Shown: positions 1 through 58,335, numbered from the whole stretch's first letter. The stretch: 58,335 nucleotides of DNA, filler included, from Sphacelaria rigidula (GCA_964200075.2; 9 parts of 9 records of this genome joined end to end with filler, not necessarily neighbours in it), one strand, 5' to 3'. Notes: a model not told the origin generated them from the letters alone. Numbers and translations are program-made.

Positions 1-879
1 GGTGGCATGTGCCGCGGAATTAGGGGGGAAAACGGCTGAAATCGCATTTACGGTTACAGTCGGTTGTGCCGCGGCCGCGAAGTGGTGGTGTTGCACTAGT
101 TGTGGTTGTTTAACAATTCATGTCGTACTGTACGCGCGCAGGGTCTGAGGTGGCACGCAGACGAGACCTCCAGCGCCTCAAGACGTCGGGCTTGTAGGAA
201 ACGTCAAAGTTCCGGCTGCGGTTGTTGTAGTCTAAAAGCAAGTGAATCGGTTCTCGACAGAAAAACGCGATTTCACTCCTTGACTTCCAGTCGTTTTGCA
301 TGAAATTTTGACACGATATACATGAGGTATATGTAAAGCCCCTACCGTTTCCCCCTCTTTTATTTTGTTTTTCCCTCCTGAGTTACTGGTGATATAAATT
401 TCGGAACAGTTTTCCTGCTGCAAAAGCGATATATCATTGAAAAGAAAAGAAAGTGTCAAGGGGGAGCGATAGGGACTTCACAACATACCTCATGGGCATC
501 GTGCCGGAATTTCGTGAAAAAATACTTGAAATTGAACAGCATAGCCGCGTTTAATTTTTTCGTGGCTGGTCCATCTCCACATAGGAACCAGTCTTGAACA
601 CCAACACGCGATTTAGCAGATTAATTTCAGGTCATTTTCTCTGGAATTTTGACACGATGGACAGGATGTATGTGCGAAGACGCCACCATTTGCTCGTACG
701 TTTTGTTTTTTTCTCTGTGAGTTATCGGCGACCTAACATTTCAGAACATTTTTTCGGAACAAAATCGTGGATAACTCCGAAAAGAAAAAGAAAAAATGTA
801 GGGGTAAGAAAATAAAGTCTTCGTACATACATCCTGAACATTGTGTCAGAATTTCATAGAAAACGACTCAACATTGAGC

Positions 880-3094
880 TACTAAATCGCGTGTTCACAT
901 CCCCGTCCGCGTCTTGGGCGGCCCAGCCTGTATTGAACTAACTGTATCGCTAGGTATACTTTGTTTGAGCTCGCTAATGATGAACTGGGTGAGCTGCTCA
1001 CACCTGTTGGGGTCAGATGTTGTTTCTCGTCTATCGATTGGTGTACGCCCGATCGAGATTCGTCCAGGTTTGTTGTGTGCGAAGCGACCAAGGAGCCGCA
1101 CTGGGGCGCACACGATGTTGTGGTCAGAGTCCGAGGAGTTGGGGGGTTGAAGGTGGACGGTGACATTGCGAACAAGCGTGCGATTATCTCGCCGTATGAG
1201 GATGTAGTCAGTGCGTTTCTTGTCCACGGGGCGATTCGCAACACCGTTGAACGTACGTGAGGTGTTTCCCCTAGGACTGAAAATAACATGTTGACCAGGG
1301 CAAGCCTGTTGTCGCCTGCAAGTTGTATTAGAGAGGTGTCGTTACTTCCGTCGGATCAGGAGTCCCAGCCCGCCGTATGCTCCCACAATTTCACGTCCCT
1401 CCTCGTCTGTTCGTACTCGAGTCCTTGCGTCACTATCCATCAAAATAAATAGATGATACTTGGGGGGTATACGGTTGAAAATGCTGTCTAACTCAGTTCA
1501 GAACACAAGTCTCTCTTCTCTTGACTGTAGAGTGTCTGTAGGGGCATATGCAACTAGAAACGTTATAGCATTTGGTTTACCCGCGAGGTTGAAAATGATC
1601 GACATGCGGCGTTCGCTACTGAGTGCCTGAGTCCGTGTCGCCTTGCTGATGATCGAGTCCTTGACTGCCAACCCAACCCCACGTTGTCCAGCCCTCCCCT
1701 TGCCCCTCTCCACCCCGCAACAAAAGACACGATATCCCGCGGCATTTAATTCAAGGATGTCGATTACCTGTGCACCCGTAATTACCAGTAACACCTATGG
1801 GGCGTAGGTGATCACATATTTCGGCGGAAATAAGGGTCCCAAATTTCGGTCGCATCCATGGGCCCCACTTTTTGCTCGCAGCGTTGCAAAGCTGTGACAA
1901 GTATGGTGAGGACAGTATGATACAGGAGATACTCGGTTACACGCCGGAATGGTTTCATCTTATGCGTGTGTATACGAAGGCTGAGAGCGTCTTGCAATTT
2001 GTGCGCGATTGCTAGGTTCACCAGGCTGACAGCACGCTTCATCGGACTTGTTTGCATTCATGAATTGAAAATAGACCGGCGGCGACATGGCGACAAAATG
2101 ATAGCAGTGGTGGGATGGGGTGGAATGATGGTGCTGAAGTGTGGTACTACAAAATAGATAATTGGTATGACGAACAGACGTAATAAGATCTACTCGAAGT
2201 ACTTGTACTTCGTACCTTGCGTACAAGTACATACGTAATGTATGCGAAACAAGTGATGCGAAATAGTCTACAATAAACATGAAAACATGCAACATACGTA
2301 ACACAAGCATCAACACATGCATCCATACATGTAGATATTCATAATACATACTTAGCACTACACCGGAATGCATGTGTACTGCTATACATACACAAGAAGT
2401 GCATTACAAACGCGCAAAGTGCGTTCAAACCTCTTCTCTGGCGTTAATATACTGATTCTAGTGTAGAAATGTGGAAACCCGCGGATACACCACGAATCAT
2501 CCCCGTTTTTGTGGTAATTAGAGGTAAGTTATTAAAATGGCTGATTTCAGGAAATTACGGTAAGTTATTAGTCTAATCTGGGGCAATCGACATCCTTGAT
2601 TTATTTCGGTTCGACCTGGTCTCCTCGTTTCCTGTAGTATGATGATGTCACATCCGACTGCCTGACATTTTTGCGGGACAACCTCAGCATGGCCAACTAC
2701 GTCATTTCCCATGAGGGACAGTGTACGCACGTTATAGGTCGCCACTATGAGCTCTCCAGTACGCGCCCTAGCTCTGGCCTTTATTCACACGTCTTTCTCT
2801 TTGCTCTGCCCTCCTTCTTGGTCTGTTTCGCCTCCTAATTTTACGGCCGAGCTTTTTTCTGTTCCGAGTTTTCTTTGGCACGTTTGTCACGGTGCCTTCC
2901 TTGCTTGTTGGTCTCGCGGGGAGGGTGCAGCCTTCCCATCCGCGTCGGCCGTTATCTCCAGTCCGCCGAATCTGGTACTTACTCACACGTGTCTCATCTC
3001 CATCAGGGTGCTTTCCGTGACAGTGTCTCAACGCCCGGTATAAAACTGCAGCTGCGGGATTAAATTTGGTTCCCAGTCTACGGTAGAACTCCAA
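880..3094 (-). mobile_element. Degenerate RTE-clade LINE, 5' part with AP-endonuclease domain, interrupted by a hAT-like insertion
   Basis: APE motifs ATYNVRTL..DIIILQETR (2745-2610), GVGLAV..VAYAPTD (1750-1500) and DYILIRR..SDSDHNIV (1227-1090); frameshifts and stops; boundaries approximate. Confidence 0.85.
1752..2598. mobile_element. Non-autonomous hAT-like DNA transposon (847 bp)
   Basis: 17-bp TIR caaggatgtcgatt(a/g)cc; 8-bp TSD atttaatt/atttattt; excision restores the in-frame APE sequence GRTELNAAG. Confidence 0.85.
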
Positions 3095-3649
3095 AGCTGC
3101 AGGATTGAGCCTGCATGACCCACTACCTAGTGTGTTGCATCACCACTGACACTATACACAGGCAAACCAGTAGGTCAAGTTACCCTCCCTCATTTATTGG
3201 TTGTGCTGTCGATGGATCAGCTTACCGGGACACAACCAACCCCAGTAGGGTGGCGGTCGGGGGAAGCAAGTTAGTAGGGGTACTGAGATAACTAAATGCC
3301 CAAAATAATATCTCATCAGCGGCCCGGTTCTGCAATGACGGGCCACATCTGTTCTTGGTGCACCCTTTCCACGTTGGCGATAAATGAACACACCCTACAG
3401 TAACCGATCCAAGCGTCAATTCGTGGACCGAGCCATCGAGATCAGTGACTGGCGTTATTTTCTCGGGCCGGTGTCCGTTCATGTACTACGTGTGTGTTTT
3501 CGGTTGAGCATACCGTTTCTAGCCCCCAACCTGTGCGTTGTGCCAGATCCCAACGCCTTTAAGGCGTACAGCATGGTAGTGAGCGCACCGTGAGGCGACA
3601 CTCAGGATTGTTCACAGAGCGGATGGGGTTTAGTATGTCGTAACTTTTG

Positions 3650-3940
3650 GTTTGATGGGGGTCTCCTCCTTCTCCTGTTGCCCTACCCCCTCTTCTCACT
3701 TTCGCTTCTTGTCATTTGTTGTTTTGTCATTTGTACTTTTTTTTACCCTTTCTCGGTTTACTCTGGGTGTTATTTATGTTTGTTTCTTCTTTGCGTCGTT
3801 GTATTTCTGGATTTTCCTCCAGGAAGTGTTCTCCCGATACTACTCTCACCTTGGGTAAGTCGGTATTGGGAGCACGGCTGGGTTCGTACGGGATCACTCC
3901 GGTAGTGTGCGACAGTCGATCAAACAATCAATCAATCAAT
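3650..3940 (+). mobile_element. Retroposon 3' end with (CAAT)n tail
   Basis: Ends gtgcgacagtcgatcaaacaatcaatcaatcaat; related ends at 40852-41090 (-), 46150-46305 (+) and about 22510-22770 (-). Confidence 0.55.
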
Positions 3941-4098
3941 ATTGGCGGCGTCACTCGCAACAAGGCCGGTATAGCAACATGGCGGATGATTTTGGCTTGC
4001 CACCATGGCCTAGCACTAAGGCGGGTTTGGTTTAGTTTTATGGCGGAGTGGGGGACTAACCTGGTCACACTCCGGTCTAATTCGCACGAGAAATCTTC

Positions 4099-4337
4099 CA
4101 AGGTGTCTTGGGTAGGGTACACACCCGGGCATTTACTCACCCGAAGTTTGTGTTGCGATGGTCAGGTCTCCATACCCTATCCAAATATTGGGCAGTTAGC
4201 TACGATCACAATACTCTACCCAATATCTGAGTATTGTTGAGTGCGATTTTTTTACACTCTGCTCAAGTGTTGAGCACTTGGGGTGCGATTTTTCAGAATA
4301 CCCAAATGTAGGAAATACCCTACCCAACAAACCCTTG
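4099..4337. mobile_element. hAT-type MITE (239 bp)
   Basis: Imperfect TIR caagg..ttgggtagggta; perfect 8-bp TSD aaatcttc (4091-4098 and 4338-4345). Confidence 0.85.
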
Positions 4338-4714
4338 AAATCTTCTCCTCGTGGTCCAATAATAACACACAGATCGATGGAGAGATCACACACGTTGATG
4401 TGATACACACACACGCTGATGTGATACGGTAGCGGCCCCGCTCATTCGAGACAAGGTTGTAAGAAAATTAGACTGATGTTTCCAAAAATATTGGAGAAGA
4501 AAAAAAGGTGCCCAGCCTCACCGACAACCGCTACACCGAGTCCAATACATTACGCCTCTGCATTAAATGAGAAACTCACGCTCAGCCTGGTTTTTAGTTT
4601 CTCATCTGGCGGACCGTCTCTGCACAAACATACGATGATGTGGTATACAAGTGCACAAAGTTGGTGTATTCAGGATCCAAGTGTAACTTTTGCGAGGGGG
4701 GCGGGGGGGGGGGG

Positions 4715-5157
4715 CGTACTCTTTTGTTGCGTGCCTCGGCCGTTTGACCATTGATCACGCATCCCTTTCGAGACAGCACGGTTCCTACTCCTGATAAAAA
4801 CACCTCCAACATTTAGCATATTATTGAGTTTCTTCCATACATTGCACATAAACCTTTCACATATCTCATCCCCGTCCTGTCATCTTCTGTAGTCACCATG
4901 CATGGCCATCGTTTTCTCGCTCCTGTCTAATGCATCAAACGTTTTCATGCCACCTTCGTTCAGGTCCCGCATTTCCCCCTCCAGCACGTCCCGTTTCTCC
5001 TTGTTTTGTTCACATTCTGCAACTATAAAAGTTCTGCTCTCTATTGCTCTGCCACAGGGGCAATTCTGTGCCTCAACTCCCTCCTCCTCCGGACTACTCG
5101 TGTATCTCCTTCTTCTTTCTGGCAGGTCCAGGTCCCCAACCCAAAATCGTAGTTTCC
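4715..5157 (-). mobile_element. 5'-truncated LINE (RTEX-like) 3' end, flanked by G-runs on both sides
   Basis: Encodes LRFWVGDLDLPERRRRY..CPCGRAIESRTFIVAEC (zinc-knuckle-like); homologous to 35947-37175 and 37640-38665. Confidence 0.8.
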
Positions 5158-5603
5158 GGGGGGGGGTGAGGGGCGGGGGGGAATCACTCCATCCCAAGAA
5201 AACAGTTTTCACCTCAGTGCTCTGCGATGGAACATTTTTTTTTTTTTGCGAAAATCCACAAGTGCAAACAACAGGGAAGGATAAAAGGTTTGAAATTTTC
5301 CGTCACACACGAACGAACCCCAATGCCAAACGTCATGCTTGCTTGGATCAGGCACCAAGCCGATGGAGGAAGGGGACGAGGTCGAGATAGATTTTGACTT
5401 CGACGAAGACGACTTCGAAGAAGCGGAGAATAACTTCGATCCCGAGCCGTTGGATGATGAGGATTTGCTGCAGGACGAATTCGACATGCAAACCGAGTGA
5501 GAGAGATATTGAGTTTTCATCGATGTGATGATTGTTGAATACATCACCTGTCGCGCGTTGGCCAATCCACCGCGAGGCCGGCGGCGATGTCAAGATGGAC
5601 GTA

Positions 5604-6158
5604 CAGTAGTGGGCGGTCTAACGATAGAAGTCATTTTGTGGCATTTTGTGATTTTTTCGTAATTGGCGATTCGCGTCGGCTCTTTTCGCTTGCCACCGCT
5701 TATCACATCGGGGATTTGAAGATATTTGTATCCGCTTCACATTCCAAGAAGAAAAAAACGTCTTCACTCAATATTGAGTGAGTTACGGGCTGACCGGCCA
5801 TCGGGGGTCCCGCGACGTTTCAGCCCAGATTCTTACTCCTCGGTATTTTCGGTCGATCAAGCCTGTCCCGATCATATTTGTGACGGAAGGTACAGTTTTA
5901 TTTTTTTGAAATTCTACCTACTCATGGCGCAAGATCCGAAAAACTGTGTTTCACGGTCAATGACACCCTCTTGATGAACGGGGAATTTGCTCGTATTGTC
6001 CGATAACACCAACTCATACTGACGTGGGCACTGTGTGTCGAGGATGATCTGTTGATTGTACCGACATCTACCGACGCTAACAATTTCGAGTTCTATCGAA
6101 GAGTAGTACGCGAGAAAACCCTGAAAACACCCCTGGATAGTTAGACCGCCCACTACTG
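5604..6158. mobile_element. Tc1/mariner-pogo-type non-autonomous element (555 bp)
   Basis: Perfect 19-bp TIR cagtagtgggcggtctaac; TA on both flanks. Confidence 0.85.
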
Positions 6159-6234
6159 TAGTCAAAATAAATGCGTGGAACAGCTATTTACGCGAATCTC
6201 GATTCAAATGATGGGGGCACGGGGGGATAGGGAG

Positions 6235-6307
6235 CGTACTCATTTGCTGCTCACCGTAGTCATTTTACCGTTGACCAGGCATCCCTTGCGAGACGGAGCA
6301 AACTGAA
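6235..6307 (-). mobile_element. Very short 3' tail copy of the RTEX-like LINE between G-rich tracts
   Basis: Homologous to 4715-4785, 41556-41620 and 45575-45641. Confidence 0.7.
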
Positions 6308-6394
6308 GGGGGGGCGGGGGGGGGGGGGGGGGGACCCAATTTTTTGCCGCCCTGGGTGTTTGGGCGGTGGCCCGGCCTCCCCTTGGGGACGGGG

Positions 6395-6494
6395 NNNNNN
6401 NNNNNNNNNNNNNNNNNNNNNNNNNNNNNNNNNNNNNNTTAATTAATTAANNNNNNNNNNNNNNNNNNNNNNNNNNNNNNNNNNNNNNNNNNNN
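6395..6494. other. Artificial contig linker N44-TTAATTAATTAA-N44
   Basis: Exact 100-bp pattern repeated 8 times; core has stop codons in all six frames. Confidence 0.97.
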
Positions 6495-6608
6495 AATGCC
6501 CGTTTTCAGTGTAGACTGTCGAATTTTGTGTACCCACGACATAGTCGCTCTCCACCGTTGAGCATGGTATAAGAAAAAATCCGACAGTCTACACTGAAAA
6601 CGGGCATT
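6495..6608. repeat. Hairpin/mini-TIR element with a SINE-tail-like loop
   Basis: 27-bp perfect inverted repeat (6495-6521 vs 6582-6608); loop resembles the SINE tail at 28805-28855. Confidence 0.75.
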
Positions 6609-6609
6609 T

Positions 6610-8960
6610 GTTCTACCGTGAATTGCGTCGACCAGTTCGTGTGAACACTACTGCCGAAGGGTACGTGAACCCGCTCAACGCAATGGAAAATGTGGACAAG
6701 CAGCACGCAATGTCTCGAAATGAGCGCCAGCGGCCACGGTATTGGAGTCCTCGCAAGTATCCACCTCTGCGCACACGCGTTTGCCGGTATTTGGGTGACT
6801 GGAGTACTCTCTTGAAATTGTGTATTTGCGACGATTTTTGTTGTTGTTCATAGATAAATCTTTCATAACCTTGGCCACAAAACATCAACAACCAACCTTC
6901 CGACGGCAGTATCAATTTCGCGAGACATGTAGACCAACGTTTATTCGGTACATGGCACGACTAAGCCTGTCAAACCGACCTTCATCGGCGGGGCTACACT
7001 GGGTAAATGTTCGAGACAAGAACTCTTTTCGGAACAATGTCATCGGCCAATCTTCGGCGCCTGTAATCTCGACCCTACAGCTGAGGCACTTCCCTCTGTT
7101 TCGGGAGGACCGCCCAAAACGATGACATGAAGTGTGTGCTTCTGTTGATCCCCATCCCTGACTCAGGCGTAATGTTCAACCGAAACAGTTGTTTTTTCAC
7201 ATTGCCGTGGTCTAAGGTCTGTCTGGCTGCTGATGAGACGTGGCTATCGCACGGCATTGAAGGGTTCAACACTCACTGTTCATATTTGGATCTTGATGGC
7301 AGGAGCAACTTATTTGATATTATGGAAGATACGTTCAACCGTGGATATTGAAATGGATAAAGCAAGCTGCGAAAAGCTAAAAAATGCACCCGCACTCCTA
7401 CAAAACACTCCGCGAGCTCGTATTCAGCAATCATCCACAGCTATTTCACCATGATTCAAATCTAGATGCCGAGATTCGAATAGTTACGGGGGCGACAGTC
7501 CCGAGTACAGGACTCACCCGCATGCCCACCACGCATCTTCACTCCGATCGAGCCAATTCGGCTTGAGCTGTCAGCCCACAAATTACCCCAGGCGTGCTAT
7601 GTTACCCGCGTTGCCCGAGGGTTCTCGGTGTTCGTTTGGTTGGGGTTGGAGTTAGGATTCGTAGGGTTTAGCAGTGACAATGTATCAACTATGGAATACT
7701 TGGACAGCTCGTGTGCGCTCGCCTCCGTTTTACGGCTTTGTGCGAATAACCAACAAATGCGGCGAAATGAGCAAATACTCATCTGACGGGTGCACCGTAA
7801 AATATCCAACAGCACCGAGAATCATGTAAGGCTTCAACACCCGTCACCACAAGTAGCAGTATGAAGGCTACAGTCCACGCCATGCCCCAAGACTTTGTAG
7901 AGAGCTCCACGTGTGTCTATTGTGAAAGCGAGACGACTCCAATCGATTGTTTGCTACGGGAGTTCATGGGTTTCGAAGATGTGGGCCACGGCACAACAGG
8001 ATGGATACACGTCAGTTGGAAATTCGAAAAAAACATTCCTTTCCCTAGGCGGTGGCATCTGTGATGTGCAAAGAAGTTTTGCGGAGTATCAAACAGGGAA
8101 ATACTATGAGTGCTTCATTGGTTTGCTTCAACACGAGCATATATTTAGGGGCATTGCTACTTCCCCATCCCATCTCGAAGAGGAACCGCTCTTTTTCAGC
8201 ACTTTTCTCCACTCATATCCACGCCCACGAGAATCGTGGAGGGAATCCCTTGACCCACGAGACCAGAGGTGCAGGTGTTTGTGGTGTGTATCCAGTACGC
8301 ATAACGTAAGCATCTTCGCATGAACGAATCATTTGCAAAACGTATGCTGATGATTATTAGCCTTGCAGCCATGGGGCGCCAACGTCCCCGCGCATACATT
8401 CCGTACTACATCAACCTTGTTAATGTACCACACGGCACCGTCAGTGTAAGGGTCCACGTTATCGGGCGGAAAAAAACGAGGCAAGAGTGAATCAAGCGTC
8501 CAGAGGCACCATGTCGATTGGTCATCCCGCGGCGTGATATCGCGGCGATCCATCGACATCGCACCTTCGGAAGCTTGCTTCACTCTGGGCTGTTTTTTTC
8601 AGTCCAGTTAGACACGGTCCGAACACCTACAGGTAATGTCTTTCATCACCCCGAAGATTCATCATCCGCGTGTTTCATTTGTGGGGTGGTATACAGCGTG
8701 CCTCGAGCACCGACTGTACTGTATTGATCCTGTTGTAGGTATGACTTGGTGGCAAAAGTATAGGGAAATGAATCACATGGGGTGTTTTCGAGGGGTGATA
8801 TCCAGCGCACGGGTGGCACGCTATTGCATACGGTGTATCCGGGGAAAAATCGCAAGTACACAGCCCGTTCTCCGGCCTCTTCTCGCCCTACACATTTGTT
8901 ATCGCGCGACGGCTCTTGGGGCCGACCGCATACGCAAACAAGTGATTTCTCTTACGTCAG
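6610..8960 (+). pseudogene. Possible degenerate Plavaka/CACTA-like transposase
   Basis: Frameshifted fragments in expected order: LLFIDKSFIT, INFARHV, QLFFHIA..HGIEG, HLEE, FITPKIHH..LEH; motif resemblance only. Confidence 0.35.
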
Positions 8961-9116
8961 CACCTATACATTGAGAGCGTCGACAAGTGTGCATAGCAAT
9001 GCGGCCAGAACGCATCTCACGCTCATTATTTGTAGTGTGCAAGTGACCGCTGCGCGTCGTCACCCCGTCCTACCCCGGTCGATGCAGGCAGTGAAGTTCT
9101 GCAGCACGACATAGTA

Positions 9117-9356
9117 CAGTGCCGTACCGTATAGTTTTGAGCTTAGAGAGCTTTTGCCAACAGCCGATACCGGCGAAGGCTTGCATTTACACAACATGCA
9201 AATCTCTACGCGTGTTTGCGGTTCATGCGGTCCCATACGTGCCGCAAATTTCGGGAAGGGGGGACCGTAATGTAGTTCGTGTGCAAGACATTACACTTGC
9301 AAGGATACGATACATGGGGTATTCGTGTAGTTCCCAGTAGTAACCGTACGGCATCG
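9117..9356. mobile_element. Possible TA-flanked MITE
   Basis: Imperfect 14-bp TIR cagtgccgtaccgt/cgatgccgtacggt; TA on both sides. Confidence 0.4.
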
Positions 9357-10836
9357 TACAGCGCAGAGAGTACAGTGCATTGAAGCACGTGCCACATTGA
9401 TTCATCCGGCAATGCCCATGCCAGCCGTAATTAGCATAGGACACACAGCATCTTGAGGGCACATGCAAAGTTGGTGTACGTGTGCAGATCATACGATGCG
9501 TGTGGCGGGCTGCGCTGTAAGGACGAACCCGAGCGGGGGCTCGAGTATATTTCGTAGAGAGAAAGAATATCAGGTCCACACCGACTGACTCAAACCCCTC
9601 AGGAAGCCTGCTTCAGCACAGCACGCACGGCACCATGGACTAGTACCGAAGCGTAGTATGCTCCTGTTGCACGAGCGACAGCCACGACGGGGGCGGATGC
9701 GGCGCAATTGGCGCAGGATCCGCCGCAACAACGCAGTCGCGACCACTATACTGTATCTATATATGTAGCGATGTGACTGTACCAGCTGTAATCATGACTA
9801 TGTGGCTCGTCAGTTGTATTTGTGTACGAGGACCCGATTAGAAAATCACACATGAAGATCATCTGCCCACAGAGCGAGCGCTGACTTCACTACTGACCGT
9901 CCTGGTGTTGTAGGTATCGGGGACAGAGAGGTCAGCCGACCCATTCAACACTCACGATATGATACAACGTGATGGAAGCTCTGGAGGAGTGGAAATCAAC
10001 CCCTTGACCGCCGGGGCAGGCCAACAGGGTCTACCCACCTTGGCTGTCAAAGCTTGATCCCTTCGCATTGGATGGTCCGGGTCTGATATATACATTTTGT
10101 CGGGTGATAATGATGCCCATGCAACACGTGAGACGGTCAAACAGCAACAGCTGTTGCAGTGTACGATCACAACACACTTTGACGTAACACGGACCCAGCC
10201 AAGTGGATGCATGGCCTCGTTTGAGCACGGGACAAACTCCGAACACGAACACGGCGAAGGCGCAACGTCCGACTTCCGCATCTATGCGGCACAAAAACCA
10301 CCATTTCCTACTGAATCATTTATTTGCAACGACAAAATAACGAAGGAGAAGGCTAGGTGCCGGGGAGGCAGTTGTGTGTGAGTATGTCGATGCACTCTTC
10401 GCCTTTTACTTTTATGCTGTTGACAACATGTATCCCGGAATCATTTTGGAAGCTACGTGGACAGGCGCATTTCGTTTCACGTCAGTCATCATCCTCAACG
10501 ACTACGAGTAAAAGAACGAAAGCGCAACTGTTATTTGAGGCAGCCCGAGTTTGTCTCTCCGTCAGCACCCAGAACCCCCCCCCCCCCGCCCCCGCCCCCG
10601 CCCCTCCCAGTGGACTGCGTGGCTCAGGAGTACGTTGGCGGTGGCATGCTGCAACATAAAAACAACCATTAGAGACGAGATAGGCATGGACTGCTCGCCA
10701 TCCGGGCGCATCAGCTTTCCCACAAGAAGTACCACCGAGATGATCAGCGTGTTGGAATAGCTCATGTGAGGCGGATTACTGAAGTATCTAAACCTTACAA
10801 CGTAGATTACCTACATGGTACACGACTCAACCATAC

Positions 10837-10961
10837 CTTGTAAATAAAAGTACCCGAACGTCGCCACCCTCGGTCTATCAAGTCTTGGTAGTCCTGGCAC
10901 GTGAGCCGTTTGGCCATCAATCCATAAGATGATGATGTTTTCTCGTCTGGCTTACAGTAAC
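10837..10961 (-). CDS. ATE1: Internal exon of arginyl-tRNA--protein transferase (ATE N-terminal domain)
   Basis: GYCKPDEKTSSSYGLMAKRLTCQDYQDLIDRGWRRSGTFIYK matches the ATE1 motif GYC..LT.QDYQDLIDRGWRRSG..YK; bounded by AG and GT; other exons not confidently found. Confidence 0.9.
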
Positions 10962-12839
10962 CTTGTTCGGGATTGCATGCCACAACAAATGCAAAGGAGC
11001 GCGAGCACCACCACAAAAAGGGCGGAGGCACAGTCGCGAGGGTTGGGAAATGGAGATTACATTCGCTAGAGATGAACGCAACAGAGGGGGAGATGATGCC
11101 GAAAGGAAAAAAAACGATATTTTCAAATAGGGTGAAGGCTTCATCAACTCCAAACTCTCAGGGGTGACCTCATTTTGAGTTGAAGAGAGAGTATTGTGGC
11201 AAGTTTCACTGACAACAATCAGTCCGTAATAGTCAGTGCAGTACAAAACAAGAGAGATTGACAGAGGGCCATAGACAGTATTAGTGAAGACAGGAACAAG
11301 TACAACCCTCTCGGTTTTTTCAGTAGTTCATGTCTTGACAAACATGGACTGCTGGGACTATTAATGGTGCAGTGAGGAATTCATTGAGAAGAAGTGCCTT
11401 CAACATGAGCGACTCGTATAGGCTCCCATAGGCAGTGCCTAGAGAAACAACCTGCGGCGCAGACTGCAAACATGCCGCAGCCGTGCATCAGCATCACCCC
11501 ACTTGTCGTGCTCCTTGTGACTGAGAGAATTTGGTCACAAAGAGGAACAAACGAAAAAACCTGCAATGCCGCAGCAACATTTTTGACATCGTGGAAAGCA
11601 AACGCACGAGCGCTTACCACACTTGGTTCGATGGAGGCCACATATCTCCACCGTGGAGTGTGCCTCCATGGCACGATCGTCCACCTCGTGCTGAGGTGGG
11701 TCGCAGTTCAAGATGGCCTTATCCGGTGCAGGCAAGCCTGTTCCGCTGGTTTCACGAGATTACTGATTTTGTCATTTTCCATCACGGGACACAACGATTT
11801 TGTTTTGCATTTGTCACATCGAGTTTTTTTCAGATTTTCTCAGATCCATTTATACCATGCCGGTATTATCAACACGATGTTCAACGGATCACGGTGAGCG
11901 CTCGACTGGACGCGAAGAAATACGCAAGGGATACAAATTGACACGCAGCGATTCTTGCCCACGTCTCCGGTTCAGTATAAGATCATTGTATTGGAGCTCT
12001 GGATATTCTTTTAACTCACCATAATTGTTGTCGTGAGGAGCATACGCGACGCGTACAATTGCTCCCTCCTGAGGAATGGCAAGCTTTTTCAATATTGATT
12101 TTCTCTGTGAAGATGAGATCAATGCCACTGAAAGCTGAAAGTGGTTTTGTTGGACCTCATCATTGTGTCCCTTCTACCGATGATCATTCGGTAGTACCTT
12201 GCACTAATATAGGATCTTGTTTAAATTATTATCGCCAGAGGCGGCGTCATATCCCGTACATTGACGGTTTCCGATTTTTGTTCCTTCTTGTTTCGTGCAG
12301 CGGGACCACTGAGATGAGGCTTCAGCAGTGCTCCGGTGCTCCGATATCGCTTATTTTCGGTGCACTCAGCTAGAGCCTGCAAAACCCCCCCCGTATGGTC
12401 TATGCATGCACGACGGGACAACTCTCACGACGGGATGTAGCGTCAAACACACGTGCATACACTGCACCAGGTGCGGAGTAAATAATTGTGCCGCACACGT
12501 GGGTCGCAGTTTACGATTGCGGGGCTCTCGCTGCATGGAACAAGCGGCAGCAGTGGCAGCGGCAGCGGCAGCAGCAGCAGCTCATGCTTTGGTGCGGTAG
12601 TATATACACCGCAGAATTAATTCAGCATGAACTTAGGGGAGCTGTGGCTGTGGGACAAGAAGAAGCTCCCATGCAAAATCAGACAGGTGAGGTGGGCGTA
12701 TTCGATACCTTAATACAAAAAGGTAATCCATTCGCAGCGGATGCATCGGCCAACGCACACGCGTCTTGTCGTCCAGGAGGTGGTGAACACTGCAGGTCCA
12801 CGTGCGACCATCACCCTGGCCAACAAAGGAGACATCCTA

Positions 12840-12888
12840 CGATAGGGGGGGGGGTATTTTGTTGCACGAAAAAAGAGGCTCATAAGTG
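12840..12888. mobile_element. End of mariner-like MITE (TA-CGAT-G-run-TATTT family), cut by contig end
   Basis: Similar to 37409-37638 and 41319-41555. Confidence 0.6.
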
Positions 12889-12988
12889 NNNNNNNNNNNN
12901 NNNNNNNNNNNNNNNNNNNNNNNNNNNNNNNNTTAATTAATTAANNNNNNNNNNNNNNNNNNNNNNNNNNNNNNNNNNNNNNNNNNNN
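12889..12988. other. Artificial contig linker
   Basis: Same 100-bp pattern. Confidence 0.97.
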
Positions 12989-13041
12989 GAAGAAATCGTG
13001 AATTTGGTGATTTTGAGTCGTGATGATTTGTCTTCACCGTG
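12989..13041 (-). mobile_element. Partial copy of the 260-bp hAT MITE
   Basis: Reverse complement of 13981-14033. Confidence 0.7.
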
Positions 13042-13129
13042 AAATGCTCCTTCCGCAAAGATTCACCATATTCCATATTTCTCCAGTAAAAGTGGAAGGA
13101 TGCTACACCTTGGACAATGACAATATGTC

Positions 13130-13420
13130 GTTAATAGTTGCAATAGACAAAAAATATACTGCGTAAAGTACAGGCTTACTGCGACTGTTGTCGGCCATCA
13201 ATAGATCACATCCTGAACAATATATGGTCCCACGATAGTCGCAATAGGCCTATACTTCATGTAGTATGTTTCTTGTTTATTGCAACTTTTGACCAAATAT
13301 TGCCCAAGGCGTGCAATAGTTGCAATAGAGCTATACTTTATCCCGTACATATTGTCTATTACATTACTTGACCATATATTTTCCACGGTGTGCAGTAGTT
13401 GCAACAGGCCTGTACTTCAC
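13130..13420. repeat. Degenerate ~80-bp tandem repeat
   Basis: Core tagt(t/c)gcaa(t/c)ag..ct(a/g)tactt at about 13235, 13316 and 13395, with a weaker copy at 13134. Confidence 0.5.
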
Positions 13421-13719
13421 GCATTACATTTATGTCGATTGTGACTATTGCACGCATGCTGTTCAGGGTGCGGAGGATTCTGATCACGAGGAGTCTAACG
13501 TTGGGCAAAAGGTTCAGCATAGTGTGGCTTTCCAAGGTCTTCTCTTTATATATTTGGGGAAATAACAAAACAGAAACAGCTTTGGAATCCCTGACAAAAA
13601 TAAAACACGAGCAAACCCTTCGTCTTTTGTGAGCACATCATCAACTCTTGATGTGGTTTTGTCCATCACGGCAGGGAGGGAAGGAGGGAGACGGAGAGGG
13701 GTGCCATCCATCGTACGGA

Positions 13720-14310
13720 CATAAACACTACTTTTTTCGTCGATTCATTCATCTGTCGCACATTGAACCCCTCCGTTTCCTCGGGACGAGTTCGCGTCAT
13801 CAAAAGGGATCACCCCATCTCTCCCCCGGGACACGCCTTACATTTTGGTCTCGCGAATTGGATCATGACTATCACCACTCCCGCATCGCGTCGACTCTCG
13901 TCTAACGATCTGTCAACTACTTCGTTTACTCACGTTCTCACGCTTTTCACGGTGGAAATCAGATACTACGAAGAAACAACCACGGTTAGGACGGATCATC
14001 GCGACTAAAAACCACCAAATTCACGATTTCTTCGGCCTGATTACCCCAAAAGGGAGAAAAAACTTGACCGCTGGTCCAAGGTGGGTATCCACGCAACTTT
14101 TGCGCCATTCCACGTGTCTGGGCTGCGGGTACCTGGGTTGCGACGCTGAAAACAAAGCCTAGGAATTGATTCGTACGATTCGAATCAATGACATTGAAAC
14201 CAAGTGATTTTCAGACGAATCCTTGATTTGTTCGACCCTTGGAAACAACCCAACGCATCGGGAATCGAACCCTCATTCTCTACCCTAATGGCGACAGTCA
14301 CCACCGGGGC
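13720..14310 (-). mobile_element. tRNA-headed SINE-like element interrupted by a hAT MITE
   Basis: B-box-like ggttcgattc in head (14250-14310); body homologous to 17290-17545 and 41640-41750. Confidence 0.6.
13981..14241. mobile_element. hAT-type MITE (261 bp)
   Basis: Imperfect TIR cacggttaggacgga/caagggtcgaacaaa; perfect 8-bp TSD gaaacaac; second full copy at 44051-44310. Confidence 0.88.
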
Positions 14311-14445
14311 GCATGAATACTGAGTCACAGTATACATGCGATGAGGTGCTCGATGAGGCTGGAGAAGAGCGTCAGACTTGCCTGCATCGCGTTCCGCCCC
14401 GGGGTGGACAGGAAGGAATCGCTCACACGGCCAGCGGCTGAGACA

Positions 14446-14487
14446 CTAGACGGCCCTTGACCAATCCCATCGCCCAAGCTTAAGCTC
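14446..14487 (-). CDS. Candidate terminal exon (ELKLGRWDWSRAV*) of the contig-3 gene
   Basis: cag acceptor, phase 0 compatible with exon 15428-15657; speculative. Confidence 0.3.
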   Translation of the reverse strand, partial: ELKLGRWDWSRAV

Positions 14488-15427
14488 CTGCTCGTACAAG
14501 ACATACACGTCGGATCCGCGGTCGCATACAGTAGTGCAGTTCGAGTAGACCACGTAGTAAGCACGATGAAGGAGAAACAAAGTCGTTGCGCATCATTCGA
14601 CAACAAGTGGAGGTCCAAGTACGCGCATAAAAGAAATAAAATGATTTCACTGCCGCTTAGCCCTACATACATGTACACACACCGAAACGTACCACGATCA
14701 TCGGATCACGACCCTTGCGCGGGGATATGCCACGATGGAAGGTCATGTAGCTCATGAGAGAGGCGCATCAGATGATCTTCATGTAGGAAAGTTGAAAAAA
14801 AAATGTGAGGTGGGTTCGTCCCAATTCGGACCCCATATATCCATGATCCACACAATAAAAAAACCTCAACCTCAACCCTATTAGAGGCATATGGAAAACC
14901 CTAGGCCAAGAGAGGTGCAAAGAGTGCCCTACGCAAAGTGTGCGTTGGTAGACCTCAAATCGGCGGTTGTCGATGCGGACACAACACCCGTTCTGCGCAC
15001 GCTCGGGACTGCCAGCCTCACATAAAATCCGAATCTCGATGTCTACACTCGAAGTAAGTCATATCTGCCATGGGTATACTAGTGACTTCGAACTGGGACA
15101 ACTTGTGCTGAAAAACGCATGACCATGGCGTGAGGGATCAAAGACACACCGATGTGCGTGTGTTATCATCTCATATATTGTGAACGCCAGTCTACACCTT
15201 CCAGTATATGTGGGCGCACCAGTCGGGGTCACACAGGAGGAAGGCCAACACAGGGGTTATTCTTCTTTGTTTCGGTTCTTCACCTTCCTTTTGCGGTGGT
15301 TGCCCCTTTTTTTTTTCTTAACGCAAGGGGGGTTCAGCACTCATTTTCCCTCGTCGACCGTCAAGTCGAAAATCGTGCACCTATATATATATATATATAT
15401 TGCTTTTTGTGAGATTTGTTTAATGAC

Positions 15428-15657
15428 CTCACTAATTTCTTTTTCCCCCCGACTACGTAGAACTTCAATTGCCAAAATAGATCTTTCAGAAAGATCATCC
15501 TGTGCTTGATTCCATTTTGATTTTACAATATTTTGTTTTGTAATTTCCATCTGATTATTCATTTCTTGAACAACTAGATCGACTTGTGATAATTGTTTTT
15601 TAGCTTCATTATAACGTTTTTGAGAATCTACTAAACGTGTTTCTGCTTCTTCTGAAG
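15428..15657 (-). CDS. AT-rich exon encoding a coiled coil (SEEAETRLVDSQKRYNEAKKQL..EKEISE)
   Basis: Open frame bounded by polyT-aag and gt; heptad-like composition. Confidence 0.6.
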
Positions 15658-16339
15658 CTTAAATAAAAAAAAATTACGGGTAGTAAGAACGTCAGTTAAA
15701 AAATTATATATATATATTTACTCAATGATTTTCTCTTTGATGTATATCATGCACGCGATTTTTCAAGCCCTTACTCCGCACGGTCTCCGAAAATCGCGAC
15801 AGATCAGAGACATATTTGCTCAGGTGCAATGGAAATTGAAGCGCCTCCTACATCGCGAACGAGACGAGGTGAACTCAACACGCGAATGAATACGGGAGCA
15901 CCGGGAAAAGATCAAAAACCTCATGTTCCAGAGTAGTTGATCCAACCTACAATACCGTCAATCATTGCCCTCCCATCCCCTTGACATGAAACAGTTGTCG
16001 AGAGTCTCAAATTGTTCCGACAGATGAGCAGAGCGCACCGCAACTTGATGCTCGTGAATTGTTCACACGTTATATCTAATTTACTCATCAACTCAAAATA
16101 TATATAAAGCACACTGATCAATCCCTTCCGTTCCTCGGAAAGAGCTCATCCATGGTCTCGAGGGATCAATCCATCCAACCTCTCTCCCGGTGACGTGCAC
16201 TCGTGCCATGTACTCTACCACGTAATGCTTCCTTCCCCCCCACCCCGGCCCCCGCACCCGCACCCATTCCTCACCTCCCATACGCCCTAGTGCCCTCCTG
16301 TCCAACGTTCCCCATCCCTTCCACCTCCATCTCACTCAC

Positions 16340-16722
16340 GATCCCGCTTCCTCCTTCGCCCCCGTCAGTCGCGTCCATCGCCTCTCGCTCTGCGGCGGCC
16401 GCCTGCCCGGCGGCCTTCGCCGCCCGAGCGGCGCCAGCGGCGCCAGCCGCGGCTGCCGCCGCTGCCTTGGCGGCGCGATCCGCTGCCGCCTCAGCCTCTT
16501 CCTGCGTGACGGCGTCAGCGGCGTCGGCTGCGGCAGCCACCGCTTCGTTGGCGAGATCCGACGCGGTGCGGCCCGCGAAGGCGGCCTGCTCGGCAGCGGC
16601 AGCGGCGACTTCGGCAGAGCTTGCGTCGGAGCTGCTGGTGGCCGGGGAGCAGAATGGAGCTGCTCGTGCTGAGCCGAGGGTGGCGTCGTCCGCCGTGTTT
16701 TGGGTGTCGTAGTTCGCGAAGC
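16340..16722 (-). CDS. Ala-rich exon, unknown protein
   Basis: cag/gtgag boundaries; GC3-rich codons; phase-1 join with exon 16870-17008. Confidence 0.75.
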
Positions 16723-16869
16723 CTGTGGCCGGATGGTACAGCGTAAGGGACGGGGATGGGGACGGGGGGAATAAAGACATGGCTAGAAAAAAATCAAACA
16801 TCCTAAATTATGTCTGCACGACGACTAAACGCGAGTGTTGTTGAATTTTGGAGAAAAATTATATCTCAC

Positions 16870-17008
16870 CGATGGACGATGACGCCGAAGCGGAACTTGT
16901 GCCTGCCGTAGTAGCGGAGGCGGAGGGAGCGAGCTTGGACTCGCGAGCACGCAGTGTTGCGTCGGCGCCCAGCCCATGCACTTCTCCATTGACGCCCGCG
17001 GGTATTCC
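16870..17008 (-). CDS. Exon of the same unknown protein
   Basis: polyT-ccaag acceptor, gtgag donor; frame continues into 16340-16722. Confidence 0.7.
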
Positions 17009-17289
17009 CTTGGAAAAAAAAAAAGGAACGAGTTTCATCACATGAGAGAAAAAAAAAAGTGAGCAATAATATTAAACAAGCCAGAAATTTGGAAGCAAGA
17101 GAAAAAAAAACACACACGCACACACAAAAAGGTTTATCTTCATCCGAGCTACAAACAAAACCAAATAAAACAAGCCAGAATACACACATGAGGTACATAC
17201 AGACAGCAGACCAACAAGCAGGACCCGTTGGCACGTTTTCTTCTCCTCGTGATGTCACGTGTCCAACCTCCCAACCTTCCTCGGGAAGA

Positions 17290-17545
17290 GCTCGTAGTCT
17301 CAAGGGACCAACCCATGCATGTCCCCGGTACACGCATCCCACTGTCATCTCGCGGATTTGAATAATCGGAATCATCACTCCCGCACCGCGTCAACTCTCG
17401 CCAGAACAGACTCAGCCGAACTCTTCTTTAGTCTACCCACGTCCTTGCGCTTCGAACGGCATACATCAGATACTCCGATGAAAAGTGCTCAAACACACAC
17501 TAGCGGGAAATCGAACCCGGATTCTCTCCACCCTGGCGGGGGACA
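17290..17545 (-). mobile_element. tRNA-headed SINE-like copy
   Basis: Homologous to 13810-13980 plus head; ggttcgatttc B-box-like. Confidence 0.55.
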
Positions 17546-17614
17546 CGACCTTTTTTTTGTCGTCGGACAAGGTTCCTCGACGGTCTATCTCATAATATGG
17601 AAAGCTTTTTATTT

Positions 17615-17782
17615 TTATATTTCCAGGAGCTAACACGAACTAGGTCACTCCCTACGAATACGTCACAAGTCACGAGATTTCGCCACCACGTGTAAAGTTA
17701 TATTTTTCACTATTTCCAGGAAGCTAAAACGAACTAGGTCGCTCTTTACGAATACGTCACCAGTCACGAGATTTCGCCACCA
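17615..17782. repeat. Two diverged ~73-bp direct repeats about 95 bp apart
   Basis: tatttccagga..acgaactaggtc..tacgaatacgtcac.agtcacgagatttcgccacca twice. Confidence 0.75.
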
Positions 17783-19021
17783 GACCCGGACGTTCATGTC
17801 GGGGAGTGTAAGGCCAGCTCTACCCGAATGCCTCACGTACCCGTACAATATAAAACAACAACCAGTGTGGAGCTGAAAAAAACTGAGAGTGGTGGTCTGA
17901 CGATGTGGCGCTGAAAAAAACTGCAGGAAAATGACAAACGCCATAGCTGTACTGAAACCTACCCCCGAAAGCTACCGAAATACTCCCTCCATGCCGTGAT
18001 ATAAGCTGGATAAGGATTTTCCGAATATAAGCGTGGCTTGTCGTTCAAGGTGTCACACGAGGCTTTCTTTGCGCCATTTTCGTTCCATCATCCCTCCATT
18101 GGTAGTACGACTGAAGAAAACGATTGACACAGGGGATGGTTAGTTTTCATTCCCTCCCTGGAAAAATGTTTCTCCGGCCGGGCTTCCCAGGATCTGACGT
18201 GTAAAAAAACTGGGGTCTTGTTTTTTTCCCTCGTGCCGAACAAGGAAATGTTTTTTTTCGATCTTTGTCTATGGAGGAATCTTGGGTATGTAAAACGTGT
18301 TGTAGACTGAAAATCTGAGAAAAAAGCAACCTCTGTCCCTTTGACCGGAGGAAAAAATAAAGGGTGCCGAAAATGGAAAACTCGAACAGAAAAATCAACA
18401 CAGAGGGGAACAAATGGGAAAAAAAAGTGAGTTTTCGAAGAAAAAGAAATGTCTGACGTGAGAATCGAATTCTTGACCGTCAATGACCGTCAAGCTCATT
18501 TTTTTTCAAGCCCAAACCTCGCTTATATTACGGAACGGAGGGAGTACAAAAAAGAAAAGAAAAGAGCGAAACCTGTACATCAAAGGCAACCACAGCCAAC
18601 ATCATGTGACTGCTCGAGCCGCTACAACAATTGACAACCCGCGGGATAGGAAGACCTCTAACATGACACATTGAATTCGTTCAGTTATCATAGAACGCTC
18701 GCGCCTGTCAGGTGGGGTCCGGGACAGTGCGCTGCTTATCCCGTTATTAGCTACGTGAAAGATCTTCAACAAAATCAATTCAACAAAGGGGAAAAAAAAA
18801 CATGCATATTTTTGGCGCAAACACCCAAAGCAATAATCGAAGGCTATACAAATCCCCTCCCTTCCGCCGACAGCATGAGCTGTTAGGTACAGTACCGGGG
18901 TAGCGCAATGAACCGGAACATGGATCACAGTTAGGTGGGAGAAGGGGGAGGTGGCCTACCCCTCCTCCTCCTCCCCCCCCTCCAAACCCCTAACAAACGT
19001 TGTTCAAGCCATGCTCCTCAC

Positions 19022-19108
19022 CGGTCGAGAAAAGTTGTTCCGTTGAGCCAACTCTCCCGTTACCTGGCCCGCCGCTCCTTCTGACCACTCCCGCCCGTCA
19101 TCGAATTG
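19022..19108 (-). CDS. Candidate upstream exon of the contig-3 gene
   Basis: cag/gtgag boundaries, 29 codons, phase 0 into exon 17008. Confidence 0.45.
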
Positions 19109-19381
19109 CTGCAGCAGTATCACGTACGTCATGAGGGGGCGGGGAGCACACGACGGGGGCGCGGCTGAGAAAAATGTCAGAACATAAAATGACCACAGCG
19201 ACGCCGGCGAGGATGGATGAGAAACACACAGCGAAAGTGCGTGGAGTGGTCGATCGTCACACCATTCCATAATTTACTAATTCAGCTGCGAATCCCACCA
19301 TGGCTGCAGGAGAGAAGTATCAGGGGTGTATTCATGATCATGCACGCCATAGTCATCAGACCATTGACCTCGCATCCCTAC

Positions 19382-19481
19382 NNNNNNNNNNNNNNNNNNN
19401 NNNNNNNNNNNNNNNNNNNNNNNNNTTAATTAATTAANNNNNNNNNNNNNNNNNNNNNNNNNNNNNNNNNNNNNNNNNNNN
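19382..19481. other. Artificial contig linker
   Basis: Same 100-bp pattern. Confidence 0.97.
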
Positions 19482-19581
19482 ACAGACTCCGCCCCCCCCC
19501 CCCCCGATACATGTTGACATCTGAATAGTACCAGTCTCCCTCCTCCTCCTCCTCCTCCTCCCTCCTATCACGCCCTCACAG

Positions 19582-20807
19582 CAGCGCAAGAAAAATGGTA
19601 CCAGTGTGAGCAGCACAAATGGCAAGAATCAGCGCCCTGCGTCACCTTCATCCTCAGCGCGTAGTGCCGCTACCGGTGCCGCCGCCGCCACCGGTATCGG
19701 ACAGGAACATCACGGAACCCGCCACCCTGACCATTTCACTGCGGCTCCTTCCTCTACAACTCCCTCCCGTCAGCAGCAGCATTGGTCCACCACCCACAGC
19801 AACATAAACAACAATAGCGGCAACAGCAAGGGTTCCGCAACCGCGATGATGCACCCATTCCCAGCGTCCGGACCCCCCTCCCCTTCGACCACAGCGACAG
19901 TACCCTCGTCTTCGGATGTTCATCGAACCAACATCCGCTCGAGCAGCGCAGGCAACGGCGATCTCATCAACAGTAGCTACGTCCACCTCTTGTCATCGCG
20001 AGGCAGTGGAGAAGCGGGAGAAGGAATGGTGTCGACGCGAGACAACGGCGAGCACGCAACCGGAGCGGGCGGCGGCGAAGGCGTAGGGCGAGAGTTTGAG
20101 ACAAACTCGCCGCCCGCCACCAGCAAGAGCTACCACCGAGATACATGTGCTCCACACGGCGGCGGTGACGGGGGTGACGATGGCGTTCTTGAGGTAGAAG
20201 GAAGCAGAATACACGCTGATGGCTACAGCAAAAACGACCACTCCCCCGTAGCGACAACACCACGAGGGAACAGTAGTAGTGCCGGGACAAGGCACGGAGA
20301 AAACGGACACGAAAGCGGGGCATTTTCGTCTCCGTCCGTCTCCGCGCACGCCACCGCTGGCGCCGGTGCTGGCGCCGCCAATAGATATCCCTCCCCATCA
20401 CAACGTCTCGGGCCTCGAAGCAGCCCCGAGCGCAACCGCTGGGAAGACCCGACAGCAGGTGCAACGACAGGTGACGGGGACAGCAACGGGCGCGGCTGGC
20501 CCGGCAGCAGCATCAGCAGCGGCCATCGGGAATACCAGGGCGGGAGGGATGCAGCAGTAGACTCCGTGCTTGCTCCTGCGGGGCTTGCGCCGCCGCCACC
20601 CCCACCGCCCGCGGGGGATGGCAACAATGGTGCTACTTCGCGCGGTACGAGGTCGTCTGTGGGGTCTCACCAGCCGTCTATGTCGGGGGCGGTGGCACCT
20701 GGGGGAGCGCCTGGACGAGGAACAGGAGAGGGAAGGGAAGATACGAATCTTGGAACGGCGGCGGGGGGGGGTCCGGTTGCGGGTGGGCAGATAATGGGTT
20801 TAGAGAG
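19582..20807 (+). CDS. Large exon, Ser/Gly/Ala-rich disordered protein of unknown function
   Basis: About 400 open codons; polypyrimidine-cag acceptor; gtgag donor. Confidence 0.75.
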
Positions 20808-22404
20808 GTGAGCTTGAGGATGTTGTTGGACCGGTGAAAATACGGATCAACAGATTTTGGATCAAGTGAAAGAAAACTGCAGCTCTAATCACTGTTGTTT
20901 TTTTCCTACAGAAGCTATGTTTGATATCTGCCCGTTGGCTTTTGGGTTGGGCTGGGTAGGATGCGATGTCAACGTGTTTTCGGGGGTGGACGCAAGGAGG
21001 GGAGTTCTTTGATAGTCTGATGGGCCCATGCATGACTTCGTCTACGGCCATCTTTTTTGTACCTCGACGCATATTTTTTTTGAAAATTTTGAAAGTGTGA
21101 TGTGCGTGGTGTGGGTAACCAGTGGCATCCTACACGGGTCTGTGAGGTCCACAACACCCAACATGCGACCGTAGTCAACATTACCGGGGGATGGGGTGCA
21201 TGCGACCTCGAGGTCTCATCCAGAGGGTGTGATACACTGCGTACAGGTCATCCGCGCCGTAGCTCACGGATGCGTCTCACTTGCAGTTAAAAGGTGCAAG
21301 TCGGCGATAACTGTTGCGAAATATTCACCGGAGACATGATATTGGTACTGTTTGGAATAAGAGTACAATATATGGGATCGACGGGCATCTATCATCTATA
21401 TAAAATATGCTGTCTACTAGACGTTATAGCTATTTGTAGCAAATGAAGAAAACGCGAACTCGAATACGCCGATATCGTGCGACATTTCGATGTGATGATA
21501 TATCCGATGCGATACGATTTTTCAAGACTGGTGAGGGTCAATATTACAGTGAGAGCGCTCGCGTGCCGTGGCATGTGTCGTCTATCCCCATCAGTCGCCT
21601 CATCGTGCTTGTTCATCATGCTCTTTGCTCTCTATGCTTTTTATGACTTCGCGTGTTATTGCCACCATTTTGTTTGTCATTATAGTTCATCGTTGTTTCC
21701 GCACATTAGCCCGACCTCTCAAACCCGTGGTCACGTTTAGTCTGATGTAAGTGAGTGTTATTATGGTGCTGTATGGTGAACCTGTTTCCTTGCCTCTTTT
21801 TGCGTGTGTTGTTCGCGTTTTTCCATCGGGCTCGCAAGGTCGGTGCTGGAACAAATGCTGTCGTCGCATATGTCCGGCCTTAAAGATGAGCTACGGCAGG
21901 AAATACGAAACCTTCACGTCGACGTGTTACGACAGTTCCACTCTTTACAGGTATGTATTTTGAAACTGAAAGCATGAACAACGGAAACCACACATCCGGT
22001 CGGCTACAACAATCACCTCTCTCGACAGGAAGTACAACAAATATTATTTGGAGATATACGCATACTATACGAAGATAAATCGAATGACTTGACCGCTCCT
22101 TCCTCGAAAGGGCATCGTAGTTTTTCCCAGGAGTTTTTGAACGCATACGGAGGAGGGGCCTAGGTCGATCGACTGGAACGAATTTTGTGACACGTTTTCG
22201 CTGCTTGTCCGATTTGACAGAGTGCGCTCGTAGCTCGCCTTGAAATGTACTCTGTACAGGTGAACATCCTCGTAAATCCTTCCCACATGATGGCACGCGA
22301 AGATGGTGCAGGTTGGGCGTGTCATCACTGACCCTTGGCACTGTCGCTGGCTACTACTGTAGCGTTACCGCAGCCCTCGAGTATTCGTCCGACTTGTGAC
22401 TGAA

Positions 22405-22405
<1 letters not shown>

Positions 22406-22432
<27 letters not shown>
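22406..22432. repeat. (CA)n microsatellite
   Basis: Direct observation. Confidence 0.9.
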
Positions 22433-22435
<3 letters not shown>

Positions 22436-22866
22436 TACTTTTTTCGACTTCACCTGTCGCCTCTTTGTTTCCCGGCGGGGGGTCAGCTACTTCGTCCATT
22501 TTTGTTTTGGTGCGTGATTGATGATTCTCACACATGACCATTAACTGACACGTGCGGTACTAACCAGGGTAGATACAGGAAAGCCCGCGAGGGAGACTCG
22601 GGCAGAGGGCGGAAACTCGAAAATAGAAAAGGGGAGAAACGCAAGAATGTCAAAACAAGAAGAACTGTGAAACCCAACAGACCCCTGCCGCATTCCTGGC
22701 TTCCGGTAAAGAGGCGGAGCAACATGACACCACAAAACAAGACACAGTATATATTGTAGTTCTAGAATGAAATTCACTGTGACCCATCTCGATAAATTTC
22801 TGAGATTTCTCCTTCCATTTTATTTTTCTTGTCTTTCGATACTACAACGGGCTGATCGGTGGACAG

Positions 22867-22965
22867 GACGAGCAAGCAGCAGCCATGTCTGGATTCGAGG
22901 AACGATTGGGAGGGCTGGTGGCCGAAAATCAAGCTCTAAGGGCAGAAAATGACAGGCTGCGACGG
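22867..22965 (+). CDS. Candidate coiled-coil exon (DEQAAAMSGFEERLGGLVAENQALRAENDRLRR)
   Basis: cag/gt boundaries, heptad pattern; phase does not join 20807 directly. Confidence 0.55.
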
Positions 22966-25369
22966 GTGTATTGATGACAACAGTACACGTACATGCGAGA
23001 ATTAGAAGAGAGGGTGTGTGTTTTCACGTTCCGTATCTCAATATGTTGATATAGAGGAAGGTAGGGCGCGGTAACAATCGCAGCGTTAGTGATGGCAGAT
23101 TTTGCAAACGACGACTGAATTTGAAGAAAAGCTCCCGTTTGCTTGTGTGCGTGTGTGTTCCAGCAGTCAGTTCAAGTTTTTAGTTCTATGATGAGGAGTT
23201 CACTCTTCTCATTACTATAGTCGTATTGCTCACGAGTAAGTAAAGCCGTTTCAGTAGTACCGTGCAGTTTTGTCTGTTCAATTTTTCGTCGAGTGTGTCG
23301 TGACTGTTTTTTTGTTGAATACACTGATATCAATGGTGAGTAATATTTGCTCAAGGGGGATACCAACGGCATCGTCGTTTGAGGCGGCGGCTGATATGCA
23401 TCGCTAGGACGCCCTACCCTGCACTCGTGCACTTGAGACGCCTGTTTGGGGAGCATGCCACTTTTTTGTGTCAAGGTTCGTGACAAGAGAACGCGTTGAT
23501 GGAACCGTATTCTGAACCCTTGTACTGTGAACCCCCCTTCAGATAGACTACGCCACATTTATGGTTGACGACAGCTGTTTTTTCGCTACATGAAACACCT
23601 TTTTTCATGGAAAACATGGATGTTGGGCATCTATATAGAAAATAATCTCGGAGAACCCCTGACGGCTGCTTACCCTGCAGTCGAGTGCTGTATGTCTTCG
23701 CTGGATACACCAAGAAATGGTGAGCGTGTCATCGCTCTCCACTGAACAAAGCCTACTGCATGCATTTGATGTCCCTGCTTAGTTTCCCACAACAATACAG
23801 GGTGAAGGTATGCTACCAACACAAGAGGGATTAGGCAGACGGCAACGACCACGAGCATAGTTGAAAACACCCTGGTTGTGCCCATAGAATCTACGGTTGA
23901 ATGGTACTTACCAAAATGGGGAATACGGCTGGACCACGAGGTAGTTCATCCGTCATCCATCTGTAGGGGAGCAAGAACCGCGATTCTGACCAATTATATC
24001 CCCTGACGAGGCTACTCCGCTCCTCCCAGGCCTCGCTCTTTACGTTGGACTTTCCGTTGGGAACCTCCGCGTAGGCATGATTGAAACAGCCCATTTCTCT
24101 AATCGAGTGTGGAGCCTTCATTTCAATTTCATTTCGTGAAATTGGATTCTGCTCCGGGCAAGAAATCGACTGACCGTTTTTTTGCGACTTTTTTTTGCTA
24201 TATTTTTCCACTCTCAAATAGGGATGTGCTCCGCTCCGTCCACTCCGGATATCCGCTCCGTTTGAAAACAATCCGCGGATTAATCCGTTTTTTATCCGGG
24301 TAACGTGACGTGGGAAATCCGAAATCCGGCCACTCCTGCAGCTCACAACCCGGATAGAGGCATCCCCAAAGCCCCACCGAGCCTCAACTCTCGTGGCCAC
24401 CATCCAGGATAGTCGTGTTTTAGGCGTTCCCGCCAGAGCCTAGTATAGGTATACCCCTAGCCAATATATATCCCCCTATACTACATGATTTTTCATATAC
24501 CTTGGTAATGTTTTTTCAGAGGGTATATGATATAAAATGATATTTTTCATGACTTTATACTCTATATCACATACACTATAAATAGAGAGATTTGTCAGCA
24601 AAAAGTGACCAGAAGTGCACATGATATGTTGTACATGTGATATATATATATATGTATACCTGCGTCGGCTGATATAGGCCCATAAAAGGTTATGCATATG
24701 CGTATATCAGGTGATATTGAAGGGTTTATTGCCCTTATCAGGTGATCTACCGCGGAATATATGACTGCATTATTACGTGATACAGGTCAGATATCGGCTT
24801 GTATCGGTGCAATGCGCAATCAAACAAAATAAATGGAAATTAAATTAAATGATACATAGGAAGTAATTAATTATTTAATGATTACATGAATATTAAGGTG
24901 GGGTTGGGGTTTGGATTATTGTTTTTTTAACGAGGGGAAGACAATAATATAATATAATCAATTAACTAATTGAACATACATACTATAATATATTATAGTT
25001 GATTAACTAATGTTTGCTTGAGGATGGAATGGGAATGTTTGTTGGAATCGGAACTGACTTTCATGTTTCGGACAAGGGGCGAACAATATATGCCGTACAG
25101 TGCGCGATATCTTTGACGCCTCCCTTTTGCCTACACAAAGGGAACCCGAGATATGTCAGACCTTTTTCACCGAGGTGAAGTTTTGACGCGATGAGCGACG
25201 CCCAGGCACAATCACCCTCGGCAGTTTTATTGCAAAATAATTGGCGCAATAACGGTAGAGAATATTGGATCAGGATCGGCACGTGCTTCTTCTCGTAACG
25301 AGTGGGGGGTGGGAGGTAGCTAGCGGGTGGCGTGAAATTCATGTTTCATCCCGTGTGTACTTTTTTTGT

Positions 25370-25553
25370 CTGTCACTGGCGTGTGCTTACAGCTATACGC
25401 CGATATCCTACTCAGGGATATCAAGGGCCTCTACTATAGAAAGCATATTGGGCCTCGTGGAGGGGCATTTCGGAACTGTAATGATTCATTCACTAATTGA
25501 CAGCTTTTCACTCTCAAGCGTATCCTCTACTCTTGATCTCACGAAAACATTGT
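25370..25553 (+). mobile_element. Partial copy of the MITE at 33648-33943
   Basis: Strong similarity to 33760-33943. Confidence 0.7.
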
Positions 25554-25874
25554 AATCAGCCGTGGGAAAGGCGTTCATTCTTGCACATCGCGGGTACAAT
25601 GCGTGGGTAACGACGACAACCCTCCTCATTTCAAACTTCATTTTATTTGTGCATCTGGCTCATGATACCTGACCCAAGGCTCCACTGCCCCTTTTAGGAA
25701 TGCGCAGCATGCATGTTGGAAGATTTGAGGAGTGTTTATCGCTCGTTTTCATCGAAATCCGTGTGCAAATCGGAAACAACAACAAATTGTGCGAATTAAG
25801 GTTTAACTCCGAGATGAGGTACAAGCCTCAAACTGCTTTCCCCACTCTTTCAGCGATGATGCCCAATGACGTTT

Positions 25875-25974
25875 NNNNNNNNNNNNNNNNNNNNNNNNNN
25901 NNNNNNNNNNNNNNNNNNTTAATTAATTAANNNNNNNNNNNNNNNNNNNNNNNNNNNNNNNNNNNNNNNNNNNN
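25875..25974. other. Artificial contig linker
   Basis: Same 100-bp pattern. Confidence 0.97.
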
Positions 25975-26272
25975 CTACCCCAGTTGTTCCTCGCCGGGGC
26001 AATGGGACACGGGACGGCGCGGGGGGTGGGGGGGGGGGGGGGGGGGGGACCGTTTCTGATCGTTTTAAACAGCCCCGAAGCAACGGTCAATATTCGATTG
26101 CAAGAGTAATTACCACTGACATACTCTGTCAACACTGGGAGTGTTTTTCCTTGCGTGCATCCACCTCGTGACAACATACAGCCTCAGATTTCTCCGTCCC
26201 CTGCGCTCGCTGGACCATGTTTTCATCTCGCGAACAAATCAAAACGCCGGCCACTCTACTGTATCTGCGTAG

Positions 26273-26402
26273 TTACCTCGCCAGGGAGGGCGCAGCTCTG
26301 ATTCGAAAGGCCGTCTTCGTGTCCGGACGAGACAAAGTTTCGGTGAATGCTTTGAGGAACGTCCTACGAGCGAGCGAGAATCCCGTCGTGAAACCCGAAG
26401 AG
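26273..26402 (+). CDS. Pyruvyltransferase-TPT fusion gene, exon a (5' part lies off-contig)
   Basis: YLAREGAALIRKAVFVSGRDKVSVNAL matches the S.RD..S motif of polysaccharide pyruvyltransferases; gtaag donor. Confidence 0.75.
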
Positions 26403-26977
26403 GTAAGATGTCTGGATAGCGGAGATAGGGGAGGGGGCGGTGCCTGTTCAAAGCAAAGGGAGCAGGATATTCTGAAAAATTGGAATGGACGTTTCTCATG
26501 AGAACGAAAGTTTTTCGGTGGTGTTTGGAATAGTGAAAAATGGTATACTCTACCCCAAGACCGCACCTTCGATCGAATTATTCGATGGTTTTCAGATTTG
26601 TGGGGAGTGGTCCCCTTTGCAGGCACCTTCGAGGGCAATGGAGATTCAAAAAACCTTTCGGGGGGACTCCAGCTCTCTCGAAGGTCCCTTTGAGCGGCAT
26701 CAATTCCCACAATTCCGAATGTCATCGAAAACTGTTTGTTCTCATGAAAAAATCTCATACCCACTTTGCACAATCCCCTGTTGGGGGATGAGGGTTACAT
26801 GCACAGGCAGCATTTCTCCCGATTTCGAAATGTGTTGTTCGACACGCGGTAACTACAAATATGAGCCCGATTCATTCCAAACCTGCGATACATGGTCGAA
26901 GAGGCGGTGGTCTCTCTTGCAGTTCTCGTGGTGTTTTTTGCTGTTGACTTCATGACCCCGTGCGCGGGATTACGTAG

Positions 26978-27056
26978 GTACAACTTGTGAGAGATCCTGT
27001 GCTGAGCGATAGGACGCTCTCGGACCTGGACGGCAAGTGCTGGAAACAAAGCGAAA
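26978..27056 (+). CDS. Fusion gene exon b (VQLVRDPVLSDRTLSDLDGKCWKQSE)
   Basis: tag/gt boundaries; phase 0 in, phase 1 out; carries the DP motif expected after RD..S. Confidence 0.7.
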
Positions 27057-27803
27057 GTGGGTTCACGAGTGAGACGAGCAGTGATGGGATCCACCGGTTC
27101 CGCGTAAAAATTCACTGAACCATGATTGCCAAGAAAAACGTTTTCACGAATGTCGACGTGTGCTTGACAAAAAATGCAACATATGTGAGAAACCGAGAGA
27201 GAGCGAGCCCCGAGGAGGAGGGGAGGGGGAAGAGGTAGGGGAGAGCAGTATCGCAAAAACGAACCGCCGTTGGTCGCGGAAAGTTGAAACCCTGCGCTTT
27301 GCACTTTGTTCAGCAGAGGATACTACGCGTTTCTCCGGCACATCCTCGATTTTGTGCCAAGTTTACACCACCGAACGGCCCTCTTGCAACAAATGTCTGC
27401 CTTAAACACCCTTGTGCGGTGCTGCGCCATAGAGGGAAGCGTGTAGTCCTGACTCCGTCTACTCCATTCCGAATTCGCGGAATTCTAGAGGAGTGACCGC
27501 CACGTACACAGCTGTTGCACTTGCAACATCGATAAGCGCATGTGAAAGGTTTTCGAGGAATCTCCCAGTGCTCGACGCGTTCAAGTCACATCAGCCGTGG
27601 CACGAATTGGTCCGACCAAGCGGGAAGTACACTCAACCACAAGACGCACTTGGGTATTCTTCACGCTCCATTCAAATATGCTACTTCTTTCCCCATCTCA
27701 CCGACAGTGACGGCTGATTTTTCATAGTTCTTCTTCCATCAATGTGTAACACACCTTTTGCCGTGCTCGCGTCCGAAACGGCCCCTCATAAAACAATCAA
27801 CAG

Positions 27804-28204
27804 GTCAGCTGTCTCCTCTGTGTTTTGTACTACCAGCCTCAAATTCGGCTGCGCTGGTCAGCCTACACGACAATCTGGTGACCAATATTGTGCGGAAGGG
27901 TGACGTGTTCTTCAACGTCTTCCCGAAGCACCAGGAAGAAATTGAGGCGCACAACTACCCGGAAGAAGTCAGGGCTATGCTGAACCCAAGAGACTTTCGA
28001 AAGACCCTCTGTCAGTGCCGAGCCATCGTCTCGAGTAGAATGCATGGAGTGGTGTTGGGATTACATATGGGAGTCCCAACCTTAGGCGCATGGTCAAAGC
28101 CTGGTTCGAACAAGACTCCGGATCTACTGAAAGAAGTGATGTTGCTTCCGGACCAATTTATTTGCATTGACGGAAACACAACTCGGTCAAGTCTCGACGC
28201 CCAG
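27804..28204 (+). CDS. Fusion gene exon c, pyruvyltransferase C-terminal motif
   Basis: AIVSSRMHGVVLGLHMGVP = R.H..GVP signature; cag/gtgag boundaries; phases compatible. Confidence 0.8.
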
Positions 28205-28804
28205 GTGAGGAACTCGCACGACTGGCAAATATATGGAATTCGCGGTGACACGCTTTATTGGCTCCTCGAGAAGGAAAACGTTATTATCACCGCTAGATGC
28301 ATGTCCCGCAGTAAGATAGGGTGTGTTTCGACAGAGGCACCATCCCCTTTCCTCACCCGAGTTTATCTTGTGGCTGGTGTGCTACATGTTTGCTGCGAGC
28401 AACTCTCGACTCTGCCGTGCAATAAATTCCCAACAACGAACGGCAAAGACCGCCGTATCTAGCCAAAATATCCCGCGCCGGCCACCCTGCGAGTCCATCG
28501 GTCGTCCGTTCACCGCGAGGTATGGTCATCGACCAATACAAGCAACTTAGCTTAGTTGGCATATACACATAGACACGCGGTCGACAAGAAATATATTAAT
28601 GTATGGTCATCTCACCCGACGTTCTTCCACGAAATCTGACCTAGTTATAGCAAGTGGATGTTACCTACGAAGCACCTGACCATCCTCCTGCTGCATACGG
28701 TCAACTCTTGTTGCCGACTGTGAAAGATGTGTTGGACAGTGTAAGCACAGGTCAATAATACGCGGTGGCCAGTCTCGCCGGATGGTCATCCGTGAAATCA
28801 AAGT

Positions 28805-28943
28805 TTGTGTACCCACGACAATGTCGCTCCCCACTGCTGGGCATGGTGTGAGACAAAACCCTAGATCGTACGGCTTCACCGAGATTCGAACCCTCGTCTC
28901 AACCGTCAAAACAATTCGAGGGTAGCAACTGAGCCACCGGGGC
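28805..28943 (-). mobile_element. tRNA-derived SINE in intron
   Basis: Minus strand gccccggtggctcagttg (A box) and ggttcgaatc (B box), followed by a non-tRNA tail. Confidence 0.7.
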
Positions 28944-29163
28944 AACCGGCCTCGTGCACTACAACTTTGTCGGCTATGAAACTCAGTGCTGGGAAACCCA
29001 GCTGAAGTCAAGTTCCATGTATGTATGCTCACGTCCATTCCAAGGCAATCACGACGAGCGGTTCCGAGACACCTCAAACTAAATTACTGGGCACTCTCGT
29101 GTTGTATGACACATATTCATACCATTGCCCGAAATTCCAATTCTTGTATTTGCATGATCGCAG

Positions 29164-30993
29164 GTAGAAACGGTGGAAATCGTATACTCCAGCGGAAATC
29201 GCCGGGCCCATATCCACGCATTTCTGGCCACGCTATTTCATGACTTCGAGGCGCAGGCAAGACACGTCATGAAGCTTTTGGCACCATCCTTGGCCCTCGA
29301 ACCTCATTCCGGAAATACCTCCAATATTGTCAAGCAAAATCTTAACACTGTCAAGCAAAAGTTGAACAGTTCAAGTATTTCAAACATCATGGATACGTTG
29401 AGAACGAAGAACGAGTCCAACGAAGCACTCGGCGGTGCCATATCCAAGCCGACCGCCGGCAAAACAAACGCAGGACAAGAGGTAGCTTCAAGGGCTCCTG
29501 ACGAAGAGGCAGAAGAACAGATCGGGCAGCCGGCGAAGGCACCGGCATGGGCCACAGGTTCGATGGCACATGACCTCCCCGTCGGATCTACTCTAGCGAC
29601 TGCTCTACAGCGCAACTCCCAGAGTCCGAAACCTTTATCGCAGAGGCTGCCGCGAGTCGACAACACCCCAAGTAACAGTGATCATTTAAGTAACAGTGAT
29701 CATTTTGCCATCTTGAGAAATTACGGGGTCACGGCTTTGCTGCTAGGATATATTGTGGCGTTGTCGCGCCGTCGCCACGTATACTCCAGCACAAGGAACG
29801 CATCTTATGCAAAAAAAGAAATACTGGTGATGGCAGATGACACGGATGGTGCCGACATCACCGCAAACACTGAGGAACCCATTCAGCGTCCGGTTTCGTC
29901 AGCCTTGTCCGTCGTTGCTCCCACCTCAGGGACCACCGCTCCCAATTCACCACTCACCCCGCAGCGGGCAGATCCTAAGCCCGGGGGGGCTCCGGCTACA
30001 GATTTCGTTGCTTGGATTTTAACCGCAATAGGTTTCAGCGCCTACGGAAAATCGTATCTACGCGATACCCGAGACCCCTTGGGACTTCTAGCCCTGCAAG
30101 GTCTGACAGGCGTGGTCGTGTTGATTGGGTTGGAAAGGTGTGGGATGTTGGATTTGAAGCCAGGACATGAGTTGTTCACGGCCGTGCGCGGGCGGGCGAG
30201 GTGGGCGCCGACGTTGCGTGCTAGCCAGGCTCTGCTAACCAATGTCGCCGTGCTCTGTGGAGGGGTCGCCGCGACAAACGCCCTGAAAGCTATGGAGCCT
30301 GTAGCAGCCGCGATCCTGTCATATTTCTTGCTGGGAAAGAGAGTAGACCGCATCCGGTTCGTTGCGATCTTCACGATAATCCTCGGTATCGTTGTGCTCA
30401 CCTCCAAGAGTGGTTGGGACACGGAAGGAGGCGGAAGTAATGTGGGTGCCAGCATGGACACCAGCTCTGGGAATAGAGGTGGCGAAGGCTTGGATGTTTT
30501 CACGTCTGCCTTGGTGACCTTTGCTGCTGTCTGCTGCAACGCGCTTCGTAACGTGGTGTTGAAACAGGAAGGTCCAACTTCTCCCTATGCGACTCTGTTC
30601 GTGTGCAGTGTGGCGGCATCGATTGTCGGTGCCGGTTTGCTTGTCTCCCGGCTTTTGCTGGGGGACCCAACAATACCACATCATGTTGCGGAGCTATCGT
30701 CATCACCGGACTCGGGCGGTTCTAGTCATTGGCTTCAATTGCCTGGGATCAACGCCGCACTGTGCTTTGTGGGCCACGGCTTCGCGTCATTTAATCTTCT
30801 AGCGGTCCTCAGTCCAGCGGGCCATGCCGTGGGGAATTCGTGCGAGCGAATACTGGTATTTGCGAGCGGATTGGTGGTGCTAGGGGAGGTCATGTCCTGG
30901 AGGCAGTTAGTTGGCGCATCGGTGGCTCTGTGTGGTTTTGTAGGATATAACACAGCCGGATTGTGGCAGGAGGCCTTCTTAATCAAGTCATGA
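29164..30993 (+). CDS. Fusion gene terminal exon: linker, one TM helix and a TPT-family (triose-phosphate/PEP or nucleotide-sugar transporter) domain
   Basis: 609 codons plus stop; ALKAMEP, NALRNV, LSPAGHAVGNSCERIL and GASVALCG are TPT-type motifs; many hydrophobic segments; cag acceptor in phase with exon c. Confidence 0.88.
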   Translation, partial: VETVEIVYSSGNRRAHIHAFLATLFHDFEAQARHVMKLLAPSLALEPHSGNTSNIVKQNLNTVKQKLNSSSISNIMDTLRTKNESNEALGGAISKPTAGKTNAGQEVASRAPDEEAEEQIGQPAKAPAWATGSMAHDLPVGSTLATALQRNSQSPKPLSQRLPRVDNTPSNSDHLSNSDHFAILRNYGVTALLLGYIVALSRRRHVYSSTRNASYAKKEILVMADDTDGADITANTEEPIQRPVSSALSVVAPTSGTTAPNSPLTPQRADPKPGGAPATDFVAWILTAIGFSAYGKSYLRDTRDPLGLLALQGLTGVVVLIGLERCGMLDLKPGHELFTAVRGRARWAPTLRASQALLTNVAVLCGGVAATNALKAMEPVAAAILSYFLLGKRVDRIRFVAIFTIILGIVVLTSKSGWDTEGGGSNVGASMDTSSGNRGGEGLDVFTSALVTFAAVCCNALRNVVLKQEGPTSPYATLFVCSVAASIVGAGLLVSRLLLGDPTIPHHVAELSSSPDSGGSSHWLQLPGINAALCFVGHGFASFNLLAVLSPAGHAVGNSCERILVFASGLVVLGEVMSWRQLVGASVALCGFVGYNTAGLWQEAFLIKS

Positions 30994-32110
30994 TCGGTTG
31001 CGGCCTACGAATATGGTAGAGGCAAAAGGGAAAGCTGTGGTATATATTCTCTGCTTGTTGAGGTGTAGACTTACCGGGGGAGGGGAAAGTGGCAAGCATG
31101 ACTGCGGGGGTCATAAAAATGAATTTGTGCAGTCGTCGGAAGACACCACGCCCCCAAACAGGCGCCCGACGATTCTGAAGTGGCTCGTGCCAATCCGGAC
31201 AAGGAATCTAGGTAGTCAGTCTGCTAGGTCCTGAGTATTGGTCATAGATTGTTGTCACCAAGGCAAAACGTGCGTTTAAGCACGGGGAGTCGGGGTGGCT
31301 CTCAGGGTCCGTAGACCGTAATACTGGCATTGTTACTATTCGCCACGTCGAAACTATGCTAAGATGTTATGAAGAAACAAAGTAGGCCTAGTGAATGATG
31401 CCTGGGCGCTGCCTGGGCTATGAGAAATCCGCACTGTGCTTGGAAACAACTTTGACAATATATTTTCCCCCCGAAAGTAATATATGGTGACCTGGGCCTT
31501 ATCTGAGTTGTGATAAATCTACGTTTGGCTAGGGGATGACTATGAGACATCCGCAGTTGACTTAGAAATAACTGAAGAATTGCTGTTTGCCCAAACATGT
31601 CAGCTGAGACCGGCAGCGTATGACCCCTGGGAGAAGAGTCGTAACGCCCCTCAGCTTGTATGCCAGAAAAAGGAGGAAGGTATTCATCCCAAAACGTCTT
31701 GTGGTAACCCGTGTTGTCCAAGAGAATGTTCGATGATTCGCGGGCAGTCGGCTAGCGGTTTCCATGTGATTGCAGCGATCCACAACTACGCAGAAAACCA
31801 CAGTGTATAGCTCAGATGTCAACATTCAGGGAGAAGGGTGGTCGTACGTTCTATCTTACGGTTGTTGCTGGACGTCATCGGCGGAAAGGTGGTGTTCCTG
31901 AAATGGTAGCTCCTCAAATCGACAAATGCGCGTACGGTGCCTCTTTATGTATGAGACAGTTTTCTTTCACAATGTAGCATGGGCGGAGGGGATCAGCATC
32001 TACAAGAGTAAATTACAGATTTGGGGTTGATTACAACACGCATCGTGAGTGCTGTACGTTGTAACATGAAATAGGAGGTCGCTGAGAAGCGGGTCGATGT
32101 TGTCGAACAT

Positions 32111-32160
32111 GGAGGAGGAGGAGGAGGAGGAGGAGGAGGAGGAGGAGGAGGAGGAGGAGA
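32111..32160. repeat. (GGA)n microsatellite
   Basis: Direct observation. Confidence 0.9.
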
Positions 32161-32367
32161 AGAGGGAAAAGGTTCCTTAGACAACGATGGGTATGATCTT
32201 CGGAACATGAACAGAAGGGTTGCCGGACAACAGTACGTTGTATGAAGGAACCAGACCCCTCGAAGTATCTAGCCGTGAGAGGAAGTGGAGGGGGAAGAGG
32301 GGGTGTAATCATCATCATACATGCCATAGTCATCAGACAATTGACCTCGCATCCCTACAAAGCCGGG

Positions 32368-32467
32368 NNNNNNNNNNNNNNNNNNNNNNNNNNNNNNNNN
32401 NNNNNNNNNNNTTAATTAATTAANNNNNNNNNNNNNNNNNNNNNNNNNNNNNNNNNNNNNNNNNNNN
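32368..32467. other. Artificial contig linker
   Basis: Same 100-bp pattern. Confidence 0.97.
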
Positions 32468-33647
32468 CGAGTACTAAGAGTATGACTCTTCAAAAATACT
32501 GAGTATTGAGTATACTCTACTCGACCTACCCTTGGAAGTGACTCTAAAATGAAGATATGCCGCACGCACCCGGGTTATGGTGATGTGTCGTTACACGGAA
32601 GCGTAAAGTTGTATCGCATAAATCATGTTTGTGTTATCGCCGTCGCCCTACATTCGCAAGGGCCCACAGCAAGCCGGCGCTGAGACGCGAGCCGTTTCCA
32701 GGCAAAGTCCCACTAGGTCATCGCGCACTAGTCCCAGCCACTGCCATGCCTGTTCTCAAGTATACGTAGAGGACTTGCTTCCTGATATGCCATAGACTGT
32801 AAGTTACAAACTGCTGTGCAGACAGGAGACACCGCCAACGTCAAGCAGCTGCACGCTGGGCCGGGGGGGGCATATCGGGAAATGACGGCACGACCCCCCA
32901 CAGATCGCCCCGAACCTCATTCTGGGGCCGTAATAGGGGAGGGGAGGCCCCGGGTACCCTATTTGAGGAGAGGGGGTACCTCCCTGATGGATGGATAATG
33001 GCGATAGTAGTTGCTGCGTGTGTGTGCATCGGTCTTGGAACACACATCCGTGTGTGTACTATATGTTGCTTGCTGCTGTGTTCGACACTGCGTACCAACC
33101 GCAGCGTGCCGCCTTCGGCGGTACTACCTGCTTACTGCACACCGCAGGACGTGACATCCTTGCTTATCCCTGTCCTGCATTGATTTCGCGCTGTCTTATG
33201 CAGTTCGCCACATCATGAACGCAGCCGCTTGTACCTGCCGCCAACGTGTGCGCGGGGTATCACCCCTCGCTACGCGCTATATCGCTGCGCCACATTTTGT
33301 AAAGCTGTCTGTGTTGCAGTTACAGCGTGCGCTTGCCCCAGGTGGTGCACGCAGGAGTGAAAGGCCGCCTCCGCCGCTGTAATGGCTGCCTACTGAAAAA
33401 AACTCCTGTGTTGGCCCTCCTCCATGTGACCCCGGCTGATGCGCCCACATGTACCGAAAGGTGGAGACCGGCGTCCGGAATAGATGGAACGACAACACAC
33501 ACAACACACTGAGCGCAGTACACTTTTAACATCGTGCTTGTACTGACTGTAGAAATCTTTGTCCAGGGCTGGGTATATTTCCACATATAATGCAGGGTCT
33601 GGTTCATTTTCACTTATGATGCAAGGCCTGGTACATTCCCACATGTA

Positions 33648-33943
33648 ACGACGTTTTCGTGAGATTGAGAGTTGAGCGCTGATTGAGAGTGGCTTTGATA
33701 ATTCGCTGTAACTTCGCCAATTTTTCTTCCCTTGTGCTTTTCTTTGCTTCCATCACTGACGTGTGCTTACAGCTACACGTCAATATCCTAGTCAGGGATA
33801 TCAAGGGCCTCAGTGGCAAGCTACTGCGGAAAGAATATTGGGCCTCGGGGAGGGGCACTCCGGAACTGAAACGATTCATTCACTAATTGACCGCTTTTCA
33901 CTCTCAACCGCATCCTCTACTCTCAATCTCACGAAAACACTGT
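33648..33943. mobile_element. TA-flanked MITE (296 bp)
   Basis: About 45-bp imperfect TIR ac..gttttcgtgagattgaga; TA on both flanks. Confidence 0.8.
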
Positions 33944-34844
33944 TATGTATGTAATGTCACTCTGTGAGATCGTGAAACAATCCGCAACATCTGGGCGAAG
34001 TGCAGGTGAGGTAATGGCCAAAACACTCACCTGCAAACTCTGCGCCAGTGGACTGTAAGTTGATATCGCTAGAACGACACTACCATAACCATGTTGCCGG
34101 TTGCCAGCCTGTCAGGATGTAGAGTCAGCTAGCATTACTACTGTTTGCACGGGGATGTTGCCCCCTTCTCGGGTACGTGGGGAAGGGTTTGTGGTGGAAT
34201 ACAGAGGTTGCGTCAAGCAGCTGCACGCTGGGTGTTCTCACGCAAGACTTCGATTTTGAGGATGATACTGGGTAGGCAGCAGCAACTGCTGTGTGTCCAG
34301 GTGCCCCTTGGAGCAAGATGCGTTTGGTTTTTGTTTGACGAAGTTTCCCCCCAAGAACGGAAACCAATAGGGGTTCTAGAGTCGAAAAATATAGCAAAAA
34401 ACGAGTCGCAAAAATATAGTCGCAAAATCGAGTCGCAAAATGTCGTATAGAGGAAGTCTAGCTAATGCAGTGGCTGGGGTCTATCAGTATGAGTGCCAGG
34501 AGATACCAAGGTGTCAGCTCACCAAGCTCCCACGTGGGCAAACTCACACAGACCTAGCTATCCTTCCTTGACTTATCACAATGTAGATTCATTCATGTTC
34601 AGACTCTTGATAAGGAGCTCACGTGTTTGCTTAGCATCATGTCTTATCTACAAGCAGCTCTCTTACTCAGAACAGCCGCAGGGCAGCCATAGAAGCAGAG
34701 CGTAGTGATGGCCCAGGGTAGACCACGGCAACGGCAGCAACTGATCAGATGGGGCGCCGCAATCCAGATGGGGCGCCGCAATCCTAAGTTACGACAGTAG
34801 CAAACGCGATAACAACGCGTCACGGAATTCAGGGTCTACGAGAA

Positions 34845-35225
34845 GACCCGCACAGAGTATATCTTGCAACGCCTCTGAGCTTCATCGCACGGTATAGGAT
34901 CGAATGGAAGGAAGTAACGAAAAAGCAGGCTGGGATGAGGTGAAATAGCGTAACCGAAAAAGTATGGAAGAATATAGGAGGAAACCAGGAAGAAACTTGG
35001 CCCATAGGTAATTGTGGAGAGTACAACACAAACGTGAACGAGAAGAGAGAATTGAAGGGGAAACAAGCGTTAAGACAAAAAGGGGGCAAGGAGGAGCATC
35101 TGAGGATATGCCGGGGGGGCGGGGTGGGGGACATGGGGATGAGCACATATCTTCATGCGTAGCCCAATGGACTACGCGAAAAAGCTAAAACTGCGGGTTC
35201 GGGTGGGAGACCTGGACCTGCTAGA
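34845..35225 (+). mobile_element. Internal fragment of the RTEX-like LINE
   Basis: SPMDYAKKLKLRVRVGDLDL; homologous to 36330-36750 (-). Confidence 0.7.
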
Positions 35226-35946
35226 ATCTGCGTACGAGGATCTCATTTCTTGTTACCCAGCCTCCCCGGGATGCCGTGTCTTCGTGTGGGAATTTCGATC
35301 GCGCGGCGGCGCAAAGAGCAGCACCTTTAGCATGGAGACCGCTGCTCGCCGTGAGGGGTTTGATGTGTAGCTCGGCCACTTCCCGCGTATGGTGAGCATT
35401 CAACATTACACACAGTATGGACGGGTAGGGCACGTATGCAGTATAACCGTTTGAGGTTTTAGAACGGGGGGTGGACGGGGGATGGGGGCAGGCCGGGTAG
35501 GTTCTTTTGGGAATATGATGGGGGTTGAATATCGGAGGTTGGAAGCTGGTTGGTGCGAGCAAGAGGGGGAAAGGTGCATTGGTGTTTTGAGATGGCGCTT
35601 TGCGAGCCGTTCTTGCTTTTGGCGGTTGGATTGCTGACACGCTGATTGCTCACTTCGAGCCGTGTTTCGCAGTGTGGCTGTCACAGCTTCGAGCTCTGTT
35701 TCTACAGCAGCTCATGACCTACAAGCAATACGGCTGGAATGCTTCCTTGGGTTGTTGGGTGATGCTAGCGTGCGTTTTCTTGTTTTTGTTTTCGTCTTAC
35801 GTGTCGCACACCCCTTCGGCAGCACGAGTGCGTAGACTCAAGGGATCAAATCATAACCTCCCCGGCAGCTGCCTGACAATTTGTCATGGATTTGATCACT
35901 ATACTCTGCACCCCGTTGAATCTCATTACATTTCTTTGCTACCTAC

Positions 35947-37175
35947 ATCCTCACGCATCCCTTTCGAGATAGAGCACTGTTGCTACTCCTAACAGAGACA
36001 CATCCAATGTTTGGGAGCCTATTATGCTTCTTCCGTACACTACACAAGAACCTCTTACATATCTTATCCCCGTCCTGCTTCGCCGTCTGTGACCACCATC
36101 TATCTCCTAGTGTAGCGATCGTTTTCTCGCTACCATCTAATGTACCAAACGTTATCATGTCACCCTTGTTTACTTTCCGCATTTCCCCCTCTAATATGTC
36201 CCGCCCCCCCTTGTAAAGTTCATATTATGTCACTATATGAGTTATACTCTCTTTTGCTTTGCCACAGGGGCACTTCTGTGCATTATCTTCTTCCTCCTCT
36301 CGACTACTGGTATACCTCTTTCTTCGTTCTGGCAGGTCCAGGTCATCCACCCGAAATCATGTTTTCAATTTTCGCGGAGTCCATTGGGCCGTGCAGATAT
36401 GTTTTCACCCCTGTCCCCTCTCTCAACTTCCCTGAATATCTTTAGGTGCTCTTCGTCGTCTACTCTCCTCCTTCGCGATTGTTTTCCCTTTATTTCTATC
36501 ATGCCTCTTACTTTTTTCTTGGTCCTCCCACATTCACCAATGGACATTATCTCGTCTTGATTTCCTCCTATGCATTTCCATTCTTTCTCGACTACGCTAT
36601 CTATCCCACCTTATTCCAGCCTGCCCTTTCGTCACTTTCTTCCATACAGCCGTATTAACTGTGGCTGTCAATCTCTCCTCTGCATATGTTTTACGCTATA
36701 TAGACATTTCAATTTCCTCGTGTCGCTATGTGTTCCAAGTGGTAAATTCCCAATTATGTTCTCAATATTGTGTTAAACGTCGTTTTCGAGCATCCAAATA
36801 TTTTCTTTGCTGCTGACATCTGTAATATTACAGCTGCTTCACCAACCTCACGTTCTGTTCCCATTTCCAGCTTTGGTGTGACCACATTCATCAGGACACA
36901 TATCTCGACCCTGGTATGTAGGAGCGAGTCTCTTAGGATCACGTCCTTCTTACCTATCTGACTATATACCTTACCGCTTCCTGTTACTTTCTCTATGTGC
37001 GCGTCCCAAGAACACTTTTCTTTTATACATCCATGTCAGGGTGTGTATATTGATCTATGATCGGTCATTCCTCTTCTCCGAATTTCCATTTGAACTCGAC
37101 CGAGGTCTCCTCGTCTTCATTGCATACAAGCACCGCGCATTTGTTCACGTTCGCTGTCACTCTCCATTTCCTAGT
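35947..37175 (-). mobile_element. Degenerate RTEX-like LINE, RT C-terminus to 3' region
   Basis: NVNKCAVLV, LQMSAAKKIFGCSKTT, TLDGSEKTIATLGDRWW; multiple stops and frameshifts. Confidence 0.8.
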
Positions 37176-37408
37176 GTGTTTTAACGCCTTTTTCACGTGT
37201 TTCTGCCATCATGGCAGACGGGGGAGAGAGCAGGGAGGCAGACGGTGCGATCGTTTGGGCAAGAAATGAAAGAGAGAGGGGGAGAAGGATACCTGCCGGG
37301 AATATGATTCCAAACGGAGGATGGAGGGAAGGGCATGATGGCACGGGCAAGGAATGAAGGAGAGGGGGAACCGCCGCGCGCGCTCTTGTTATCAGCACAG
37401 TCACGCTA

Positions 37409-37638
37409 CGATAGGGGGGGGAGGTCTTTGATACCACGAAGTAATGGGCTCATAAATGCTTCAGACGACGTAACACACTCGCGGTGCGCTTGTGTTTGGG
37501 TAAAAGCGGTGTCAAGCAATATGAATGAGCGTTATTGATCAGAAGCAAGCGCGTTTGAACAACCGTTGCTGCTATTAACGACGATTGCAAGTAGAATTTC
37601 GTGGAAGAAAACGGCCCAAAATACTCCCCCCCTCCCTC
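37409..37638. mobile_element. Mariner-like MITE with G/C-run TIRs
   Basis: ta-cgata-G-run left end, aaatactccccccc right end; reverse homolog of 41319-41555. Confidence 0.7.
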
Positions 37639-37639
37639 T

Positions 37640-38665
37640 AGGAACGTGAAGTTGGTGGAGAGGTTGGAAACAGTACAGATGGCAGCAGCTAAGAAAATAC
37701 TCGGATGCTGAAAACGACGAGTAACACAGTTTTGAGAGCAGAGTTGGGAATGCACTCACTCAAAACAAACAGAGACATGAGGAAATTGCGATGTCAGTAT
37801 AGCGTAAAGAACATGCAGAGAAGGAGATTGCCAGCTATTAACACGGGATCTTACAAATTGGGGATGAATCTTATCTTGGGGATGAGAAACCCGGAGGACT
37901 AAAATCTTCGTATCCACACCAAATCTTCGAAACATGGTTCCATTTCTTCACCTACTGATAGCTATTGACAACTGCTACAAGCCACAGAAATTTGGATTTC
38001 GATAACCGGCACGTTGGGGTCCTAAGTGGAAAAACAATTTTAGGGAATCGCGGGTGTCCGAACGGACGCCAAAATGGTTCCGAAATTGGTGTTTGACCTA
38101 GGACCCCAAGATTTCGGTGGTCGAAATCCAAATCTCTACGGTGTGTAGCAGGTTTCAATAGCTATCAGTAGGTGAAGAATTGGGACCATATTTCGAAGAT
38201 TAGGTGTGGATACGAAGATTTGAATTCTCCGGGTTTCTCCCTATAAAAGATCCATCCACAATTCGTAAAATCCCGTGTCCATGGTTGATAGGGCTGTATG
38301 GAAGACAAGTACGAAAGAACAGACTGGAGTAATGTGGGATAAAGAAGCCGAGAAAATTTAGAAGGAGCTAGGAGGAAACCAAGACGAAATACTGTCTATA
38401 GGTGAAGACGCGGGGTACAAGGCAAAAGTAAAAGATATGATCGAAATAAGGGAGAAAGGAGCGCTCAGACGCAAAGTAGATGAGGAAGAACACCTGGAGA
38501 TATACGNNNNNNNNNNGCGAAAAAGATGAAATTGCGATTTCGGGTGGGGGACCTAGACCTGCCAGAAAGGAGGAAGAGATGTACCAGTCGTCGAAGGGAC
38601 GAGGAAGTAGATGGACAGAACTGCCTCTGTGCCGAGGCGATAGAGAGCAGAAGTCATATAGTAAC
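37640..38665 (+). mobile_element. RTEX-like LINE fragment starting at the MITE C-run and interrupted by a foldback
   Basis: KTTSNTVLRAELG..RRLPAI|VDRAVW..gacctagacctgccagaaagg. Confidence 0.8.
37841..38278. mobile_element. Foldback element (~185-bp inverted arms)
   Basis: acacgggat..ggtcctaagt vs acctaggacc..atcccgtgt; splits the LINE reading frame. Confidence 0.85.
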
Positions 38666-38859
38666 AGCGGATCCTAATTTTTAGGGTTGAACCGAAAAAA
38701 TGAGGTTCAACCCGCAAGTCGTTTTCGTTGGGAAAATACCAAACAGTAACACAGAAGGAAAGACTTTCCCCCCGAAACTCCACAGGAGGAGTTGGGCAGT
38801 TCGGGCTAGGTGCACCCAACGAATGCGGTGTACACGCGTGTCGATGACGATATCACCAG

Positions 38860-38959
38860 NNNNNNNNNNNNNNNNNNNNNNNNNNNNNNNNNNNNNNNNN
38901 NNNTTAATTAATTAANNNNNNNNNNNNNNNNNNNNNNNNNNNNNNNNNNNNNNNNNNNN
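38860..38959. other. Artificial contig linker
   Basis: Same 100-bp pattern. Confidence 0.97.
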
Positions 38960-40239
38960 ATTATCTTGCATTTGGACGACAGCCTACAATGAGTTGCTTC
39001 ATTTTCTGGTATCGCCACTTCCGGAGACAGCCACGGCTTATACACTGCCTCATGGGTGCGGCACCATGAGGATCCTTAGTAGATCTGAGACTTCAACAGG
39101 TCAGCTCAAGCGTACAATCATGCAGGCACCGGATACTACAGACAGCATCGTACCCCCAACAGGTCGAATCAAAGCGTGTACCCGTACTATACTGTACTTC
39201 ATTCACCACATGGTTCGTGCTGTCGTCAGGATACACAGTCAAAGTTACTTTCGTTTGGGACGATAAAATGTGCATGTAGTAGGCGAGGGAGCTCGGAACC
39301 CTTGGCCCAGAAGCGTATGCCTCTCCCCCCCACCCCACCCCCCTCCTCCCCAGGGAGATTTCGGGGGATAAAAGGGGGACTCGTAGCACTTGTTCAAGCG
39401 TACTCACACACGTGGCGAAGTACCTGAGTGAACCTTTGCATGGGAGCAACAGGCGGTCAAGCCAGGTGCCTCTGTGCTTTGATTCTTTCCTACGTTGTGA
39501 AGGATACAAGTTATGCTTTAAAACTACCTGTTACGACTTCGATTACGTGCGGTAAAGGTGCCAATACGTGGCGAATCTGTTGAAAAAACAAAAAGAGGTG
39601 GGATCGGTTGAGTTATCACGCTCGCTTGTTGAAATCTGTCCGCGCAGCCGCACATTTTGCGTCAACATGCCCTGCATGCCCTTCTGTTGTAGTGGCCTAC
39701 TAAAGCAGTGGAGGCACGGTACAGGACCATACAGGCAGTGGAATACCACTGGCAGTTTTTATACTGCGCTAGTAGACACTTTGGGAACCGCTTCCTACGT
39801 CAAGCAGCTCGGCGGCTTGCATTGCAGGCAAATCAACGGCAACACTCCTCACTTTCTAAACACCGTTTCGGCTTAACGCCAACACCCCTGGACTTCGGCA
39901 GGCACGCTTTTGGGCTGCTCTATACAGCCCAGGTCGTGCTCAGGCGACCTTCCATCCTCTGGTATAATAACCTAGTATAACTGCGATTTGATGGATAATA
40001 GCGAAATAACTTGCGTAACACATCCTCTCCCCGACCCTCCCTCTCGGGCGTTTTCCGGGCGGAACGGGATGTTGTGGCATGTCCTCCTGAGTATTGTGGG
40101 TACGCTCCCCCCCCCCGACGTAAGTGATCCATGCCTGATATACTTCTCCCAAATGCAGTTGAAGTTCCCGTTACCGCGGGCTCGTCGCCCTTGAGAATGT
40201 CATAGCAAGGTGAATAAAAAAAGGCGTGCACCCGTTCTG

Positions 40240-40625
40240 TATCGAACCGTATCGGACCGTACAGCACCGAACTGTACAGTACAGTACCACACGCCCAACA
40301 GGTCAAACCAGGGCACCCGTACCGTACCGTACCGTACCGTACCGTATCGTACCATACAAAACCAAGGCCTGTACCTAAATCATGAGTACCGGGTTGACAT
40401 CAGATCAAAATCAGGGGGCGCGTACGCGTAACGCAACGTACCGTGCAGTACAATACGGCATTCTCGAACGAGTCCCAAGGAGGGCATACATCCGTACCGT
40501 ATTTATAACGTGCCATATCGTATCGTATCGTATCGTATCGTATCGTATCGTATCGTATCATACCGTACCGTGCTCTTGAACAGGCCAAATCAGGAACACA
40601 CGTATCCGTGCCGTACCGTGCCGCA
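40240..40625. repeat. (TACCG)n/(TATCG)n pentanucleotide-rich tract
   Basis: Direct observation at 40318-40352 and 40516-40570. Confidence 0.8.
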
Positions 40626-40631
40626 CGTTAC

Positions 40632-40745
40632 CTTTTTTCCAGCGTAGGTCGACTCAACGTGGCAGTCGAATAGCTCTAGCTTTGTCCCCGAGCCTACCGA
40701 AAACGCCCCGCCTTCACCTTGTGGAGTGTCCTTGATCTCTTCACC
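40632..40745 (-). CDS. Pmp-like (GGA-repeat beta-helix) protein exon
   Basis: GEGGAFSVGSG..STYAGKK; cag/gtaac; phase 0 from exon 42054-42262. Confidence 0.75.
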
Positions 40746-40851
40746 CTGTGTTCGGCAGTGAATACACACACATGTCAATATACTGAACGCATGGAAGTTT
40801 CGTGCTTATGTTGGGCACAAGATACACACACATATATATATATATATATGA

Positions 40852-41090
40852 TTTTGATTGATTGATTGTCGCACTTTAACTGAACACCCATCGGTCCGGC
40901 CGTGGTCGCACGATAGAATTACCCAAGAACAGCGATACTGGAACACTTGTTGAAGAAAACGAAGGAACAGAAAAATTTCAAACAGAACGGCATAGTAGAC
41001 CAAGACGTGCAAAAATAAATAAAAATAAATAAAAATAAAAAAGCACAGTGCAGAAGGAGATGCCCGACCTAAAAAAAAGAAGTATATAGG
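40852..41090 (-). mobile_element. (CAAT)n-tailed retroposon 3' end
   Basis: Homologous to 46195-46305. Confidence 0.6.
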
Positions 41091-41318
41091 TTGTGTAAAC
41101 CCAACAATGTCGGTCGGTAGCTTACGCCTCCGCGCTGAACGAATCGATTCCAAGATAGATGAGAACTGGCGATAGTAAAGGTACGTTGCGTAATGTGGTG
41201 GATGCGCGGTGTGCGTGTTGTGGTACGTGTCTTAAAAGGGACACGGTTTCTGGCGGTACATCTTCCTTATTCTCGTTTCTGTACGGTCGATGGTGTACCC
41301 GACATGGGAGTCATCGTA

Positions 41319-41555
41319 CGAAGGGGGGGGGGGGTATTTTGGGCCACGTCTTGCACTAAATTCTAAGTCAAATCATCGTTGAAAGCAGCAACGGCTGTTC
41401 AAACGAGCTTGCTATAGATGAATAACGCCCATTAATACTGCTTGACACCGTTTTTGACCAAATACAAGCAAGCGCAACGCGAGTGTGGCAGATCGCCTGA
41501 CACACGTATGAGCCTATTTTTTCGTGCAATCAAATACCCCCCCCCCTCCCCCCCA
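41319..41555. mobile_element. Mariner-like MITE with G/C-run TIRs
   Basis: ta-cgaa-G-run-tattt left end and aaatac-C-run right end. Confidence 0.7.
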
Positions 41556-41620
41556 TGCTCCGTCTCGAAAGGGATGCGTGGTCAACGGTCAAACGACTAA
41601 GGCGAGCAACAAATGAGTAG
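41556..41620 (+). mobile_element. Short RTEX-like LINE 3' tail between C-runs
   Basis: ctccgtctcgaaagggatgcgtggtcaa..aaatgagta then poly(C). Confidence 0.75.
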
Positions 41621-42053
41621 CCCCCCCCCCCCTATTTTCTGTTTTACTCACGTACTCATGCTTTCAACGGTGGAAATCAGATACTTGGAGGAATAAAAAA
41701 CAGAAGCAGCGTGAACCGAACCCGCATTCTCGCAACACCAATGGTGACAGTAGGATCACTAAGGGTGCACCTGGAACACCCCCTCAATATCCGAGTACTG
41801 AATACAACCCCCAGGTGATTCATAAACATTCCACACGGCCCGAGAAAATTCAATAAAGCTCGATGGGTACCATAGTATGGACAGAATACACTCGAAGCCA
41901 TCTACTGTTGCACAGTGCATTTGCAAAAAGGGAGGGCCAGTCGAGACACCCGTCCCGCCCGTAAGGCTGTGGACATCACAAGCCGAAACAAATGCGACGA
42001 GGATCAAAGCACGAGATTGGTTCACGCCTTCTGATGATGTACGACTAACTTAC

Positions 42054-42262
42054 CGTAGTGACGTTAACTAACAAACACCGGTGAAACGCCATGTAGGTCA
42101 CAAGGTCCCCGCTGCCGATTGCAACCGCACCACCTTTCCTTGCGACGTGGCTGTTGCTGAATGTTGAGTCGTTTGCCCCACAATGACCAACCGAGTTAGT
42201 GCCGTCGAACCCGGAAACGCACGACGTGAAGGATAGGTCGCCGCCTTCACCCACAGGTTCCT
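42054..42262 (-). CDS. Pmp-like protein exon
   Basis: GEGGDL..STFSNSHVARKGGAVAIG; cag/gtaag; phase-1 join with 43883-44036. Confidence 0.8.
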
Positions 42263-43535
42263 CTGATTCATTTGTTATTTTTCAGTAATTATATATAAAT
42301 GTATATATCCGGTAGGGAGAGAGGGCGGGGAAGAGAGGGAGGGAAAGAAAGTAAGGAAAAAGGACGTAAGCTGAGTTGAGTGTATGAGACGAATGATGAT
42401 CAACCAGAGGAGCCATGCATGTAATTAATCGAATCGGGCTGGTAATACCTCACAAAAACAAATGGGGAAAAGGACAATAAAATCGGGTACGAACTATCGA
42501 ACAAGACAAAATCTAGTACAACAAAAAAGAACCCGCGCTATACGTACTAGAATCAGGTACGACGGGGGCTAAATCAGGTACAACAGCCGAAACGAGGATA
42601 ACAGAACGGACACAACGATCGACGTGCACATGAATAAGGTAGTACAAAGGCACCGTATAGACAGAATAAGGTAGTACAAAAACGAACCAAAAAGAAACAA
42701 ACTGTAATGCGTGCAAGGACCGCGTTTTTTTGCATCAATGTGTCATTTTGGTGAGCGCTGGACTACGGCTTTTTCAGGACTCTCATGTACATAGTAGGAA
42801 GGTATATTCCATACTCACATCATCGCCACAGTTGAATTAGCCGTGAGGACATACACTCGCAATCAGTGCCTGGGATTTGCATACAGCAGATGCTCTTGAA
42901 AATTCTCTTCTTGCCCAAAGTCGCATGTGAAATGCGGAGCAGGAGGGTGTGTTTTCAGCATTTTCTGCTGCCTCTCGAATCTCATACGCCGATCACGGTG
43001 TAGTATATGCGGGACTTGCACAGCAGAGGCTTGCAAAAAATTATTTTTTGGCCCAATTTCAGGATAAATTGGCGGGCAAAAAATGAGGACATATTTCGAA
43101 CAGCTGCTACTGTGCAACTTCCAAAATCTGCCCGTGTGTATGGCATTTGTACAGCAGAGGCTGTTCGAAATAAATCTTCTTCTTCATCAAATGTTGGAAA
43201 TCATTCTACAGATCTTGTGGCAAATAGTTTTGGATTTTCAAATGGGCCGAAGCGACGATTGAATTTACTAAAAGTTCCGAAAATGTAAGACGTGATTTTC
43301 ATCAGAACGGCTGTGTTGGGCTTTGCCGACGTGCCCCGCCGGATTGCTTATACAGTGTGTCGAGAAAACGCTACACAAAATGCTGGTATAGAGGTACTTG
43401 AGTTGGCAAATCCTGCACAGGGGTTCTAACAAAAACTGTGAAGAAGCCCGTGCGGCTCGTCCTACAGGGTGCTATCTGTCCACGTGTGTACGGTGAAAAC
43501 ATAGGCTAAGGTCAGCGAAGTGTTAAATCAGCACC

Positions 43536-43850
43536 ATGACACATATCCTATGCGTGGCAACGATTACAGGCAACACGTGGTGGAACCGTGGCTACAGTAG
43601 TCCATGCCATGTTCAACTATACGATGACACATACCATATGCGGGGCAACGATTACAGGCAACACGTGGTGGAACCGTGGCTACAGCAGTCCATGCCATGT
43701 TCAACTATACGATGACACATACCATATGCGGGGCAACGATTACAGGTATATACGGCGGGACATGGGGCTACAGCGCAGTCTATACAGTCCATGTCATGCT
43801 CAACTATAGCCTGCTGATGACACGTAACACATGCAGGGCAACGAGTACGA
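43536..43850. repeat. Intronic 88-bp minisatellite (~3.5 units)
   Basis: Units start at 43536, 43624, 43712 and about 43816. Confidence 0.9.
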
Positions 43851-43882
43851 GGACATGCGATGGAACATGAGATAACCCTTAC

Positions 43883-44036
43883 CCGATTCCTTGTTGCTGC
43901 TCCCAGCAGAGTTGTTGTAGAATGTACTGTTGAATACGGTGACGTTACCGACCCCCTGATGCATGCCGCCGCCTTTATGACTGGCGTAGCACTCTTGGAA
44001 CAGGCAGTTGTCCAGCAGAACGTTCGTGTTCTCCAC
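43883..44036 (-). CDS. Pmp-like protein exon
   Basis: NCLFQECYASHKGGGM..NSTFYNNSAG (FxxN and GG motifs); cag/gtaag. Confidence 0.8.
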
Positions 44037-44050
44037 CTGTTACAGTATTG

Positions 44051-44310
44051 CACGGTTCGGACGAATCATTGCCGGCTGGAATCACCAAACCCACGATTTT
44101 TCAGGCCTGATTGCTCGAAATAAAAATAAAAATCGACTGCTCGTCGAAAAGGTCTGCACGCAACGTTTGCGCCACATACCACGTAGCTCGGCTGCGTGTA
44201 CCTGGGTTGCAACGCTGAAAGCAAAGTCCAAGGATTGATTCGTGCGGTACGGATCAGTTACACCACAACCAAGTAACTTCCAGATGAATCATCAATTCGT
44301 CCGACCCTTG
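44051..44310. mobile_element. hAT-type MITE (260 bp), same family as 13981-14241
   Basis: TIR cacggttcggacgaatca/caagggtcggacgaattga; TSD cagtattg/cagtatcg. Confidence 0.88.
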
Positions 44311-44610
44311 CAGTATCGTGTGTGTGCCAGGTGAAGGTGAAGTGAACAATGAAGAAAAAAGAAGGGAAAAAAAGTCGTTCCATACTGGATGGACGTAGTA
44401 TGGTAATGTAATTTATTCGCCTTTCAGTCCAGCATAATAAGTCTGTTTCATTCCCCATTGTTCTGACTACAACCGTTAGTTTCCTCATCCTTATATATAT
44501 ATATATATATATATGTAGGCACGTCGCTACTGGCGCGTGTCTAACGTGTGCCCTTCCAAATTTGGTTACCGATTTTTGACAAGCAGAGCTTCGGGAGAAG
44601 AGTGATGCTA

Positions 44611-44846
44611 CGGTAGGGGTGCACCAATATTCTCCGAGGTTAGAATTGTTAGGAGCCCTTCATCTCACGCACAACACGACCTATGAAAAATTGTGAAAGT
44701 ACGCCAGGGTCAACACGCCAATGTGCTGGGGATATTCCGAGTGAACTTGCAACCCGGGAATGCCCTGACCCATATTTTTGCGCATCTAGAATTGTTGGGA
44801 GCCTCTGAACTAGACATAATTTCGCGAACAAAGTGCGCCCCTACCG
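44611..44846. mobile_element. TA-flanked MITE (236 bp)
   Basis: TIR cggtagggg(t/c)gcac; flanks atgcta/tagcat. Confidence 0.75.
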
Positions 44847-45027
44847 TAGCATTGCTCAGAACGCATGATTTTTTGTCAGTGTTTTCGTCAGAAATTGCTA
44901 CCACGCTAACAACACGGAAGGTCTATGAATCCGCCGCAGAAGAACATTGTCAGCGTAGCTGCAGTACAGGCATGAAGCGGCCCTCGAATGTGCCGGCTGT
45001 TGCCTTGAACCCACACCATTTGTTCAC

Positions 45028-45069
45028 CTGTTCGCAGGCGGCCAACGTGTCTGTGTCACCCGAGCAGAT
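45028..45069 (-). CDS. Candidate small exon (ICSGDTDTLAACEQ) upstream in the Pmp-like gene
   Basis: cag/gtgaa boundaries, phase 0 into 44036. Confidence 0.45.
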
Positions 45070-45258
45070 CTGTACAGCAGACACGATACGAACAACCTAA
45101 TCGCCAGAATATCAAGTGTCCATTAGCATTTGATCGAGCGTGGGATTATTTCGCCGCTGACTTCACTTGAAGAACAAAAAAAGCGAAATAATTGCTGAAA
45201 ATCTGGAGCTCACGACCATTTCTACTGATTGACAAAAGGCCAATGCGATAGAAATATG

Positions 45259-45351
45259 CGCGGTTAGGACGAATCACCACCACGACGAGTCACCAAATTC
45301 ACGATTTCTTCGGCCTGATTGCCCAAAAGGGAGAAAAACGTTGACCGCTGG
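45259..45351 (+). mobile_element. Partial hAT MITE copy cut by contig end
   Basis: Near-identical to 13981-14075. Confidence 0.75.
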
Positions 45352-45451
45352 NNNNNNNNNNNNNNNNNNNNNNNNNNNNNNNNNNNNNNNNNNNNTTAAT
45401 TAATTAANNNNNNNNNNNNNNNNNNNNNNNNNNNNNNNNNNNNNNNNNNNN
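45352..45451. other. Artificial contig linker
   Basis: Same 100-bp pattern. Confidence 0.97.
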
Positions 45452-45477
45452 ACCCTCCCCCCCCCCCCCCCCTCCCG

Positions 45478-45652
45478 CGCGCGTGCTCCGTCCCGGCTTT
45501 GTACGGATGCGAGGTCAATGGTCTTACGACTATAGCATGCACGGTCACGAGTACACCCCCCCCCCCCCCCCTCTTTGCTCCGTCTCGAAAGGGATGCGTG
45601 GTCAATGGTCAAACGAGTAAGGCAAGCAACAAATGAGTACTCCCCCCCCCCC
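45478..45652 (+). mobile_element. Two tandem LINE 3'-tail variants, each followed by a C-run
   Basis: Shared core ggatgcg.ggtcaatggtc..acga.ta..gagtac; variant 1 also seen reversed at 19325-19381 and 32300-32367. Confidence 0.7.
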
Positions 45653-47689
45653 TCTTTTACCAATTTCATGCATCGGAATGATATCGCTCGCCACTCGGCC
45701 AAACGTACACGCCAGCCGATCAAACATGCACATTGGGCCCTCCGTTTGGCAGCATTTTTCGGGTGTAAAGACGAGACAACAGCTTCACAGTGTGACTTAT
45801 ACCGTCGAGAAGATGGACAATAACAAAATCGTTCAAATCTTCCGGATTCACAGAATATGCATCCTCATTCGTCAGTCGGAGAGGGGTATACCAGGTACAA
45901 ATTTTGTGCTTCTTTTCATTTTTTTTTTCCAGCCCCACAGTCGAACTGCACGCACCAAAGCATCGGCAAAGTGTGCCGGAATCTTCTTCACCTGCGGCAA
46001 GTCATGCCGAGCTACTGCGACTTTCACTTTTGATGGGGTTATACTTCCCCGTGAGGATTGACGAGGTGGAAACTGTTCAGAAACAGAAGAACAATCCAAA
46101 CTTCTACGAAATAATGGTTGCTACTTCGACTTGACTTCGTCTACTGAATCGTCCTGTTCGATTTTTTTTGCTTTTTCTGTCCTTTCTTTTCCTCAGCGAG
46201 TGTTCCAATATCAGCTTTGTTTTCTTGGTCACGTGTATCATGAGACCGCGGCTGGACCGCTGAGGGGTCAGTTGAAGTGCGACAACCAATCTATCAATCG
46301 ATCAAACTCCCTCATAGCGAGTCAATCAGGAATGACAGGGCTATGAGTATCGACCAACAGCCTTGTTTCTTGACGAAGATCAAAGGTTGAAAATTGAAGC
46401 TATTGTGGGGAATGTCGAGCAGTGTTGAAGGTGCAGGGCAACTCCATTCAGCAGCTGTTGACCGTTGTGGATCTCAATCTCGACATCTCTGGAACACTTC
46501 TGCTGTGCGCGCTGGACCCAGTCGCAAAATATACATTGAACATCGAGTTCAACGTCTTTTTTTCTCCTCACAGCGACTCGATTTCTCTCGAGAAAAGTAG
46601 CTTAACACTGACTTATGTTGCCCATGTGGATTGTGGCAAAATGCTGAGGTAGTGACTCCCATCAGGGTAAAAACGGTTTTCATGTGTGACAGTTTTTCGC
46701 GGGTCAAATCCTCCGCCTTTGCGACATTCGAGACGGTTTTTGCCCCCCTCCCCCCCCGAAGAGGGAATATCGCCGTCACATGTCTAGAACACTTCGCATC
46801 ACCCCACCGACATGAGTCCAGCCCATTTTTCTGATTCACTCGGCGCTGAGGTTTCGAAAACGGCTCCCGGACAAAAATACCGCTTGACGAAAGAATGAGG
46901 TGTCTACAAGAGTTTTCGCTTGACTGGTCTCTGGAAAAAAGTTCGGCTGGGGGAGAAAATGAGGTGTCTTCAGGTATTTTCGCCCGACTAGTCTCTGAGC
47001 AAGGATTTGCCTGGGGAAGAAAATGAGGTGTCGGTAGGTGTTTTCCGGTGGAAAACACGCAGATATCGACTTTGTTCATTCAATCCATACTTTTGTCCTG
47101 AGGCCACTCTCGGAATATCGAAGCCAAGCAAAGGGGGAAGGTGCGCTAGAGTTATCTCGGTGGGATGATGCAACGTGTTGCAAGACGTGTAACGGCGATA
47201 TTCCTGTGTGAAATGCGAAGACCGTGTGAAACGTCCCGGAAGCGGAGACACGAGTCATATATGCCCCGCGAAACATACCAATGAGAAGGAACGGTCTAAT
47301 ACGGTCTACGATCGTAATGTCAAGGAGTCAAAAGTGACCAAAGAATGATGAACCCGACGTACTGGTGTAAAGATCGTGTTGAGTTCGTGAGCATGGGGGC
47401 GATCACCAATCACCTACTGCTAGACCTGGGAAAACATCGATGAAAACGACAAAAACGATGGAGGGAATTGGTGGCAACGACAATAAAATTAAGAGCCAGC
47501 GTAATTTGTTCGGAATACTCTTCTCTACTTCACCGCCCATAAGAACACCCTCTCTTGCAAGGTGCTTTGTTGCCTTCCCCCCCCCTTTCTGGTTTTCCTC
47601 ATACTCGACCAAAAAATTCCGCTCTAACCTGTTATTCACACCCGACACAAAGTTTCTTCATGTCTTCTATACCTCCCCGTCCTCAACAG

Positions 47690-48516
47690 GCTGGCTTCAC
47701 TGCTACGCGAACTTGGCAGAGATGTACAAGACACAGGAGCGGTTTGAGGAAGCCTCCAACCTGCTCACGAGGATGCCCTGGCTTCCTACCCCACAGCAAC
47801 AGGGGACACCAACCACAACCGTTACCGCCTTGAACTCCACCGGCGATGACTCCACCCTCAGCCCCGACGGTGTGGACACCTCGCCCTCGTCGACCCACGA
47901 ACCGGCGGCCTTGCCGAGCCAAAACTCGAGCACGGAGGCCAAGATGCCGCCAGGCAGCGGAGGAACCAGTAACGGCTCTTCTGTGTGGAAGCCAGCGGGG
48001 GGGGATGAAGCGGACTTGATTGGTGGAGATGGGGGCGCGACGTGCGATTTAGATGTGAAGAGCGGCGACAAGGCCGCCGAGAGCGCGCAAAATGCCGGGG
48101 ACACGGCGAGAGATGGCTCGGCAACGGAGGCGACAACAACAGGGGAAAATAAAAGTTCCGCGGAGCTTTCTGGAAAAACGGCCTCCTTCCCCGGCGGGAG
48201 CAACGGCGGCGGTGGTGGTGGCGGCGGCAGCCGCTCCGACACGTCTTCAGTTCGAGGCGCCGGTGCCGCGAGGGTCGCTGGCCTCAACAAGGCGGCAATT
48301 GCGGCGTCCGCGGCCGCTTCTGCTGAGTCGGCAGGGGTCACTGCCCAGGCGGTGGAGACCCGTGTGGAGGCGGAGGTGCGTCGGGCTGTCGAGCGGCACG
48401 CGGAGGCCATGCGAGCGAGCATGAACGAGTTGGCGGGCGAGCTTGCGGTGACGACGGCTACACGGCCGGCGGCGTCGCAGGAGTGGCTTGACTCTCGTGT
48501 CGCGGCTGCTGAAGAG
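47690..48516 (+). CDS. Exon of unknown protein (TPR-like helix then low-complexity region)
   Basis: WLHCYANLAEMYKTQERFEEASNLL; cag/gt boundaries; GC3-rich. Confidence 0.75.
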
Positions 48517-49197
48517 GTTTGTCTCTTGAGTATCTCTTGTTTTTTTCTGGAAGGCGGCGTTGAGTGTGTCCCACGTCGTGGGTCCGCTTACCGACAGGAG
48601 ATAGGTTCGGGGGTATGTGTGTCTGTCGGTTAGTTTGTTTTTTTGCTACACTTCGTGAGGGACAAGCACGGATGACGCGCGCGTTTGTTTCCTTCGGCGG
48701 TTGGATCGTCCGACGAGAAAAGCCGCCCGATTTTGATCATGAAATGTTCGCCGAAGGAAATAAGTTGCAGCACACAACATCCGACGAGTGTTTCGAGGGA
48801 TATACAAACAGCTCATGCGAAGAATGCGATGACAAGGATGGGGACACAAAAATTCACGAGCAGAAGGCTTTTCCCGTATTTGACCCCATCGGATGTCGTG
48901 AACGTGAACTCGTAGCCCAGCCTGTTGGACATCAAATACAACGTTTCGACCACGAAGCTCGTTCGTACCTGCGGTGTGACGGCTTTTTTTTTTGCGTCCA
49001 CATGCACGAGAAAGCCATGCTGTGGACGAGCCAGAGGGTATTGAATGACTCACTTCATTTATTTCTTCCTTCTCCCTCATTCCTGTTCCAATACGTGTAC
49101 ATGTCACATTTGCTTCTGTCAGCTTCGCGTGTTCGGTCTGCTTCTGTACTGTTGTTTGTTGTTGTGTGTTTTCCGATCAATCGCGCGGACGCTTCGT

Positions 49198-49237
<40 letters not shown>

Positions 49238-49391
49238 TTCCCTCTCTAAGCTGCANNNNNNNNNNCCTCTTTCCCCCCCCTCCCCGCTCCCCTCTTTTTT
49301 TTGTTTTTTCCCCCCACTCCCGCGGCCCCTCCTTTCCCCCCCCCCCCCCCCCCTCCTTTCCCCTTCTCATGATGTTATCACTGAAGAACAG

Positions 49392-49568
49392 GTGTTGGCC
49401 GCTGTGCGCGCCGGGTTGCTATCTGGAGGAAGCGGTTCAGACGCAAACCATGCCGCCGCTGGGGACAACTCCGCTCACAGTGCGGTTGACGTCCCCGTAT
49501 TGCCCATTGGAGTGCCAGGGCACGCCGATATCTTGCGCGAAGCCAGTCACTACCTCTCAGCAATCAAG
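49392..49568 (+). CDS. Next exon of the same gene
   Basis: cag/gtga boundaries; 59 codons; phase 0. Confidence 0.7.
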
Positions 49569-49814
49569 GTGAAGTCATTCGCACGATGTCCGGGTTATGC
49601 CTACATATGACGCGGTTGGGGGTAGGGTAGTTCATCGAAAACATCGCTACATTTGTTTTTTACCGGACGGTTCCGTCCCCAGCGTTTCATGAGCTCGGCA
49701 CGGCTGGAGGCTACCCGCGGCTTTGGAAAACCTGGTGTCTCGAATCATCACTTCGCAATCCATCCTCTCTGGGCGTCTCAAATTCTACTTCGGTCCCCCC
49801 TTTCCTTCTTGCAG

Positions 49815-49916
49815 GGGGTCGCGGCGCAAGGGTGGTCTTATGTCGACAACGAACTGCACAGGATGGAGCGTCATCCTGCGCCAACTGCTAAGTCTGGGTT
49901 CCAATCTCGCCGCGAG
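49815..49916 (+). CDS. Next exon of the same gene
   Basis: polypyrimidine-cag/gtgg boundaries; 34 codons; phase 0. Confidence 0.7.
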
Positions 49917-50274
49917 GTGGGTGTAGACTGTAGTCTTTTCCTGAGTCACTGATCATTGTATCATGATTCAGTAGTGTAATCAACCTCTTTACTTGTTCGA
50001 TATGATACTCGATTTGGCTTGTACTTTTATGGTCCGACGTATTCGCTTCATTGCAAGAAAGAGCCGTCGTGTCAACGGCATGTATATGCCTCATTCGGGT
50101 GAAAAGAGTCACGCCTCGAACACATTGCCTGATAAATGGCATCAGTTGTATGGGGCAGCTGGTGTTCTGTATGGCTGGATCTATCATGGCAGACTGTAGC
50201 AATGTTGTACGGGATCGATCCCCCTTCATGATGCCTCTTCCAACACTCGCCTCCCTCCATCTGTGGGACCACAG

Positions 50275-50396
50275 GTGATACACACTTTTCGGTACCTTCT
50301 CATGAAGGCTCGTCAATACGCCTCGGAAAACCAGACGCAAACGTCCTCAGCGGCCTCTTCCTCTCAGCCAGGGGCGCGTTCTCGTCGCAAAGACAG
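50275..50396 (+). CDS. Next exon, ending at a GC donor
   Basis: cag acceptor; AG|gcgagt donor gives the phase 2 required by exon 51108. Confidence 0.6.
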
Positions 50397-51107
50397 GCGA
50401 GTCATGCTCCAGCCATCGCATTCAGTTTGGCTCGAGTTTCGTTCCGTATCGTTCATCGTATGTTGGAGAACATCATCGGGTGTTGTAGTTGAAGATTTGT
50501 TCTCCACGCCTCCCTTTGTTCGAGTACTGATGAACGACGGGGCGCATGCTCGTGGACGTCGAACCGGGTTTCTGTGATCATGTAACGTAGGGGGAGGAAA
50601 AAAAGCGCAACATGATGCGATATTGATCACACTCTGGACAGAAATCACATGGGCAAAAATAATACTGTGTAAAGTATAGAATCTTACGTCTATTACCGTC
50701 GACGAAGTGTTTTATACTGTACGCGGTGTACATTTTAACAAAGCTATCCATTTTTCAGGGCAGTGATGTTCCGTGTTCGAAACGGCTATGACTATCCGCT
50801 CTACTTCCGAAAGCGTTCTAAAATTATCAAGCTGTGCGTGACCGTCATCTCAGATATACTCGAGTTCATACCTGTTGCAAGACGAGTGATTTCTATGCGA
50901 ATTATATCTGGCCTGCGTTCCTGTACGTACGCTACATGTTTGATTCTTTCACGCCTCTAGACCAGACGGATCCTGGGGAGTCATTGCTGTTTTTTTCTGT
51001 GTTTTGGTCTGCCGAGTATTTCGCAGTTGCAGCAAGTTGGCAATCACCATTCGCACCTAACGCTGTCCACCACTTAATCCTACACCTCGTCTCCCCCAAA
51101 ACTTCAG

Positions 51108-51452
51108 GGGTCGAAAAGCTTCCGGCAACACCAAGGCCACACGCCGGAGCAGCGGTACCACGCGTAACGGAAAGTACTACTCCAGCCGCGGTGGGGGTGG
51201 CGGCGGAGCAGACGGTGATTCGGCGCCCGAGGAAACCAACGGGTTCTTCATGATTTTCGTTGGCGGAACTTTTGCTCTCCTCGCTGCGGCACTGTCCTCT
51301 GGTGCGCGCAGCGGTGGGCCCGGGCGGCGCCGAGAAGTTGTGCGGCAGCGAGCGGCGACGCTCGCCGCAAAGTCCGTTGGTAGTTACGTGGAGCCGCCGC
51401 CGAGGAGTGCGGTAGCTTCGATCCTGGCGCACACCTGGGGAAACCTGAAGCG
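51108..51452 (+). CDS. Next exon with a TM-like segment (FFMIFVGGTFALLAAAL)
   Basis: Open frame in phase 2; ends at gtgag donor or alternatively at stop 51456. Confidence 0.65.
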
Positions 51453-51783
51453 GTGAGGCGTTGGCCGAGGGTTCAGCTGTTGTGGTGTAATTAATGAAAG
51501 TGGACGCTCAACCTGACGGCGCTTGCTTCAGGCTCAGAACGGTTGCTGTAGTCGCCATTGCCGTGCCCGCTAGCACATCCTTACCTCATGTTACGGTGCT
51601 ACCTCGTCAACAAATGGCATCCTGACGCAGTTCCAAGTGCTCGACAGCAAGCGACGGCATAGAAGAAAATATGCGCAGCATTATTCTGACGACGTATGTT
51701 CCGCGAAGTAAGGTGCCAACATTAGCATCGGGTCTCTCACTTCTCGTCTGCTTTCCCGCTCAACTTTGTATCCCCCCCCCCCG

Positions 51784-51824
<41 letters not shown>

Positions 51825-51843
51825 CCGCCCCCCACCCCCCCCC

Positions 51844-51943
51844 NNNNNNNNNNNNNNNNNNNNNNNNNNNNNNNNNNNNNNNNNNNNTTAATTAATTAAN
51901 NNNNNNNNNNNNNNNNNNNNNNNNNNNNNNNNNNNNNNNNNNN
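51844..51943. other. Artificial contig linker
   Basis: Same 100-bp pattern. Confidence 0.97.
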
Positions 51944-54900
51944 ACGCAGTGAGTGGCGTGTTTTACAGCGTCATCGCCAACCAACGCCAACCCCATCGGG
52001 GGTCCGCCCCTACGAAGCCGGGACGGAGCACACCGGATTCTCGCCGGACCAGGCTTGGGGGGGGGGAGAGGGGCGGGGACACCCAGCCTTCTGTCCCCTA
52101 GTATATTGCTGAGTCGTTGGCAGTTGCGGTCAGCTGTCGTGTACAGAGATCCTTGGTATGGAGACCGCTCAGATGGCGAATACGTCCCCCCTTCGAAGTT
52201 CATCACTTACCAGGATTACATTCATGGGATCATGTTCCGTGTCGTGTGCCTCGAGTACCTAGATGTAGTTCGGGAAAGTTTGGCGAGGCATGACATAATG
52301 TCGCCACTTTGGCTACAAGCTGTCGCTACCGTGTGCTTGTGTACATACATATGTGTGAGCGTGGCCGGCACCCAAGGTCTTCGGGATAGAGCAAGGAAGA
52401 AGCAGAAACAAATATACAAATCCCACAAAGCCCACAAGACTTTTAGGTTTTTGTCAATGTTCATGGATCAACTTTTTGCAACAGAACCAATGAAAAAAAC
52501 AGACAATTTCCAAAAAAATGCCCTCCGGGAGGGGGGGGGCTCCGTGTCCGTAACTTCTCTCCGCCCAACCCCCTGCGTACCCTAAAATCAAGTGAAGTAA
52601 TGCAGCGAGATGACACCAGTGTCAAGGGAACGGATCTCAGAGCACATGTAACTGCTATATGTTTTACATGCTCAGTGGAAAAGTACTTCGCACGAAACAT
52701 TCTTGTGGGAGGGCATCATCCGCTCACAGGTCCGCGAATTTTTGGAGGACATTTTTGAAGGTGTAGATGTGACCTTGAATGGCCCTGGGCGGGTTGCACA
52801 AGTTGCACAAAGCTACGGCTTTTGACCAATATGGGTAGCCAAACCTCTTGCCATGGCTGAGAAGGTGAGTGCGCTTTTTTTTTTTTCATACCATCACTAG
52901 AATATACTTTGTGTGTAAAACTCATGGCACCGTACCGCACATGCTAGACCACATGTATTACTGGCACGATTACTGCTGCTGTTCTGCTGTACTGTGACGA
53001 CAATGTGCTGCTAGCGGTGGCTTCCACACGGATAACTTCGACGCGCTGGATACGTGCGGAGGCCTACGAGGGGTTGTCTCTCACCCAAACACACAACTCC
53101 CAGCTCCTGATAAGCCTGTTCGCGTACCGTCAAACCAAGCACCGCAGGAGATGAACATGTCTCGCTCTGGCGGCGTTGCAAGCAGGCCTGGGTGATACTC
53201 AGCTGGGTTGTGCCTTGAATCTGCTAGAATTACCGTCACCTAGTACTCTAGGTTGATCCCGTTGTGCTGTGTCAATGGCAGTGCAGGCACGTCGCCACCT
53301 GCGCTACCATCTAAGCCCTTTACTGCAACCCCGTCACCAACAGCCTTATATGCTTCACGGCACTCCACACCTGGAAAATTGTACCTTGCTTGACGAGGCT
53401 TGTCTTCATTTCGTAGTTCCATTTGTCCCCGTCGCTGCCTGCACCACACCAAAGCTCGTGTCCACCTCGACCATACATGCTGCATTTTTCGGCAGCAGCA
53501 GCACCACCATAAACACCAGAAACTGCTCCAGGGTTGACACTTCCGTGCTGCACCTGGTCACCGTTGTCGTCTTGGTCTGAAGAAGGAGTCTCTGCTGACT
53601 CTGTGCTGCTGTTGGAAATTCACAACTCGTATCACCGTCACGCCAACATCTTCGCAAAATGTCTCCTGACGTTGCCGCTGCCGTTGCTACTTCTTGTCAT
53701 CACCCCTCTACAGCAAAATATCGGGCCTATTGCTTCATCCCTGCAGTCGCTGACGCCGAGCACGATCATCTTACAATGTCTACAAACGTGCCGTTTGGAT
53801 GCAGTCGTAAAGAGATATGTGCGAGGTTGGCTTGGTTTCTGCAGGTGGCGTGTGCGTGAAAGGGGCATGAACAGGCTCTGCTGTTGTCACGCAAGATTTG
53901 TGGTATTATCCTTCCGCTTCCGACACAGATCTTGCTTTGACCTTGTGCCGTGAAGTGGTGTGGCATCAAACGCGTTGCTTGTGGGAAAGGTAGATGCACA
54001 CCGACTATGACTGCATAGTATTGACCCGTGAGGCGAGGGATGATAGAAAATTCATAATATGCGAGATTGGAACCTCTACGGAACGGCATGCATGGATGTT
54101 TGAATTGCTGTGTGAACTTGTGGCACGTTGACAGGGAAGCACCATCCCAAGCAAAGGTTTCAGCGACACAAGGAGCAGTTGACAACACAGTGAAGCAATT
54201 GTCGAAATAAATAGATGAGAGGTCTTCTGCTGCGCTGATAACCTAAGAGTAAGTCTAGGAAGCCAAAAGGGCCGAGGCCGGCTGAGCAAGAACCCACGTC
54301 ATCGGTGGGGGACGTCTCGCGATTAACTCTTTGATCGCCAAGATGGGTCGTCTGGGTCTTACTTCTATTATCAAGTGAAAGCGATGCCAATTCAATGGAT
54401 GACCTACGTTGGCGGTCAACGGCTTAAGCGCTGCTGGACAAACCCAGCATCAGTCAAACGCAAAAATTAAACACACACAAGTACACACACATTGTTCGGA
54501 ACAAAATCCGAGCTACTCGTATTTTCACCCCGTTGCGCATGGCTACAACGCGCAACCCCGGATTCAGCGACATGGGCTTGTTGGCTGTGCTTTACACAAC
54601 ATCTGGCCCCAGTTTCAGCGCATTGCAGCGCCGACAGCGCGCGTACGGCCGTGCCTCCCGAACCGAGCATCCTAATAGGCGATGTGTGAATGAGTTTCGT
54701 ACATATTGTCATTATCCACTGACTGTCCCAGTATAGGTAAATGTTTGTTCGCCAGAGAGGCAGCCGGTCAGTTGCTCATGATATGGAAGTTAGTGCACCA
54801 ACTTGCCGAGATATGCTTTCACTGGCGGTGCACGCAGTCTGGACTGGGGGAAGGCCGTGATGAGGGCGTATCGACAGTAGTGCCCCTAAATTGGTATTCG

Positions 54901-56089
54901 CTTTGTTATTTTGCAGCAAGGCCCGAACGGACCACCGATTGGTGCATATGCAGCCTGTGTTGTGACTAGTGCGCCAAGTTTCACGGCGGCTACTCCAGCC
55001 GCGGTGGGGAAATATAAAAATCATTTTTTTCGTTCGAAATTGCGATGATTGTTGTATGCGGGTCAAGTGCGGGTATTTAACCACATAGTGCGGGCATCCA
55101 CCTATACATGTGTGCGTCATTTTAGTGCAGGATTGATACAGTAGCAAGTGTCAAGTGTCTTGATCGAGACTTGAACCACAGTCCACTATTGATAGGCTCA
55201 ACTTGAAACGGTGGGTGCACATTTGCATCAACGTCCCCGGCAGCATGATGTAGCATAGTGCGGTACAGTCAAGCGATACTCCGAAAAACAATGTCCGAAT
55301 AACTCCCGGCGTACTGCTCCTGCCAACGTCGCAATTTGCCTCCGTGCGGTCAAAAAACGCCTACGAGTACAGCATACGAGTATGGAAATGGTGTGTCACC
55401 TGTTACCTGGTTTCAGTGCAGGTGGCTGACAGTCCCGCGCACGACTGTTTGGCAAGGTCGGCAGTGCAACAACCAGGGCCCACCCGAGATCCGCGGCAGT
55501 TTACGCAATTTTATACTATCTCACATCCTACTACTGTGCACTGCAGGCCCAACGGTTAGGCTACAACGAAATACTGCGCGCTCCACTAGTAGCCGTATCC
55601 TAAATATGCGTGACACCTGAAGTTTTGTGTGTCCTCCTGGAAACATTTGCCCGCAGAAGATTTGCCGCCAAGAAACGGCTCCTGCGTCTCGGTAGGATTT
55701 TCCATGTCCAGAGCAGCCACGAAGAGGAGCGCACTTACAAGAATACTACGCAATAGAAGTGCTTGTTTACCATGGAGCTTCAAGCCTTTCCTGCCTGGCA
55801 TTCGGATGGCTAAGCAGCTGTGCAAGCAGCATATAAATCAGATCACGAAGAATGTAACACACACGTATATCAGCTGTTTTTTCACCACCACATTGGACTT
55901 CTGTCGTTTGTTAATACCTGCTGGCCGATTGCCAGGGAGTCGTTACTGTTGACCATCACAGTTGAGGTTTGTTATCATCTGCCGGGATCATCACTCAAGT
56001 GTATATGCGTTACGTGATTGCAATCGCCATGACCCGTAAGTATGGGGCAAACATACCTTTGAAAAAAGATAGGAGTCAATTTATGGTCA

Positions 56090-58250
56090 ACATTATGATG
56101 AGGGTGACGATGGTTCACCTCGCTTGGTAAGATTCACAAAAATCTTCTGTATCAGGTCGACCACCCCTGGCGCTTGGACCACTGTACATCCTAGTACGTC
56201 GGCAAGACCGCAGAATGTCACTGTGCAACCTGAGATAAAATCGGACTATCGACTGGTTTCAGCCACCATTCGTCTCCTCGGATGAAGCGCACCTAACAGC
56301 CGACCAAAACCGGGAGGCGGGGTTAGCAGAGCGCGCTTCGACCGCAAAGCCCTCGCAGCCGACTGACTCGAGAGCGACTGGTTAGCAGGCCATTGTCGCC
56401 AAGATCCCGAATGCGACTAAATCCATCGCAGTCCTGGACATCAACGACATGGTATCTACTTTCGCTAACGCCCTGTGACAGACGGCCGCCGATAACACCC
56501 CCTGCGAGAAGAACCCCCCATCTAGAGGTTTCAGTGAGTCGCCAGAGGCTCAGAATCGCCTCCACAAGGCGTGGAATCTCGGGCAACGTATGGGAGAAAC
56601 GACGCGCCAACCCCAAAGACCTTGGCCTGACCAAGGCGCTGGAGGTGGCTGATACATGAGCGTTCAAACGGGTGAAATTTTTTTCACAAGTTCACCGTTC
56701 GGCCAGCAGAGCTCGCTCGCAAGAAGTGTAATGCGTGAGAGGACCGCGTGCTTAGAAGACCGCGCCGTAGTTCAAAACACCTCGGGATCGATGTTTTTCA
56801 AAACCAATCGGGACAGTACCTGCAGGTACCACGCCCCTGACTATAACCGTAACACTAACCCTGACCCTAACCCTAACCAGAGGGATGTTCAAATTCTGAT
56901 GCGGTCCTCTAAGCCTGCGGTCCTCTCACGCATTACAAGAAGGATCAAACAGGGTGATACCAATATATCAGGTCCTTGGAATTGGAAGGAAGAACAGACG
57001 CGGCTCAACCTACATCAGGACCGCGGCGGGCGAGCTGTTGCGGGATCAATAAGCTATCCTGCACCGGTGGAAGGGGTGGTTGAAACACGTCTACACGCAA
57101 CCTCGCCTACAGTACGATCGAGCACTCTGTCATTGATCTCGTCGAACAGCAGCCGGAGCACGCACGGCTCGCGGCCGAGGCCTCGGTGAAAGAAGTGAAG
57201 GAAGCAGTTGGCAAGCTGGTAAACGGCAATGCCGTCGGGACGGACGGCATCTGTGCCGAGCTGTTGGAGCTCGGCCGCAGCGACGACTCTGCCATCCTGA
57301 AGTGCCTCCACGATATCGTGCTTATCGTGTGGCATCACGAAGTAGTGCCGCAGGAATGGAAAGAGATCATCATCAAGGTGTTTTCAAGAAACAGGACGCA
57401 CACGAATGCGACAACTACCGCGGCATTTCTCTCGTCGGGTCTCTTGCGGGCAAGGTGGTTCTCATGACAGTTGCGGCTCGCCTCAGCACCTACTGCGAGA
57501 GGAAGGGAATCCTTCCAGAAGTTCAATGCCGTTTCCGACCCGGCCGGTCGACAGTCGGCATGATATACGTTGTGCGTAGACTACAAGAACTAGTCAGAGG
57601 AAAGAATATTCCACTGTATATATGTGCTTCGTCGACCTTCGAAAGGCATAAAACTCAGTGGAACGCTCTCTTCTGCGGAAGGCGCTAGCACGAAAGGGTA
57701 TTCCCACTAATATTAATTCCATCTTCTGCCGGTTCCACGACAGCATGCGGACATGCGTACGCCTTGACAGCGGCGAGACGTCTGAGTGGTTAAACTTTAA
57801 TCAGGGCCTCCACCAAGGCTGTGTGCTTCCCCCCGCTTTGTTCAGCATCTTCTTCGCGGCGGTGTAGACGACGATGTTCGATCGCTTCTCGATAAAAATC
57901 GCGGTGGTGCAGTACGTTATCCGCATCGTTGAAAGGGGCGGGAAGGACAGGGACGAGCTTAGCGAAGTGCTTTGGGCCACGGCATACGCCGATGACGCGG
58001 CCATCGCCTCGTGATCTCACCTAAGCCTGAACAAAATGATGATGGTCGCGAAATATATGCGGCATGTGGCCTCATTGTGACGGGAAAGACGGCCACTATG
58101 CACGTGCGCTCCCCGAGCATAAAAGCGGATGTGTTCGAGGTGGAAGCAGCGGGCCAGAGGTACAAGGAAGTTGAGTCTTTCATTTATCTCGGCGGCAAAG
58201 TCAGCAGCAGCGGCGATGTCACTCCTGAGATCCACACCCCCATCGGCTAG
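56090..58250 (+). mobile_element. Degenerate RTE-clade LINE (APE end plus reverse transcriptase)
   Basis: GTDGICAELL, VPQEWKE, DNYRGISL, QCRFRPGRST, QGLHQGCVLPPALF, AYADDA; frameshifts and stops. Confidence 0.92.
56727..56937. mobile_element. 211-bp TG..CA TIR element containing CCCTAA repeats
   Basis: Perfect 21-bp TIR tgtaatgcgtgagaggaccgc; 5-bp TSD agaag; inserted in the RTE ORF. Confidence 0.88.
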
Positions 58251-58335
58251 GTGCTGGTTAGACACCCATGAGGCAGTGTAAAAGCTGTGGCTGTCTCTGG
58301 AAGTGGCGATACCACAAAATAAAGCAACTCATTGT

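What the first reader, a model, noticed from the sequence alone, without database searches (positions are those of the whole stretch)
26273..30993. Spliced fusion of a polysaccharide pyruvyltransferase to a TPT-family (putative PEP) transporter
Seen: four exons (26273-26402, 26978-27056, 27804-28204, 29164-30993) join through canonical GT-AG sites with matching phases (0, 1, 0) into one frame. That frame carries pyruvyltransferase motifs (VSGRDKVS, RDPV, SSRMHG..GVP), a linker, one hydrophobic helix, then a multi-TM TPT domain. Known: these enzymes use phosphoenolpyruvate as donor, and in fission yeast Golgi pyruvylation needs Pvg1 plus separately encoded TPT-family PEP transporters (Pet). Inference: a single polypeptide could import PEP into the secretory lumen and hand it to its own catalytic domain. 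This would imply glycan pyruvylation in a lineage where I know of little evidence for it. I am not aware of this architecture being described but cannot search. The ORF track alone shows only the transporter half.
Basis: partly seen in the sequence, partly recalled or inferred. Interest (0 to 1): 0.88.

Follow-up and report, generated by a model that had tools for sequence, protein, structure and literature searches.

The report
Brown-alga pyruvyltransferase fused to transporter
A brown-seaweed gene joins a sugar-pyruvylating enzyme to a membrane transporter that probably supplies its donor molecule, which points to a cell-surface sugar modification not yet reported in brown algae.

Summary
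The window is a chain of ~6.4 kb contigs, and the gene lies on contig 25975-32367 of the brown alga Sphacelaria rigidula. NCBI already models it as a 5'-partial 817-aa "unnamed protein product". Pfam finds PS_pyruv_trans and TPT above their thresholds.

The fusion does not depend on the 28204/29164 splice. Exon 4 alone encodes the last helices of the pyruvyltransferase fold, a linker, one extra membrane helix and the 10-helix transporter. 26 of 40 relatives carry both domains, and all named ones are brown algae from eight genera. Unnamed eukaryotic proteins carry the reverse order, again with exactly one helix between the domains.

Among solved structures the transporter is closest to a plastid phosphate translocator and keeps its Lys/Lys/Arg phosphate site. 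This copy, however, has Glu at one of those Lys positions.

Most likely reading: a lumenal pyruvyltransferase tethered to a PEP/phosphate antiporter. This matches fission-yeast Pvg1p plus Pet1p/Pet2p, made as one polypeptide. No paper describing it was found, and no RNA or biochemical evidence was obtainable.

The parts
25975..32367 (.). The 6393-nt contig that carries the gene, flanked by artificial N44-TTAATTAATTAA-N44 linkers
   Evidence: One search lists the N runs. One search gives the longest contig of P0004 as 6393.
26271..26402 (+). First exon present (an internal exon; the 5' exons lie beyond the contig end). It encodes the 'VSGRDKVS' motif at 26319-26342.
   Evidence: An AG acceptor sits at 26271-26272. 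Homology to relatives starts here.
26978..27068 (+). Exon 2 with the 'VRDPV' motif (26987-27001).
   Evidence: the NCBI model needs 27068; the 27057 donor is also GT and in phase.
27804..28204 (+). Exon 3, the C-terminal Rossmann half of the pyruvyltransferase. It holds the PEP-site motif SSRMHG (28031-28048) and the Lys in GSNKTP (28103-28120).
   Evidence: Pfam PF04230 E 4.2e-9. The R-x-H...K stretch aligns to Pvg1p 5ax7. Residue roles come from PMC10435577.
28205..29163 (+). Intron 3 (959 nt, GT-AG). It contains a high-copy tRNA-like repeat on the minus strand at about 28830-28950.
29164..29280 (+). Start of exon 4: the conserved C-terminal helices of the GT-B pyruvyltransferase fold
   Evidence: Gap-free alignment to 21 relatives. 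The helices have pLDDT 75-92 in the model. GT-B matches reach model residues 383-403. The same segment ends the reversed-order protein P0073.
29281..29706 (+). Low-complexity, length-variable linker (lumenal by inference)
   Evidence: pLDDT below 50 in the relative's model. Unaligned and variable in A1.
29707..29763 (+). Extra single transmembrane helix, followed by an Arg-rich stretch
   Evidence: Hydropathy scan in 9 of 9 proteins examined. Helix 455-476 in the model. Flank after the helix: mean K+R 1.7, D+E 0.0.
29764..30003 (+). Second linker between the extra helix and the transporter (cytosolic by inference)
30004..30993 (+). TPT/DMT 10-helix transporter domain and stop codon. The Lys204-equivalent is in LKAMEP (30283-30300), His at the Tyr339 position is 30775-30777, and Glu at the Lys362 position is 30844-30846, followed by Arg.
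   Evidence: Pfam PF03151. Profile hit to 5y78 at E 1.2e-11. VIA Z 29.4 on a relative's model. Site table; coordinates.

Best explanation
This is a real, conserved brown-algal gene, here cut at its 5' end by the contig. It encodes one membrane protein with four parts:
1. An N-terminal ketal-pyruvyltransferase of the PS_pyruv_trans family (GT-B fold), placed in the lumen of the secretory pathway.
2. A flexible linker.
3. One membrane-spanning helix that returns the chain to the cytosol.
4. A 10-helix TPT-family antiporter related to plastid phosphate translocators.

The most likely mechanism is as follows. The transporter imports cytosolic phosphoenolpyruvate in exchange for phosphate. The tethered enzyme transfers the pyruvyl group to a glycan and releases phosphate, and that phosphate is the counter-substrate for the next import cycle.

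Shown here: the fusion, both family memberships, the fold, the helix count, conservation across brown algae, and conservation of the PEP-site and phosphate-site residues in the family.

Inferred: lumenal location, PEP as the substrate, the acceptor glycan, and any direct hand-over.

The Sphacelaria copy in this window keeps the enzyme's PEP-site residues. It has Glu in place of one of the two phosphate-binding Lys of the transporter, so it may transport poorly, transport differently, or depend on a partner copy.
For: Fusion:
- Exon 4 is one open frame, and one tblastn match (relative P0025 residues 300-912 onto 29161-30960, E 3.5e-84) runs from the enzyme's C-terminal helices to the end of the transporter.
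- Those helices align without gaps to 21 relatives.
- They lie inside the GT-B fold matches (model ranges to 383-403; to 346-352 in the domain model).
- 26 of 40 homologues carry PF04230 and PF03151, and 3 of the other 14 still hold the enzyme's tail.
- Relatives from unnamed assemblies have 905-949-aa products on 3.4-4.2 kb contigs. That leaves little room for introns.
- Named members are all brown algae: Sphacelaria, Ectocarpus spp., Scytosiphon, Undaria, Hapterophycus, Cladosiphon, Nemacystus, Pylaiella.

Topology:
- There is a hydrophobic N-terminal segment in 8 of 9 full-length models, i.e. 6 of 7 distinct N-termini.
- One extra helix is present in all 9 proteins scanned.
- The model has 10 helices in the transporter.
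- Loops on the side of the transporter's ends are net +3.6; the opposite loops are net -3.1.

Transporter:
- 5y78 (GsTPT2) is the only solved structure found by sequence (E 1.4e-6, 3.8e-10 and 1.2e-11).
- It is also the best fold match: Z 29.4, rmsd 3.2, 285 aligned, 21% identity, against 23.9 for the next.
- Lys204, Lys362 and Arg363 of GsTPT2 bind phosphate, and exchange is strictly 1:1 (bioRxiv 10.1101/169169, passages).
- Their equivalents are all intact in 17 of 22 family members.

Enzyme:
- The R-x-H...K PEP-site motif aligns to Pvg1p and is intact in 18 of 22 members, including this one.
- The reaction releases orthophosphate from PEP (PMC8615578, passages).

Precedent: Golgi Pvg1p depends on the PEP transporters Pet1p and Pet2p (PMC4872226 and PMC6801904, passages).

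A second architecture:
- P0073, P0188 and P0189 have TPT, then one helix, then the pyruvyltransferase. All three keep the Lys and Lys-Arg motifs.
- The enzyme domain of P0073 is sister to the brown-algal clade (SH-aLRT 98 for the joint clade).
Against: - No transcript evidence for this species: no RNA holder was listed and no splice joint was seen.
- No assay of any kind was possible.
- In this copy the Lys362-equivalent is Glu (21 of 21 others have Lys) and the Tyr339-equivalent is His. Mutating these residues greatly reduced Pi exchange in GsTPT2.
- The transporter scores far below the curated cut-off of the plastid translocator model TIGR00817 (46.6 bits against 317.9). It is not a canonical PPT.
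- The residue that distinguishes PPT from TPT (position 262) could not be aligned.
- One full-length model (P0044) shows no signal-like N-terminus.
- The N-terminal half of the enzyme, including the equivalent of the acceptor-binding Asp106 of Pvg1p, is missing from the contig.
- The linker is long and variable, which argues against rigid docking of the enzyme on the transporter.
- Pyruvylated glycans have not turned up for brown algae in the papers searched.
- 11 of 40 homologues show only the transporter part. They may be truncated ORFs, or real shorter forms.
Confidence: 0.6

Rival explanations
1. The protein is a true fusion, but the TPT domain does not carry PEP. It could move another phosphorylated metabolite or a nucleotide sugar for the acceptor glycan, only export the phosphate produced, or serve mainly as a membrane anchor or sorting module.
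For: The domain falls far below the pPT subfamily cut-off. Nucleotide-sugar and nucleotide transporters share the fold at Z 21-24. The PPT-specific pocket residue could not be assessed. Substrate cannot be read from sequence.
Against: The phosphate-binding Lys/Lys/Arg triad is kept in 17 of 22 members. GsTPT2 stands 5.5 Z units above the next fold match and has 21% identity against 10-15%. The only fused partner is a PEP-dependent enzyme, in two domain orders. The yeast precedent also points to PEP.
Confidence: 0.22
2. This Sphacelaria copy is a diverging paralogue whose transporter half is inactive or re-specialised. It could be a pseudo-transporter, or the regulatory or partner subunit of a heteromer. 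Canonical copies elsewhere in the genome would do the transport.
For: Glu replaces the Lys362-equivalent in this copy only. It also differs from 90%-conserved residues at 11 positions in the TPT part but only 3 in the enzyme part. A second, 79%-identical Sphacelaria fragment (P0079) keeps Lys-Arg. Other paralogues also carry site changes (P0046, P0021, P0185, P0058). Yeast uses two transporters, Pet1p and Pet2p.
Against: All four exons are open with canonical splice sites. The rest of the transporter is well conserved. The DNA contigs of run X1 agree with the window at every base laid. That run may be the source sample, so it is not independent evidence.
Confidence: 0.3
3. The fusion is a gene-model artefact: two neighbouring genes (a pyruvyltransferase and a TPT transporter) were wrongly joined by prediction.
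For: The old Ectocarpus siliculosus model P0031 (496 aa, 'putative phosphate/phosphoenolpyruvate translocator precursor') holds only the transporter half. No RNA junction reads were obtained here.
Against: Exon 4 alone contains conserved enzyme-fold helices and the transporter in one ORF. P0031 itself starts inside the linker and includes the extra helix. Independent unnamed assemblies give single products with both domains on short contigs. Both-domain models exist in eight brown-algal genera.
Confidence: 0.04

Closest known systems
Schizosaccharomyces pombe Golgi pyruvylation system: pyruvyltransferase Pvg1p plus PEP transporters Pet1p/Pet2p
   Same: It pairs a PS_pyruv_trans-family, PEP-dependent enzyme in the secretory lumen with membrane transporters that bring PEP from the cytosol (PMC4872226, PMC6801904, PMC10435577; passages read). 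The R-x-H...K PEP-site motif aligns. The fold match to 5ax7 is Z 13.2, rmsd 3.6, 15% identity.
   Different: In yeast the parts are separate genes, and Pvg1p is a type II protein with an N-terminal anchor. Here they form one chain with a signal-like N-terminus and a C-terminal helix leading into the transporter. Sequence similarity to Pvg1p is marginal (E 0.036). Relatedness of the TPT domain to Pet1p/Pet2p could not be tested because no sequence was available to the tools.
Plastidic phosphate translocators (pPT: TPT, PPT, GPT, XPT); structure GsTPT2, PDB 5y78/5y79
   Same: It has the same 10-helix DMT fold and is the best sequence and fold match. The Lys204/Lys362/Arg363 phosphate site is conserved in the family.
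   Different: The domain scores far below the TIGR00817 cut-off. It has no plastid targeting logic and is fused to an enzyme. This copy has Glu and His at two of the four phosphate-site positions.
Bacterial CsaB-type pyruvyltransferases, including CsaB fused to MurJ-like flippases
   Same: They belong to the same Pfam family, with weak hits to TIGR03609 CsaB. The ESM Atlas lists bacterial clusters that combine PS_pyruv_trans with a membrane transporter domain (MurJ) (a lead, not tested).
   Different: The bacterial fusion partner would move the lipid-linked acceptor, not the donor. The bacterial enzymes act at the cytoplasmic face, where PEP is freely available.
Unnamed eukaryotic TPT-helix-pyruvyltransferase proteins (P0073, P0188, P0189) and a GT64-pyruvyltransferase protein (P0080)
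   Same: They have the same two domains with exactly one helix between them. The enzyme domains of P0073 and P0080 are sister to the brown-algal clade.
   Different: The domain order is reversed. The TPT domain of P0073 is only 27% identical to a brown-algal one. P0188 and P0189 carry a different pyruvyltransferase subtype. The organisms are unknown; an ESM Atlas cluster label 'commonest Mollusca' is only a lead.

Membership tests
PS_pyruv_trans (Pfam PF04230), ketal-pyruvyltransferases | Match to the family HMM above the gathering score | tested here: met
   P0004 scores 40.4 bits and exon 3 alone 37.1 bits, against a cut-off of 25.3. Full-length relatives score up to 80.5 bits.
PS_pyruv_trans (Pfam PF04230), ketal-pyruvyltransferases | GT-B two-Rossmann fold like Pvg1p (5ax7) | tested here: met
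   Tested on models of relatives, not of the truncated window protein. GT-B enzymes match at Z up to 15.5. 5ax7_B matches at Z 13.2, rmsd 3.6, 239 aligned, 15% identity, rank 30. It was not in the Foldseek lists shown.
PS_pyruv_trans (Pfam PF04230), ketal-pyruvyltransferases | PEP-binding Arg/His/Lys (Pvg1p R337, H339, K361; CsaB R306, H308, K328) | tested here: met
   A profile alignment to 5ax7 covers R-x-H...K. The window protein has Arg, His and Lys at these columns. Residue roles come from PMC10435577.
PS_pyruv_trans (Pfam PF04230), ketal-pyruvyltransferases | Second PEP-binding Arg (Pvg1p R217) and acceptor-binding Asp (D106) in the N-terminal half | tested here: inconclusive
   Invariant R-D and D-P motifs are present in the window protein, but their equivalence to R217 was not aligned. 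The region that would hold the D106 equivalent lies beyond the contig end.
PS_pyruv_trans (Pfam PF04230), ketal-pyruvyltransferases | PEP-dependent pyruvyl transfer with phosphate release | not testable with these tools
   Needs an enzyme assay.
TPT family (Pfam PF03151) of the drug/metabolite transporter superfamily | HMM match above gathering score and a 10-helix DMT fold | tested here: met
   66.9 bits against a cut-off of 30. There are 10 helices in the model of relative P0044. 5y78_A matches at Z 29.4.
Plastidic phosphate translocator subfamily (NCBIfam TIGR00817 tpt; includes PPT) | Score above the curated subfamily cut-off | tested here: not met
   46.6 bits for P0004 and 37-103 bits for six relatives, against a cut-off of 317.9.
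Plastidic phosphate translocator subfamily (NCBIfam TIGR00817 tpt; includes PPT) | Four phosphate-binding residues (GsTPT2 Lys204, Tyr339, Lys362, Arg363) | tested here: not met
   The window protein has Lys, His, Glu, Arg. In the family, Lys/Lys/Arg are intact in 17 of 22, and the Tyr position is Tyr, Phe or His. The numbering offset of 89 was deduced from the alignment together with the residue numbers given.
Plastidic phosphate translocator subfamily (NCBIfam TIGR00817 tpt; includes PPT) | PPT-type pocket residue (Asn instead of Phe262) | tested here: inconclusive
   The middle of the domain did not align to 5y78 by sequence.
Golgi PEP transporters Pet1p/Pet2p of S. pombe | Orthology or closest similarity to Pet1p/Pet2p | not tested
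   No Pet sequence could be obtained. Word-indexed searches returned only brown-algal relatives.
Secretory-pathway (lumenal) enzyme | Signal peptide or anchor before the catalytic domain, and an odd number of helices between it and the transporter | tested here: inconclusive
   Met in relatives: 8 of 9 full-length models have a hydrophobic N-terminal segment, and one helix lies between the domains in all. The charge bias agrees. The window protein's own N-terminus is missing.

The most novel reading that the evidence does not exclude
A self-feeding pyruvylation module. The enzyme sits on the lumenal side of its own strict 1:1 PEP/phosphate antiporter and regenerates the antiporter's counter-substrate with every catalytic turnover, so donor supply and catalysis are stoichiometrically locked in one polypeptide. 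The module arose at least twice in eukaryotes: enzyme-helix-transporter in brown algae, and transporter-helix-enzyme in other, still unnamed eukaryotes. It predicts pyruvate-ketal glycans in brown-algal cell walls or glycoproteins, a modification so far known from red and green algae, fission yeast, a sponge and a sea hare.
Probability: 0.35. Interest if true: 0.8.

Novelty: new variant of a known kind. Interest (0 to 1): 0.62.

Why it matters
Brown-algal walls (fucose-containing sulfated polysaccharides, alginate, glycoproteins) matter ecologically and commercially, yet their biosynthetic enzymes are mostly unassigned. If the reading is right:
- Pyruvylation becomes a further anionic modification to look for in brown algae.
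- This multi-copy family provides candidate genes for it.
- It would be a natural 'Rosetta stone' linking TPT-family transporters to PEP supply for lumenal pyruvyltransferases in eukaryotes. So far that link has been shown genetically only in fission yeast.
- It would offer a compact two-in-one module for engineering pyruvylated (sialic-acid-like) glycans in heterologous hosts.
- The Glu-bearing Sphacelaria copy and other paralogues with site changes give natural variants for testing the phosphate site.

Tried and rejected
RNA evidence:
- The look-up of sequencing runs listed no RNA holder.
- Read laying on X4, X7, X1 and X5 gave DNA-like contigs and no joint at 26402/26978, 27056 or 27068/27804, or 28204/29164.
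- One 175-nt contig of a run only guessed to be RNA lies in exon 4. It says nothing about splicing.

Other tools that gave nothing:
- No whole genome is held for the window.
Docking was therefore not tested.
- Earlier-findings look-ups gave nothing.
- The published GsTPT paper's DOI is not held; the preprint was read instead.

Sequence and fold searches:
- phmmer and the A1 profile did not reach Pvg1p. The A2 profile reached it only at E 0.036.
- Foldseek did not list 5ax7 among the rows shown.
- Exons 1 and 2 alone give no Pfam hit.
- Searches for non-brown-algal named relatives of the transporter returned only the family itself.
- ARAGORN and Rfam found nothing on the contig.
- Seven long ORFs on other contigs of the window had no Pfam hit.

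One search showed a 4-residue difference, which resolved.

Site changes across paralogues: 2 of 4 enzyme-site variants also have transporter-site changes, against 3 of 18. The numbers are too small to use.

Literature: ten searches found no paper that joins pyruvyltransferase terms with TPT/PF03151 terms, or with Ectocarpus/Phaeophyceae genes. The library lacks most subscription journals.
- The Phaeoexplorer preprint was read as passages only. The passages returned for 'pyruv' were all indole-3-pyruvate (12 of 14 matching places were shown), and 'triose' and 'translocator' do not occur in it.
- Its supplementary tables of composite genes are closed and may list this family.

Full report
**What the window is**

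The 58,335-base window is not one stretch of chromosome. It is nine contigs of about 6.4 kb joined by N44-TTAATTAATTAA-N44 linkers. The finding lies on contig 25975-32367 (6393 nt). A homology search with the exon-4 product returned a 100%-identical, 817-aa "unnamed protein product, partial [Sphacelaria rigidula]" on a contig of exactly 6393 nt (P0004). Neighbouring contigs carry no synteny information. No whole genome is held.

**Check of the observation**

The three introns have canonical GT-AG ends, and the joined exons give a single frame with only the terminal stop. The NCBI protein is reproduced exactly by exons 26271-26402, 26978-27068, 27804-28204 and 29164-30993. Exon 2 ends at 27056, a GT donor in the same phase 12 nt upstream, which removes four residues. 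The first exon is started 2 nt later. Homologues vary in length at exactly that spot, so the two donors cannot be told apart without RNA.

Pfam confirms both domains above their gathering scores. PS_pyruv_trans scores 40.4 bits and TPT 66.9 bits on P0004. Exon 3 alone gives PF04230 at E 4.2e-9, and exon 4 gives PF03151 at E 1.1e-18. The single hydrophobic helix between them is at residues 390-408.

The contig begins 296 nt before the first exon. The N-terminal ~265 residues of the enzyme domain, which carry the GNMGD and GGGG motifs in full-length relatives, are absent from the whole window.

**Is the fusion real?**

No RNA evidence could be obtained. No RNA run holding the locus was listed, and the laid contigs show no splice joints. 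Three other lines of evidence support the fusion.

1. It does not rest on the 28204/29164 splice.
   - Exon 4 is one 611-codon open frame. Its first 39 residues are the conserved C-terminal helices of the enzyme domain.
   - These residues align without gaps to 21 relatives.
   - They are confidently helical in the AlphaFold model of relative P0044 (pLDDT 75-92).
   - They fall inside the GT-B fold matches: model ranges reach 383-403 and 346-352 in the domain-only model.
   - They form the very C-terminus of the reversed-order protein P0073.
   - One tblastn segment of relative P0025 (residues 300-912) covers 29161-30960 at E 3.5e-84.
   - Reading through intron 3 instead gives an unrelated tail and then a stop (ORF 27728-28462).
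2. The architecture is conserved.
   - 26 of 40 homologues have both Pfam domains.
   - Of the 14 others, 3 still carry the enzyme's tail. The other 11 begin in the variable linker or at the extra helix. They may be truncated ORFs or genuine shorter forms.
   - The exhaustive representative search added full-length members of 908-1200 aa.
   - Named members come from Sphacelaria, Ectocarpus (several species), Scytosiphon, Undaria, Hapterophycus, Cladosiphon, Nemacystus and Pylaiella.
   - Several paralogues occur per genome, for example two on one Scytosiphon contig.
3. Unnamed assemblies give both-domain products of 905-949 aa on contigs of 3.4-4.2 kb (P0024, P0052, P0014).
   - That leaves little room for introns. 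I infer these are spliced transcripts or intron-poor genes.
   - P0024 clusters at 90% identity with a Pylaiella gene model.

**Anatomy and topology**

The model of P0044 has mean pLDDT 61 and pTM 0.44, and its linkers are disordered. It shows a two-Rossmann domain, two long C-terminal helices, a disordered linker, one helix (455-476), a second linker and ten helices (569-906).

Several observations bear on orientation:
- Eight of nine full-length models (six of seven distinct N-termini) have a hydrophobic, signal-like segment before the enzyme domain. P0044 does not.
- The stretch just after the extra helix is positively charged (mean K+R 1.7, D+E 0.0).
- Loops on the same side as the transporter's ends are net +3.6, and the opposite loops are net -3.1.

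By the positive-inside rule (established knowledge), the transporter's ends face the cytosol, as in Golgi nucleotide-sugar transporters, and the enzyme faces the lumen. This is inference. The window protein's own N-terminus is missing.

**The enzyme half**

The domain-only model (P0048 with alignment A2; pLDDT 70.9, pTM 0.69) matches GT-B enzymes at Z up to 15.5. It matches yeast Pvg1p (5ax7_B) at Z 13.2, with the lowest rmsd (3.6) and the highest identity (15%) of the rows listed, at rank 30. Foldseek's shown rows did not include 5ax7.

A profile of this subfamily reaches 5ax7 only at E 0.036, over the R-x-H...K stretch. According to PMC10435577 (passages), those are the PEP-binding residues: R337, H339 and K361 in Pvg1p, and R306, H308 and K328 in CsaB. 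The window protein has all three (SSRMHG and the Lys in GSNKTP), plus the invariant R-D and D-P motifs. Four of 22 aligned paralogues have lost one or more of them.

In a quick maximum-likelihood tree of 38 enzyme domains:
- The seven brown-algal domains form a clade (SH-aLRT 94).
- That clade is sister to P0073 plus a GT64-pyruvyltransferase protein, P0080 (SH-aLRT 99).
- The joint clade (SH-aLRT 98) stands apart from 27 stand-alone or differently fused, probably bacterial, enzymes.

**The transporter half**

By sequence, the only solved structure found is the Galdieria triose-phosphate/phosphate translocator 5y78 (E 1.4e-6, 3.8e-10 and 1.2e-11). By fold it is also first: Z 29.4, rmsd 3.2, 285 residues aligned and 21% identity. 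The next match, SLC35B1, is at Z 23.9, and nucleotide-sugar transporters are at 21-23 with 10-13% identity.

The preprint of that structure (10.1101/169169, passages) reports the following:
- Lys204, Lys362, Arg363 and Tyr339 bind the phosphate.
- Mutating them greatly reduces exchange.
- pPTs exchange strictly 1:1.
[quoted passage not shown] The family columns are Lys, Tyr (or Phe/His), Lys and Arg. Lys/Lys/Arg are all intact in 17 of 22 members.

The domain is nevertheless not a canonical plastid translocator. TIGR00817 scores 46.6 bits for P0004, against a cut-off of 317.9.

In the window's copy, the Lys362-equivalent is Glu (GAG, 30844-30846), where 21 of 21 others have Lys. The Tyr position is His. 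This copy departs from 90%-conserved residues at 11 transporter positions but only 3 enzyme positions. A second, partial Sphacelaria copy (P0079, 79% identical) has His but keeps Lys-Arg.

**Mechanism proposed**

Ketal-pyruvyltransferases use PEP and release orthophosphate (PMC8615578, passages). [quoted passage not shown]

A lumenal enzyme tethered to a pPT-like 1:1 antiporter would import PEP, transfer the pyruvyl group and release phosphate. That phosphate is what the antiporter needs to export for the next cycle.

A second architecture supports the coupling. P0073, P0188 and P0189 have the transporter first, then exactly one extra helix, then a pyruvyltransferase, and all keep the Lys and Lys-Arg motifs. 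P0188 and P0189 carry a different enzyme subtype. The transporter domains of P0073 and a brown-algal member are only 27% identical, while their enzyme domains are 35% identical. This suggests separate fusion events but does not prove them.

The long, variable linker argues for a tether rather than a rigid dock. The docking test could not be run because the queue stayed full.

**Comparison with what is known, and novelty**

The system works like Pvg1p plus Pet1p/Pet2p made as one polypeptide. Membership of PF04230 and PF03151 is met. Membership of the pPT subfamily proper is not met. Relatedness to the Pet proteins could not be tested.

The gene is already in public databases as an unnamed product, and precomputed Pfam annotations show both domains. 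None of ten literature searches found a paper that describes the fusion, a brown-algal pyruvyltransferase or pyruvylated brown-algal glycans. The 2019 review lists red and green algae, yeast, a sponge and Aplysia, but not brown algae.

I rate it a new variant of a known kind.

**Verdict**

My confidence is about 0.9 that the fusion is real, 0.6 for the enzyme-plus-PEP/phosphate-antiporter reading at family level, and lower for transport competence of this Glu-bearing copy.

Noticed in passing
window 6395-6494, 12889-12988, 19382-19481, 25875-25974, 32368-32467, 38860-38959, 45352-45451, 51844-51943: The window is an artificial chain of nine contigs joined by N44-TTAATTAATTAA-N44 linkers (stop codons in all frames). 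Neighbouring 'genes' across linkers are not syntenic. Two further 10-N gaps lie at 38507-38516 and 49256-49265.
   Followed up: yes
window 28830-28950, minus strand (intron 3); weak copy at 6519-6582: A tRNA-like repeat with D-loop-like and T-loop-like boxes. It has about 86 times the depth of its flanks in DNA run X1 (5528 against 64), and it is also the only part of the stretch held by the two runs guessed to be RNA. ARAGORN and Rfam call nothing. It is probably a tRNA-derived SINE-like element.
   Followed up: partly
proteins P0073, P0188, P0189 (unnamed ENA/Logan/JGI records): These are reversed-order fusions: a TPT transporter, one extra helix, then a pyruvyltransferase. P0188 and P0189 have a long middle region and a different pyruvyltransferase subtype. 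The organism is unknown. An ESM Atlas cluster of 60 members with both domains is labelled 'Eukaryota, commonest Mollusca'.
   Followed up: partly
protein P0080 (1270 aa, unnamed ENA record): A glycosyltransferase family 64 domain is fused to a pyruvyltransferase of the same clade as P0073. This hints at which glycan-building step the enzyme clade accompanies.
   Followed up: no
protein P0038 residues ~45-120 (Cladosiphon okamuranus paralogue): A Cys-rich N-terminal module precedes the enzyme domain. It recurs up to nine times in other proteins of the representative search (e.g. P0059, P0069). P0038 and P0059 gave no Pfam family there. It may be a carbohydrate-binding module specific to brown algae.
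   Followed up: no
alignment A1, paralogues P0047, P0025, P0021, P0185, P0046, P0058: Several brown-algal paralogues have lost PEP-site residues of the enzyme and/or phosphate-site residues of the transporter. Two (P0021, P0185) have lost both. They may be pseudo-enzyme or pseudo-transporter copies.
   Followed up: partly
protein P0031 (Ectocarpus siliculosus, 496 aa): The long-standing annotation 'putative phosphate/phosphoenolpyruvate translocator precursor (ISS)' starts inside the linker and includes the extra helix. It is probably a truncated model of a fused gene rather than a plastid PPT precursor.
   Followed up: partly
window 26019-26049 and about 32070-32150: There is a long G homopolymer right after the contig start, which may be why the assembly broke there. 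A CCT-type microsatellite lies near the contig's 3' end.
   Followed up: no
window 19525-20811 (+), 47383-48633 (+), 48564-49610 (+): Open frames of 348-428 codons on other contigs of the window gave no Pfam match at E 0.001.
   Followed up: partly
ESM Atlas rows for P0044: There are bacterial clusters in which CsaB-type pyruvyltransferases are fused to MurJ-like flippases. This is another enzyme-transporter pairing in the family, presumably for the acceptor rather than the donor.
   Followed up: no
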